A stretch of DNA of 64,000 bases from Styela clava. Its lineage: Eukaryota. This document shows, piece after piece, positions 1 through 64,000 of this stretch. Position 1 is the stretch's first letter, and every line of letters starts with the position of its first letter. The DNA is taken from positions 13,454,001 through 13,518,000 of the forward strand of contig NC_135254.1 in assembly GCF_964204865.1 (NCBI RefSeq), read 5' to 3'. Position numbers and translations under genes: made by a program. The notes beneath the pieces are model-generated. The model made no database searches and had not been told where the DNA came from. It saw only the letters and a list, made by a program, of their open reading frames with translations.

Positions 1-549
1 ACCAGTGTGAAACAGATGGAACGTGAATATCTAGCATCGTTCAAAGGTTTCGAACACACTTCAAAATATGATTGGAATTACTAAGAAACAAATTAGAAAC
101 CAGATTTAATTTACTGTTCATACTATAATCCTAATCGATTAAAGTTGTGATTACACGTGGTAAATTTATTCCACGCCGTGAGATATCGACGTTAATCTTT
201 TCCTTGACAACAAAGCGGTAACCAAGTCAGGCGCAATTTATATTTTCTCTCCCACTCGTGTAATTTCCGCTTGAACAAACTAAAACGGATATTCTGATTA
301 AACTAATTAGTCCAGACGCAAATAAGTGACCGTCGATCACGCACAAGCAAATGTCGCTGGTAGGTCTTTGCGTCGTTTCGCATTGGTGCTAACGTTAGTC
401 ATCAGCTGACGTGTTAGTCAGAGCTTAGTCACGATTAAATGAGCTGCAGCTGGACTCGGTCTGATTTGTGTATGATTCAAATTTGCAGAAAACTGAAAAA
501 TGAGCATAGCACTTTCCCTAGAATATGTAAATAATTAAATAGCAAACAA

Positions 550-2481
550 ATGCAGGCTGGTGATGATGCTGGGATGTTTATCGCTGATGTTAGGATCGGT
601 AATGTTTCGGATACAAATTTTCACAGCGGAGAAGGTGATGGAAACACAACATACATACCCAAGGAAGAAAGAAAATTGACTTCAGAAGATAATTTCCCTG
701 GAAATTTTGGATTATATTTGGCCGTCATTATCTTCTGCATGATAATCATTGGAGTACCTATGGGCCTCATAGCTTACAGAAGGTATGTCTTTATAAATCA
801 TTACCGATAAAGCATTGTGTTTTATAAATAAAGAGCACTTGAAGGGTATTGCTGATAAATTGTTTTTACGAGTATTTGCTCAAAGCAATGCATTAACTCA
901 AAAGCGAAGGAAACATACCAAGGAGCTCAATGGCATATGAAGCGTCAGCATACCTGTTAACATGAAACTTGGAGCGGACCTCCTGAAGTGTGCGCACCAA
1001 GATACCAGATTAGGGTTCAGGTTATGCGACATCTTGGTGCGCATATTTCAGGAGTACCCTTGAAGCAATTAGGTGGTGTGATCTCTAGTCCAAGAGGCAC
1101 ACATCCCCATAGGGTGCCATGGAACACACAGAAACTTTGCAAAATGGAAATATTAACCTTCTAGTGATCCAAACTATAGTTAAAATATCCAATTTCCATG
1201 GAAGAATTTCGATTGATATGATACATGGATATTTGGTGGGTGGATATTAATTCCAAGAAAACTAAAAAACTTGGAAATAATTATTTTCCTAATACACAAG
1301 CAAAATATCGACAAAACTAATAGTCGTAATCCATATATTGATCACATATAAAAAATCTTACATAAATGCTATCGATTCATAAAATCATTTTTCACCGGCG
1401 TATTGATATGTATCCCGACAATACGCTGACTGGTAATATGCTTTTATAGTTTATTACAACAGCAATAACTTCATCTAGAACCTATTACACTGTATTGCTC
1501 TGAAATTACGTACATGTACAAGAGAAAAAACGCTGTGGGGTCCGAATTCGAACACCGTGGTCTCGCGCCGTCAATGTAACAACAACTTCTTGTCAAAATA
1601 ATCGACGAAAATCTCGCGCGGTCTGTAATTTTTTAAATTTTGGATATTCTTTGTACAAATTAAACAAAAATTCTGCCAGATAACAGTGCACCACCTATAT
1701 AGTGAGTCTTTACTCTGTCTCGTTTCATTATTAAAAAACGGGCGTTCGTACAATCCAGGATTTCATAGTTTTCTTACGGGAGCGCAGAGCGTTTGAGATG
1801 CCTCAATTACATGACGATTCGAAACCTCTCGCGCAGTTACCAGTCCGTGTCGATTATGAGAATTAGGTATTTTTACCAGACACATGGCTGTACAGCAGCG
1901 AGTCTCATTAAAATTTTGTCATATCCTGCAAACTGCTTGTGCCTTACCCTTAGCACGATTCGATTAGCACTGAGATGTGTAGACATACATATACCGGTAT
2001 ATAATAATACATGCCTGAAATAAATACTTGTTTCTTATTGATGCAAATAACCCTTGACGTGGTCATGTTATAACGCTATGTATTTTATATCGTTAGGCAT
2101 TATTTATTTGCTGCCCTGCAATGCGGATATTTAAACTGAAAAGTTGGTTATCGTAATTCGTAACCATTTTCATAGCCGATTATTCCATTTTATATAGTAG
2201 CCTTGGATCAGGGACTGACCACATTTTACCTCAGAAAAACTAATGAGGCAAACAAAAGCGTAGTGGCAATTTGTGCCCATAATCTCTTTCATATATATGC
2301 CCTTAAATCTTATAGAAATTTTATAAAAGGGTCCTTTTTAAAATAGAATTAATTTTGCAGGAAGCTGTTGATGGCGGAATCAAAACGAATGAAACGACTT
2401 GCAACAATTCGTATACCCCGAGGTAATTATGTTTCGCCACAAGATGTAGTTTTTTTGAAAGAGCAAACTCAATTAATTTGA
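550..2481 (+). CDS. Orphan small single-pass membrane protein (117 aa, 2 exons) with C-terminal [DE]xxxL[LI] sorting motif
   Basis: Exon 550-782 ends AG|gtatgt and exon 2361-2481 follows ttttgcag|; the phases are compatible (AG+G). Protein: N-terminal region with NVS/NTT sequons, TM segment FGLYLAVIIFCMIIIGVPMGLIAY, basic RRK stop-transfer, tail ...VVFLKEQTQLI*. The start codon is uncertain. Confidence 0.7.
976..1059. mobile_element. Internally deleted copy of the TTAGGG MITE
   Basis: IR CTCCTGAAGTGTGCGCACCAAGAT / ATCTTGGTGCGCATATTTCAGGAG around TTAGGGTT. Confidence 0.75.
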
Positions 2482-3401
2482 CTGCAGAACAGTGACGGTG
2501 GAATTTGATGACAAATATTTCTCATGGTAGAATTTGTCTTCATCCTCTGACATAAACGTGTGGAATTACATGCGTACCACTTGATATACATTAACTAAAT
2601 CCTATATACCGTCAATCAATTGGGACGTTTGAAGCATGTCTTGCACCTATCTATTAACCCTTATGCAAGATTCACGAGTTATGGAGCATTTCACTGATGT
2701 CGAATTTCAGTTGTTGGTTCATTTCAAGTTAAATGAAAGCTATTATTCCTCAGCACATTACATCCATTCAATATTACCTCTCTTGAATTTTGTCTTCTTG
2801 AATTTTCCTATCTGAAGGATTGAAAGACCTTTAATCAGGCAAATCGATTTATTTTTATTTCGTTTCAATTAAGTACAATGAAAAGGACTGCAAATCACGT
2901 TAGTTTACAAGCGGATTAATAATTTGAGCCTTCGTATTATAAAATTGGACAGTGGAATAAAACCAGTGGCGTGGAGAAAGGTTGGCAAAACGCAAGTACA
3001 ACGCCTTCAAGCAAAATGTTCTGAAATCAAAAGACATTGTTTAATTTCTCGGAGGAGAGAAATGTTTCTCAACAACATAGCAGCAGCATTCCTGTTTTAA
3101 GCCACTTTTTAACAACCCGTGATGTTTGACATTTCAAAATATGTTATCAATAATGGTGCAGCTAATTAGAAATCAAGTACACATGAAAAATATGTTATAA
3201 CATGTGGATTTTGCTTTTTTGACGGCATACTGATTAAATCAACCAAAATGCACTTGCAAATTGTAATACTTAATGAGCATCACTATTCTCCCACACAACT
3301 GTATAAATGTTCAGGTCAGGAGATACGTATCGCGAAATGCCACCAGTTTATGTTTCTTTATGTTCAATTGTTTACATAAATCCAAGATGTGTCTTAACTG
3401 A

Positions 3402-10289
<6,888 letters not shown>

Positions 10290-13200
10290 TGTGTTTCAAT
10301 TGTAATCTTGTTAATCGTTAACAATATGTTTGTTAACGTGGCTGCAAACCAGCAGGCACTAAAATTAGTCCTTAATTGTTCACAGGTGGAATAGAGCGAT
10401 ATTCATATTTATTCAGTTATACGATATTTGGTAGCCTCATACACAAGTCCCATCTATCTATAAGCCTGTTGATTTTACACATTGGATACCATATGGAAAC
10501 CAATTTTGCTGTCATTCACAATCAACATTTTATTAATTAGTCCACCGCACACTGTTAATAGGGAAGTCGATTACCCGAAAGTAAATAATTGTAGTTAAGT
10601 ATCCCAGAGTATTACAATATATAATTATATATACATATAGATCTTTCAACTGAAAAGGCCCCATTCACAAATCTATTTGCATAACATTAAAAAAATTAAA
10701 TTGCGCAAATTTCTGCTTTCGCAAAACTGCATTTTTGCACAGGAGTGGACTCTCGAAAAACTAAAATTTTTCATAACAATGCCTAGTCAGCAACAAAAGA
10801 ACGGTGACCCAACAACTGAACGTTTATTAGTCGGCCGGACACTTTCACTCTCGTGGATTTTCAAGCTCAAATGTCAATATTGGCTTTATTTACTTTTAGT
10901 TATGTGTCGTAAATTTGGGTATAAATGAAAAACCAACCGTAATTTTGTCTCCGGAAGCGTTTCAGTTTAGTTGCGGTAACTAAAAAAGGTACTGAAAAAA
11001 TGGGACAGACTTAGCTAAAAATAGCTGACAGTACTTTTTCATGAAACGGCTTGAATAATATGTAATAAATTGTGATTTTGAATATGTATATCTGTTTACA
11101 CGTGTAACCCGCTGAAACATTATAAAAATAAGCACGAAAAATGTTGCAATGGTGTAGTATAGGAAGAATTTCTATAGGGACAAGGGCCGGGAAAACAACT
11201 CGTCCTGGTAGCGATCAAAAGTAAAATTCCGTGTACAGGGCTAAATTTAATAATTAAAATTCAATTTAAAGAACTTATTTTCATAAGCTCGGAAAGCTTA
11301 CACCTTGTACGGACAGTTTCAACATTGGCGTGCCATTGAATTTTTGGCCACGACTGGCAAAGCAGACACCAAATGTTTTGCTTGGCCAAAACCCCGTTAA
11401 TCCGCCACGCACCGTAGATGTACTGCATTTGAATGGACCATTGGAGTCACTAAGGCTCGAACTACAGATTTAAAGCAATTTTGCCTGGGCCTAGACAGAT
11501 CTTTAGATACATTTTAACCGATAATTACACCATATAGGGTATCATTTATCCTTGCAAGTACACTAATCTAAAATGAGAAAACAGTGCCCAAATGTTCTGC
11601 CCATACGTCGAATATTTCTTAAACTTTCTCTACCCTAAAATCATACTTCAATAATTTCATAGGTACTTCAGTGAGCACATTCAATCGAGTGGTAACACGA
11701 ACTTTGCGTCATATATACAATATGAAATTACCACAATCCATCCCCAATAACTACACGTCTACACGCCCACATCAGTTCCCCATTTCATTGTATTGTTATT
11801 TTCGTCTTTGAAACATACGCCCGGGTGATTTGAAAGGGACGTTCGCCTTCATGAATATATGAATAAATACAAATGGCTTTGAATGCCTCGGTCCGTTTTA
11901 CAGAACTGATTGTAAGCCGCTTACTCTATTGCTTACATTTAAAGATTGTTTTGAGGTCGATATCAGTTCCCTATTATTACTCATTTAAATATATACAAAC
12001 AACACAAGTTGAGCGCAAAGTGTAACGTATTTACGTGACTTTGTAATCTTGCACTATTTCAGTATTTGATTTTCAATTTTTTATAACTTAATAACCCTCA
12101 TTTTGAAAACTACCTTTCTGATTGCCAAGCCTGATTTTGTAATTAATTTTGTCCAAACGGCCTGGCCTGGTCGATATTCAGACAATGCGTTATTCGCCAT
12201 TCATTGTTCGGCCAACCGATGTGGAGATGGAAAATACAATGAAAGTTGACGACCCGGGGTGTTCACAAAAGACGAAATATAAATGAAAAAGCTGTTAGGA
12301 GAAAATTCAATGATACAATCGGTAGACGAGATTTTCCCGGAGTGAATACTTTGACTCATGCCGTCCATCCACTTAGTTTTCCAACTTAACAAGACTACCC
12401 TGTATTATAAATACTTGATATATCAAGTTCATGCATTTGAAAACAAAATAACTGACCCGATACACGGCATGGACTGGCAACCAGACGAGAAGCCGTGGTT
12501 CGACATATGATTGAGCCATCTTATATATTTTGTCATTGCGAAATTTTTTATGCTCACATTGAGAGTAATATTTGCGAGTGGACTAGTGATTCTTAAATTT
12601 TAGACGGAAGATTATTAAAAACTGACAAATGACATTCAAAACTACCACAACGAGTCGATGTTTATTACCGTGCCTGCAGATTTCGGAGCGGTTTCTCAAA
12701 TTTCAATTGTTACTTCATGCTCGATTCATCGATGATTGGTCATTGTTATAAAGGAAAACAACATTCATAGATAGCAAAATTTAGCAATGTGTAAATTTGA
12801 AATGAGTCTTGTTAGGATATCGGAGCCCTTGTTTTCGAATTAGTTCAAAACTTTTCAGACATCTGATAGAAGAGAAATTACCAAGTACTTGCAAACAGCC
12901 AACGTCTTGTGCACAAAACTTTATTTATATCGAAATACTTTTAAAACTGGGGCTTTCCGAATAGGTCGAAGCCTGCAGAAAATTAAAAAACATTCTTGGT
13001 TGACTCTATCTGACACCGTACAAATTCAAGAAGCAATCTTCAAAAACCAGGGCCTTTGTACGCTGTTAATAAGTGGGCCCATTTCGTAGTCTCTTAAAAT
13101 AATAGCCTCATAACCCGGAGTCCAGCATCATCAGTCTTAGCAAATTTAAAATTCGAATTTTTGCACTCCCAAGCCACATTGCTGCTGTTGCGAGTCACAA

Positions 13201-13792
13201 ATTGGGCTGGTATTTTCAAATACCAGATGATTTCGCATTTGATCGAATATTTTTTCGAATTGAATACTTAAGGAAGATTTGTAACTAGACTACTGGAGAC
13301 TATTTAATAATTCGAAGATGAATCACACTGGCATTTAGACTTCATTTTGCGTTTAGTCCAGTCACTATCTTTGTAGAGTCTTTCAGTTTAAGATGGGTGA
13401 CAAAAGGTTGAATTGAATCAATCACTCTAATCTGCCAACATTGGTCACTTTCAGACCTGCTAGCTGATTGAAGCAAAGACAACCATAGCACTGATAACAG
13501 CATTAATATGAACCCATGAATATTCCATTATATACAAATAGTGCATGGTTATTAAAATCCTTTTATTTCCTTTTTATGTATGATTGATAGAGTACAATAC
13601 ACTGCCTATCTATTCCGTAGGTCAGAAAATGAAGCAAATTTCAGGACTGCTCCCATCGCCCAAAATGCTTTTGGGCTTTGCTATCTACTTGTGCAAACGA
13701 TTGTTAATCAGCCCATCCTATAATATTCTTCGAATATTAGCACAAGCAACAGTTGTTTGCAACAATTTTTCCTCATGAAATTCTCCTCAATC

Positions 13793-16644
13793 TCAGGACT
13801 CTTCTCTTCGTAACCTCAACACAGCTTGATTTACAACATCACTCATGATGTCAGGATTGAGTAGTTCCTTGATCTGAATAGCAAAAATTTTACCAGAATA
13901 CTAATCAAAGATACTTAAATATACTCATGCATGCCACCTAAATATATTATTTATATATGCAATTGAAATGCTCGACACAAACTGGGTTGGCATCCCATAC
14001 ATTTACACGACAATTATGACAAGTGAGTGTAAAAATTAGTTCGTTGCAGAACGGGTGGGAAATTGGACAGGAGGGAGACCACCCTTTTGGTGACCTCTGC
14101 ACTGAATCATGGTCACTTACCTACCTATTCCATTTATGCATCATCCCCCGCAGGACAGTGTAATTGATATGTTTTACAAACAACAAACCTGATGGCTGAG
14201 TGAAACATCATAGGTGTACATTATACTTGTATCATAAAGTTGTATATTATGTTGTGCAAGACATTTTATACAATTCCGAAGTCTACAAATAACTTCTCTA
14301 TCTTCTAATGCCACTGGTTCAACATCTGCAACAAATCCGCCATGACCTATAAAACAACAATTGTTGCAAAGCATTTGAAGAAATAATTGGCAGCAAATAT
14401 GATTCTTGCTCTTGGCCAGGATTAGTGCAGAGCAAAATCAGTTGATTCTATGATAAATTCAAAGAATGTCAATGCTTTGCTATCTCTTGTTTGGATTCAG
14501 AAACAAATTTGCGCAAATCTGAGGCTAGTATCAGAGTCTAAACGACTGGTTCTGAAGACCCTCAACATAATATAACACAATCAACATGTGTTATATGCAA
14601 CGCAGCCTAATATAAAACGCCTGCAAACGAACGAAACCGCCAATTGACTCTAAATAATTGTAGCCACTTAGCGGGCTGAGGGCCATTTTTTGCAAAACCA
14701 GGATCAAGATTATCTACTCAAAGCCGGGAGCAAATTTAGAATGAATTAGAGTAAGATGTAACATGATAAGAGCATGATATTACGAGCTTCACAAAGTCTC
14801 CTCAGCATTACAAAATAAATGAATTCACAAAACTCTGATATTTTTGTAAGATTGAATAAGTTTAGTGACTGAACATTCGATTCAAACCAGTCATTCAACG
14901 ATTCTTCAAACCAACCTTTATCCATTTCCTCATTATCAGTAGCAGGTGTTGCATAGATCCAAATAAAGCCGTTATTTGCAAGAACAACAGTAGCACCACA
15001 TGGTAAATTGTGAATATGATTTTTCCTTCTTTTTACCAATGATGGAGAAACTACAACTAAGCAACCTTGCCCCAATTTCCCATATCTCAGACTCCTTGTA
15101 TGTAGTGAAAGAGATCCATCATTATGCACCTAAGCCACATTAAAAAAAATTGGCAGTATATTCACTGTAAATGACAAAAACATATGACACTGAGTTGAAT
15201 AGATTTGTTAATGATGATAAACTGTATTGCATTACATTGATACATAACAAGTTACATGAATAAACTCATATATGTTTTGCTCATAAGAACTGCTATTCAG
15301 TCTGCCAATGTCCAGTTGAGAAAAACCTGACTTATGTGTGAGTCATCAATTATTAACATATATCTGTGTGGTTTCAGTTTCCCTTGATATTTCAATAGTA
15401 GCCAATGACTCTATTCAAAGGTGACATCTTTAACTTTTGAGTGAGTGTGCACGATCCTGGTTTAAGTAATATTTCAAATATGAACACAAATAATAAAGAT
15501 TGTACAGACCTGTTGAACTTCAGCGCTGATCAGATCTCCTTCTTTTAAATATTCTCTCATTGTTAGTTGATCAGCAGCTGATCTTCTTCTTAGTTCACCA
15601 CCAGGCAAATTAACAAATGAAAGATGTAAAACCGAATCTACTCTGGAATTGGTGTTCACCTGAAAATAGAGAGGGCAGTGGTAAAATACACATATTTAAA
15701 TGAACAACTTTTTAACTTTTTTTTCCCTTGCGTCTATTTGTTTGCACAGGTATTCAGGCAAGAAATTTGTTTACTGTTTTCTTTTACTTTATTTCTATTC
15801 AAACTAGTTTGTGTTGTCAACATAATCCAATTTCTTTGGAAAAATGACAGTGCTGTTAATTTATGCTATTTCAATCTAAGAAATAGAATTGGGGCCAACT
15901 AACTGAAATAGACAAAGGTGGGCTTCAAAACAGAAATAATGAGGTCTTCACAAACCCCATTACTAAGTATGTATCAGTGATTGCTTGTCCAGTGACTTGC
16001 TCATTAAGAGTGTGAAACGGTTTCTATATAAAAAATATGTTCAATGAGTGTGCTGATTTTGACGTCTTTTAAATTATCTGAATTACATTCAAAATAACAA
16101 TATTCAGTTGGACTTTATTTGGATAATGCCAATAAGCATTTATAAAAAGTGTGAGAGGTCAATAATTGATATCAAAATGTTTATGTAAAAACAATTTTAT
16201 ACCTTCCATCTTTTTTGTTGAACTTCCTTTATCCTTCCAACAACAATATCACCAACTTCACCATTATAACGCAGTTTGAGAGGTTTCACGCTGATAAGTT
16301 TATTTATCCGTTCCACAACACCAGCAACACAAGCATGAAGTTTTTCATCTCTCATGTAACTTCCTGAACATAAAGGAGAAAACTTGCAATGGAAAAATAC
16401 ATAAAACTCTGAAACTCCAAACAAGAATTGGTCAGTTCTTTGTCATATAAATTTGCAAATGAAAAGATGCCTTTATACTGTTATAGGTAAACAACATTGT
16501 TGTCTCACCATGCCCTCTCATATAATCTGTATCATCTGTGACAATATCTCCAGGAGTTACGAAATGTGCCAATCCGTGTGAGCCCTTCTTCGTGGGCAAC
16601 TTCGAGTATGCAGCAGGCCGACGAATTAGAATTCCTGATTCCAT
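13793..16644 (-). CDS. EXOSC2: Exosome complex component RRP4, 299 aa, 6 exons
   Basis: Exons 16509-16644, 16203-16363, 15510-15659, 14916-15129, 14189-14346, 13793-13873, all phase-consistent. Motifs: FVTPGDIVT..YMRGHG, RYNGEVGDIVVGRI, NLPGGELRRRS, SLHTRSLRYGKLGQG, LANNGFIWI, DREVICRLRNCI. Confidence 0.96.
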
Positions 16645-18279
16645 TACCGATTGGCTATTCCACGATTCAGATTTCAGTCATACCACCGACCAGCGGTACC
16701 GTACACTATCTCCAAACTATGATACTGAAAACCACGCAATTTCGTTATCTCTGTGAAGTTAGCAGGAAAACACGAAATTGGAGCTGTTGACTGTTGTGTG
16801 GCGAACTTCATCTCGTTTATTTTGTCTTCCATGAGGTGGCACATGTGCGCCACAACAAGATTATGGACGTTTCCCCGACCCTTGACCCCTGGAAGATTCT
16901 CCCCATACTTTATCATTGCAAAATTTACAACTTCGATTTTGAGAACGTTTTGGAGTGTTAGCGCTTACAAACTGGCTCACATGTTCAGAACTTTCATTTT
17001 TATTTATTACGATAAGCCACATGCCGCTTATAGGCATCGATAGCTAATTTTGGTCTGATATAGTCTATTGCAGGGGTTCTCAAACTTTTGGTGTTGCGGA
17101 GCCCGTGAAGATGTTGACTATTATTCAAGGAGCCCTAAAATAAATTTTAAAATTGTTACTTAACGATTAATACTACTGAGTAAGTTAAAAGTACTTTACT
17201 CGATTTAAATGCTAAACCTTTTTTAATAGGGTTAATACAAGTCATAAATAAATCTAAATTTCAAAGATAAATCATATATATTAAGGCTGTAAATTTAACA
17301 CTTGACCAACATATTAATAAATTAGGGGTCGAATCTTTTTCCTTTTGATATTTTTGGAAGACTTAAAAGGTTGCTGCGCGATTGCATTTTGGTACAATCG
17401 CCGACTGTTTTCGTCAGCGAGAAACGTTATACCTTATTAAACATCTTTACGTCGGTGTTTATTCTCCCTGAATCAAAAATTTCCTCCGGCATATACCAAA
17501 TTAAATGATCTAAAAACAACATTCAAAATTAAATGGCAACACCATTCAAAATTGGCGCTTCTCCGCGAGCGGTACAAATTTTCTTATCGAGCCACAGTTT
17601 GCACATCCCTGTTTTAAGGCATTCTGAAACTATCGTTGGGGCCACATGCAACTTTTACTCTGGTTATTATGGAATATAGTATAATGTATATATATAAAGG
17701 CGTATTCAGTCAATTTTTAATGTACTAAAACAAATCGTAGTTTTTTGATATTTTATCCGAGACCTAGGGATTTTTCATAAAAAATAATAGAAGTGGCAGA
17801 GAGGAGTACCAATATAAATTTGGGTAGACTTTGGGATTTTAGAGTAAATCTTGGAATTTTTTTTAAATACGATATCTTATAACTGGCTGTCAATACATTA
17901 GAAACTCTACCTACAAAATTAATTCGTTTCGGGAGCCCCATCTTAAGTAGAAAATTCTGTAAGTAAGGACGCAGTTTTCATATAAATGCCTTAATTCGTT
18001 CTAAGCCTACACAAAACTCGGACGTAACATTTATATAAATTTTAATACCGGGTAAACCCGTAACAATAACATGTTAGAATTAAATTACCACATAATAAAA
18101 AGAAAATGTACACATAGAAAGAATAGAGGAATAACCAATAAAAACTTCGAACGGTAGACCGTGTAGAGCGAGAGGATGGCGATCTGAGTTTTTTATTATT
18201 ATTTCATTTTGCTCACTAAACCATTTGTTGATTCAGAAAAAACGCAAATATCATTACGCGATCATTTTCATAATCAAAT

Positions 18280-18508
18280 GGGTACTCCCGAAGTATGTGA
18301 ACCAAGATGGCGGACACCGGAATGTAGTATGTGTACCAGGTTAGGGTTGGGCCATAATTTCAGGTACAAATACTATACGGGAGTCACTTGGCTAGTCCCG
18401 GAACTCATAATAGAACAAAAATAAGGAAAAATTGTGGCTGAACTCGAACCTGGTACACATACTACGTTCCGGTGTCCACCATCTTGGTGCACATACTTCT
18501 GGGGCGCC
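18280..18508. mobile_element. Same TTAGGG-containing palindromic MITE
   Basis: GGGTACTCCCGAAGTATGTGAACCAAGATGGCGGACACCGG... with the inverted arm ...CCGGTGTCCACCATCTTGGTGCACATACTTC. Confidence 0.85.
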
Positions 18509-19734
18509 ATCAAAGTGAATCCGATTCCTGAATTTCCATCCGTCAATGATGGAGAGTTAAGACCGGAAATCGTGTTTTATTATTCGATTCAGTGCTGTTA
18601 TAAATATTTCATGCCAGTAGTTACGATTTCATTTTTGATTGTCATCAACGACGTCGGGAAAACGATAAAATTCGTAATAGATACTGAATAATATTTAAGA
18701 GCTATTCCACACGCTCTAAATTGCAAGGAATGAAAAATTTCCCGTGATGTACGGTCACTATCGAAATTGAGGATGAAAACGATAAATAGCGACACAATTT
18801 GCTTTTAGAATTATCGCCGAGGCCTCACAAACTATCTCAACTAAATTTTAAATGTACGATAATAATTTCGTATATTATTCGTAAATCTCCGACGTGTTAT
18901 AACCAATTCAAGTCAGCGCTAATTGAAATCTTCCCATGCGGCTGTAATATATTGCCTTGCGTACACGGCTGCCTCCGATTACGATAAAAATGAAGTATTT
19001 GTAAAATGTTTTTAATCGGAACATGGACCGCGGCGCTAGGATATGTGCGCTTATAAACTCGAAAAAACGATATTCGAAGGTCGCGATATTCAAATATTAC
19101 CTTCGAATTGGACATCCCTGATTCAAGCACTGCATTAAATTAATCTCAAATTACACTACACGTGGTATTCAAGTTTTCGACCTTCCGTATGTTGACAATT
19201 TGAAAAAATCCGACTATTTTTACGAGTGGCGTAATTCGGCGAATGTTTTTCAGGACCCATTTCATGGAAATTTCCGAATTTTGATCTTCCCACCGCTTTG
19301 AAAATCTTGGCTGTGCCACTGAAAGTGTGTATTGTAACGCGAGTCTAATCGACCCTTTATTATGACATTTTGTGCCGGGACAATATGCCAAATTTAGGTT
19401 AATCATGCTTAAGATAAGTATTTCGCAAGCTTTGGACACGGAAATTGTTGGGATATCCATCCTCTGAAAAGCAATCGATTTTTACGATCACCTATTATCA
19501 TCAAGGTCCTTATTAGCTAAATCATTGAGCTGAAGTTACAAACTTTCTATTACTATCAAATATCCCACATATCGTGTTTCAAAACGTTAAATTTTTACAA
19601 AGTATGATTGTCACTTCATCCATTAATTCCCATGCATTCGCCGACAAGAAATGCGACGGAACAGAAGATCAGTCAAGCGTTTACTATCTGCAGCATAACA
19701 ATGGTCATTTTGATCCATTGTTAAGGTATCAATG

Positions 19735-20013
19735 AACATATGGCGAACCACGGCCTCTCGTCCGGTTACCAGTCCAGGTCGGGTATGGGATTTATTAGCC
19801 AGTTATTTTGTTTTCGGAAGCATGGACTTGATGGCGGAGGAAGCCGTAACCGACCAGCGGTTACGTGAACCATCCTATACGGCGGCGAGGAGTCCAGCAA
19901 TCCTCCGCACATGATCACCCCCGCATGGGATTCGAACCTGCGAACCCGTGAAGGGTAACCAGAGATGCGGTGGCGAGCGTATTCCTAACGCTTAGCACGA
20001 TGCGCCACACCGC
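19735..20013 (-). mobile_element. tRNA-derived SINE, near full length
   Basis: Minus-strand head GCGGTGTGGCGCATCGTGCTAAG (A box) ... GGTTCGAATCCC (B box), followed by a body. Degenerate copies lie at about 20560-20730 (-) and 12468-12510 (+). Confidence 0.78.
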
Positions 20014-20559
20014 ATCTAAAGGTACTCAGAACCCACAGTGACAATTAATTTGTTTGATTTACAACTATTTTTCAGAACTGGAGACTGGCAAATTACACGC
20101 AAAACGAGGCAATGTTTACACCACGCTTGAATGTCTGAGCGAAAGAGCTGTCTGAGCGGCAGCATAAATTCCAATTGTTACGTCATTGTTAATTTATTGC
20201 TGATTTTTTTACGGAAATAAATAAGAAAATCGATGTCCTGGGATACATCTATTGTTTTCAAACGGTGAGAGAGAGAAATTCTATTATCACAAACAATGTC
20301 AACACTATGATACATTTGGAGTAACAGACTAAAATATAATTAACTATAATTGGTTGATCATTATCTGATCATTATTAGTGAGGGCCAGTATGCAAAACCG
20401 GTCAGGTCACCCAGGCTCCTTGCCCATGCTTTTTTTAGGAAATCAATCTGATATAGCAACGGTGGGCAAGCCGCATGCGGCTCGCAAGATATTTAATGCG
20501 GCTCGCAAGATATTTGCTGTGTTGGCGGTATGCCGTGATAGATAGGATTCACATATTTA

Positions 20560-20730
20560 TCCTGGACAGCCAATATGTCGGGTTAATCATATGGCAATGT
20601 TTAATATGAAATTAGTTAGCCAGTTAATCGTTTTCAGATGCATGGACGTGATGGTGGAGGAAGCCGTTACCGACCAGCGGTTACGTTAACCACCCTACAT
20701 TGGATAGGAGTTCAGCAATCCTCTCACACA
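20560..20730 (-). mobile_element. Degenerate copy of the same SINE body
   Basis: Shares CATGGAC.TGATGG.GGAGGAAGCCGT.ACCGACCAGCGGTTACGT with 19821-19866. Confidence 0.75.
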
Positions 20731-21552
20731 TAATTAACACCACATGGCAGAAATTTATGATACAATTTGGCAAGGAATCCGATGCAACAACTGAACCTAA
20801 TTTTGGTATATCATAGAATGTTGCTCGTGCTAACACCCATATATATATATTCCGACTGTGATTTTCACAGTCAAAAATAAATACTTTTACTTTAATAATT
20901 AGAATAAAACGCAGAATCATTCATTGGTTACGGTGAAAATAAACATTGCACCGAAAGTGCAATTCACGACGACGTAAGGGCCCGTTCACATATGTTCACA
21001 CTATTGCGTTGACGCACCTTAAAACCTTGTTTATTTAACTTAATCGTGCGTTGCTGCGTTAACGCATTGCGTCAACGCAGTGCGTTGTTGGAAGACAATT
21101 CTTTTTGCGTTGACGCTGCGTTGCCCGCCGTTTTTGAATTCTGATTCGGTGCTTTCGCCATTTTCGTCGTATGACTTCGGTATGTCCGGGAGTGATGATG
21201 GGTTGACAGTACGGTATTCATTGCACAGTTGGATGTATACAAGTTTATCCATACAACCAGAGTGGCGATACCGTTCGGTACCGTACGTGGTTCGTAAACT
21301 TACTTTGTACAGTGGACTAGATTATGCGCATAAACTAAAAGGGATCGTACGGTGCATACGGTACCGGTAACGGTAGAGTCTGACAATGGGCAGGTCCCAG
21401 GTTTAAGGTAAAGTACAGGCTACTGCTGCATCGTACTGTACCGGTATGCTGTGTATTCACATGTGTTATTTATTTTTCAGATTTTTCTTTAGAATACCGG
21501 TATACTTTAAAGGAAAATATTATGAGACCATATGGTGGGAACAACCTGAACT

Positions 21553-21910
21553 CAAAACAGAAAAAATACAACTACAGGTTGTCAAGAGCTCGCCGAATGG
21601 TAGAGAGTGTTTTTGGAATACTTTCCAACCAATGGAGAGTATTCCATAGGGTAATGCCTCTTCAGCCTACAAATGCTGATGGGGTGGTGAAGGCCACCTG
21701 TTGCCTCCACAACTTTTTGAGGGAAGGAGAAAATCAGCCAGAAAGAGTGCAAGAAGCTTCCTCAGAAGCTGACAACAATACATTACTGTGAAGTTTGTCA
21801 CAGATTGGGGGTCGTGCAACATCCCGGGCGATTGCTACAAGGGAATCGTACACTCGATTTTTTTAGTGGCCAAGGAGCTATTGGATGGCAAAATGACCAA
21901 GTTTGAAGGT
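21553..21910 (+). pseudogene. Harbinger (HARBI1-like DDE) transposase C-terminal remnant
   Basis: YNYRLSRARRMVESVFGILSNQWRVF..VVKATCCLHNFLR, then a frameshifted ..FFSGQGAIGWQ. The N-terminal part is missing. Confidence 0.88.
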
Positions 21911-21944
21911 GATCAGATCATTATACACTATTACGCAATAAACA

Positions 21945-22798
21945 TTAATAATATATCGAGGTTGAAGTTGCATATCTTGTTGCGTCATTGTGTGCCATAG
22001 AGGACTCTTCCAGCTTCTCTTGCACTTGCCCCTGATCTTGGATATCAGCCTCGTTTTCATATACAACGAGGGTGACATCTTCAGGCACACTGCTAGATGT
22101 TCTAAAATTAAGCAGGGGCCATATGTTACCTCATACTCATTACTTAGTAAGGCATCTTTGTTTTTCACAGGTCAATGATGATTACAGGATGAGAAAAGCA
22201 AGTTTTCAGTTTATTGTTATACATTGTTTCAAATAAAAGAGTTTTGTTTCTATGAAAGTGTCATTTCATTTTATTGACATATCAGTATACTTAGGGGAGT
22301 GTATGACATGGAATATTTTATGAAGTTTTATTCAGTCTTTGTAAAAATCAAAATAGGGCTTTTGTGGTAATGACATACGGTATAGGTAGAGTAAAAATGT
22401 TTTCCCCACCTCCTGCTTTCGCAGTACGAGTTTAAAAACTCTAAGCTACCCATAAACTCCCATTTTTTTTTACATCCACCCCTGCCCCACTCCTACTCTC
22501 AAACGCCTCCTCTCTTTTCTCTCTCCTGAACCTATCTTTCAACGACCTCCACCTCGTCTTGCATTCTTTCACTGTTAAAACAAGAATACCGGTACTGTTA
22601 TTTTCGGTTGCATTGGACTTAAAATGACTGTCCTCTCCAGTCCCCGAAGTGCGAGATAAACTTACCCCCTATTCCCATTTCCTCGCCAACCTCTATCCAC
22701 GCTTTTTCCTTCAAAATTTTGTTCCGGTAATCTACCGCCCCAACCGCCCACAAACAATCCTTCTCCCTAACCAACTCTATTAACTTCGCAACTTCCAT
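21945..22798 (-). pseudogene. Harbinger ORF2 MADF (Myb/SANT-like) DNA-binding protein, 3 exons, one frameshift
   Basis: Exons 22666-22798 (MEVAKLIELVREKDCLW..YRNKILKEKAW), 22410-22571 (VKECKTRWRSLKDRFRRE..SRSGAG..WEFMGSLEFL) and 21945-22101 (RTSSSVP..). Splice sites are intact; a 1-nt loss lies in the T-run at 22463-22471. Confidence 0.85.
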
Positions 22799-23730
22799 TT
22801 TTCGGGTTTGGGTAATTAATAATTGGTTAGATTTTCGATAGTTAAATTTATTTCGCAGATGACACGAAATTTCCCCGCCATTGTTACGTAACAAGTGAAC
22901 CGTAGCACGCTGCGTTAACGCATTCGAAGTATGAACACCCTCAACGCAATTGCGTTGGATTCCGTTCCCAACGCAACGCAAACTATGCGTCAGTGTGAAC
23001 GGGCCCTAACGCGTTTGATAAACTAAAATGTATGCGTCGTTCACAGCGAAATTTCACAGTTACGTGTAAGCCCGCTTCTCTTGCCTGACGGTGTTTGTTC
23101 AAACATAGACCATTAATCCGTAGTCAGTGGGTACCCGCATTTAGAAATAAAACATTGAAAATCGCGAAAATTAATTTTGAAGAGAACTATAACTTACAGA
23201 TGAAAGTAGCGTCATAATGGTTTATATCTACAAAAACACGCTCGCATGTAGCGCCGATCAAATTCATGAAATGTGAAAATATTACTTGAAATTTATTGTT
23301 AATGTAGCGGCCATGATTCTAAACAGTGACCGCTATTATTGTAACTAAACTGGCAACGGTAACTTAGGGCATTGAACCCTGATCATTTTGGTGTTGGCGG
23401 GAGCTCTTTCAGCGTGAGCCGCTTGTAGTTATTATTGGTCCCTCCTGTGTAATAACACTGTATTTTACCGGATTACTGTTTGACAACTATTTTATCATTA
23501 TTTGACTACTATTTTGACTCAACAATAAACATCTTTGGACAATCATTTCGAACTTTCAAAGGAACTCAGACAGTACCGCGTCATCAAAAATAAAGTGCCT
23601 GTTCGATCTATTTATTCCAATCACCCTAACGAGCACATCGCCATCGTATGGTGCTGAGCCGTTATAGTTAATGAAGTTGATTTTGAAGTCGCCGTGGCAA
23701 TAAATAACGTTTTTGGGGATTTTACTAGAG

Positions 23731-23993
23731 GACTGAAAACTCCGTAACAATGCGGCGTTTTTCATTTCATAATTTTGTCATAATCAAAGGCTGCAGTAAA
23801 TTTTTTGTCACCGCGATCGTTTCGGCGGCCGACAATTTAGTTAATGTTGTTAAACTATATAAGACTGAAAACTCCGTAACAATGCGGCGTTTTTTATTTC
23901 ATAATTTTGTCACAATCGAAGGCTGCAGTAAATTTTTTGTCACTCCGATCGTTTCGGCGGCCGACATTCCAATTAATGTTATTGAACTATATT
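23731..23993. repeat. Tandem duplication, 2 x about 131 bp
   Basis: GACTGAAAACTCCGTAACAATGCGGCG...TTCGGCGGCCGACA.. starts at 23731 and again at 23862. Confidence 0.9.
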
Positions 23994-25522
23994 AAAGCAC
24001 TTTTTATTCACTAACAAATATTAATTCTCACGCAACAGCGGATATCGTAGTTTGGTTTTTATATTTCGGACAGAATTGTGAGTTCACATCGGCGAAGATG
24101 TTAAAATGACAACTATTTATGGAGTGCATTCACAACACAAATTAATTTTATTCTGATTTTCATCTTCTGTGTAGGATTTGTACCACAGTTTGTAAATTAC
24201 GGTCCCAATTTTCAAGCGAACAATGTTATTATTACTGACACGGGGATGCGATATTTGTGAAGCGGGTCCGTGTGTGTGTCCGTGTTAATTTCGTATTAAA
24301 TCGGCAATCTCTTGATTACTCAGTGTAGAGTATTGACGTAACTCATCTTTGGGTTAAAACACTGATACTAAACACGTGAATAAATCGGCAATAATAGCAT
24401 TTCCACGTGGTCGAAATGATAATTATGTTGAGAAATTTTCATAAAATACATTATTTACTTATCTGTTTCAACGTTTCTGAATTTACAAAAACGGTGTTGA
24501 CACAGTTTATGCAAACTCGTTTCTCATTTATCGTTTCTACCTGTTAGTGATAGCCGTCGGTTAATTCTTACCCGTAACTCGTTGTAAATTAATGTTAATA
24601 AAATCTATTTTGCTTTTCAATGCGCTGTGATTTGTATTAATAAAAGTGATTGAGTCAAAGTGCTTGAATTAGCTTATAACCTTCTCTCCCTTTGAGCGCC
24701 CATAGCGGCGGTTAAACTCGTTTCATGTCTGTTTTCCGGAGGGAAAGGAAAATACGCTTTCCGGAATTACAATCAACAATTACACATTCTTATTTATCAT
24801 TATCAGCGCGGAATGAAAAAGATAACATATCGTGAAAACGATAAAGGGCCGGCAGTGTTAATCGCGTTACGGTGATAACGCACAAAATAATATCGTATTG
24901 ACCGCGAAACTATGATGCGCGATCGTAAAACTGCGCTGTTGCGTTTTTGTAGACGGAATTTCACATCGAAAATTTTCTCAAACGGCGGGGTCACGACCCA
25001 TGTACCCCCCCCCCCCCCCAGCTGGCTGGTTATACAACTAGGCCACTAAATGGGTTGGAATTAACAACATGAGTACTCGTATTTTTGATCTGATGGCACG
25101 TGCTGCATTTTTCTCTCCGGTCCCGATAGCTAGCTTACCAAATGTGAAAAAGAGTCTAATGAGCATGACACCTTTTGAAATAACTATCCCGAATACATGT
25201 ACGACCTACGTACTATACCGTGATACCGCCACAGAAGGCATTGCAGATCCCAATAATACAATGTGTCTTGCAGCATATATATGTATAAAAGTATATTCAA
25301 TAGTTTATGAGTTGTAATCGTGTAAACATTACAATTATACAAGTATCGTAATTTATACATTACGCAATTTTTTGCCCAAAAAGCAAAAATTATTGTTACA
25401 TTAATGTAATTTACTATATTCTATAGTAAATGAAATACATTTTGTTCTCATTTTTGCCCGAATCTGTTCGTCTATCGTTTGTATTCACATTATCATTTTA
25501 TCAAGACACTGGATTATTTTCC

Positions 25523-28500
25523 TCATCGTGGAGGAGACTCCAGCGATTTTTCACACAAAGCACTCTTTGCTTTAGAGAAAGGAGACGTATTGAACATTCC
25601 ACTTTCCATTTCAACATCCCTGTTAACTTGAATCTGGATTTGACTGTTGCCAGACGCCGGTGAAGGAAATCTCGTGGAATACCATTTTACGAATCGTGAC
25701 CTCGTGCCATCCGATTTGTTTACGCCGTTGCCCTGCAAAGATAAATAACAGTGCAAGTCCTACATATATATAATAATTCAGTTTGTTCGTATACAGTAAA
25801 TCTATTCGAGACACACAAATAGTTCTGTCTCTTAAATATTCAAAATGTGTAAACCATTAAAACAAGGTCAGTTATTATGCGTTCAGATTACGAAGGGATA
25901 TAAATATCACAAAAATCAAAATATTTAATTTTCACATAACATTTTCCATCGGCTTTGCGGTCATTGTTTATAAACCACAAGGATTTGAAATAGTCTGAAT
26001 GTAGACAAAACTAGGATCAGTCTAAGATTAAAGACTATGGTTTGGCTGAAATCCGATTATCATGTAAAATATTCCATAATCATCCACGCCGTAAGACTTA
26101 ATCGAGGCGCTGTTCGTTGATGATTTGAAAAACAGTACATCGTACAAAGGTTGTAGAAAGTATTTCCAATATTATATTTCCTTGCACTGCAGCACATAAT
26201 GTTCAAGTTTGAGTGCAGTTATAGCCCCCTACGTACGTACGTTTGAATAGTTATATGGAGTTTTTTGTGGCGAAAATCCACCAGAAAAGTCTGTTAATAA
26301 CTTGAAAGCTTCGGAAAGGATTGCCAATTTGTGACGAATTGTGTGGCGTGCATTGTCTCTTTGATACGCATTGATTGAGCTTGAATGCCGCAAAGATATC
26401 ACAGCATTACCAATCAATCACCACGTTGCTTATTTTTGGTTGCAATTGTCAGTTTAATTTGTACGTTGAAACTAAAGCTGGTCTTTGGTTGCAGTTAGAT
26501 GAAAACGGAATTCTGCATGAATGACCATTGACAACCATCAACAAGATTACGAACGTGATTAATTGTGGTTTTTGTGGTATGTCAAATTGAAAAACATTTA
26601 AAAAATAAAAAAATAAAAAGTTCTTGAGCATGAAAACAAAATTGTTTCGTTTCACAAAAACAAAAATTAGGTTACCTGAACCATTTTGTTGAGTCTGTTT
26701 TTGTAACTCACTTAAAACTTAGCCGTTTAATAAAATTGTTTCAAGAGAAATGTGATGGAAAAAGATCAGAACATTGTTCGAAAAAGTCTTTTATTGCGTC
26801 AAAAACAGTCTATGATGAGTAATCAAGATTAAATTTGTTTATCTCATTGTTACCTGTTTTCGATACGTCATTCCTACGATGAAATATACAAATTCTATTT
26901 CTTCTGTCATCGATTCTCGCAAATAGGCTTCTAATTTCTCCAAATGAGATTCATCGTAAATGTCAGCAAGTCTACCGCCCATTTTTTTGCAGTTATTTCT
27001 GGCTTCTCTTTCATCAATCATTCCTCTGTCCTTTTTGGTGAACATGAAGCATCGATTGTTGTATTCAACATGACAGAAAGTTTGGAGTTTCGCTGGTACT
27101 GTTCAACAAAATTAATGAAAGGTGCTATTATAAATGAACATTTACTAATCGAATATCTTATACTAATATACTAATTGAATGTCTTTCTAAAAAAATATGA
27201 TAACAAGTTATTAATAAGATTGGTCGGATGACAATTGCATTTTGTTTAATTTAAAGCACGCAAAGAACACGTAAACCTAACGCTTAAAGTGGAAAAACAA
27301 ACTTTACTACTTGGTTACTGCTAATACCTCTAATTTACAATTATCGCTTGAAATAGTCTTACATAGCTTAAACGAGAAAACCACTATCACGCTTAAAAGA
27401 TGTCATTTTTATTCAGTTTACAGACACATGTCATGAATCTCTAATATGATGTGGGTTGACCTTTAATGATCGAATTTTTGAGCTTGTTATTTAGCCAGAT
27501 CAATCCATTATGCGATTGAATTTCGACACCACAAATGGTGTTGAAATCCATTTAAAGTCGCCGAAGGCGTTTTATTACCACATCCGAAAAATGGTAAAAT
27601 GTATTTGAAATACACGGTTATTACTCGTTTATCCCCAGCAACCGGTCATAATATTTAAATGAGCATGACTACATGTTAGGAAAATTGGGTTAGTGGAATA
27701 TGCCAGAATTTACAGTGAATCATGCATTTATGACATTGAATCACAAGTTTGGTTTTATGTTTCTACTTAACGAATATGAGCAATGCACCAAATATTTTAA
27801 TATAGTTTGAAGACAATGAATAATGCTTTTATCTTGCATTACTTAATACCAATGATGGTAGGTGGGTGGAAATTATGTCATAATTGCCACATAATTTAAT
27901 GCACGGATGTATTATGAAAAATTTCCCAATGATGTATGGTCAAAAATCATAATTCCATTGCACAGAGAATCTTTTGCCAAAAGTAATTTTGGTAATATAT
28001 ACTAAAATTTTTCACATGACATATATATCAAATTGTTTTTTAACTTAACATGCTGTGCGAATCAAAAAGCAAATATTCTGTTAGAACATTTTTTCTAGTT
28101 TTATTTACTTTAATTCTCATATACTTGATGACATAAAAATCTTAACCAGAAGAGAACCAATGTTGCATAATTTTTGATTGCTGGCTATTCCCGATTAAGG
28201 CTAGTTAGTCTGTATACTATTCGTTTATTTATTATGTGTTAAAGACAGTAATGATACCGGCGCCGGCGTCGAAATATTAAAACCGCAGTTTCAAAGATTA
28301 AAGAATTTACTATATACGCGTAAATAAACAATCAAGTTTACATCATAACATTTCATGAAATATCTTATTACAACTTTTATATATAAAAATATTCAACTGA
28401 AATGACTTTGGTGTCAAAGGTTAAACATAATTGGCAAATAAACGTGAACAGGAATAAAAATCTGTTTTGACAAATAAGCGTAGTTTCCTGTAATATTTCT

Positions 28501-29378
28501 GGATGCTCTGGTGGTTAGCGAAAGTTTTTTTAACCTTCGTCGCCTCTTGGCTGTAGGTATGGTGGAAATGATATATATTATATAGGATGTGCCGGTAAGT
28601 TACCAGACTGCCCAACTCAAGTAATGTCGTAAGCCTGAGTTGAGTTGTTTGAACAGGTTAGGATATAATATATATATGACTTACCGTCGTCTTTTCTATC
28701 TGAGACTTCGGTTATCGATTCCAAAAACTCAATTCTGTCTGCAAAAAATATAACATACATATATAAAGATTATGCTGATATAAGCTCCCACGCATGCTAT
28801 CATTATTACGAAGGTGATGTTGATTTGGGTGTGTTACCATCTTGGGACTGGTATTCGCGTGGTTGTGTAAAACTTGCTGAATCGGATTTGTAATTTCGTT
28901 AAACAGATATGTCAGTAAATTATATCATACAATTATTTATCGTATCTTGTTTCATATAATAAAATATATGAAAGATTTCTGGGAATTAAATAATCAAAAA
29001 TTCCAAACTGTAGTATCAAGCAGGAGCAATCTTTTGTTCTATTTTAGCCTATACTATAAAGCAATACAAAAATATCATACCTTCGAGTGCTTTCAGTCTT
29101 TCTTCAATTTTGTCATCCAAGCTTTCAACGGGTGATGGCTTGGGCCTTCCTTTAGAAATGTTGGGACCGGATTTAGGTCTTCCGTTTCCATTGACTCGAG
29201 TGACTCGATCTTTGTTGATGTTGTTTCTGTTTTTATTATTGTTATTTTGTGTTCGTCCTGAACCTGGTACAACCATTTTGAAGTTAGAGTCAAGCCTCTT
29301 GCAAAGAAACATTCCATCATCTTGACATAAAACTACCGGTAAAATAGCGACAAAAACCAATAAAACTATTTGATTCAT
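25523..29378 (-). CDS. Secreted C-type lectin-domain protein, 268 aa, 4 exons
   Basis: Exons 29081-29378, 28685-28738, 26854-27098, 25523-25732. Signal peptide MNQIVLLVFVAILPVVLC, Asn/Gly/Pro/basic linker, coiled-coil neck (LDDKIEERLKALEDRIEFLE), and CTLD (CHVEYNNRCF..EARNNCKKMGGRLADI..FIVGM..W..ALCEK). Confidence 0.85.
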
Positions 29379-32300
29379 TGTGATTTAATTTAATTGTAAA
29401 TGTAAAACTATAACCTGAAACAGGAGCATTCCAAAGTTACTATTGGAAACTATTGGAAGAAAAATATTTAGAGTGAATGGCTCTGAATCCTCGTTATTGT
29501 CTACTACGATACAACACTACCTGAAGTTCAACACCAAAATCTTTCATAACATTTACTAACAAGACGGATGAAATTGATAATTCCGATTAAACGTGCGTCA
29601 TGAGGCTTCCGCGGTGGTGGTTCGCTATATGACACGCAGTGAGCGGTGGCGAATCTTATATTCATCAAAATCATCGGAATTCGCCTTTTTTCAGGTTTTT
29701 TCTGGGACTTAAGTTTACAGATTATATGAAAGCGATTAGCGAAAAACCTTGTTCTATTGTTTCAACCATAAACAGAAAAATAATGAGTAACGCGATGGAA
29801 AAATTAAAAATATTTTTTCGCCTGAATCATCCGAATTTGTTTTCTGAGAAATTGATCATGTTACTTGAACCTCAATATATATAATCGCATATCCATCGAC
29901 ATGTCACTTGTCTGCCTAAGCAAATACTATCCTATATAAACATGCACGTGAAATAAGGTTGTGACCATTTTAAATTGTAGTGTAATTTCTTCAAAGAATC
30001 TTATAGTAGTGAAAGTCGCTGTAAATTATTCGCAATGTTATAGCGAAAAAAGACGCCATTTTGTTTAAATCTTAGCGATAAAATAATTTGATAAAATATC
30101 ACTCTAAAGAAAGCTTTTAAAGTATCATCGTGCGTCTCGTCAACAAAGATAGAATTTGAATTTTAGCCTACTTAGGTATAAACTTTCACAATTAAATGAT
30201 CAGATTCAGCAGGTCTTGTTTTGATCACCACCACTTAAATGTCATTGGGCGACAATTAGGCTAAAACGTTATTTTGCATTGTTTTCACTTACTAGTTCTG
30301 AAATATCGTTTGAAGACACTTTTTATGCTCCCAACTTACAAATGTCGTCTGCCATATTTCGTCAAAAAGGGCACGCATTTTGATGTAACTCTAAATTCGG
30401 GACGTCATTGAAACATGTCAAGAATGATTCCCGACATATGTCATAACAGAAATTTTAAATGGTGACTGCGCTCTTATTAAAAATATGCTCAACTAGGAGA
30501 TAACAACAACGCATAAAAAGTTGACTAATCGTTTCTAAGCCAAACTACAGAATAAAACATGCAGGCATATTTTTTTTATATAAAGCGGAAGACGGAAGTT
30601 GTCTAGATTGAAATCGATACCAAATTCTACCGGAAGTTGGCTTCAGGTAGCCTTGTAAATGATAGTGTATCGTTTCGGTTTGTGATACCGATATGTGAAC
30701 GCTTTAAATAAAAGTGGTTTTCATATACCGTAATGATCATTTTCTCGTTTGGTAATTATCTCGTGAGCCTTCACTTTATTTTTAAACTTGTGTATGTAAA
30801 CTGCTCTAGATGATTGATGTAAGGACAAAGTTATGTTATGATAACCTATGACTAATTCTTGCTTGATTACGCCATTCAAAAGATTTTATTATTCCTTTCT
30901 CATTGTAAAAAAATTATAAAAATTAGGATACACTTTTAAGGCTTATGCTATTCAAGTTTTTCATCCAATCATCCGTTTTATACAAACGTTCATTTTTGTA
31001 GCTGTCTCGGTGTGTATTTCTATTTTAATTGAAACCGTTTGCGTATCTAAACATATGCAATATATGGGATGAAGTTAAATGGGTTTATATGCAAAACACC
31101 CATTATAACACGTATTCGTGCAAATATGGACGAATATTCAATTTGTCGTTCTTTTCGAAATCCGCCATATACGTCACTACGTGTTTTGGAACAGAAACGT
31201 ATACAATTTGATGCGTGGACTTCTGACGTACCGTCGTTCATATATATTGTTCGAACAATATGTGGTGTCCAAAACTCGTGCTAAAATAACATTACATTGC
31301 CGTTAACCGGAAATGTGAGATGATTCCGTTTTTTGTTAGAGGGTGAATGCATATTTGCCTGGGAATTGGTGGATATGCTGGTCGTGGAACAGTTTAAAAA
31401 ATTGTCTAGCAATATACTTGATCCGCATCGAAATCTTACAAAAATAAGTCAAGAAGAATTTTCCTATTTGCTTCAGTGTAAATAAGTTCACCATTATTGA
31501 TTTAATGTTTACGTTAATGGTTTAATGAGTACAAAACAAGATGAGTCCATTATCAGTTAAGTTTTGAATGTGCATTAAAGAGATTGTCTATCTTTTGTCG
31601 CTGTGACAACGAGAGATTAGCTAAATTCTCAATGCTCTCTGTACGGTTTCAAGTTTGGAACTTCTAAACTAAATCATTCACTTCTGTCTTATTACTTTCT
31701 TAATGACTTTAAACAGCATTGCTATAACCATTGTTTGACCTAATTATTTATAGAAATTTTTTTTAAATATAAAATAAAAAGACAATTCAATAGAGAATGT
31801 ACCTGCCCTTTATTTCACAAAATGAATGAACGTTGCATCTTTCCATAAATAAAACTATATATAAATATTTATATATAATATACTGTTAACGATTATGAGC
31901 ACTGCAGACTTTTAAATTATTTAAAGTCACGATTTCTGTTAAACTACTTTATTCATCTCTTCTTATGTGTGTTTATTTAGAATATTCGAGACTTGTGCAA
32001 AAAAATACCTCAACGTTCTTTTCAGATATCATTGGTTGCGTGATACCAACGAAGAATACACATATGCCCAAGGGCCTACTATTAAATTTAATATTGTGTT
32101 ATTTGTATATCATATTACTACTATAAACCATATTTACGCCGTAATAGCGTTTGGATAGGAATGTTATATGTGTGTTCGTGTGACCAAAGTAAGTTCAAAA
32201 ACGTAAGCCAATTTAGTTATTATAAAGAATAAATAAATGTTTTTTTTTCAATATTTTCATAATTAAGACAGCCTATCTATTATACACAGAAACATGAATT

Positions 32301-33642
32301 TACTTCTGTCAAGCATTTGCTAACATGTGCAATTTCATTTTTCTCCATTGCCATTTTCATCCTTCAAAATTTAAGTTTCGTTTATTTGCATTTTATTATT
32401 ATATGCATGTTATCAGTCTTTAAATAGGTTTCAATTTCATCAAAACAAAAAAATCTAATTTCTTACTGAAGGTTAAAACAGTTCGAAGTTATTCAAAAAC
32501 AAATCGGTGATTGACACGATTGATTCAAGATTAAGACGCATGAGATTGACAAACAACAAATCATTCTTATCAGTATTACTAGGAAACGGGGAACTTTAAT
32601 TGTTTAAATATGTTTCCCAATATCTCGCATTGAGAATAGTATTGTTTAAATTTAAACGTGTTTTGTTCATATTAAATAGGGTATAAAATTGACTTTATAG
32701 TTAGACAAATAATTTAAAGTGCTGACTTGTTGAGCTGAATGAGTACGTCAGTTAATAGAAAAATATCCATATACATTCTCAAAACTCCGAAATTTATAAA
32801 CTGAAAATGAACCCAATACAATATCGAAGCGAATGAATATGTTTAAGCGCGAACTCACGACATGTTAGATCAGTGTTCCCAACCACCGGTCCGCGAGAAA
32901 TTTCGATTTGTTCTTTTGCTGTCGCTTAAATCAATTTATCGAAGCCGAAAAGACGAAGAAGTCACGTTGTTTCATTATATACACAATTTTTTTTCCACCA
33001 TCATATTGCTGTTTGATAAGTGCGATGTTAATGGCCCGGTGACGTCTTGGGAGCAGGTAATCACAATTTTCGCTTCCGACTCATCGCGAAAGCGCTCCGT
33101 CAAATCTCGCAAGATTCTAATAGGCCTACTTGAAAATCAACATGCGTAATCTTTCCGTTCTGTATTCTTTTCTTGATTATTATTACCATCCAAATAAAAG
33201 GTTATAAATAATTTTGTGTTTAAACCCGAAACCAGTAAAGAACAGTTTAATATTCCAAGCTTCGCCTTGACATCCAGCAAGATTGTTTTATTACGCAAAT
33301 ATATGTTATTATTTTCAGTTCTACTCATTTCAATTTTAATTAAATTATTTTATTATTTTTATTATTTTTATTAAATGACCCGTCACATTGCTGTGGTCAA
33401 ATCAGGTTGATTGTTACAATAATTAATATAGTGCCATTCCCAGTTCCCATATAAGTGTGATTAGTACAAGAATAGCAGGACAAAATGTGATTGATGTTGC
33501 TTACTGATGAGCGCCGTTTTATAGAGGACTTGCACAGGTGACGTGACCTTGTTTACTTGGACGTCAAAAAACAAAAACGTTCATTTGGCTCCTGTCAGTT
33601 GCAAGTCGGATTATACGTTTCCGTTTTGTTTGGCTGTTGAAA

Positions 33643-33846
33643 ATGGTTATTTCGTATTGTTCCGCTGGCTGTACGTATAGTATAACTATAGACAACGAAA
33701 TGGATCTTCAGTTATATTCCATTGTTTTCAAAAAATCCGGAACGTCGCGCAATGTTGATATCATCTATTGGCAGGACTGCTTGGTGTCAAGTCCAGAAGC
33801 CATCTCACTTGTGTTTCACTGTTTGCGGACAGCACTTCGTTGATGG
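33643..33846 (+). pseudogene. Decayed THAP (C2CH) zinc-finger exon, probably from a DNA transposon
   Basis: Across two frameshifts it reads MVISYCSAGCT / RQRNGSSVIFHCF(P) / KNPERRAMLISSIGRTAW..KPS..TVCGQHFVDG. This fits the THAP pattern CxxxC..FxxFP..R..W..P..CxxHF, and a G|gt donor follows. Confidence 0.7.
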
Positions 33847-35597
33847 TGATTCATAATGTGCTGTTATCAATTTTTTTAAATATTCATAAGCTCCCTCATT
33901 TCAATGGAAAGCAGATGACAAACTACTGTTATTGGTAGGCCTAGGCGTACACTTTGAAAGAAGCCGCCTACACCCCTTTTCACTAGAATACTGTAAAATA
34001 TTTGATAAAATTACCCCCGAGGCATCATATCTTCCATTTGAAAGGGCTGCGGAGGCAGATACATTTTTTACTCTAAATTATGAAATGTTACTTCCAGGTT
34101 ATCTTATCCTTGCTTTTAGTATATATACATGGGTCAGTATATATTTGCAGCGCAGAGGAATTGAATTTACTCGCACGTACTAGATTAAACTAAAATCTCG
34201 TTTCGTGGGTGCACACCATTCGAAACCGGCCCGCGGGCCGCAGATTGCATACCCCTGCTTTAGACCTAATCATGATGGCATCGTAAGTTAAAATCTCGGT
34301 TTCAAAGCCCATGCACGCCGCCATTTCACCCATGCTGTAATAATATTGGTAGACAATGTCGATCATTTCAAACAATTGTAGCTGCTTATTGATACGTCGT
34401 ACAGAAAGCTCCGTGGATGCAAATGTTCCTGTCTACAATATCCACGGATGCAAACGTTCGCAGGTGCAATCTGCATGGGGTGCTGAAATATGTAGGTTTA
34501 AAAGTGCTTCCACCACAATTGAGATCTACTTCTATAATATAGGTATTCAAAGTTTTTGTAATTTTTACAGAAACCGTATAAATTCTGAAGAAGGGTATTA
34601 TATACTGATATCGTCATTTGGCACCCTCGTGATGCCATTCTCGAATCAATTTTCACGAAATGGCCAAAATCTCGCCCCATTGACTGACGAGTTCGCCTTG
34701 TCTGCGCGGAAATTAAATCACAGTATGTAAGACTTGATTCACCCCTTCGATTTTGGGTTGCAGCGATTGTTTCATACCTGTCACTAGTCACGGATCAAAC
34801 TGTTTCTCTGTTCACAACTAATGTGATGAAAAAGACAATCCAAAACAGCTTAGGGTTGATCCAAGGCTTGAGATAAGCATGAACACTGAACATACTTAAA
34901 AGAAGGGTGGAGTAAACGTTTATCACATTATATAAAAGTGTATTTCAACTAGAGTTGCAAAATCGACACAAACACAATTAGCAGGAAACTCATCTATAAA
35001 GTTCAATTGACCAGGTTGTATGATCAGGAAGTAATATTATCACTACAAACTACTACTTCAACCATAAAAATTGAGAATATACTATTCACAAGCATACATA
35101 ATCACTTATTATAGAACTGCTTCATTGAAGAATTTGGGACTGCGAGAACACATAGTAATCACTTTTCATTTTCTTGGTTCTCTGATCTATGTGCTGCATA
35201 AATTGATAGAGGATTACATTTGAGATTTGATACCAACAACATCTTCCCAAGTGTGCAGAAATCATAACACAATGAGATTGCATATTGTATAAAAAAAATT
35301 ATGCAACAGTGGTTGGACGCCACATAGAAGATATCATCAAGACTTCTGTTCAATCAAGTATAGTATAAATATGAAATAAAGTGAGACACTACACTAGTGT
35401 AAAGTAAACTAATAATGATAATAGTAAAATCAATCCAGATGACCATGAAAATCGATTTCAACAATAATCAAATCATGCTAATAAGTTTCTATTAGCATAA
35501 TTTTATATAAAATATAATGGGTCGGATGTTTAGACTGAGCAATGAGCATAATAGATTTTGTTTGACTTACATGATCATTCCACTATCATAATTGTGA

Positions 35598-37349
35598 TTA
35601 CCAATGGCTCTTGTAGTTGAATTTAGCTTTGACAAGATATCTTGCTCTGATTTGAGCAACATCATAAACAATATACTCATTGTACATCAGGTATCTATTG
35701 GTATTATCAGAAACAGCTTTAGGTTTTCCTAGTGGTGCGAGAGTTCCACAATCCATAGTGTGATAGCCTTGTGGATCCGGTTCTTCGCGTCCCAATCCTT
35801 TAGTACTATGCTTTCCTTTCGGTAATTTGTTTGCATCGTAGTCTGCATGAGTTTTGTCATTTGTGTTGCCAAGAGCGACTTCGCATAGAAGTAGAAAACC
35901 AGATGGTTGACGGTGGTTTGCATGGCAGTAATTTGCAGATTTAGAAATCATGTCTGCAAAATAGACTCCTTTGCCAAACATATATCCTGTTGAAGGGGCT
36001 TCAGGTGGAGCAATTCTCAGACCTTGTTTTAATATTCCACACCAATTAGTCAAACGAGATCCATGCCACAGTAGCATTCTATTCCCGATGTCTTTCTTGA
36101 ATCTCTGCTCCTCACCCTCTCTCTCAACCTTGTATACATTTTCTAGATCAAGAGCATACTGATTATGAGTGGAACCATGTGAATTACTGACATACGTCTT
36201 TACCATTTTATATTCATCATGGGTTTTATCCAAGGGTTCAAGCTTACAGTCAAGAGATTGATAATGAAGATCTTTAATGTTAACATCATCAGTTTTATCA
36301 TCATCTTCATCCATCATTTGTATTGCAATTTGGATGTCACTAAGAGCTTCTAGTAGTTGAATCTTCAATTTCAGCTGAGCAGGAGTTCTGATCAAAGGTG
36401 GAACTTTCATGCCAAAGTCGTGAGGAATTCTTGTGTAAAATTCACTGCATGCATCAGCTAACTCACGGCCATATTTATTTTCTTGATGGCATTTTTCTAT
36501 TTTTTTCAAGGTCTCATATCCTGCTTTTATCTGCTTGCTTGTTAATTTTCCTAGTGGTGCTTTTTTGACATCAAATTCTAATTCTTTTACACAAGCTTCG
36601 AATTCTTTCACATCAAAAATAAGATCGATGACTTCTTGAAGACGCTTGTCCAATTTTGATTCAACTTCTTCTCGTTTCTTTTTCTTCTCATCATCAACTT
36701 TCTTTTTGTCATCTTTCGTGTCCTCCCCATAATCCATTTCAAGTAAATCATATTTTCCTGGTATTTTTATGAAAGAGGGTGTATTCCATATATTCCCTGT
36801 TTTGTCACGAAATTTTTTCTCAAATGTAGTCTTGGCCGCATCAAGATTACCTCCATGGCGTTTAATAGCTGTGCCAGCAATTTTTCCTACTCTACCCCAT
36901 CTAAACCATGTCACATATTGCGGTTGAGTATCTTGCTTCAGTATTTGTAAAATATAGTATTTATTGTTGTTGAAACCAATATTTGTTTGGTTCAACATTG
37001 CATTGTATATCGAATTTTGCGTTTGATCAATATAAACATGATATCCAGAGGAACATTCTGCACAATGTTCATCTACTGGAACAGACCCAGAAAATGTAAG
37101 CTTTTTTATATCTGCTTTTTCCTCTGAAGAAGATGCTTTCGAATCTGGTTCTTGTTTGACTTTTGTATTTTCCTTTTTGACCTTAACATCAGGTTTAACA
37201 GTTGCAGTATTTTTAGTCTTTTTTCCCTTACCAGCAGATTGTTTTGCATCGTCATTCGGATCATCCTTCTTGGAATTATCATCATTTTTACCTCTTTTTG
37301 GTCTAGATGAAGCTACAGCTTGTTTTGCTTGCCTTTTTCTAGGTGGCAT
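35598..37349 (-). CDS. PARP2: Poly(ADP-ribose) polymerase 2 (basic N-terminus, WGR, helical and catalytic domains), single coding exon, 583 aa
   Basis: WGR domain (MLNQTNIGFNNNKYY..WFRWGRVG), regulatory domain (KKAPLGKLT..FYTRIPHDFG) and catalytic H-Y-E triad (LLWHGSRLTNW, GKGVYFAD, YNEYIVYD). No zinc fingers or BRCT domain. The motifs read as PARP2 rather than PARP1 or PARP3. Confidence 0.93.
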   Translation of the reverse strand: MPPRKRQAKQAVASSRPKRGKNDDNSKKDDPNDDAKQSAGKGKKTKNTATVKPDVKVKKENTKVKQEPDSKASSSEEKADIKKLTFSGSVPVDEHCAECSSGYHVYIDQTQNSIYNAMLNQTNIGFNNNKYYILQILKQDTQPQYVTWFRWGRVGKIAGTAIKRHGGNLDAAKTTFEKKFRDKTGNIWNTPSFIKIPGKYDLLEMDYGEDTKDDKKKVDDEKKKKREEVESKLDKRLQEVIDLIFDVKEFEACVKELEFDVKKAPLGKLTSKQIKAGYETLKKIEKCHQENKYGRELADACSEFYTRIPHDFGMKVPPLIRTPAQLKLKIQLLEALSDIQIAIQMMDEDDDKTDDVNIKDLHYQSLDCKLEPLDKTHDEYKMVKTYVSNSHGSTHNQYALDLENVYKVEREGEEQRFKKDIGNRMLLWHGSRLTNWCGILKQGLRIAPPEAPSTGYMFGKGVYFADMISKSANYCHANHRQPSGFLLLCEVALGNTNDKTHADYDANKLPKGKHSTKGLGREEPDPQGYHTMDCGTLAPLGKPKAVSDNTNRYLMYNEYIVYDVAQIRARYLVKAKFNYKSHW

Positions 37350-38580
37350 TTTTAGGGTGCAATTTATTTTGTTGTTTGATCTACATATACAGCTATAATA
37401 CGATATCAGGATATAAATTCAATATTCAGTTTTAACAGATTTTCCATTCAATTCTTTATCATTCAACACATTATTATGACCCTTATTATTAATTATAAGG
37501 TTATATCAATTCATAAAATATTGCATATTTTCCATTGGGGGTGCCAACTTTGAACTTGTTTGAAATTGTTTCACTGCTTATATAAGCTTTTCCAAAGTAA
37601 TACAGTCATTAATTGATATATACTTTGACCCGTTACCTATGGAGTATCAGCGAAAACAGTGCAATTGCAGAATTGGCATAATCAAAGCCATCTATGGTAT
37701 AAAGAGGACATAAAATTACAGAGTATAAAAGACAGATAGGGGTTTCACATCTCATAGAAAATAGTCATAAGAGAATTAGGCTATTTTATTGCAGGATTAC
37801 TGTTTACAGGTTTAAATTTAATTTTAAATAAACTAATACAGTATCATATTATATTAAATTTTTGCAAAGGCAAAACCCTAACAGTATGATTTACAACACA
37901 TAGTCTACTGGTGGTACTGGATAATGGCAACTAAAAAGCATCTCAGGTTTGTAGTGCAGCATTATCTCAGTACCTTGTGATAATGAAAAACTGACCTCAC
38001 TCTTGACCGTTTGAATGCCTTATCCCTAAATTGTCATTCTTTTACACCCTGCAGGTGCTTTTTTTCAGCATGCTGTCATGATAAAAAAAATAAACTTCTG
38101 ATTCTAAATGAAGGGATCTTGAGGCAAATTATCTAAAACTTCACCAACAATGAACATAAATGGACCGGGATAAATAGACTATGTAAATCCTCCTTCTATT
38201 CCAGTATTCCTACCTTCTGCGGACAAATAGGTGCTATTTGGATAATTCAATAGGTAGGAAAGTTACTCCTATGTCTGTATATGTACCGGCTCTTACTAGA
38301 CTACCGATACGGTATCTGCAAACAAAGCGGCATACCTCAATCCCCGTAGCAACAATGATTTGAAAAGCGTTTAACGCACGGTACGGTTGAAATATTAGAA
38401 TATTTATTGGGACGCGGTAGGGCTCTTACTACTTAATGAATAGAGCGCAGAAGAGAGGGAAAGAGCGCAAAACAGCGCAGAAGAGATGGAAACATTTTTC
38501 TTTCATTATTTATTAGCGTCCGTGAAATTTTAAACAATTTGATGGGAAACAGTATACAGTGGTAGGGAATGATCACGAGT

Positions 38581-38703
38581 TTATATCAGTAATCTTCAAC
38601 ATCTCATCCAAGATGACGCACAATCTGAACACAGTATGTGTACTAGGTTGGTTAGGGTGCGTCATGTTTGGTTATTTAAAGATGTTGAAGATTACTGATA
38701 TAA
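38581..38703. repeat. 123-bp hairpin/MITE upstream of PARP2
   Basis: Perfect 24-bp IR TTATATCAGTAATCTTCAACATCT / AGATGTTGAAGATTACTGATATAA plus inner arms CCAAGATGACGCAC / GTGCGTCATGTTTGG. Confidence 0.85.
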
Positions 38704-41004
38704 TTTGAAAATGGCTACGGACGTTTCCCCGACCCTTCACCCAAAAAAAATCTGTACGAACGAAAGAAGTGGCTGAGCGACTGCATAAATTGCAATTGTT
38801 ACGTCATTGCTGATTGGTCATTGTTACGGACATTAAAATGAAATCGATGAGAAACATCCATTTAACCGTAAATATGTACTACTACAGATTTACCGACAAT
38901 ATCTCGTTTGTAAGCGAAACAACATTATTTCGTACGCTCCGATGTAAGTTTGAATATTGAATGATGGGTAGTTCTGGGTGAAACATATTAAAATTATTTG
39001 AACCTCCACTTTGTATATATTCGGTATTCCATTTGCGATGACAAATATCAGACAACAAAAATTTAGCCTCTATTCCTCCAATGCCTATGAGTTTGGAGAA
39101 GTGGTAGCTAGCTTAGTTAGTACATCTACATGCTCATTTCCAGGAATGTCCTGATGCCCGGGAATCCACCTTTTGTTTCACTGTTGCGATAATATGGGAG
39201 TATGTAGTTATGATGTTAATGACAAAGTCTTCGGATAAACATGATCGGGCCGAGTCATGTTGGTTGGGAAAAATATGCCTCATGTTGATCTTGTTATTTC
39301 TTCCCTGAAAAGAGCCAATACATTTATACACAATACCCAACTATGGCACGAATCTTATAAAGAAGTTCATCCCTCAAAACCATGTTTCGTAATAGTGATA
39401 AATAAATGAATAGACAATTATTATTATTTAATACGGAATGCATGCACAAAACCTGCTGGCCTAAAACACAAATGTGTGGCGTTATAGGGCTTGTTCGGCA
39501 ATGACTTGTATACGTCACTGTGCAAGCGGAGAATATCATCAGTAGTAGGCAATGACTAACATACCGGTAGTAGGTTACGGCACGCCTTCCACGACGAAAA
39601 AACCTGGTCATACAGATATATTTTGTTAAAAAATAGGTCGATAAGATTATGGATCTGTTGCTGGCTTATTAGATTTATGGATAGGAGTGTTTCCGGGAAG
39701 ACGGAATATCGCCAGAAAGCCATATGTTGGTAAAAGATTCAAAGGAAATTTTAGAGCATGAGGAGGAATGTGATTGGGCATTGGATATCCTATCGTCCTG
39801 GCCAGTAAAAGGTGGTTTCATGGGTTTCAAGGTTGTTTTTAACTCCGCCATAGTAAAAAGAGAGTCGAGAACTTAATCTTGTCTGGGAGATGGTTTGGCT
39901 ATTTCCTTGGTCAAATTGACTTCTTGCTATCGAGATTTAAAGTTTGTGTCATAGTTTTCCGAACTTGAAACAGCTGCAAGCGTTGTGGCAAGAACATTGA
40001 AAATATCATATTCGGTTACAAATTTCGGATGATCTAATTGCGAGCATTGTATTCCAGAATTAAATCCTAGTCTACAAAATGCCTTCACCATAGACCATAC
40101 TTGATCCAGCTTAGTGTTATTATCAACGAAGTCACAGTATTCTCTTCGAGAATCGCGTTTGGCTTTTAATATAGTTTTCCTAATATAAGATATACAACTT
40201 TTAAACTAATTTATATCTTGTATACTGATTGTTCTTCTCATCTTCAAGTAAGCTGAACGTACTGCCTTTTCGTGCAAGACTTATTCCACACAGGGACGCT
40301 ATTTTTGGTATGAGGTTGGAACACAGAGTGGACTTGGCTAATTAAACTCGAACATGTGCATGCAATTTTTTCCAATCTGCTTATTCATATTCCCATTTGG
40401 GTATGTGAACATTCGATTTGTGAGTGAATTCATTAATCCCTATACGAACCATGCAAAGTTCACTTTATAAAAAGACGTCTACAGCCGATGTTTTGCACTT
40501 TGTCAAAAAATGAAATCGTCCCGTGTGAAATCAGCATTTGGCGTAATATAAATATTGGTGAATTTGATTTTGTTAACTTAGTATAAGTTTATTTCGACTC
40601 CATAATCAGCATAACAATAAAATGATTGGTAAAAAAAATATATAAAAACTGATTATGAAATCGGGAGAGCAAACAAAACCTTAGATAAGGTTTAAAACGT
40701 ACAGAATGTATACAATATGGAAGGTTTTGCCAAGCAGAAGTGGTACGTGTTCACTCACCTAAAATAATGGAAATATTTCACACACGCACCCACACACACA
40801 ACCATACAGAAGTTATAAATTACATACGGGTAGTTAAGAAAAAATAAATAAAAATTACTTGCCACACCATATTAATAAATTTATAACGTTTGCCTTATAA
40901 CTTTTATGAAAAATATATTGCCAAGCTGATTATAGTTGGAGTCAATTGCCAAAAATGCCCAACCAAAGTTGCCAGAATTAGGTGCATGAAGAGGTGGGCT
41001 AGAT

Positions 41005-43397
41005 CAGTGATTTTCAACCGGTGTTCCGCGAGAGACCTCCAGGTGTTCCGCGAAATATTGCCTTTTCGAAGTATTATGACGTCATTCGAATAATATAAAT
41101 AGAGTCGATTTGAAAACGGCGAGTCAGAGTTTTGGAAAGTCGGTATAAACAAGAGAGCTATGCTCAAATATATGGACACGTAGAGTCACATAATTTTGAT
41201 GACGTCATAGCGAAAAAAAAAGTAATAGCCTTCTGGAGAAAATTTTTATCTTTAACCACTAAAAATTTCAAAGCAATTGGTCCAGTATTCGAAGAGAAAA
41301 GCGACTTTTTAAAAACGTGTCAAGCGGTACTCAGTTAGCAGTCAGGCAGCATCTTACCTGTACACTGTAGGCCATATACGGTAATTGATCACAGAACAGT
41401 TGTTCCCTTGCAAATTTTATGTTGTTTACACTTTAGGACAGATAATTGATCACAGAACAATTCTTCCCTTTCAAATTTTATGTTGTTTCCAGTAGACTCT
41501 CATCAAAATAAACAAATATAGTAGGCTACAAGTGCTACAACGCTTGCATTACTGCACTGGTAGGACCGTGAAAGAATAAGGTACGGTAATTTCATTGTGG
41601 TAAGACACCGGTACCGGCACCAGTACCAGTATCGTACTTACGTACTGAGCTACCAGTACCGGTTAGCAGTCAGCCAGCATCTTACCTGTACACTGTAGGC
41701 CATATACGGTAATTGATCACAGAACAGTTGTTCCCTTGCAAATTTTATGTTGTTTACACTTTAGGACAGATAATTGATCACAGAACAATTCTTCCCTTTC
41801 AAATTTTATGTTGTTTCCAGTAGACTCTCATCAAAATAAACAAATATAGTAGGCTACAAGTGCTACAACGCTTGCATTACTGCACTGGTGGGACCGTGAA
41901 AGAATAAGTTACGGTAATTTCATTGTGGTAAGACACCGGCACCAGTACCAGTATCGTACTTACGTACTGAGCTACCAGTACCGGTACCGAACCTGTAGGT
42001 CTGATATTCCGTTCCGCATACGATAGGCTATAAAACTTGCATTGCAGCATTAGTAATACCGCGGAAGGAATAAGTCAATTTCACTGCGTTACGGTACCTG
42101 TATGGCAACTTACCAGTACCGACCTACAGTAGCTGTAGTACTGAGCAAGACAATCGATCGCGAAACCGCTTGAAATAAGTGTAAAACAGTGTTCCCATGA
42201 GTAAAAATAAATACCGCGAAATTTTGTATGAAATATCATATCTCATAGGATTCATATAAAATTTAAGAATAAACAAAAGTAATAGCCTTCTAGCGAAAAA
42301 ATTAATCTTTAACCACTGAAAATTTCAAAGCAATTGGTCCAGTATTCGAAGAGAAAAGCGACTTTTTAAAAACGTGTCAAAGAACAAGAACAAGAACAAG
42401 AACAACAACAACAACATAATATTGAAACGATCGTTATGTCCACTACGTGTCCAAAAACTTGTAACCAGATAAGAAATGACAGGCCATATTCCCTTTTAAT
42501 AGATTTTTATCTCAGCGTGTATTTTTAGTGATCCATTCCATTCTTGACCAAATAATGTTTCGAAAATGTGAACATTATACTCGACCATGAATGATGTCAT
42601 CATCGGAGTTGATTACATTCGTTGCATTTCGAAGCTTTTCTTGCAGTAATAATTAGGGCGTGGCATCATCAAAATCGTCAAGTGAAGTGTTGAATTTGCA
42701 AATTCCGTAAATAACATTGTGAATTTGTAGGTAACAATTTTAGCTATGATAATGGTCGCGGTATTGTTTTGTTGGAAAAGAAGTTATACCAAAATATGAA
42801 ACTTCGATCTCCGCCGATCGGCAAGAATTAATACTTGCGCACAAGAACAAAGGCGGTAATATGAAAACGTTCAGGGGGCAAAAAAGTAGCGATTATGACG
42901 AAATTAAACAGTAAAAATCGCTTTGCTGCCAATTTTCAATGTTTTTATTAATTTCCAAATCGACCTCCGACCTTCTGGACTCCTGTTGTGTATAAAAAAA
43001 AACGCGAGAAATCGAGAGCCGTTGAGAAAGAGCTGCGTGTTTGTCTCTCCTCGATTACAGAACAAATATTTGAAATTAATCGAAACAGACCCAAATATTA
43101 CACTAAAATACCATTTCTGTTTCTAGCTACCGCAATCATAGTATTCATAAGCAAACTTGCAAAAACATATATTTGTACCTTACCGTCGCTCTTGTAGCTC
43201 TGAATCGGAATGTCTCACGTCTTTTCCTAAAGTTGACAAGCAATATTATTGATTTCGGTATTTTATTTTCATGCCAAAATTATCGACGTCCGTTAATTGC
43301 ATAATATAGTTTATTTCCAAAAATTTCGTTTGGTGTTCCGCCACAATTTCAGATTAAAAAAAGTGTTCCGCGGTACAAAAAAAGTTGAAAATCACTG
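41005..43397 (+). mobile_element. Non-autonomous hAT (Buster/Charlie-type) transposon
   Basis: TIR CAGTGATTTTCAAC / GTTGAAAATCACTG; 8-bp TSD GGCTAGAT/GGCTAGAC; subterminal GTGTTCCGC repeats; transposase C-terminal remnant (CIKK..RNR / AVEKELRVCLSSI) at about 42920-43060. Confidence 0.9.
41148..42454 (-). mobile_element. Helentron-associated non-autonomous element (HINE/DINE-1-like), copy 1
   Basis: Subterminal IR TGGACACGTAG/CTACGTGTCCA, a terminal GAGC-N3-GCTC hairpin, (AACAAG)n(AAC)n microsatellite, an internal tandem duplication of about 330 bp, and no TSD. Nested in the hAT element. Confidence 0.75.
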
Positions 43398-45466
43398 GGC
43401 TAGACCACTTCATTCCCCAAACTAGAGCCTATTATTGCAAAATTATGGTCCAGATTGTATAAGTATTTAATTAAAGGTACAAGTAATAGTATAAGTAATT
43501 ATAATTAATTAAGGTAGGACAACGGGGAATAGGAATATGTTGGTTACCAAGGTCATAAGTAAAGTTTTTTTCGATCCTAGATATTGACTTCTGCAAGGAC
43601 AAAGGAATTAGGATTGTTATTTCACAGGATCATTTCTTCATTTACTCAATGTAGGCTAATTGTTGTCAATTCAAATTTATCATAGATGAGACATCAGACT
43701 GCCAATTTTGATGATGTAGACACCCTTTATATTCAATAAGCTAGCCATTGAATTGGTCATCACCAACGACCTGAAAAACAGAAAATAAATCTGCGAGTAG
43801 AATATTCAAGGGTTACATATTAGGAAATAACACTCACTAGTCACTACCCTACACTTTTGTTGAGAAGAAATTATTATTTTGAGTAAATATTGATCATTAG
43901 TTATTTATTTTTAAAACGCAAGTTGAAAGACCTGAGTTGAATTCTGGTTGGGACACAGGGCAAATAATCTTCGCAAACCATGCAAGAACTCTCAAACCAC
44001 ACTAACCATTTGTATGTTGGCATTCACGTTAACTTCACAGCAGAACCTTCACCTAGGATAAAATTTTGTATACACACAAGACAAATCATGGAATACCACA
44101 GCAAATTAAAATGAAGGGGAGAATCCAATATATCTCGACTGGTCGCCTAATTACAGTAATAGGTACAGGGGTTAAATTATACCTTCTACAACCCTCACTA
44201 AGGAACACACCACTCAAATAGAAATAAAAGATTATGCATGTGGAATATCAGAAACCCAAAAAAAACATGCACATGCAGATATCAGAATATGAGCAGCCAT
44301 ATGCGGAAGAATCTTATGCTATGCATGCTATAGAACAAAATAAAGAGTTGGCTAGAATGCGAAACAAAACAGATGTGGAGAGCTTAGCAGCTTGTTCAAA
44401 AATAATAAGCAATTCTAGAGACAATAACAATATTATGGCTTTTATAGATTGTGGTGTTATTAACTCAATTTCGCGAATGGCGAAGGATTTTGGATACATA
44501 TTTTTACTCCGCCACTACAAACGCCCCTTCTTTCGTAATAATGTGTAACCGTACAGTGTTGGCCTATATCTGGCAATAAGATGGGGTTCTTGAAGTATAA
44601 TCGTAAATATATACTATTATAATTATTCTGTTATTCATTTTTTGTATATATCGTTCAAATTCGTATAATTTCTGGCAGATGCCTCTGCAGTTCCATTGTA
44701 ATAAAAAGCTAATTGTTTTAATATTAGTCATCATCTTCGATGAGTTAGGGCGAAAGCAACGACTAACATACCGGTACGCGAAAGTGATTGCTGCAGAGTG
44801 AAGACCATTGAACTGAAATTTCATTTACGGGTCACCGGTTATCGTTATGGGATCGAGGATAAGGGTGTTTCTTGACCTCTCCTTACCAAAATACCACTGA
44901 TTGACTGCAAGGCAATGGATTTTATTTTTCGTGAGATCCAAAACAACGCGCTGCATGAAAATGTTTAAGTAGGCAAGAGCGAGTAAGATCTAATACTTGA
45001 ATAATATATAATGTGTCAGTCACTACAGCACTAGAAGATTACTGAAGTGTATATTTCTTTCACCAAATCTCTGGTTTTGTGCCATGCTGTTCCGTAAGGC
45101 TGTACGGTACCGAACCGACAGCCGCAGTGCATCTAATGGTGCGTGATTACGATAGTCGGTAGGCCTACCGTACTTGTAAATCCAACAATTTCGGTACTTC
45201 TGAGGAAGATCAAAAGGATTATGCGTTCCGTCGGGACAATGCAACCAGTGTGTAATCGAAAGCAAAGTTATTTGTAGAGTTTTGGCCAGTTGTGTCCAAA
45301 AAATATGCACATTGATTTATAGCAGTTGAAATAATTTTTTTTGAAAACTTTGTGAATCTGTGGCATCAGCAGAACCGAAATTATGGAAATTGTCGTATAT
45401 CAAATTAAAAGCGAAGCACAAAATCGAATTCTTTTCTGAAAGTCAAATTTGGTTATTATATCAGTA

Positions 45467-46487
45467 CCAGACTGGATTCCATGGCAGGTGCACGCCCGAG
45501 GGCGCTAGCGCTCCGCAAAAATGCACGCGAGCGAAATCAATTTTGCACGCCGAAAATTTGCAATTGCTCACCAATGTAAATCGGTTTAAATGGTTTTAAA
45601 ATCAATAATCCAGTAATATAAAGATGCCAAAATATTATACCTCCACAATTGTCGACAAATACCAGCTTGCAAGATTTGGTCGAAATATTGCGAAGCAAAA
45701 AGACCATGGACCTTTCCCCAACCTTTGACCCGCGAAAAATTCCTCTCATTGTTACGTCCTTTTTTGCATCTTGCTGATTGGCTAATGTCACGAAGTAAAC
45801 AAGGAAGTCGATGCTCGGGGAAAGGTCCATATCGTGTTGAATGATAGGAAATAGGAATCCCGTGAGAATAGTTATGGACGAAAAGATCGCCTCCGCACCA
45901 ATGGCCAAGTACGGCTCTGATTCAGCGTATTTTTCATACAATAATTTTACACGAATGTACTGAACAGTACCGGTATCTAAAGTTGCTCAAACACTCCCAA
46001 AATTAGTGACAAAGTATGAAAATAATGTTTGGGGTCAAAGGTCAAACGTCCATTTTGCTCTAATTTGACGTATTTTTTATCCATTATTTCTACGTAAAAA
46101 CACTACCAAAATTAATGACAAAGTATGTCCATTTTGCTCTGGTTCAACGTATTTTTTATCCAATAATTTTACGCGGATGTACTGAACAGTACCGGTATCC
46201 AAAGTCGCACAAACACTCTCAAAATTAGCGACAAACTGTAGAAATAATGTTTGGGGTCAAAGGTCAAACGTCCATTTTTTCTCTGATTCAACGTATTTTT
46301 TATCCGATACCGGTAATTTTACGCGGATGTATTGAGAGGTATCTGATGTCAAAGTCAGTTGCACGCGAGTGCAGTTGTTTTGCACGTCGTGAGCTATAAT
46401 TGCACGCCAGGAATTCTTATTTGCACGCGGGAATTTCTGATTGCACGCCCGATTTCTCGTTCAAAAAGGCCATGAAATCCAGACTGG
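45467..46487. mobile_element. Non-autonomous TIR DNA transposon (1021 bp), superfamily unresolved
   Basis: TIR CCAGACTGGATTCCATGGC / GCCATGAAATCCAGACTGG; perfect 8-bp TSD TATCAGTA; subterminal TGCACG repeats; internal tandem units of about 225 bp. It is inserted in an older palindromic element (CGAAGCACAAAATC near 45412 versus GATTTTGTGCTTCG near 46574). Confidence 0.85.
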
Positions 46488-47680
46488 TATCAGTAGTCTA
46501 TATTGATAGTGAAACGGAACTTTTTATGTCGTTTTACTATCAATATAAATTTCACTTTTGAAAAAAAAAAATTGATTTTGTGCTTCGTTTCGATGTATGA
46601 TATATTGTCGACCTAAGTAATTTTTGACTTTAGCTTCAGATATTGCAGTAGTGTGTATTTTTCTATCATGTTAAATTCATGTAATATCGCTAAGAGGCGT
46701 ATAGACTAATTATGTTGATCAAAATGGAATCTTCATTATTTCTGACCAATGTATTATCATTAACCAATGTATTATCATTAACACACAATTCTGTGTACAA
46801 TGAAAAAAAGGGTATCGACACCAGAAACAAGTCAAGGCTTTGCGTGCATTGAATAAAATTTCAGTGACTTCATTGGAGCTCGTTTACTAGGCAAATTCTC
46901 TTCTGCCGACGTTTTTTGCTAAAAACTCTCAAATGCTACGTAACATTATTTTCTTCGGTAAATCTGATTGTTGTTTTTACAAGGAATCCATTTCTGATGT
47001 TTTTAGGTTGTGCTTCCATTTAGTTTATTGTGCAGTACTAGTTTGCCGATTTGTGCTATATAGAGGCCCATACTGTCTCGAACAGGAGGAATTAGCATTG
47101 ACTGTTATAATTGATTTATTAATTGTCATTATTATTGATTTATTAATTGAGTTATAATTTATCCTTTAATGTGGATGCTATACTTGAAATTGGAGAACTG
47201 TGCCATACTGGATTACTGTGATCCTGTTTTACTACTATCCTATATTGATTCCTATAATATGCATTCTAAACCCCAAATTTTTTGTGTATGCAATCATACA
47301 AAGTGTATTACTTTGCAAGCATAATTTTGTTGCAATTATAGAGGGCACAAATGATAAAAAAAGTAATGCCATTCTATGTTGATTTGATGAACAGCCTAGA
47401 GCAGCGGTTCCCAAACTATGGGTCGCGACCCACTGGCGGGTCACAAAAGGAATCTTAGTGAGTCGTGAAAAGATGTAGAAAGCTTTGATTATTATTATTA
47501 TTAGGATCGGTGGCGACTCGAATACGTAAATCTTCAAAATAAATTAAATTGAATTAAAATTCTAATCTGTGGAAGTTTCCTTTTTTCGATCTTCTCAAAG
47601 GAACAAAAATTTGCTACACAAAGAATAACCATGTTGCTTTTTTACGCAGAGCAGTTTTGTACACTGTACAGCACTTCTTA

Positions 47681-48057
47681 CCGTGTTTCCCCGAAATTTA
47701 GACAGGATTTAGATTTATTTTCTTTTGAAGAATAACACCATGTTTTTTTTTTGGAAGATGTCTTTTGTGTTCATTTATCAAAAATAAAATTACATTGTAG
47801 AAAATTACGAGATTTTAACATCTACTGTTTTTATTTGTATTTCCTATACAAAAATCAAGTAACAAATATCATAATTGTGATTGTGGCATCACACAATCTT
47901 GAATAGTGATGTGATCTTCACCTTACCTCAGGTCATTGAATCTTACCTCTCACACACATTTTGAATTTATCATAAGGGTAGGGTTTAACTAATAACATTT
48001 TTAAAATTCAAATTAGGTCTTATTTTCATACCAGGTCTTATTTTCAAGGAAACATGT
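47681..48057. mobile_element. Tc1/mariner-pogo (Tc2-like) MITE
   Basis: TA|CCGTGTTTCCCCGAAATTTAGAC ... GTCTTATTTTCAAGGAAACATGT|TA; CCG-type termini with TA flanks. Confidence 0.7.
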
Positions 48058-48362
48058 TAGTTTTGCGATGATTATCCATTGCTGTGTTCTGTGTTATGTC
48101 ATCTTGTGATTTGCTAAGTACGCCTTGAAAATTATCAGAATTGTGTTAAACATAACTAATATATGATTGAATATTTTTCATATTGTATAACTTATAAAGG
48201 TTGTTTTGTTGTTTCCTAGTTCAAATGCTGTGTATATGAATCAATAAGTTATTTTACCTACAGTTTTGGCGAGCTGCAGTTTATTTATTTGCTAAACCGA
48301 GTTTAGCGAACATGAGAGTTTTTTTTAGTATTTCAAGGGAAAATCAGGCAGAGATCTACAGG

Positions 48363-48829
48363 AGTGGTGACTCTTCTACGGCCCATGGGCCGGGGCCACG
48401 GCCCATCTAATTTGGCCACATGGGCCGTGGCCCATCAAGCTATGGGCTGCGGCCCCATCAGAAAAAATTCAATTATCTTAACAAAATTTTCAATTTTCAC
48501 AAAATTGTCAATATTCGAACCGAAAAAAATCGCGAGATGCCACCAAATTTTTTTCTTACGATAAGCCTTTATATAAAAATAAAGCAAAATACCAAGCAAC
48601 AGAAAAGAATACTCCTGTAGTATGTGTACCAGGTTAGGGTTAGGACAAAATTTCGTTCAGATTTTTCACATTATAGTCTAGTGCTATTATGAGTTCGGGG
48701 ACTGACTGTGTTAGCCAAGTAAATAGTCCTTTTACACAACTTGATGGGCCGCGGCCCATAGCCTGATGGGCCGAGGCCCAATTCGATGGGCTGTGGCCCC
48801 GGCCCATGGGCCGTAGTGGAGTCACCACT
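48363..48829. mobile_element. MITE with about 100-bp GGCCC-rich TIRs and a TTAGGG-MITE fragment inside
   Basis: AGTGGTGACTC..CTACGGCCCATGGGCCGGGGCCAC versus GTGGCCCCGGCCCATGGGCCGTAG..GAGTCACCACT. TSD not resolved. Confidence 0.78.
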
Positions 48830-50907
48830 TCCACTCGAGATGAGGAAGAAGAGTTGACCTTTATTCTTAAGGCCCACATTTTTACAAACTTTCAAAGGCA
48901 TAAAGTACACATCAACAATACCAGCGATTTTTTTTATCATGTAAGTGTGTCGTGAGTTTTATCCCTAATAATTTGGCGCCGTACAAACAAAAAGTTTGGA
49001 AACCGTTGGGTTCATAGAATATTTTTAAAGCTGCTTCAGGGGTTTTAACAATCCATATTTATATTTCAGCTTATGTAGCACTGTATATGTATTTTCATAG
49101 GAGAAATATATGTACAGGTTTTATATCTTTTAAAAGTGTTTGATACTTGATTCATTCCAAGTATAAGATATCTGGTGGCAACTGTTGTATATGGACGAGA
49201 CTCATCAACGCAGTGGATATAATTTGATGAAGTTTTGCTATTGGGAAATATTCCTACCTCACTAGTGCAGTATATTGCTGCAATTACAAAATATAGTAAG
49301 TTCTTATTGATCATCTCAATATTGGTGGATTTTATTAATCAAAATAATTAAATATTTTTTATAAATATTGTGGAGATTTTATTTTATTTTTATTTTGCGA
49401 TGGACAGACCTCAGAAGTTTTGTGCAATTTTTATCATATTCTAATACACCTTTATTCTGGTGAAGCAGGTATTGCAAATGAATTTTGGTTTTTAACATAT
49501 ATTGTGTTTTCATTTGTCAAATAATTGAAATTGCCAAATAATTTATGTTGTCTCCTCTTAAACATAAGAAAGGAATATTATTTGCTTTTCCCATAGGCAG
49601 TATAAATAGTCATATCTTAAAGTTTCTTCAGTTTATCTCAAATCCTTTTTGAACTCCTAATTTGGACAGACCTAAGCTAAATGTATCAGTGGAAATACAA
49701 TATCCAATACACACCATTCATCATTTTCAATGTTTTGACCACCTGTCATCCATTGAATGTTATCTATTTTATGTGGATACAACAATATTTATTTAAACTG
49801 TATTAAAAATGCCAGTAAGACAATACTGAAACGTTGATATTGATAGATTTGCCACTCTTATTATGAACGGATAATATCTGATCAAGTTTGGTTTAATTAA
49901 GTTATCATATACATATTTGTTTCCAAATATTGGTAATACATCGGAGGTAGATAATATAAGGTAAAATTTGTATTCAAGTAGCATGGTTCCCATGGGGATA
50001 ATCATCATTCCATTATTCTGTCACAGAGGGGATAGGTGTATAAAACACATTTGAAAATGAGATGGAAAATGGTGCAACGTTGTAGTACTTCTAATGTAGT
50101 GTAATATTCAGATTATTGTTTAACATTTCTAATGGCAATATTTCTAAATATTGACCCTCATGTTACAGCTGACTGAATTGTCCATGTGACAGTTTATAAT
50201 GTCTAATGAGCATAATTTGATAGTCATGTGGTCAATGAGACTTAGATTGCAAGTTATATCTTAATAAGGGATTTTTCAATAACATGCACTTTGCTCACGA
50301 CTGTTTTGCAATTTATCAATTTTGCAATGCAAGTTATATAGACTTGATATTATGATGTAATCGTCTGTAATTGATCATTATAATTACATTTATATCATTG
50401 ATAATTATGTCATTTCTACATCTAATTTGCTGAAAAAAAATATAATTATAGCAGCTGTGTTGGGGTCTGTTTAGTTGCTTTTGTGCTTTTCGTGTTGAAA
50501 CTTGCCTAGGAATAATATTTTGTAAGCAATGGGATTTAAATGTATTTTGAAAGACATAAATGATAGTGAAAATGGGGGAACACTACTTTTCCATAATCAA
50601 GGTGATTTTTCTTATGATATCTTCCTATGTTTTTTTACTGTTTGACTTAGCCTTTATTGTTTATTAGTCAGTTTTAAAATTTTAAATATATTGACGTCAC
50701 TGCCGATTAGTCAGTGTTTTTTCTAGTGCATGTTATACATTCTCACCAATATTCATTGCTACCTATATTCAAGTGTTATTCATACTATATGTCTATGGCA
50801 ATCTATCATTTTTTTATATTAGTGTTGATGTGCATCATAATGATGCATATAATGTAGGAACTGAGTCATTTCATGTTTATTGTATTATATTTTTCACAGA
50901 TCGGGAT

Positions 50908-52738
50908 ATGGCCGAAATGTGGCTCTGCTTCCCTTGTTGCATGTCAAATGATACAAGTTCTAATGTAAGTAATGCTTTTTTCTAATTCCAAATTGTCCTA
51001 GCTTAACAGAATCAGGAAGTAAATAATATAGCTGGTCAATTATTAAGGTGAATATCACCTCAAAGTAGTCTTGAATTTTGTGCCATTTACTGGTTCATTT
51101 TTGGGTATCTTGCAATAGTATTGTATAGTATTGAAAATATTTATCCATTTGCGGTGAAACATAAAATGCTTATTTAAGTTTGGTTTGTTTTATAAATACT
51201 ATTTTTTTTTGGTACACGCCCAAAATTCAGATTGTTTAATTGCCTGTTAACCGAAAAAAAAAATGATATGTTTTACATTGTTGTCAAAACATAATTCTGT
51301 TATGTATTATTTGTTACTAGTTACTGATGGTGAAGTAAGGTTATTTATGTACAAATAACTACACTGGTATATTCTTAATAAGAACGAGAACCCTTATCAA
51401 CTATGTTAATTCTAATTCATTTAAATTGATTATGACAACATGGTTTTACCACACAACAACCTTACATAGGTTTATTTAAGAACCGGTCACCCCTATCGTT
51501 TGTCTCATCATGCGCACATTATTTTAATCTTGCACATTTCACATGACGTTATTTACTTGATATCCAGTAGGCAGGGCAACGTATTAGCCTTCTACTAGAC
51601 TACTTTATATTTCCGACTGATAAATGCAAAATTTTGTACTACCGGCTTACTAAATCGATGATTATATTATTTGACCAATTGAAGCTGTTTACTTTTGAAA
51701 TATGCTTCATACATTAAATTCTGAATCCTTAGATATTGTTTGCCCAGTCCATTATAACATTTTTTCATACGTATATGCTATATAATTTGTGTTTTCATTC
51801 AGAAGAGGAGACCAAGGCGGAAAAAAATAGATCCAAGTATGATAGGAGCACCACAAAATTTTGTTCATTTAAATCACATAGGCTCTGGAGAGCCCACAGG
51901 TTCAGATGTAAGTGTATCTTGTCATTGTAGTATTTTTTCCACTAAGGGTTTTTAATGTGGTGTCCCTTTGACAAGTCAAATATCATTGCTTTACTCCTTT
52001 ATTTTGCTAGTAGCAGTAAAATAGTGAAACTTGGTATTTCTATTTCTTATAACTTGTTTATGAAGTGAGGCGTGTTTGTCTATAGGGAATTCTCTAAGTA
52101 CTATTATTGTCAACTTGTTAATAAGTCTGGTAAAAATGGTGTTCACCTAATAGAAGAGTTTGTATGTGCAAATTGAATTTTGTGTGCAAAATGCAGTACC
52201 TTTGAATATAATATACTGTCTTTATAAATAATATATAGAAAAAGGATGAAAGACTTTATATTCTAATTTTTATAGTCGCTAGTCGCTATCTCTGCTCCTA
52301 TTCAGGAAATGACAGGTCAAATATTATAAACTGCAGGTTGTTGTTGAAGTCGTTTAATACTATAGGGAGTATATGGTGTCTATGAGGTTCTAAAAATTTT
52401 CCAAATTGCAAAGGGAATTTATCGATACCTTATTGTTTTGGCCCTCACAGATGTATTAAATAAAGAAAAAATACTTAAACAATCACTGATTAAAAAACAA
52501 CAAACCTGGTTGAGATATACAGAGAATTGACTTCATAACAAAATTGAAACTGTAAAGTGACTTTATGGACACCCTGTATATGTATGTGTTCAACTAAAAC
52601 ATTTTGTTTCGTCCTCAGTTGTAATATTATAAAATATTTTAGATGCAAGATCATATGCAAAGTAAAGGCGGATATGAAGAAAAATCAGATGTTAATGTTC
52701 AAAGGAAATTAGATGATGTTCGGCCTGAAGGATCCTAG
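50908..52738 (+). CDS. CDC42SE2: CDC42 small effector (SPEC/CDC42SE family), 85 aa, 3 coding exons
   Basis: Exons 50908-50964 (MAEMWLCFPCCMSNDTSSN), 51803-51907 (KRRPRRKKIDPSMIGAPQNFVHLNHIGSGEPTGSD, a CRIB motif) and 52643-52738 (MQDHMQSKGGYEEKSDVNVQRKLDDVRPEGS*), joined by phase-0 GT-AG introns. The WxCFxCC, CRIB and MQSKGGY hallmarks are recognised. It may be the pro-ortholog of CDC42SE1/2. Confidence 0.93.
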
Positions 52739-55700
52739 CAGGTATTTTTATAACCTGTTAGACTGTTATAAATCGTGTGATTTATGTTAAATTGCTCCCA
52801 GCTAAATCTTCAGATTATTAAAATTTATGGTTTTTACTAGTTTAATATGAAGTTAAGTACATTAGAAGTTTGTGGTTACATTAAATTGCTTCTTCAGGTT
52901 TTATAATTAGCATTTTCCAGTCTTGATATGCACGATAATACTGACATTTTTTGCAGTTTCATTTTGTTAAATTATACTAAATAAGCATAAAACAAGTTGC
53001 ATGAAATTTTGCATAAATTGGAAGGGTTTTTCAGTGAACTTAATCAACTATATTGAAGATGTATCGGTACTAATTTGTGTTTTTCATCCTTTTCATGTCA
53101 AGATTTGCGATCAATATATGCGATATCCCAGATTTGAATTAAATTTCTCTGTTATTTCTTGCAATTATTAACAACTTATTTAGTTTTGGCCATCTGTGCC
53201 AAACAACAAAACTTCATTTCAATGTCCCTCTGATTCTGTGAACATGATAAAATGTCACAAAGTTTAGTTACTTAAATAAACATCTGATTGCATGATTTGC
53301 CGACTCTTGCCGGCACACATGACCAAATTAGCTTATTTGCGAGACTTTGTCTAGCATTATATTTATAATCTGTTGTTAAATGTGTTTCATATTATCATTA
53401 TAATTCTACAAGAAGCATGACATTTAATGTCTTAACGAGTTCATGATGTGAATTCATGATCTGAGTTGCGTAGTTTATCGATTATTTATATTTATCATTA
53501 CTAGTATCAGTAGTTTAATTAAGTAAAAAATGTATGAAAGATTTATAGTGCCGGTTACAATCTGCCTGAAGTATCAACATCTAATTTATCCATTGCTTTT
53601 GCATTACTGCATAATTAAGTTTGCAAACGTTATCTGATATTGATTACTTCATTATTAAATAAATAATACGTAAAATGATACCTTGGCATAAAACTTATGT
53701 ATTATGATTGTTTGTTTGATAGAAATGATAATTTGATAGCCTGGTAATAAAAACTGCTATTTACTTCAATACATAATCACTATTGATGATCAAAATTACT
53801 TTACTATTATTAGTGTTTTATTGTTTTGTCTGATTTTCAATAGCAAATTTTGAGTGATATTATAGATACACGATTGATCTCATTGAAGTTGTTAAATCAT
53901 ATAAATTGGCAAATATGATGCGACTTAATTTAATTTTCGTGTCTCTCGCCAATATATAATATTTGAAATAAATAAATTATTGTTTGTATATTTATAGATT
54001 TTATTCTGCAATATTTCTACATTTTGTTTATTCTTAAAGCTTTTTATTTTTCATTAGTATTATTTACTAAGACTATTCAAATCATGCTAAAAACCCTTTT
54101 TCTTTCTTTCAGAATACTTCATTCTAGCGAAGACAAATTTCAACATGTAATAAAAATACGTTTTCTGCGCATCAGGCCTGCCTGCGAAGCGACAAACGGT
54201 GCAATATTAAAGACAGTTTACTAGTACTACTGTACCACAGCACAATAACTACAAACGAGTACTGGTTCAGCTAACGAAATGACCGAATGGGTCTTATAAC
54301 TATTATTACGCTTTCTTTATTAACAATGTCTTCAACCTGGTGTTTTATTAATAAACAAAAGACCATACGGAACCAGATAAATGATAACCAAATTTTGGTA
54401 CAACAATGTCAAAATGATGATTTGCAGTATGAATGTTTTAATTTTTTTATGACTCTCTACAAGCTCGCCCCATATTATGTATAAGCAATGAAATAGATTT
54501 TTTATACAAATTTTAAATTATTTAGAGTTTTGATTTAAACACTGTTTTTTCTTTGCGCTGATAGAAAATTGTCTGGTTAGTTTTGCTTCTTTGCTAATGG
54601 GTAATAAATTAATAGCATTATCCTACTTTAAACAATATTCTTCTTATTAAAAGCCAACAGGTATGAGTTGAGAAGTATTATTGTAATACCTGAGGTATAA
54701 AATATTGTCAATGACTAGCTGTTTGGTACGCCATATCAAAACTCGAGGTTTTATATCTTTAACTTTACCATTTAAAATAGTTTTTTAATTTCAATCTTAT
54801 GTGAAAAATTATAAGCTAAATTTAACCTAAAAAATGATAGTCACTCCGATATTTTTTTCAGTTTTTAAAATAGTAGTTTTATAAAGAAAAACATTCCTGG
54901 ACCAACTTTGCGCCTATATTATGAATAATATTTTTTGCATGATTCTGCATGTTTATTCAGCATCACTGCCAAAGCCAGGCATTTATCAAATATAAGAAAG
55001 TCGAAGATGCCCTTTCATGTTGTTCTTATTTAGACTGTTTATTACATCACCATATGATATTCAATACTTTCTATATTCTAATTCCCAGAATTATGAATTT
55101 CAGCCTATAGATTGTTTTCACCTCTGTTCTCAATATGGAAAAAATATTATTTTTACCTGCATTTTGCTCAAAATTGATTCCTCCTGTTTGTATTCTGATA
55201 TCAGTAATATCCAAGACCATATACTATAACGCATTCATTTATGGTTATGCCAATCAAACTATTTGCCAAAATTGATTATGACGAATGTTTTCTGGATTAT
55301 GTTTTAACAAGATGATTTTGATATTTTTCGTCTGAAATTATCAGCTTCGAATATATTCGGAGATTGTTCCATTGCCTAAAGTAAAAAACAACCAAATCCA
55401 AGTTATATCTTTTTTCCGGAAATAATAAATCACATTGCAATTATCAAGCGTAATAATCCTAGCAAATCAAATAAAGTTTTTCAATTCGACTCCTGTTCCC
55501 GAACTTCACTGCGAACAAGGCCCTTCAAAAGCAGCTATATAAATCTAATGATATGTATTGAGCTACTATTTTCGGCGTACTCAATTTATTACACCCGGTT
55601 CAAGTGATGGAATGGGATTTGAACCTGAGATGTGTAACCTTGAATGCCAACACAGTTAAGTCTGACGCTTTTTACCGCTGCACTATTTAACTCACCAGTT

Positions 55701-56231
55701 CTGAATATCTCAGTCCTCATTCTCAAAGCTATGAGCAATCAATTTCAATATATTATGTAGCCGAATGAATAGCCACCTTTCAATTTTTTTTTACTTGAAT
55801 TATTTCATAATTAATATTATCATCTCTAAGAAATTAAGTTTACGAGATCAGAAGCAGTTGAAGACAATATTTGTTTCATCCATCCTTAAACCAATTTATG
55901 CAACCTACTGTGCCTTAGAGAAAAATATGTTATTTTCACTTTTTAAATTTCAACCGATTGTCCAATGATTTAATTTTGGTTAAACATTGATACGTTTGAA
56001 TTCAGTTGTAAAATATGATAATGAAATAACTTTATATATGTGTTGTTTCTAATCTTTCAGTTTCAGTTTATCAATTTTTATAAAAAGGAAATGTAACTAC
56101 AAAAAAAGCCAGCTAGTCGTATATTTTATGAATTTTTTCATAGTAATATTTATTGAGCTCAAAGTTGTAATCTTAATAACATTTTTATTAGAATGTAAAC
56201 AAAATATAAACTTAATCAAAGTGATCTAAAT

Positions 56232-56497
56232 CAGTCCCCCTTTTTAGGATTTGTCAAGTTTTTCGCCCCACCTCATAAATAACTAGCTAACAAATAACAG
56301 ATAGTAACCAGAAAGTATGTTTTATTCAAAAAACACGTTGAATATACATGGATAGAACATAAGTAATGAAATAAATGAAAAGTTTTAAAAACAAATAAAG
56401 CAGGCAAGATCAAATCTAGCAAATATTTTTATTTCCCCTAAAAAAATTGTCTACCCCCCCCCCTTGTGGGGTGCGGCCCAACGTTTGTGAACCACTG
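56232..56497. mobile_element. hAT-type MITE
   Basis: Perfect 8-bp TSD ATCTAAAT (56224-56231 and 56498-56505); CAGT...ACTG termini, with the left TIR damaged. Confidence 0.7.
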
Positions 56498-57347
56498 ATC
56501 TAAATGGTTAAAGTATCTCCATCATAACGTGAAACATATTACAATAAATCATTTTTCTGAACTGTCTGTTAATGATATCGTTACCCAAAGTTAAACCTTT
56601 TCGAAGCAGGTATTGTGATGAATTCCCTTGCCACATGCCTTCATTAAAAAATCAGTGTCTTAAATTTATTCGCTTACACAAGGTTAAAGACTGTGGTATA
56701 GGCATCCTTTCCTGCTATCCCTATTCTTTTCCACAAGATAGATAAATATTCATTGCTTGTTTGTGTCTTCATACCGATATTGCAAGTATTGTTGCTTGAT
56801 AGTTCTTCATAATGCTTGCTACCTTCTTATTGGCTGTGTCTTAAATATAGCTTATATTTAATGAAGAGAGCTATTGCTGTCTAAAAAATAAGGAATTCCA
56901 TTTTTCTCTTGAATTTAGATTGCTGAGCAAATATATAGTTATAGAGCATTAGCTCATGTTGATTGAAATAAAGTATTACTTTTCTTGCTGGCTGCAGAAA
57001 TTATCTGTCGTCTTCACTAACGAAAATGAATTCGATTGCTGAGACGTTAGAATATTATTTACATCACCAAAGTGTCTTAATTAAAATTTCTTATGCCATG
57101 CTTGTCCAAGCATGTTTCAATATAAAATGCATGTTTTATTTGTTATTGTACTGCAGTTTCTATTATTCATAACAAGTATTTTACTACTGCTGCGTTTATT
57201 TTTTATTATTATTGATCATGTTGGTATTATCATTATTCATGAATGTGCTTGTGTGTTTTTCCTTATTAACATTAAGCGTATTCAGAATAAAGAAAAGTAT
57301 ATACTTTGCATTTTTTTAGAGGAATTGGTTTGTTGTTTATGTTATAA

Positions 57348-58624
57348 TTGGACACGTAGTGGACATAACGATCGTTTCAATATTATGTTGTTGTTGTTCT
57401 TGTTCTTTGACACGTTTTTAAAAAGTCGCTTTTCTCTTCGAATACTGGGCCAATTGCTTTGAAATTTTCAGTGGTTAAAGAATAATTTTTTCGCTAGAAG
57501 GCTATTACTTTTGTTTATTCTTAAATTTTATATGAATCCTATGAGATATGATATTTCATACAAAATTTCGCGGTATTTATTTTTACTCATGGGAACACTG
57601 TTTTACACTTATTTCAAGCGGTTTCGCGATCGATTGTCTTGCTCAATACTACAGCTACTGTAGGTCGGTACTGGTAAGTTGCCATACCGGTACCGTAACG
57701 CAGTGAAATTGACTTATTCCTTCCGCGGTATTACTAATGCTGCAATGCAAGTTTTATAGCCTATCGTATGCGGAACGGAATATCAGACCTACAGGTTCGG
57801 TACCGGTAGCTCAGTACGTAAGTACGATACTGGTACTGGTACCGGTACCGGTGTCTTACCACAATGAAATTACCGTAACTTATTCTTTCACGGTCCTACC
57901 AGTGCAGTAATGCAAGCGTTGTAGCACTTGTAGCCTACTATATTTGTTTATTTTGATGAGAGTCTACTGGAAACAACATAAAATTTGAAAGGGAAGAATT
58001 GTTCTGTGATCAATTATCTGTCCTAAAGTGTAAACAACATAAAATTTGCAAGGGAACAACTGTTCTGTGACCAATTACCGTATATGGCCTACAGTGTACA
58101 GGTAAGATGCTGGCTGACTGCTAACCGGTACTGGTAGCTCAGTACGATACTGGTACTGGTGCCGGTACCGGTGTCTTACCACAATGAAATTACCGTAACT
58201 TATTCTTTCACGGTCCTACCAGTGCAGTAATGCAAGCGTTGTAGCACTTGTAGCCTACTATATTTGTTTATTTTGATGAGAGTCTACTGGAAACAACATA
58301 AAATTTGAAAGGGAAGAATTGTTCTGTGATCAATTATCTGTCCTAAAGTGTAAACAACATAAAATTTGCAAGGGAACAACTGTTCTGTGATCGATTACCG
58401 TATATGGTGTACAGGTAAGATGCTGCCTGACTGCTAACTCAGTACCGCTTGACACGTTTTTAAAAAGTCGCTTTTCTCTTCGAATACTGGACCGATTGCT
58501 TTGAAATTTTTATTGGTTAAAGATAAAAATTTTCTCCAGAAGGTTATTACTTTTTTTTTCGCTATGACGTCATCAAAATTATGTGACTCTACGTGTCCAT
58601 ATATTTGAGCATAGCTCTCTTGTT
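57348..58624 (+). mobile_element. HINE/DINE-1-like element, copy 2 (inverted relative to 41148-42454)
   Basis: Near-identical reverse complement of 41148-42454, with the same subTIRs, hairpin GAGCATAGCTC and internal duplication. Confidence 0.8.
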
Positions 58625-60051
58625 AGGGTATACAGATCTAGTGTCACTGAGTGTGAAAATAAGCTTTTCAGTTCCAATTCACTATTCATCACTGTTTTAG
58701 TGGCAAGCTATATTTCATAGAACAACAGTCACCGATACTTCGAAATGAGTTTTGGACATGTTTTTACTAGAGTCTGAGCTGGATTTCAATATTGAAACCA
58801 ACCAGAGATGAAAAGAAGTTGGAATTTCATACTTCAAAATTCTAAACATTCTTCAGAAACTCAAGCAGCATCACTTTTGTGGACATTGTTCTAAAGAAGG
58901 CTTGCGTGGACTAACGTTTTGTAATCAAAGTACAATTTTTTCAGAGTTGAAGTCGAAATTGTCCAAAATTCAGAGCCAGAGTCAAATTTTTCTCATCCCA
59001 CAGCCCTACTGTGAAAGCAAAGAATATGGTATAGCCAGACTAACAAATGGTTTTACGGCGGGAACTTTTCACCATGTGCTACCAACATAGCTATGTTAGC
59101 AAGCAGTTACACGAAGGTGGGTAGTATGTCAAACACAGCAACAGCCAGGCCGTCAATACAGTTTCAGTGGAAACAAACAATCCAGTCTATGTAAGAGTTA
59201 CGGAAAAATCACAAATCGACTGTTGCCCTATCACACGAGTCCTGCCAAATTTGCCAGGGACTATTTTTACTTTAATAATTTGTAATCGATACAAAGACTA
59301 AATCAATAATTTTAGCTTGACCCTCATGGATATATATTTCTCACTAATAGTAGAATATGAAACAAGTCTATTGAATCTACTTTTATTTCAAAGTAAAATG
59401 CCATAAAAAGAAAAGCACAGACAAACAAAATTACTATAATGAATGTTATGGCTATACAATGTACACTACAAAACATGAAAAATAATAGAGGAAACTAATG
59501 ATTGCTAATCACAGAAGCACCATAATAGCATGTGAGAAAGCCCCACAAAGAGATGATTGTCTCATGCAGGTTGGAAAGAAAGAGGCCCTCTACAGTTCCA
59601 AAATATATCATAAGAGCCTTAGATGATAATTTGTCATCATGCTTGCAGAATAATGGTCGACAATTCACTTTGCTTGTAAAACGTGCCAACTGCCCCTGGT
59701 ATTTTTTTGTTCCTCTTATCCAGCTGATCCCACACCACCCAAAAGTATGGGACGACTAGGACTTTTATCATTTGTTCACTATGTCCCACGTGCCCCACTC
59801 GTATCATTTATCCCACATCACCCACCCAAGTGTGGGACAAGTGAACATGTGAGACACAACATTTTCCTAGACATTGTGATGATAAATGGATTGTGGCTAC
59901 AATTTAGACCCAGTGAGATTCTACCAATAATACCCATCATATTCAGCATTACTAACAAACAAAATCAAAAATTCAAACAATATTAGAAAGTCTGAGAATC
60001 CATTTGTTTTTAAACAAAATATCATTAAAATTCAATATACAAATGACAACC

Positions 60052-63484
<3,433 letters not shown>

Positions 63485-64000
63485 TCAAATTGATATTTAA
63501 ATCCAAAAACTATAAATATATCATTGAAGAAAAGTCTTCCTATATATTACTAAAGCTTTGTTTATGTTTATTTTCTATTCATATCTGAAAGGAGGTGCAG
63601 TTTTGAATATGTCTGAGACGAATCCTGTGAAAATTTTACAAATTCTGCCAAAATAGATGATAGTTTTATTATATATTATGGCAGCTAAACCCATCAATGA
63701 TAAAATAAATCAAATATTAAACACATTTCCAAATTTGAATAAAACCAAAAAAATGGCTTCCAAGCCCCGCGGAAATATAAGGAATCTTCAAACCTCAATC
63801 ACATGGGAAGCTAATATTATCAGAAAGACTGTAATATTTCCAGATCGGCATACCTGCCTAGTCCATTTAAGCTCTCGGTAAGATGGCGTGCCCACAAATA
63901 TAATTTGTTCATCTATGTGTAATAACGTCATCGAAAAAAATGTACTGACAATAATATTTCTTTTAATATAAATATAATTTGTTGTAAAACAAACCTCTTC

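What the first reader, a model, noticed from the sequence alone, without database searches (positions are those of the whole stretch)
39542..39574. 17-nt micro-insert with an 8-bp target duplication: candidate P-element-type excision footprint (site 1)
Seen: GTAGTAGG-[CAATGACTAACATACCG]-GTAGTAGG interrupts the LINE RT motif FRRGR..TTDDILRL. Almost the same sequence occurs at 44757 between an unrelated duplication, so the two look like independent events. Established: P-element transposase makes 8-bp TSDs, has CA- termini and cuts with a 17-nt stagger, so repaired donor sites keep up to about 17 nt of TIR; the Drosophila TIR CATGATGAAATAACATA also contains TAACATA. Inference: this is the scar of an uncharacterised P/THAP9-like family with a TIR starting CAAYGACTAACATACCG, and the parent element is not in this window.
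Basis: partly seen in the sequence, partly recalled or inferred. Interest (0 to 1): 0.8.

Follow-up and report, generated by a model that had tools for sequence, protein, structure and literature searches.

The report
Excision scars of a P-type transposon
The 17-letter insert between two copies of an 8-letter word is the scar left when a P-type jumping gene cut itself out, one of several hundred such scars in this sea squirt genome, and its parent is unusual because its two ends differ and only one end leaves a scar.

Summary
At 39542-39574 a 17-nt insert sits between two copies of GTAGTAGG, and a near-identical insert lies at 44757.

The canonical 17-mer occurs 461 times exactly in the 377-Mb genome, against 0 for the reversed control. 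About nine in ten independent copies have their own 7-9 bp flanking duplication. One copy was multiplied passively inside a young repeat.

The duplicated sites fit a palindromic T..GT....AC..A pattern, like the Drosophila P target motif.

I found the parent, here called P-B. It has about 20 copies of 3.6-9 kb, and three complete copies have perfect 8-bp duplications. It encodes the three TNP-like domains of P transposases, all above Pfam cut-offs.

- The parent has no inverted repeats; its two ends share only CA.
- The scar is the first 16 nt of one end plus a G. All 20 parent ends have A at position 17, and the G matches the last base of the other end.

That other end leaves no long scars (0 found). 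A second resident P family with true inverted repeats leaves two-sided 17+17 and 17+x scars.

Verdict: P-type excision footprints of a new, end-asymmetric family. How the asymmetry arises is inferred, not shown.

The parts
39542..39549 (+). left copy of the 8-bp target-site duplication GTAGTAGG (site 1)
   Evidence: 8/8 identical to 39567-39574 (L002)
39550..39565 (+). 16 nt identical, apart from C-to-T at position 4 (a CpG), to the first 16 nt of the P-B transposon's L-end
39566..39566 (+). G that is not in the parent's L-end (A there); it matches the last base of the parent's other end (...CTG)
   Evidence: A in 20 of 20 parent ends; shortened scars keep G or TG beside the right duplication
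39567..39574 (+). right copy of the target-site duplication GTAGTAGG (site 1)
39440..39700 (-). decayed LINE reverse-transcriptase fragment that was the target of site 1
   Evidence: other copies read GFRRGRRTIDHILRL here
44750..44756 (+). left copy of the duplication GCGAAAG (site 2)
   Evidence: (L003: 7 bp, 4 extra letters)
44757..44773 (+). canonical 17-nt scar (16 nt of the P-B L-end plus G), site 2
44774..44777 (+). four filler letters GTAC at the repair junction (site 2)
   Evidence: variation is confined to this junction in other scars too
44778..44784 (+). right copy of the duplication GCGAAAG (site 2)

Best explanation
Both window sites are donor-site scars of a cut-and-paste P-superfamily transposon family, here called P-B.

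Proposed sequence of events:
1. A P-B copy inserted, and its transposase made an 8-bp staggered cut in a T..GT....AC..A-type target. This gave the 8-bp duplication.
2. The copy later excised.
3. The break was sealed by end joining.

The joined site keeps the two duplication copies, up to 16 nt of the element's L-end (the end downstream of the transposase gene), and usually one base, G, from or templated by the last base of the other end (R-end).

Shown: the parent family, its ends, its duplications, its P-type transposase domains, the scar census, and the one-sidedness of the scars.

Inferred:
- The L-end's non-transferred strand is cut 16-17 nt inside the element, as in Drosophila P.
- The R-end keeps 2 nt or fewer at the donor. 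Either it is cut next to the junction, or its overhang is always lost.
- The G is filled in opposite the R-end's first bottom-strand base.
For: Census:
- 461 exact copies against 0 for the control.
- All 91 rows of the R..R subset read by eye: 37 perfect 8-bp duplications, 16 eight-bp duplications that share the terminal G, 15 with 1-2 mismatches, 7 of seven bp, 1 of nine bp, 4 complex, 11 none.
- 100 of 209 Y..Y rows read: 64 belong to one repeat family. Of the other 36: 13 perfect, 5 G-sharing, 9 near, 3 seven-bp, 2 nine-bp, 1 complex, 3 none.
- Scripted check with control.

Target profile of 21 scars: T at -3 in 18, G1 in 16, T2 in 15, C8 in 15, A at +3 in 11. Drosophila P reads ATRGTCCGGACWAT (passages).

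Parent family:
- 20 L-ends with 20 different flanks.
- R-end 17-mer: 44 hits at up to 2 mismatches against 13 for the control, 21 exact.
- Perfect 8-bp duplications around three complete copies: GTTAGGAT, GTTGTGGT, GGTCAAAC.
- A 367-aa frame with TNP-like_RNaseH_N 1.7e-15, GBD 5.9e-11 and RNaseH_C 4.7e-6, all above cut-off.
- Relatives named P transposase-like or THAP9, in ascidians among others.

The 17-nt stagger and 8-bp duplication of P elements are (passages).

Control family P-A in the same genome has true inverted repeats. It leaves 17+17, 17+11, 17+10 and 17+4 scars with 8-bp duplications.

Signs of repeated jumping and repair:
- 9 scar pairs within 1 kb against about 0.3 expected.
- One site reads duplication-scar-duplication-scar-duplication (C3:17843162-17843221).
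- One scar has templated filler (L087).
Against: - No clean empty site was found. The four other LINE copies are a different subfamily. P-B copies that lack the full internal scar still read A[T/C]ACC[A/G] there.
- Reads and contigs from two samples both carry the scars at sites 1 and 2, so no presence/absence polymorphism was seen.
- The parent has no inverted repeats, which a typical P element has.
- No THAP domain was detected by Pfam in the frames tested.
- The scar's 17th letter is not the parent's.
- A symmetric P-type cut would predict equally many scars from the other end. None was seen: one search gave 2 hits, both parent ends, in a 56% sample.
- The tallies were made by eye.
Confidence: 0.85

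Rival explanations
1. The scar is a full 17 nt of the L-end of a now extinct P-B subfamily that had G at position 17 (a CpG). The 20 surviving copies descend from a CpG-to-CpA variant, and the other end contributes nothing.
For: CpG decay is seen elsewhere in the scar: position 4 at site 1. 17 nt would match the Drosophila stagger exactly.
Against: 20 of 20 parent L-ends have A. In 7 listed rows where the L part is shortened to 13-15 nt, a G or TG still stands next to the right duplication (C4:455412, C1:21201893 and others). Trimming from the 3' end would have removed an L-derived G first. TG and G are the last letters of the R-end.
Confidence: 0.1
2. The 17-mer is itself a tiny mobile unit, or an oligonucleotide inserted by a transposase, and not what an excised larger element left behind.
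For: The scars (about 330 independent) far outnumber the roughly 20 parent copies. The insert is very uniform.
Against: The insert equals the terminal 16 nt of a real transposon, flush against its duplication. All length variation and filler lie at one junction only, as at a repair joint. The insert has no two ends for a transposase to pair. P transposase binds internal sites (figure-legend passage).
Confidence: 0.03
3. The scars come from another superfamily that makes 8-bp duplications (hAT, Merlin, Zisupton).
For: 8-bp duplications with a T at position 2 and A at position 7 also fit the hAT target pattern as I recall it (not checked in any call).
Against: The parent encodes TNP-like RNaseH_N, GBD and RNaseH_C domains. 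G1 and C8 and the -3/+3 positions fit the 14-bp P-type span. As I recall it (not checked in any call), hAT excision leaves only a few palindromic letters.
Confidence: 0.01
4. The insert and duplication are native LINE sequence or a chance or slippage duplication.
For: An 8-letter match to the start of the insert lies about 55 nt away in the same LINE (also present in other LINE copies).
Against: Four other LINE copies lack the insert. There are 461 exact copies in unrelated flanks, each with its own duplication.
Confidence: 0.01

Closest known systems
Drosophila P-element excision footprints (donor-site repair after a 17-nt staggered cut)
   Same: 8-bp target duplications kept on both sides. 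Up to about 17 terminal nt retained. 5'-CA start of the end. A 14-bp palindromic target span with GT....AC core. Local re-insertion. (and the cluster counts.)
   Different: In Drosophila (recalled from Staveley 1995 and Gloor 2000, not read here) and in this genome's own P-A family, both ends contribute. P-B scars hold 16 nt of one end and 1-2 nt of the other. The parent lacks inverted repeats.
P / THAP9-like transposons of chordates (zebrafish Pdre, Ciona P homologues)
   Same: P-type transposase domains and 8-bp duplications. Ascidian relatives of the transposase exist (Clavelina, Ciona).
   Different: Zebrafish elements have 13-bp inverted repeats (passage). P-B has none. The Ciona paper (Kimbacher 2009) was seen only as a reference entry, so I cannot say what ends it reports.
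P-A, the resident P family of this genome with true inverted repeats
   Same: Same genome, same kind of target sites, same 8-bp duplications, scars that keep a full overhang of one end.
   Different: P-A has identical 17-nt termini at both ends. About 11 copies are 96-99% identical, with open frames of 822-834 aa. Its scars are two-sided. Its transposase shows no significant similarity to the decayed P-B copies C3/C4; the intact C6 frame was not compared with it.

Membership tests
P superfamily DNA transposon (the parent, P-B) | Transposase with an RNase H fold interrupted by a GTP-binding insertion domain (TNP-like RNaseH_N, GBD, RNaseH_C) | tested here: met
   58, 43.3 and 26.9 bits, each above the curated cut-off, in one 367-aa frame of the C6 copy. 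Weak collinear hits in two decayed copies. Named relatives.
P superfamily DNA transposon (the parent, P-B) | 8-bp target-site duplication | tested here: met
   Three complete copies with perfect 8/8 duplications (+73, 77+79). A fourth (C3) has none.
P superfamily DNA transposon (the parent, P-B) | Terminal inverted repeats | tested here: not met
   L-end and reverse-complemented R-end share only CA. The alignment score is no better than shuffles. The R-end boundary is shared by four copies with different flanks.
P superfamily DNA transposon (the parent, P-B) | N-terminal THAP zinc finger | tested here: inconclusive
   No Pfam THAP hit in the frames tested. A CCVPQC-like stretch was seen by eye only. 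The copies are decayed and an upstream exon may have been missed.
P superfamily DNA transposon (the parent, P-B) | Palindromic 14-bp target motif with GT....AC core | tested here: met
   (n=21; 4 of them biased towards GTA by the search that found them), compared. By eye, the parent insertions show the same G1/T2/A7/C8 tendency.
P-type excision footprint (the window's inserts) | Both duplication copies kept, with terminal transposon letters between them | tested here: met
P-type excision footprint (the window's inserts) | Retained length bounded by a 17-nt staggered cut at each end | tested here: inconclusive
   The L-end is kept up to 16 nt (17 at most in 1-3 ambiguous rows). The R-end is kept 0-2 nt. 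The total of 17 fits, but the split of 16+1 is not the symmetric pattern. Cleavage sites cannot be mapped with these tools.
P-type excision footprint (the window's inserts) | An empty, pre-insertion allele or paralogue with a single copy of the 8-mer | tested here: inconclusive
   LINE copies too divergent; two samples both carry the scars; no clean empty site inside P-B copies

The most novel reading that the evidence does not exclude
P-B is a P-superfamily transposon that works without inverted repeats and whose two ends are processed differently at excision. One end leaves a 16-17 nt overhang at the donor and the other leaves at most 1-2 nt. The genome would then hold a fossil record of several hundred one-sided scars. 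That would mean the long P-type stagger is a property of an end sequence and not of the transposase alone.
Probability: 0.35. Interest if true: 0.7.

Novelty: new variant of a known kind. Interest (0 to 1): 0.55.

Why it matters
Excision footprints of P elements are known from fly genetics. Here a chordate genome carries about 330 independent scars of one family against about 20 surviving copies.

This gives a natural data set on three things: where a P-type transposase inserts, how far it hops, and how its breaks are repaired.

The parent lacks inverted repeats and only one of its ends is retained in scars, while a second P family in the same genome behaves classically. That contrast makes the open question of how P transposases place their unusual 17-nt cut testable by swapping ends.

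For annotation, these 25-bp events break reading frames and are multiplied passively inside other repeats. They explain a class of recurrent micro-insertions.

Tried and rejected
Readings rejected:
- A 'GTA' rule for the duplications. It came from my first search, which required GTA after the 17-mer. It disappeared with the unbiased search.
- Splice-signal, spliced-leader and lariat readings of ACTAAC/GTATGT. Dropped once every copy showed its own duplication.
- Cross-ligation of two identical 17-nt overhangs into a bubble. This predicts equal numbers of scars from the other end. One search found none, so it is rejected.
- Microhomology as the cause of the L16+G joint. The registers I worked out by hand predict L16+TG or longer joints, not the common one.
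- A second abundant 17-mer scar family. A scan of 314 kb of held sequence for 8-mers repeated at fixed spacing found only chance-level hits. The power of this scan is low.
- Repeat 'R2' (GGGTAYCGC-17mer-CGCAGTTCA; L083/L084) as parent. The 17-mer is 14 nt inside that repeat, so no.

Searches that did not find the parent:
- The intact P transposase genes. The 822-834 aa family is P-A, which has other ends.
- A third, decayed P family at C19, which also has other ends.
- Two-sided P-B scars (16-mer, 0-12 letters, GTCGTTG). There was 1 hit, and it is explained by its duplication AGTCGTTG.

Other limits:
- tblastn and phmmer of the P-A and C19 transposases against the decayed P-B copies gave nothing significant.
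- Literature searches found no paper on one-sided P scars or on such scars in tunicates. The library is limited and supplements were not consulted.
- Papers seen as passages only: PMC7776569, PMC2577343, PMC10983969. Beall & Rio 1997, Staveley 1995, Gloor 2000 and the end-joining biochemistry are recalled, not read. Kimbacher 2009 was seen only as a reference entry.
Full report
OBSERVATION

The window reads GTAGTAGG-CAATGACTAACATACCG-GTAGTAGG at 39542-39574. It reads GCGAAAG-CAACGACTAACATACCG-GTAC-GCGAAAG at 44750-44784. The pattern with up to 3 mismatches matches the window only at these two places, against 0.30 expected.

Site 1 lies in a decayed LINE reverse-transcriptase frame on the minus strand. 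Four other copies of that LINE, 77-89% identical, read GFRRGRRTIDHILRL there. They hold neither the 17-mer nor the GTAGTAGG pair. They are a different subfamily with further indels at this spot, so they show that the insert is not native. They do not give a clean empty site.

A GENOME-WIDE PHENOMENON

The genome is G000, 377 Mb. Earlier notes of this scan call it a sea squirt.

- The C-form of the 17-mer occurs 461 times exactly (229 forward, 232 reverse), against 0 for the reversed control.
- With up to 2 mismatches it occurs 853 times, against 184 for the control.
- All 30 exact copies fetched from contig 1 sit between their own short direct repeats.

A script over the 43 stored loci found 34 distinct flank pairs:
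- 15 have perfect 8/8 duplications, 5 have one mismatch, and 1 has two.
- 10 fit a duplication shifted by -1 to +4 letters.
- 3 have none.
- When flanks of different loci are paired, 0.09% are perfect.

I read two printed subsets by eye.
- R..R subset, 91 of 91 rows: 37 perfect 8-bp duplications, 16 eight-bp duplications that start with G and share the insert's last G, 15 with 1-2 mismatches, 7 of seven bp, 1 of nine bp, 4 complex, 11 none.
- Y..Y subset, 209 hits of which 100 were listed: 64 rows are one repeat family, T-GCGGTGAC-insert-GCGGTGAC-T. The other 36 split 13 perfect, 5 G-sharing, 9 near, 3 seven-bp, 2 nine-bp, 1 complex, 3 none.

That repeat family is here called TE-G. It has 969 first-look candidates, and its 40 best-scoring copies all carry the scar about 60 nt from the repeat's end. 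One scar was therefore multiplied passively. Discounting it leaves about 330 independent exact scars. This figure is an estimate, because the R..Y and Y..R subsets (161 hits by subtraction) were not read.

TARGET SITES

In 21 scars with a simple 8-bp duplication, the site reads T at -3 (18 of 21), G1 (16), T2 (15), C8 (15) and A at +3 (11). Four of the 21 are biased towards GTA by the search that found them.

This is a 14-bp palindromic span with a GT....AC core. The Drosophila P motif is ATRGTCCGGACWAT, with its strongest positions at the two outer ends (passages).

P FAMILIES IN THIS GENOME

I read its ends. The inverted repeat is CAAAGTGACTATAACCC... and the duplication is GAGTAACT.

This family, called P-A here, has these properties:
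- Its 17-mer gives 436 hits with up to 1 mismatch, against 3 for the control.
- About 11 copies are 96-99% identical, with open frames of 822-834 aa.
- It leaves two-sided scars between 8-bp duplications: 17+17 (GGCCTAGT on both sides), 17+11, 17+10 and 17+4.
- In a 56% sample of 50 rows, the scars I could read were mostly 17+4/5 or 17+11 to 15, with at most one candidate for a one-sided scar (by eye).

So the 17-nt P-type stagger (passage) leaves its mark in this genome.

THE PARENT OF THE WINDOW'S INSERT

A search with the first 13 letters gave 343 hits, of which 100 were listed.
- 58 rows continue ...ACCG.
- 12 rows continue ...ACCA.
- 30 rows are shorter or variant.

Three of the ...ACCA rows have different left flanks but the same continuation, ATGATGCGCA. 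Fetching them showed a repeat family whose left boundary is exactly the 16-mer. I call it P-B.

- There are 20 such L-ends, with 20 different flanks.
- The other end (R-end) is ...GGCTTTCTAGGCTAGTTTCATCCCCCTG. Its 17-mer gives 44 hits with up to 2 mismatches against 13 for the control, and 21 are exact.
- The R-end boundary is shared by four copies with different flanks.

Three complete copies have perfect 8-bp duplications:

| Copy | Size | Duplication |
|---|---|---|
| C4:5432268-5435850 | 3,583 bp | GTTAGGAT |
| C4:1884295-1891685 | about 7.4 kb | GTTGTGGT |
| C6:18976653-18985801 | about 9.1 kb | GGTCAAAC |

A fourth copy (C3) has no matching duplication.

On the strand running from R-end to L-end, the C6 copy has a 367-aa open frame. 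It carries TNP-like_RNaseH_N (1.7e-15), TNP-like_GBD (5.9e-11) and TNP-like_RNaseH_C (4.7e-6), all above Pfam's cut-offs. Two decayed copies give weak, collinear hits to the same domains.

The database relatives of this frame carry the same domains. Some are named P transposase-like (Clavelina, 58% identity) or THAP9. No THAP domain was detected. P-B copies differ by 8-12% from one another.

HOW THE SCAR RELATES TO THE PARENT

1. The L-end and the reverse complement of the R-end share only CA, and they align no better than shuffles. P-B therefore has no inverted repeats.

2. Position 17 is A in 20 of 20 parent L-ends, whereas the scars have G.

3. In 7 listed rows the L part is cut back to 13-15 nt, and a G or TG still stands next to the right duplication. 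Examples are L15+G at C4:455412 and L14+TG at C1:21201893, both with 8/8 duplications (by eye). G and TG are the last letters of the R-end. The scar is therefore 16 nt of the L-end plus one base of, or templated by, the R-end.

4. Unambiguous scars with the parent's A at position 17 were not seen. One to three rows are ambiguous.

5. The R-end leaves no long scars. A search for its 17-mer outside the parent's own context found 2 hits, both parent ends (56% sample). The total number of R-end 17-mers is about that of the parent copies. Two-sided joints of two L-ends do not exist either.

All length variation, one-base losses and filler lie at the junction next to the right duplication. The other junction is the untouched transposon-flank boundary. 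This is what a repair joint looks like.

FURTHER SIGNS OF JUMPING AND REPAIR

- Nine pairs of scars lie within 1 kb of each other, against about 0.3 expected for 330 scars spread evenly over 377 Mb. The pairs are C1:9277573/9277798, C1:12496011/12496865, C1:17134294/17134705, C1:22565296/22565321, C3:17843171/17843196, C4:4419148/4419725, C4:5219160/5219238, C4:15170196/15170538 and C13:16290051/16290282. This fits the local hopping known for P elements (passage).
- One site reads duplication, inverted scar, duplication, scar, duplication. That fits two rounds of insertion and excision at one target.
- One scar carries filler copied from its flank (L087).
- Scars also lie inside P-B copies themselves.
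- The two duplication copies differ at about 4% of positions (7 of 168). The events are therefore not very recent.

THE TWO WINDOW SITES

- Site 1 is a standard L16+G scar with a perfect duplication and a C-to-T change at a CpG. This T-form is rare: 3 hits in a 56% sample, each with its own duplication.
- Site 2 has four filler letters and a 7-bp duplication.
- The sites are 5.2 kb apart, which alone is not significant.
- Contigs from two samples of the species cover both sites and carry both scars. One allele differs nearby by SNPs and a 20-nt insertion. No empty allele was seen.

MECHANISM

Shown:
- Integration with 8-bp duplication at P-type targets.
- Loss of the element, with the duplication kept.
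- Up to 16 nt of one end and 1-2 nt of the other kept.

Inferred:
- A P-type staggered cut at the L-end leaves a 16-17 nt 3' overhang on the donor.
- The R-end leaves almost nothing. Either its non-transferred strand is cut beside the junction, or its overhang is unprotected and trimmed to the first base.
- The G is filled in opposite that base, and non-homologous end joining seals the site.

I tested and rejected a symmetric model, cross-ligation of two 17-nt overhangs. It predicts R-end scars in equal numbers. Why the two ends behave differently is unexplained.

COMPARISON AND NOVELTY

P-element footprints, P-type target motifs and P/THAP9 homologues in ascidians are known. New here are three things:
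- A P family without inverted repeats.
- Strictly one-sided scars, in contrast to a classical P family in the same genome.
- The scale: several hundred scars against about 20 copies.

My literature searches found no description of this. The library is limited and supplements were closed.

LIMITS

- Four tallies were made by eye.
- Two of four flank subsets were not read.
- No empty site was found.
- No THAP domain was found.
- Cleavage positions are inferred from scars only.

Noticed in passing
L017, L018 and other loci (e.g. G000:C1:5396095-5396345); none in the window: A very young, high-copy repeat ('TE-G') has 969 first-look candidates, and its best 40 copies are 98-100% identical over 206 nt. 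It carries a P-B scar with duplication GCGGTGAC about 60 nt from its end. The repeat therefore expanded after the scar formed, and it inflates the count of the 17-mer.
   Followed up: partly
L076 (G000:C13:4851100-4856100) and about 10 other places: The P-A family looks recently active. About 11 copies are 96-99% identical over more than 5 kb, with uninterrupted transposase frames of 822-834 aa after an intron that follows a THAP-like first exon.
   Followed up: partly
L083/L084 (G000:C8:23067300-23068000, C17:13200150-13200850): Another repeat ('R2') carries the 17-mer 14 nt inside its shared boundary, as GGTACGGGTACCGC-17mer-CGCAGTTCAC, with no recognisable duplication. There are at least 5 copies. 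Its origin is not explained.
   Followed up: partly
L087 (G000:C4:4419660-4420160): A complex scar: the 17-mer is followed by 22 letters that repeat, directly and inverted, the sequence just downstream, before the displaced duplication copy. It looks like templated filler from polymerase-theta-type end joining.
   Followed up: no
window 35598-37349 (minus strand): An uninterrupted 583-aa frame that looks by eye like a poly(ADP-ribose) polymerase (WGR-like and catalytic motifs), apparently without introns.
   Followed up: no
window 39383: In a second sample (run X9), a contig carries a 20-nt insertion (GTAAGAATGTTCGTTCATTC) behind 39383 and a SNP at 39524, while keeping the site-1 scar. The scar is therefore older than these allelic differences.
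   Followed up: no
window 40450-44300: Very high read and contig depth and many joints (for example 41147 to 42453, skipping 1305) mark nested high-copy repeats between the two scar sites.
   Followed up: no
L089 (G000:C19:3774000-3780500): A third, decayed P family has about 50-nt subterminal inverted repeats (GCCATCTTGCTACGTGCGACT core) and a transposase broken into three frames. Its outer ends were not resolved.
   Followed up: partly

What the first reader, a model, noticed from the sequence alone, without database searches (positions are those of the whole stretch)
44749..44784. Second independent copy of the same micro-insert (site 2)
Seen: (G)GCGAAAG-[CAACGACTAACATACCGGTA]-(C)GCGAAAG, a 7-bp exact (8-bp with one mismatch) duplication; 20 of 21 nt match site 1 while the flanks are unrelated. 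Inference: the extra GTA is what annealing two 17-nt overhangs through their terminal CG would leave (…TAC-CG-GTA…), as with microhomology joins in P footprints. It lies near the putative CDC42SE promoter.
Basis: partly seen in the sequence, partly recalled or inferred. Interest (0 to 1): 0.7.

Follow-up and report, generated by a model that had tools for sequence, protein, structure and literature searches.

The report
One-armed P-transposon excision scars
This 17-letter insert between two copies of an 8-letter target is one of several hundred in the genome and is likely the scar left when a P-type jumping gene cut itself out; unlike the scars of two other P families in the same genome it keeps only one of the two ends, which would mean that this family cuts or releases its two ends unequally.

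Summary
Confirmed and genome-wide. The shared unit is 17 nt (44757-44773), not 20-21: 465 exact copies, control 0. Of the first 100, 69 are independent and 65 of them show a target duplication; empty paralogues carry one 8-mer. Targets form a 14-bp P-like palindrome. The CA end is fixed, the other junction varies (13-17 nt kept, deletions, templated inserts): a repair scar, most likely of a P-type transposon with the 17-nt staggered cut. The surprise: 0 of 156 scars keep 4 or more nt of a second end, and no two-armed form exists, whereas two P families with known parents in this genome leave ordinary two-armed scars (14 of 15 for family A). The parent element was not found. The scan noted two-armed P scars in other genomes before; I found no one-armed family in its notes or in nine paper searches.

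The parts
44749..44756 (+). Site 2, upstream copy of the 8-bp target; T at position -3 (44746) fits the family's target palindrome
44757..44773 (+). Site 2, the 17-nt arm, identical to the genome-wide consensus; inferred outer 17 nt of one end of a P-type element
44774..44776 (+). Site 2, junction insertion of 3 nt (4 nt if the changed base at 44777 is counted); repair-added, template undecided
44777..44784 (+). Site 2, downstream copy of the target (7 of 8 identical); A at +3 (44787) fits the palindrome
39542..39549 (+). Site 1, upstream copy of an 8-bp target (T at -3)
39550..39566 (+). Site 1, the same 17-nt arm with one CpG transition; the commonest (17+0) scar type
39567..39574 (+).
   Evidence: an X5 contig covers 39389-39579 with no difference

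Best explanation
The 17-nt insert between two copies of an 8-bp target is likely the end-joining scar of an excised P-superfamily transposon that likely left a 17-nt tail on one flank but only a 0-2-nt stub on the other. Steps: (1) shown: insertion added one extra 8-mer at a 14-bp palindromic target; (2) inferred from P biochemistry and from two control families here: excision cut one end 17 nt inside; (3) shown: the second end contributes at most 1-3 nt, usually nothing, and deletions run into that side; inferred: it is cut near-flush; (4) inferred: the tail's last G pairs with the first C available on the other flank, giving 17 + full target or 17 + target minus a G; a trimmed tail gives the 13-16-nt class; slippage synthesis gives the inserts, among them site 2's 3-4 nt. 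About 0.85 for 'P-type repair scar', about 0.5 for the whole chain including the near-flush cut.
For: 465 exact copies, control 0. Unbiased first 100: 69 independent, 44 = 17 + full 8-mer, 13 = target shortened with the lost base a G, 3 shortened otherwise, 5 with an insert, 4 without duplication. 11 independent sites in repeats have empty paralogues with a single 8-mer (131 contexts tested in 1.41 Mb). Target motif from 84 sites: T at -3 in 70, A at +3 in 56, core G-T-Y-N-N-R-A-C; the fly P target is also a 14-bp palindrome with most information at its ends (PMC2577343). A shorter class exists (218 against control 35), with a fixed CA junction and a variable far junction. Family A (5,428 bp, 834-aa frame with five P/THAP9 Pfam domains) leaves 17+17 scars, so the 17-nt cut works in this genome; 14 of 15 family A scars keep 4 or more nt of the second arm against 0 of 156 here (p = 1e-19). 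Family E leaves two-armed scars too, including a perfect 34-bp palindrome, so palindromes are not purged. 17 of 29 junction extras end in G and 6 in TG, like a stub of a ...TG end (some of these sites were hand-picked). 22 of 27 seven-bp duplications lack a G. Clustering (8 of 69 sites have a neighbour within 1 kb in the list, 0.11 expected) and same-target doubles (5 sites) fit local hopping.
Against: No parent: about 339 of 465 exact copies were seen with their downstream sequence and none is an element end; 40 regions of 9.9 kb around P-transposase hits do not carry the 17-mer as a terminus; 52 copies without a duplication share no downstream sequence. Without the parent, the second end's sequence and cut are unseen, and a single-strand exonuclease trimming a 17-nt tail to blunt would give the same mode at zero. 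No P element with unequal cuts was found in the papers read (both fly ends are cut at 17, PMC7776569). No empty allele of site 1 or 2 was seen in other runs (low power). The last G could also come from the second end (16+1). Five 7-bp duplications are not explained by G pairing.
Confidence: 0.5

Rival explanations
1. P-type scar with ordinary 17/17 cleavage, but one tail is always lost: either the two tails overlap fully, held by a G17:C1 pair at each nick, or the end released first is trimmed to blunt by a single-strand exonuclease before joining.
For: This 17-mer starts with C and ends with G, so the geometry exists, whereas the ends of families A and E finish in T and C; G-dependent junctions are common; fly P ends are cleaved one after the other (PMC7776569).
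Against: Families A and E are joined mostly tip to tip even without pairing, so some 34-bp or 32-bp products, or stubs of 4-16 nt, should remain; 0 of 156 and 0 genome-wide. The 2-bp CG register (17 + 3 nt of the other end) is not seen as a clean junction. If the second end had a different sequence, a second 17-mer family should appear; none recurs in 632 kb of neighbourhood that holds 173 contexts of this family.
Confidence: 0.25
2. The 17-mer is what was inserted: a P transposase integrates a free or clipped 17-nt transferred strand, or an element is re-cut before the gap at one end has been filled, so no long element ever sat repaired at these sites.
For: Hundreds of scars and no parent, whereas families A and E keep both elements and scars; sharp upper limit at 17; repeated additions at the same target.
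Against: No such reaction appears in the passages read; the junction spectrum (trimming, deletions, templated inserts) is that of double-strand-break repair; a low-copy parent may simply be absent from this haplotype or lie among the ~22 unique copies that I estimate were not seen.
Confidence: 0.1
3. One reading: two identical 17-nt tails annealed through their terminal CG and synthesis added the inverted three bases.
For: The three bases after the arm at site 2 are the exact inverse of the preceding ones; one more site shows the same (L159); fly tails anneal at terminal dinucleotides (PMC2895639 Table 1).
Against: No completed product of this route in the genome; 2 of 143 sites is within chance (about 0.5 expected among 30 non-simple junctions); direct tail repeats of 5-7 nt occur in 3 sites, and site 2 parses equally as G + partial tail repeat + target.
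Confidence: 0.05
4. Severely 5'-truncated retro-insertions or retroposed small RNA, read on the opposite strand (fixed 3' end, variable 5' junction).
For: One fixed and one variable junction.
Against: No copy extends beyond 17 nt with shared sequence; the duplication is 8 bp (sometimes 7) at a palindromic target with -3/+3 preference, the mark of a dimeric DDE transposase; no A-rich tail.
Confidence: 0.05
5. Footprint of a hAT element (also 8-bp duplications, GT...AC-like targets).
For: 8-bp duplication; hAT-like frames occur in the genome.
Against: From established knowledge (recalled, not tested): hAT excision hairpins the flanks and leaves no element sequence, so it cannot leave 13-17 nt of an end.
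Confidence: 0.02

Closest known systems
Drosophila melanogaster P element and its end-joining products (PMC7776569 and PMC2577343, passages; PMC2895639, passages with Tables 1-3; PMC5466332, passages and section 9)
   Same: 8-bp duplication, 14-bp palindromic target, CA start, 17-nt arm, trimmed arms, microhomology and templated-insert junctions, local clustering, re-use of a target beside an end; the arm shares the word TAACATA with the fly tail printed in PMC5466332 (positions 8-14 against 11-17; a lead, not tested).
   Different: Fly junctions are mostly two-armed or collapsed on a microhomology; no 17+0 junction stands in the tables seen (a 13+G junction does, 3 of 68). Here one arm is kept and the other is absent in all 156 duplication-bounded cases. 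Target ends are T/A at -3/+3 here, A/T in the fly.
P families A and E of the same genome (L063, L124; found here)
   Same: 8-bp duplications, CA ends, scars of up to 17 nt per arm, shared hotspots (L390, L121); family E's end starts CAA and resembles the 17-mer.
   Different: They keep full-length or deleted elements and leave two-armed scars (14 of 15; all 10 independent family E scars end in the reverse arm).
Zebrafish Pdre2/THAP9 and other chordate P-like elements (PMC10983969, passages; Ciona P elements only as cited there and in PMC7776569)
   Same: Chordate P-like elements with short inverted repeats and 8-bp duplications; ends cleaved asynchronously.
   Different: No cut position or footprint series is given in the passages seen.
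Galileo solo-TIR copies (PMC3573991, passages)
   Same: P-superfamily relics with one end only.
   Different: Those are TIRs of hundreds of bases defined by a missing partner, in a 7-bp-duplication family; not 17-nt scars closed by an 8-bp duplication.
Two-armed P-type scars noted by this scan in other genomes (AI notes, unchecked)
   Same: Short end-derived inserts with 8-bp duplications read as P excision scars.
   Different: All seven notes describe palindromic or end-to-end scars of 20-38 bp; none describes a one-armed family.

Membership tests
P-superfamily excision footprint | 8-bp target-site duplication | tested here: met
   44 of 69 independent sites full 8 bp, 16 shortened, 5 with insert; empty paralogues with one copy at 11 sites
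P-superfamily excision footprint | [quoted passage not shown] | tested here: met
   84 sites: T at -3 in 70, A at +3 in 56, GTYNNRAC-like core; fly motif in PMC2577343
P-superfamily excision footprint | Retained arm starts with CA and stops at 17 nt | tested here: met
   spacer 17 in 83 and 16 in 35 of 156; no shared extension; family A control 17+17
P-superfamily excision footprint | Repair-type variable junction | tested here: met
   13-16-nt class, G microhomology, templated inserts, flank deletions
P-superfamily excision footprint | Both flanks receive a 17-nt tail (two-armed products) | tested here: not met
   0 genome-wide; 0 of 156 with 4 or more nt, against 14 of 15 in family A
P-superfamily excision footprint | Arm identical to the end of an element that encodes or is moved by a P/THAP9 transposase | tested here: inconclusive
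   not found at 40 transposase regions nor among about 339 of 465 copies; about 126 unseen; one haplotype only
P-superfamily excision footprint | Cleavage positions and GTP dependence of the transposase | not testable with these tools
   needs the parent and an in vitro assay
hAT footprint | No element sequence left at the donor site (feature recalled) | tested here: not met
   13-17 nt of a constant foreign sequence is left
Non-LTR retro-insertion | Variable duplication length, longer family members, simple-sequence tail (features recalled) | tested here: not met
   fixed 8 (7) bp, palindromic target, no extension beyond 17
MITE / micro-transposon with inverted ends | Terminal inverted repeats at both ends of the unit | tested here: not met
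   the unit begins CA and ends CG; no reverse arm

The most novel reading that the evidence does not exclude
A chordate P-type transposase cuts its two ends asymmetrically, 17 nt inside one end and nearly flush at the other, and has written several hundred one-armed scars across a genome from which the element itself has vanished; or, more radically, it inserts the 17-nt end piece alone.
Probability: 0.5. Interest if true: 0.7.

Novelty: new variant of a known kind. Interest (0 to 1): 0.52.

Why it matters
[quoted passage not shown] One genome holds natural repair series of three P-type families under the same host machinery: two give textbook 17+17 scars, which extends the 17-nt cut to an invertebrate chordate, and one gives only 17+0. 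That contrast points to a transposon-side determinant of second-strand cleavage or end release, and the parent, once found, makes it directly testable. The scars also map the targets of a family that repeat annotation cannot see. The single site in the window has no shown function.

Tried and rejected
Five copies with a shared extension, two of them inverted 7.45 kb apart, looked like a parent; they are one scar inside a repeat carried by Gypsy-like copies and amplified later. A multi-copy class (31 of the first 100) is one scar inside another repeat. P families A, B, C, D, E, F, G, H do not carry the 17-mer as an end within the 9.9-kb regions fetched; ends were resolved only for A and E (C on one side). 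A copy 4.7 kb from a transposase hit (L080) has no matching element end. Inward-facing pairs (L028, L137, L240, L383) are separate scars. Palindrome purging as the cause of one-armedness: rejected by family E. Second 17-mer family from another end: none in 1.04 Mb or 632 kb of neighbourhood. Metagenome scan: 22 hits, none with a duplication at 13-19 nt, chance. Reads: no RNA holder listed on record; X1 and X4 carry the site 2 insert, X5 and X18 do not bridge it; X5 reaches 13 nt past the site 1 arm without difference, RNA-like runs do not cover it; no empty allele seen, power low. Papers not held: so the fly germline footprint studies of Staveley 1995 and Gloor 2000 are recalled only and not used as evidence. 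Paper searches for a one-armed or tunicate P footprint listed none; subscription journals (e.g. the Ciona P paper) are not searched. The script stopped with an error after its counts for this family; the rest was run.

Full report
Observation. The sequence is as described: an 8-mer at 44749-44756, the insert, and the 8-mer again at 44777-44784 with its first base changed. At site 1 the duplication is exact, 39542-39549 and 39567-39574. There the three bases GTA belong to the duplication, so the unit shared by both sites is the 17-mer at 44757-44773, and site 2 has 3-4 extra bases. Both sites have T three bases before and A three bases after the target.

Genome-wide census. The own genome (377 Mb) holds 465 exact copies, the reversed pattern none. 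All of the first 100 listed were fetched and classified: 31 are one scar amplified inside a repeat, 69 are independent. Of these, 44 are 17 nt plus a full 8-bp duplication (34 exact, 10 with one mismatch), 13 have the second copy shortened by 1-3 bases with a G as the last base lost, 3 are shortened otherwise, 5 have an insert and 4 have no clear duplication; random positions give 51 of 29,400. This extrapolates to about 320 independent full-length copies. A search for the first 12 nt not followed by G17 gave 218 against 35 for the control; the 70 loci fetched from its 100 listed places (the first 30, then 40 chosen for 13 or more matching bases) show 13-16 nt kept or a changed last base, an exact junction at the CA end and a variable far junction with deletions and templated inserts. 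For 11 independent sites inside repeats, paralogues in the fetched DNA carry a single 8-mer and no insert (131 contexts tested; 3 further rows were artefacts of tandem doubles). The target is a 14-bp palindrome: in 84 sites T at -3 in 70 and A at +3 in 56, with a G-T-Y-N-N-R-A-C core. Copies cluster: 8 of the 69 have a neighbour within 1 kb (one search list), 0.11 expected, and five sites carry two arms at one thrice-repeated target, always added on the CA side, which fits the note that a P end restores the target motif (PMC2577343, passages).

What kind of thing. An 8-bp duplication, a 14-bp palindromic target, a CA start and a limit of 17 nt are P-element traits; P transposase cuts 17 nt inside each end and leaves 3' tails (PMC7776569, passages). 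The genome has P-type transposases (44 matches to PF21787). Family A is 5,428 bp with an 834-aa frame carrying five P/THAP9 Pfam domains; family E is 7,035 bp with 15-bp inverted ends. Searching their ends found their scars. Of 20 family A places chosen as non-element-like, 15 are bounded by a duplication; 14 keep 5-17 nt of the second arm and five are exactly 17+17. From 30 family E loci, 10 independent scars all end in the reverse arm, one a perfect 34-bp palindrome. So the 17-nt cut operates here, the host can join two tails, and palindromes persist.

The anomaly. The finding's family never has the second arm. A gapped search for two arms of 11 nt or more gave 0 (no positive control for the gap search itself). 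Among 217 independent sites inspected (not a random sample: enriched for odd junctions), 156 have a full duplication; the reverse arm contributes 0 nt in 139, 1 in 11, 2 in 5, 3 in 1 and 4 or more in none; against family A p = 1e-19. A second arm of different sequence would show as a common extension or as a second 17-mer family; neither was seen in about 339 of the 465 copies or in 632 kb of neighbourhood. In the fly tables seen, junctions are two-armed or collapsed and none is 17+0 (PMC2895639 Tables 1-3; PMC5466332 section 9).

Mechanism. Shown: insertion footprint geometry, one fixed and one repair-type junction, absence of the second arm, family specificity. Inferred: the element left a 17-nt tail on one flank and a stub of 0-2 nt on the other. 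In favour of a stub, 17 of 29 junction extras end in G and 6 in TG, and 13+G recurs (partly hand-picked); deletions run into the armless side. In favour of pairing by the last G, 22 of 27 seven-bp duplications lack a G (G is the first target base in 44 of 84), although five look like true 7-bp duplications. The main rival is a normal 17/17 cut with complete loss of one tail by full overlap on a G17:C1 pair or by exonuclease trimming; it predicts at least some tip-to-tip or intermediate products, and none was seen, but it cannot be excluded without the parent. Direct insertion of the 17-nt piece remains possible because no parent was found.

Site 2's extra bases. Of 143 independent full-length sites 113 are simple; of the other 30, two continue with the inverted three bases (site 2, L159), none further, and three repeat 5-7 nt of the tail directly. 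Site 2 is best called an ordinary repair insertion of undecided template.

Parent search, negative. Forty regions of 9.9 kb around transposase hits have no such end. A promising inverted pair was one scar in an amplified repeat. The 52 copies without a duplication share no downstream sequence. About 126 exact copies were not seen; by the proportions most belong to the amplified repeat and about 22 are unique. Other runs gave no empty or full allele, with little power.

Context. The window holds a PARP gene (35598-37418, minus) and a PBD exon at 51758-51955. Site 1 is about 1.8 kb upstream of the furthest PARP contig end; site 2's relation to a promoter was not established. Earlier notes call the organism a sea squirt (not tested here).

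Novelty. Two-armed P-type scars were noted by this scan in other genomes (seven notes, unchecked; two gave me PMC2895639). Nine paper searches listed no one-armed P scar family; subscription journals are outside the library, and no supplements were read. Galileo solo-TIRs (PMC3573991, passages) are a different thing; P elements with 3-bp inverted ends exist (PMC3698922, passages), so a parent with unlike ends is plausible; zebrafish Pdre2 ends are cleaved asynchronously (PMC10983969, passages). Verdict: real, a new variant of a known kind; the single site is ordinary, the family-wide asymmetry with in-genome controls is the finding. Interest 0.52.

Noticed in passing
G000 family A, e.g. L063:2570-7997; scars L271-L290: A young P family with dissimilar ends (about 96-99% identical copies, open frames of 822-834 aa) and clean 17+17 excision scars: direct evidence of a 17-nt staggered cut outside flies.
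   Followed up: yes
G000 family E, L124:1347-8381; A P family with 15-bp inverted ends, 637 end matches, many 2.5-kb deleted copies and two-armed scars of 21-47 bp, one of them amplified inside a repeat.
   Followed up: partly
L121:7915-8030 and L390:806: Different P-type families stack at one 8-bp target: a family C element end, a 17-mer scar and a third CA-start relic; a 17-mer scar abutting a family E scar.
   Followed up: partly
L142, L201 and 29 more of the first 100 hits: One scar lies inside a repeat that was later copied to roughly 140 places; another lies in a repeat of Gypsy-like copies (L151-L156), so scars are germline and predate these expansions.
   Followed up: partly
L008 and L224: Identical 17-mers sit at the same position of two repeat copies only 68% alike: possibly independent hits at one target.
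   Followed up: no
L080:154: A scar with a deleted far side lies just upstream of a CCAAT-like box and an ATG followed by a splice donor.
   Followed up: no
L151:172-9411: A 4.5-kb inverted duplication (97% identical) holding Gypsy-like and hAT-like pieces.
   Followed up: no
window 35598-37418 (-): PARP gene (WGR, regulatory, catalytic domains) in a single 606-aa frame, covered by RNA-like contigs up to 37756.
   Followed up: partly
window 41148-42454 and 57348-58624: Two copies of a ~1.3-kb repeat with internal 320-bp tandem units, in inverted orientation 15 kb apart, 98-99% identical.
   Followed up: no
G000 family B, L113:1997-8228: A 6.2-kb high-identity family with a weak P RNase H match whose aligned end reads ...CTATA rather than ...TG; not classified.
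   Followed up: no
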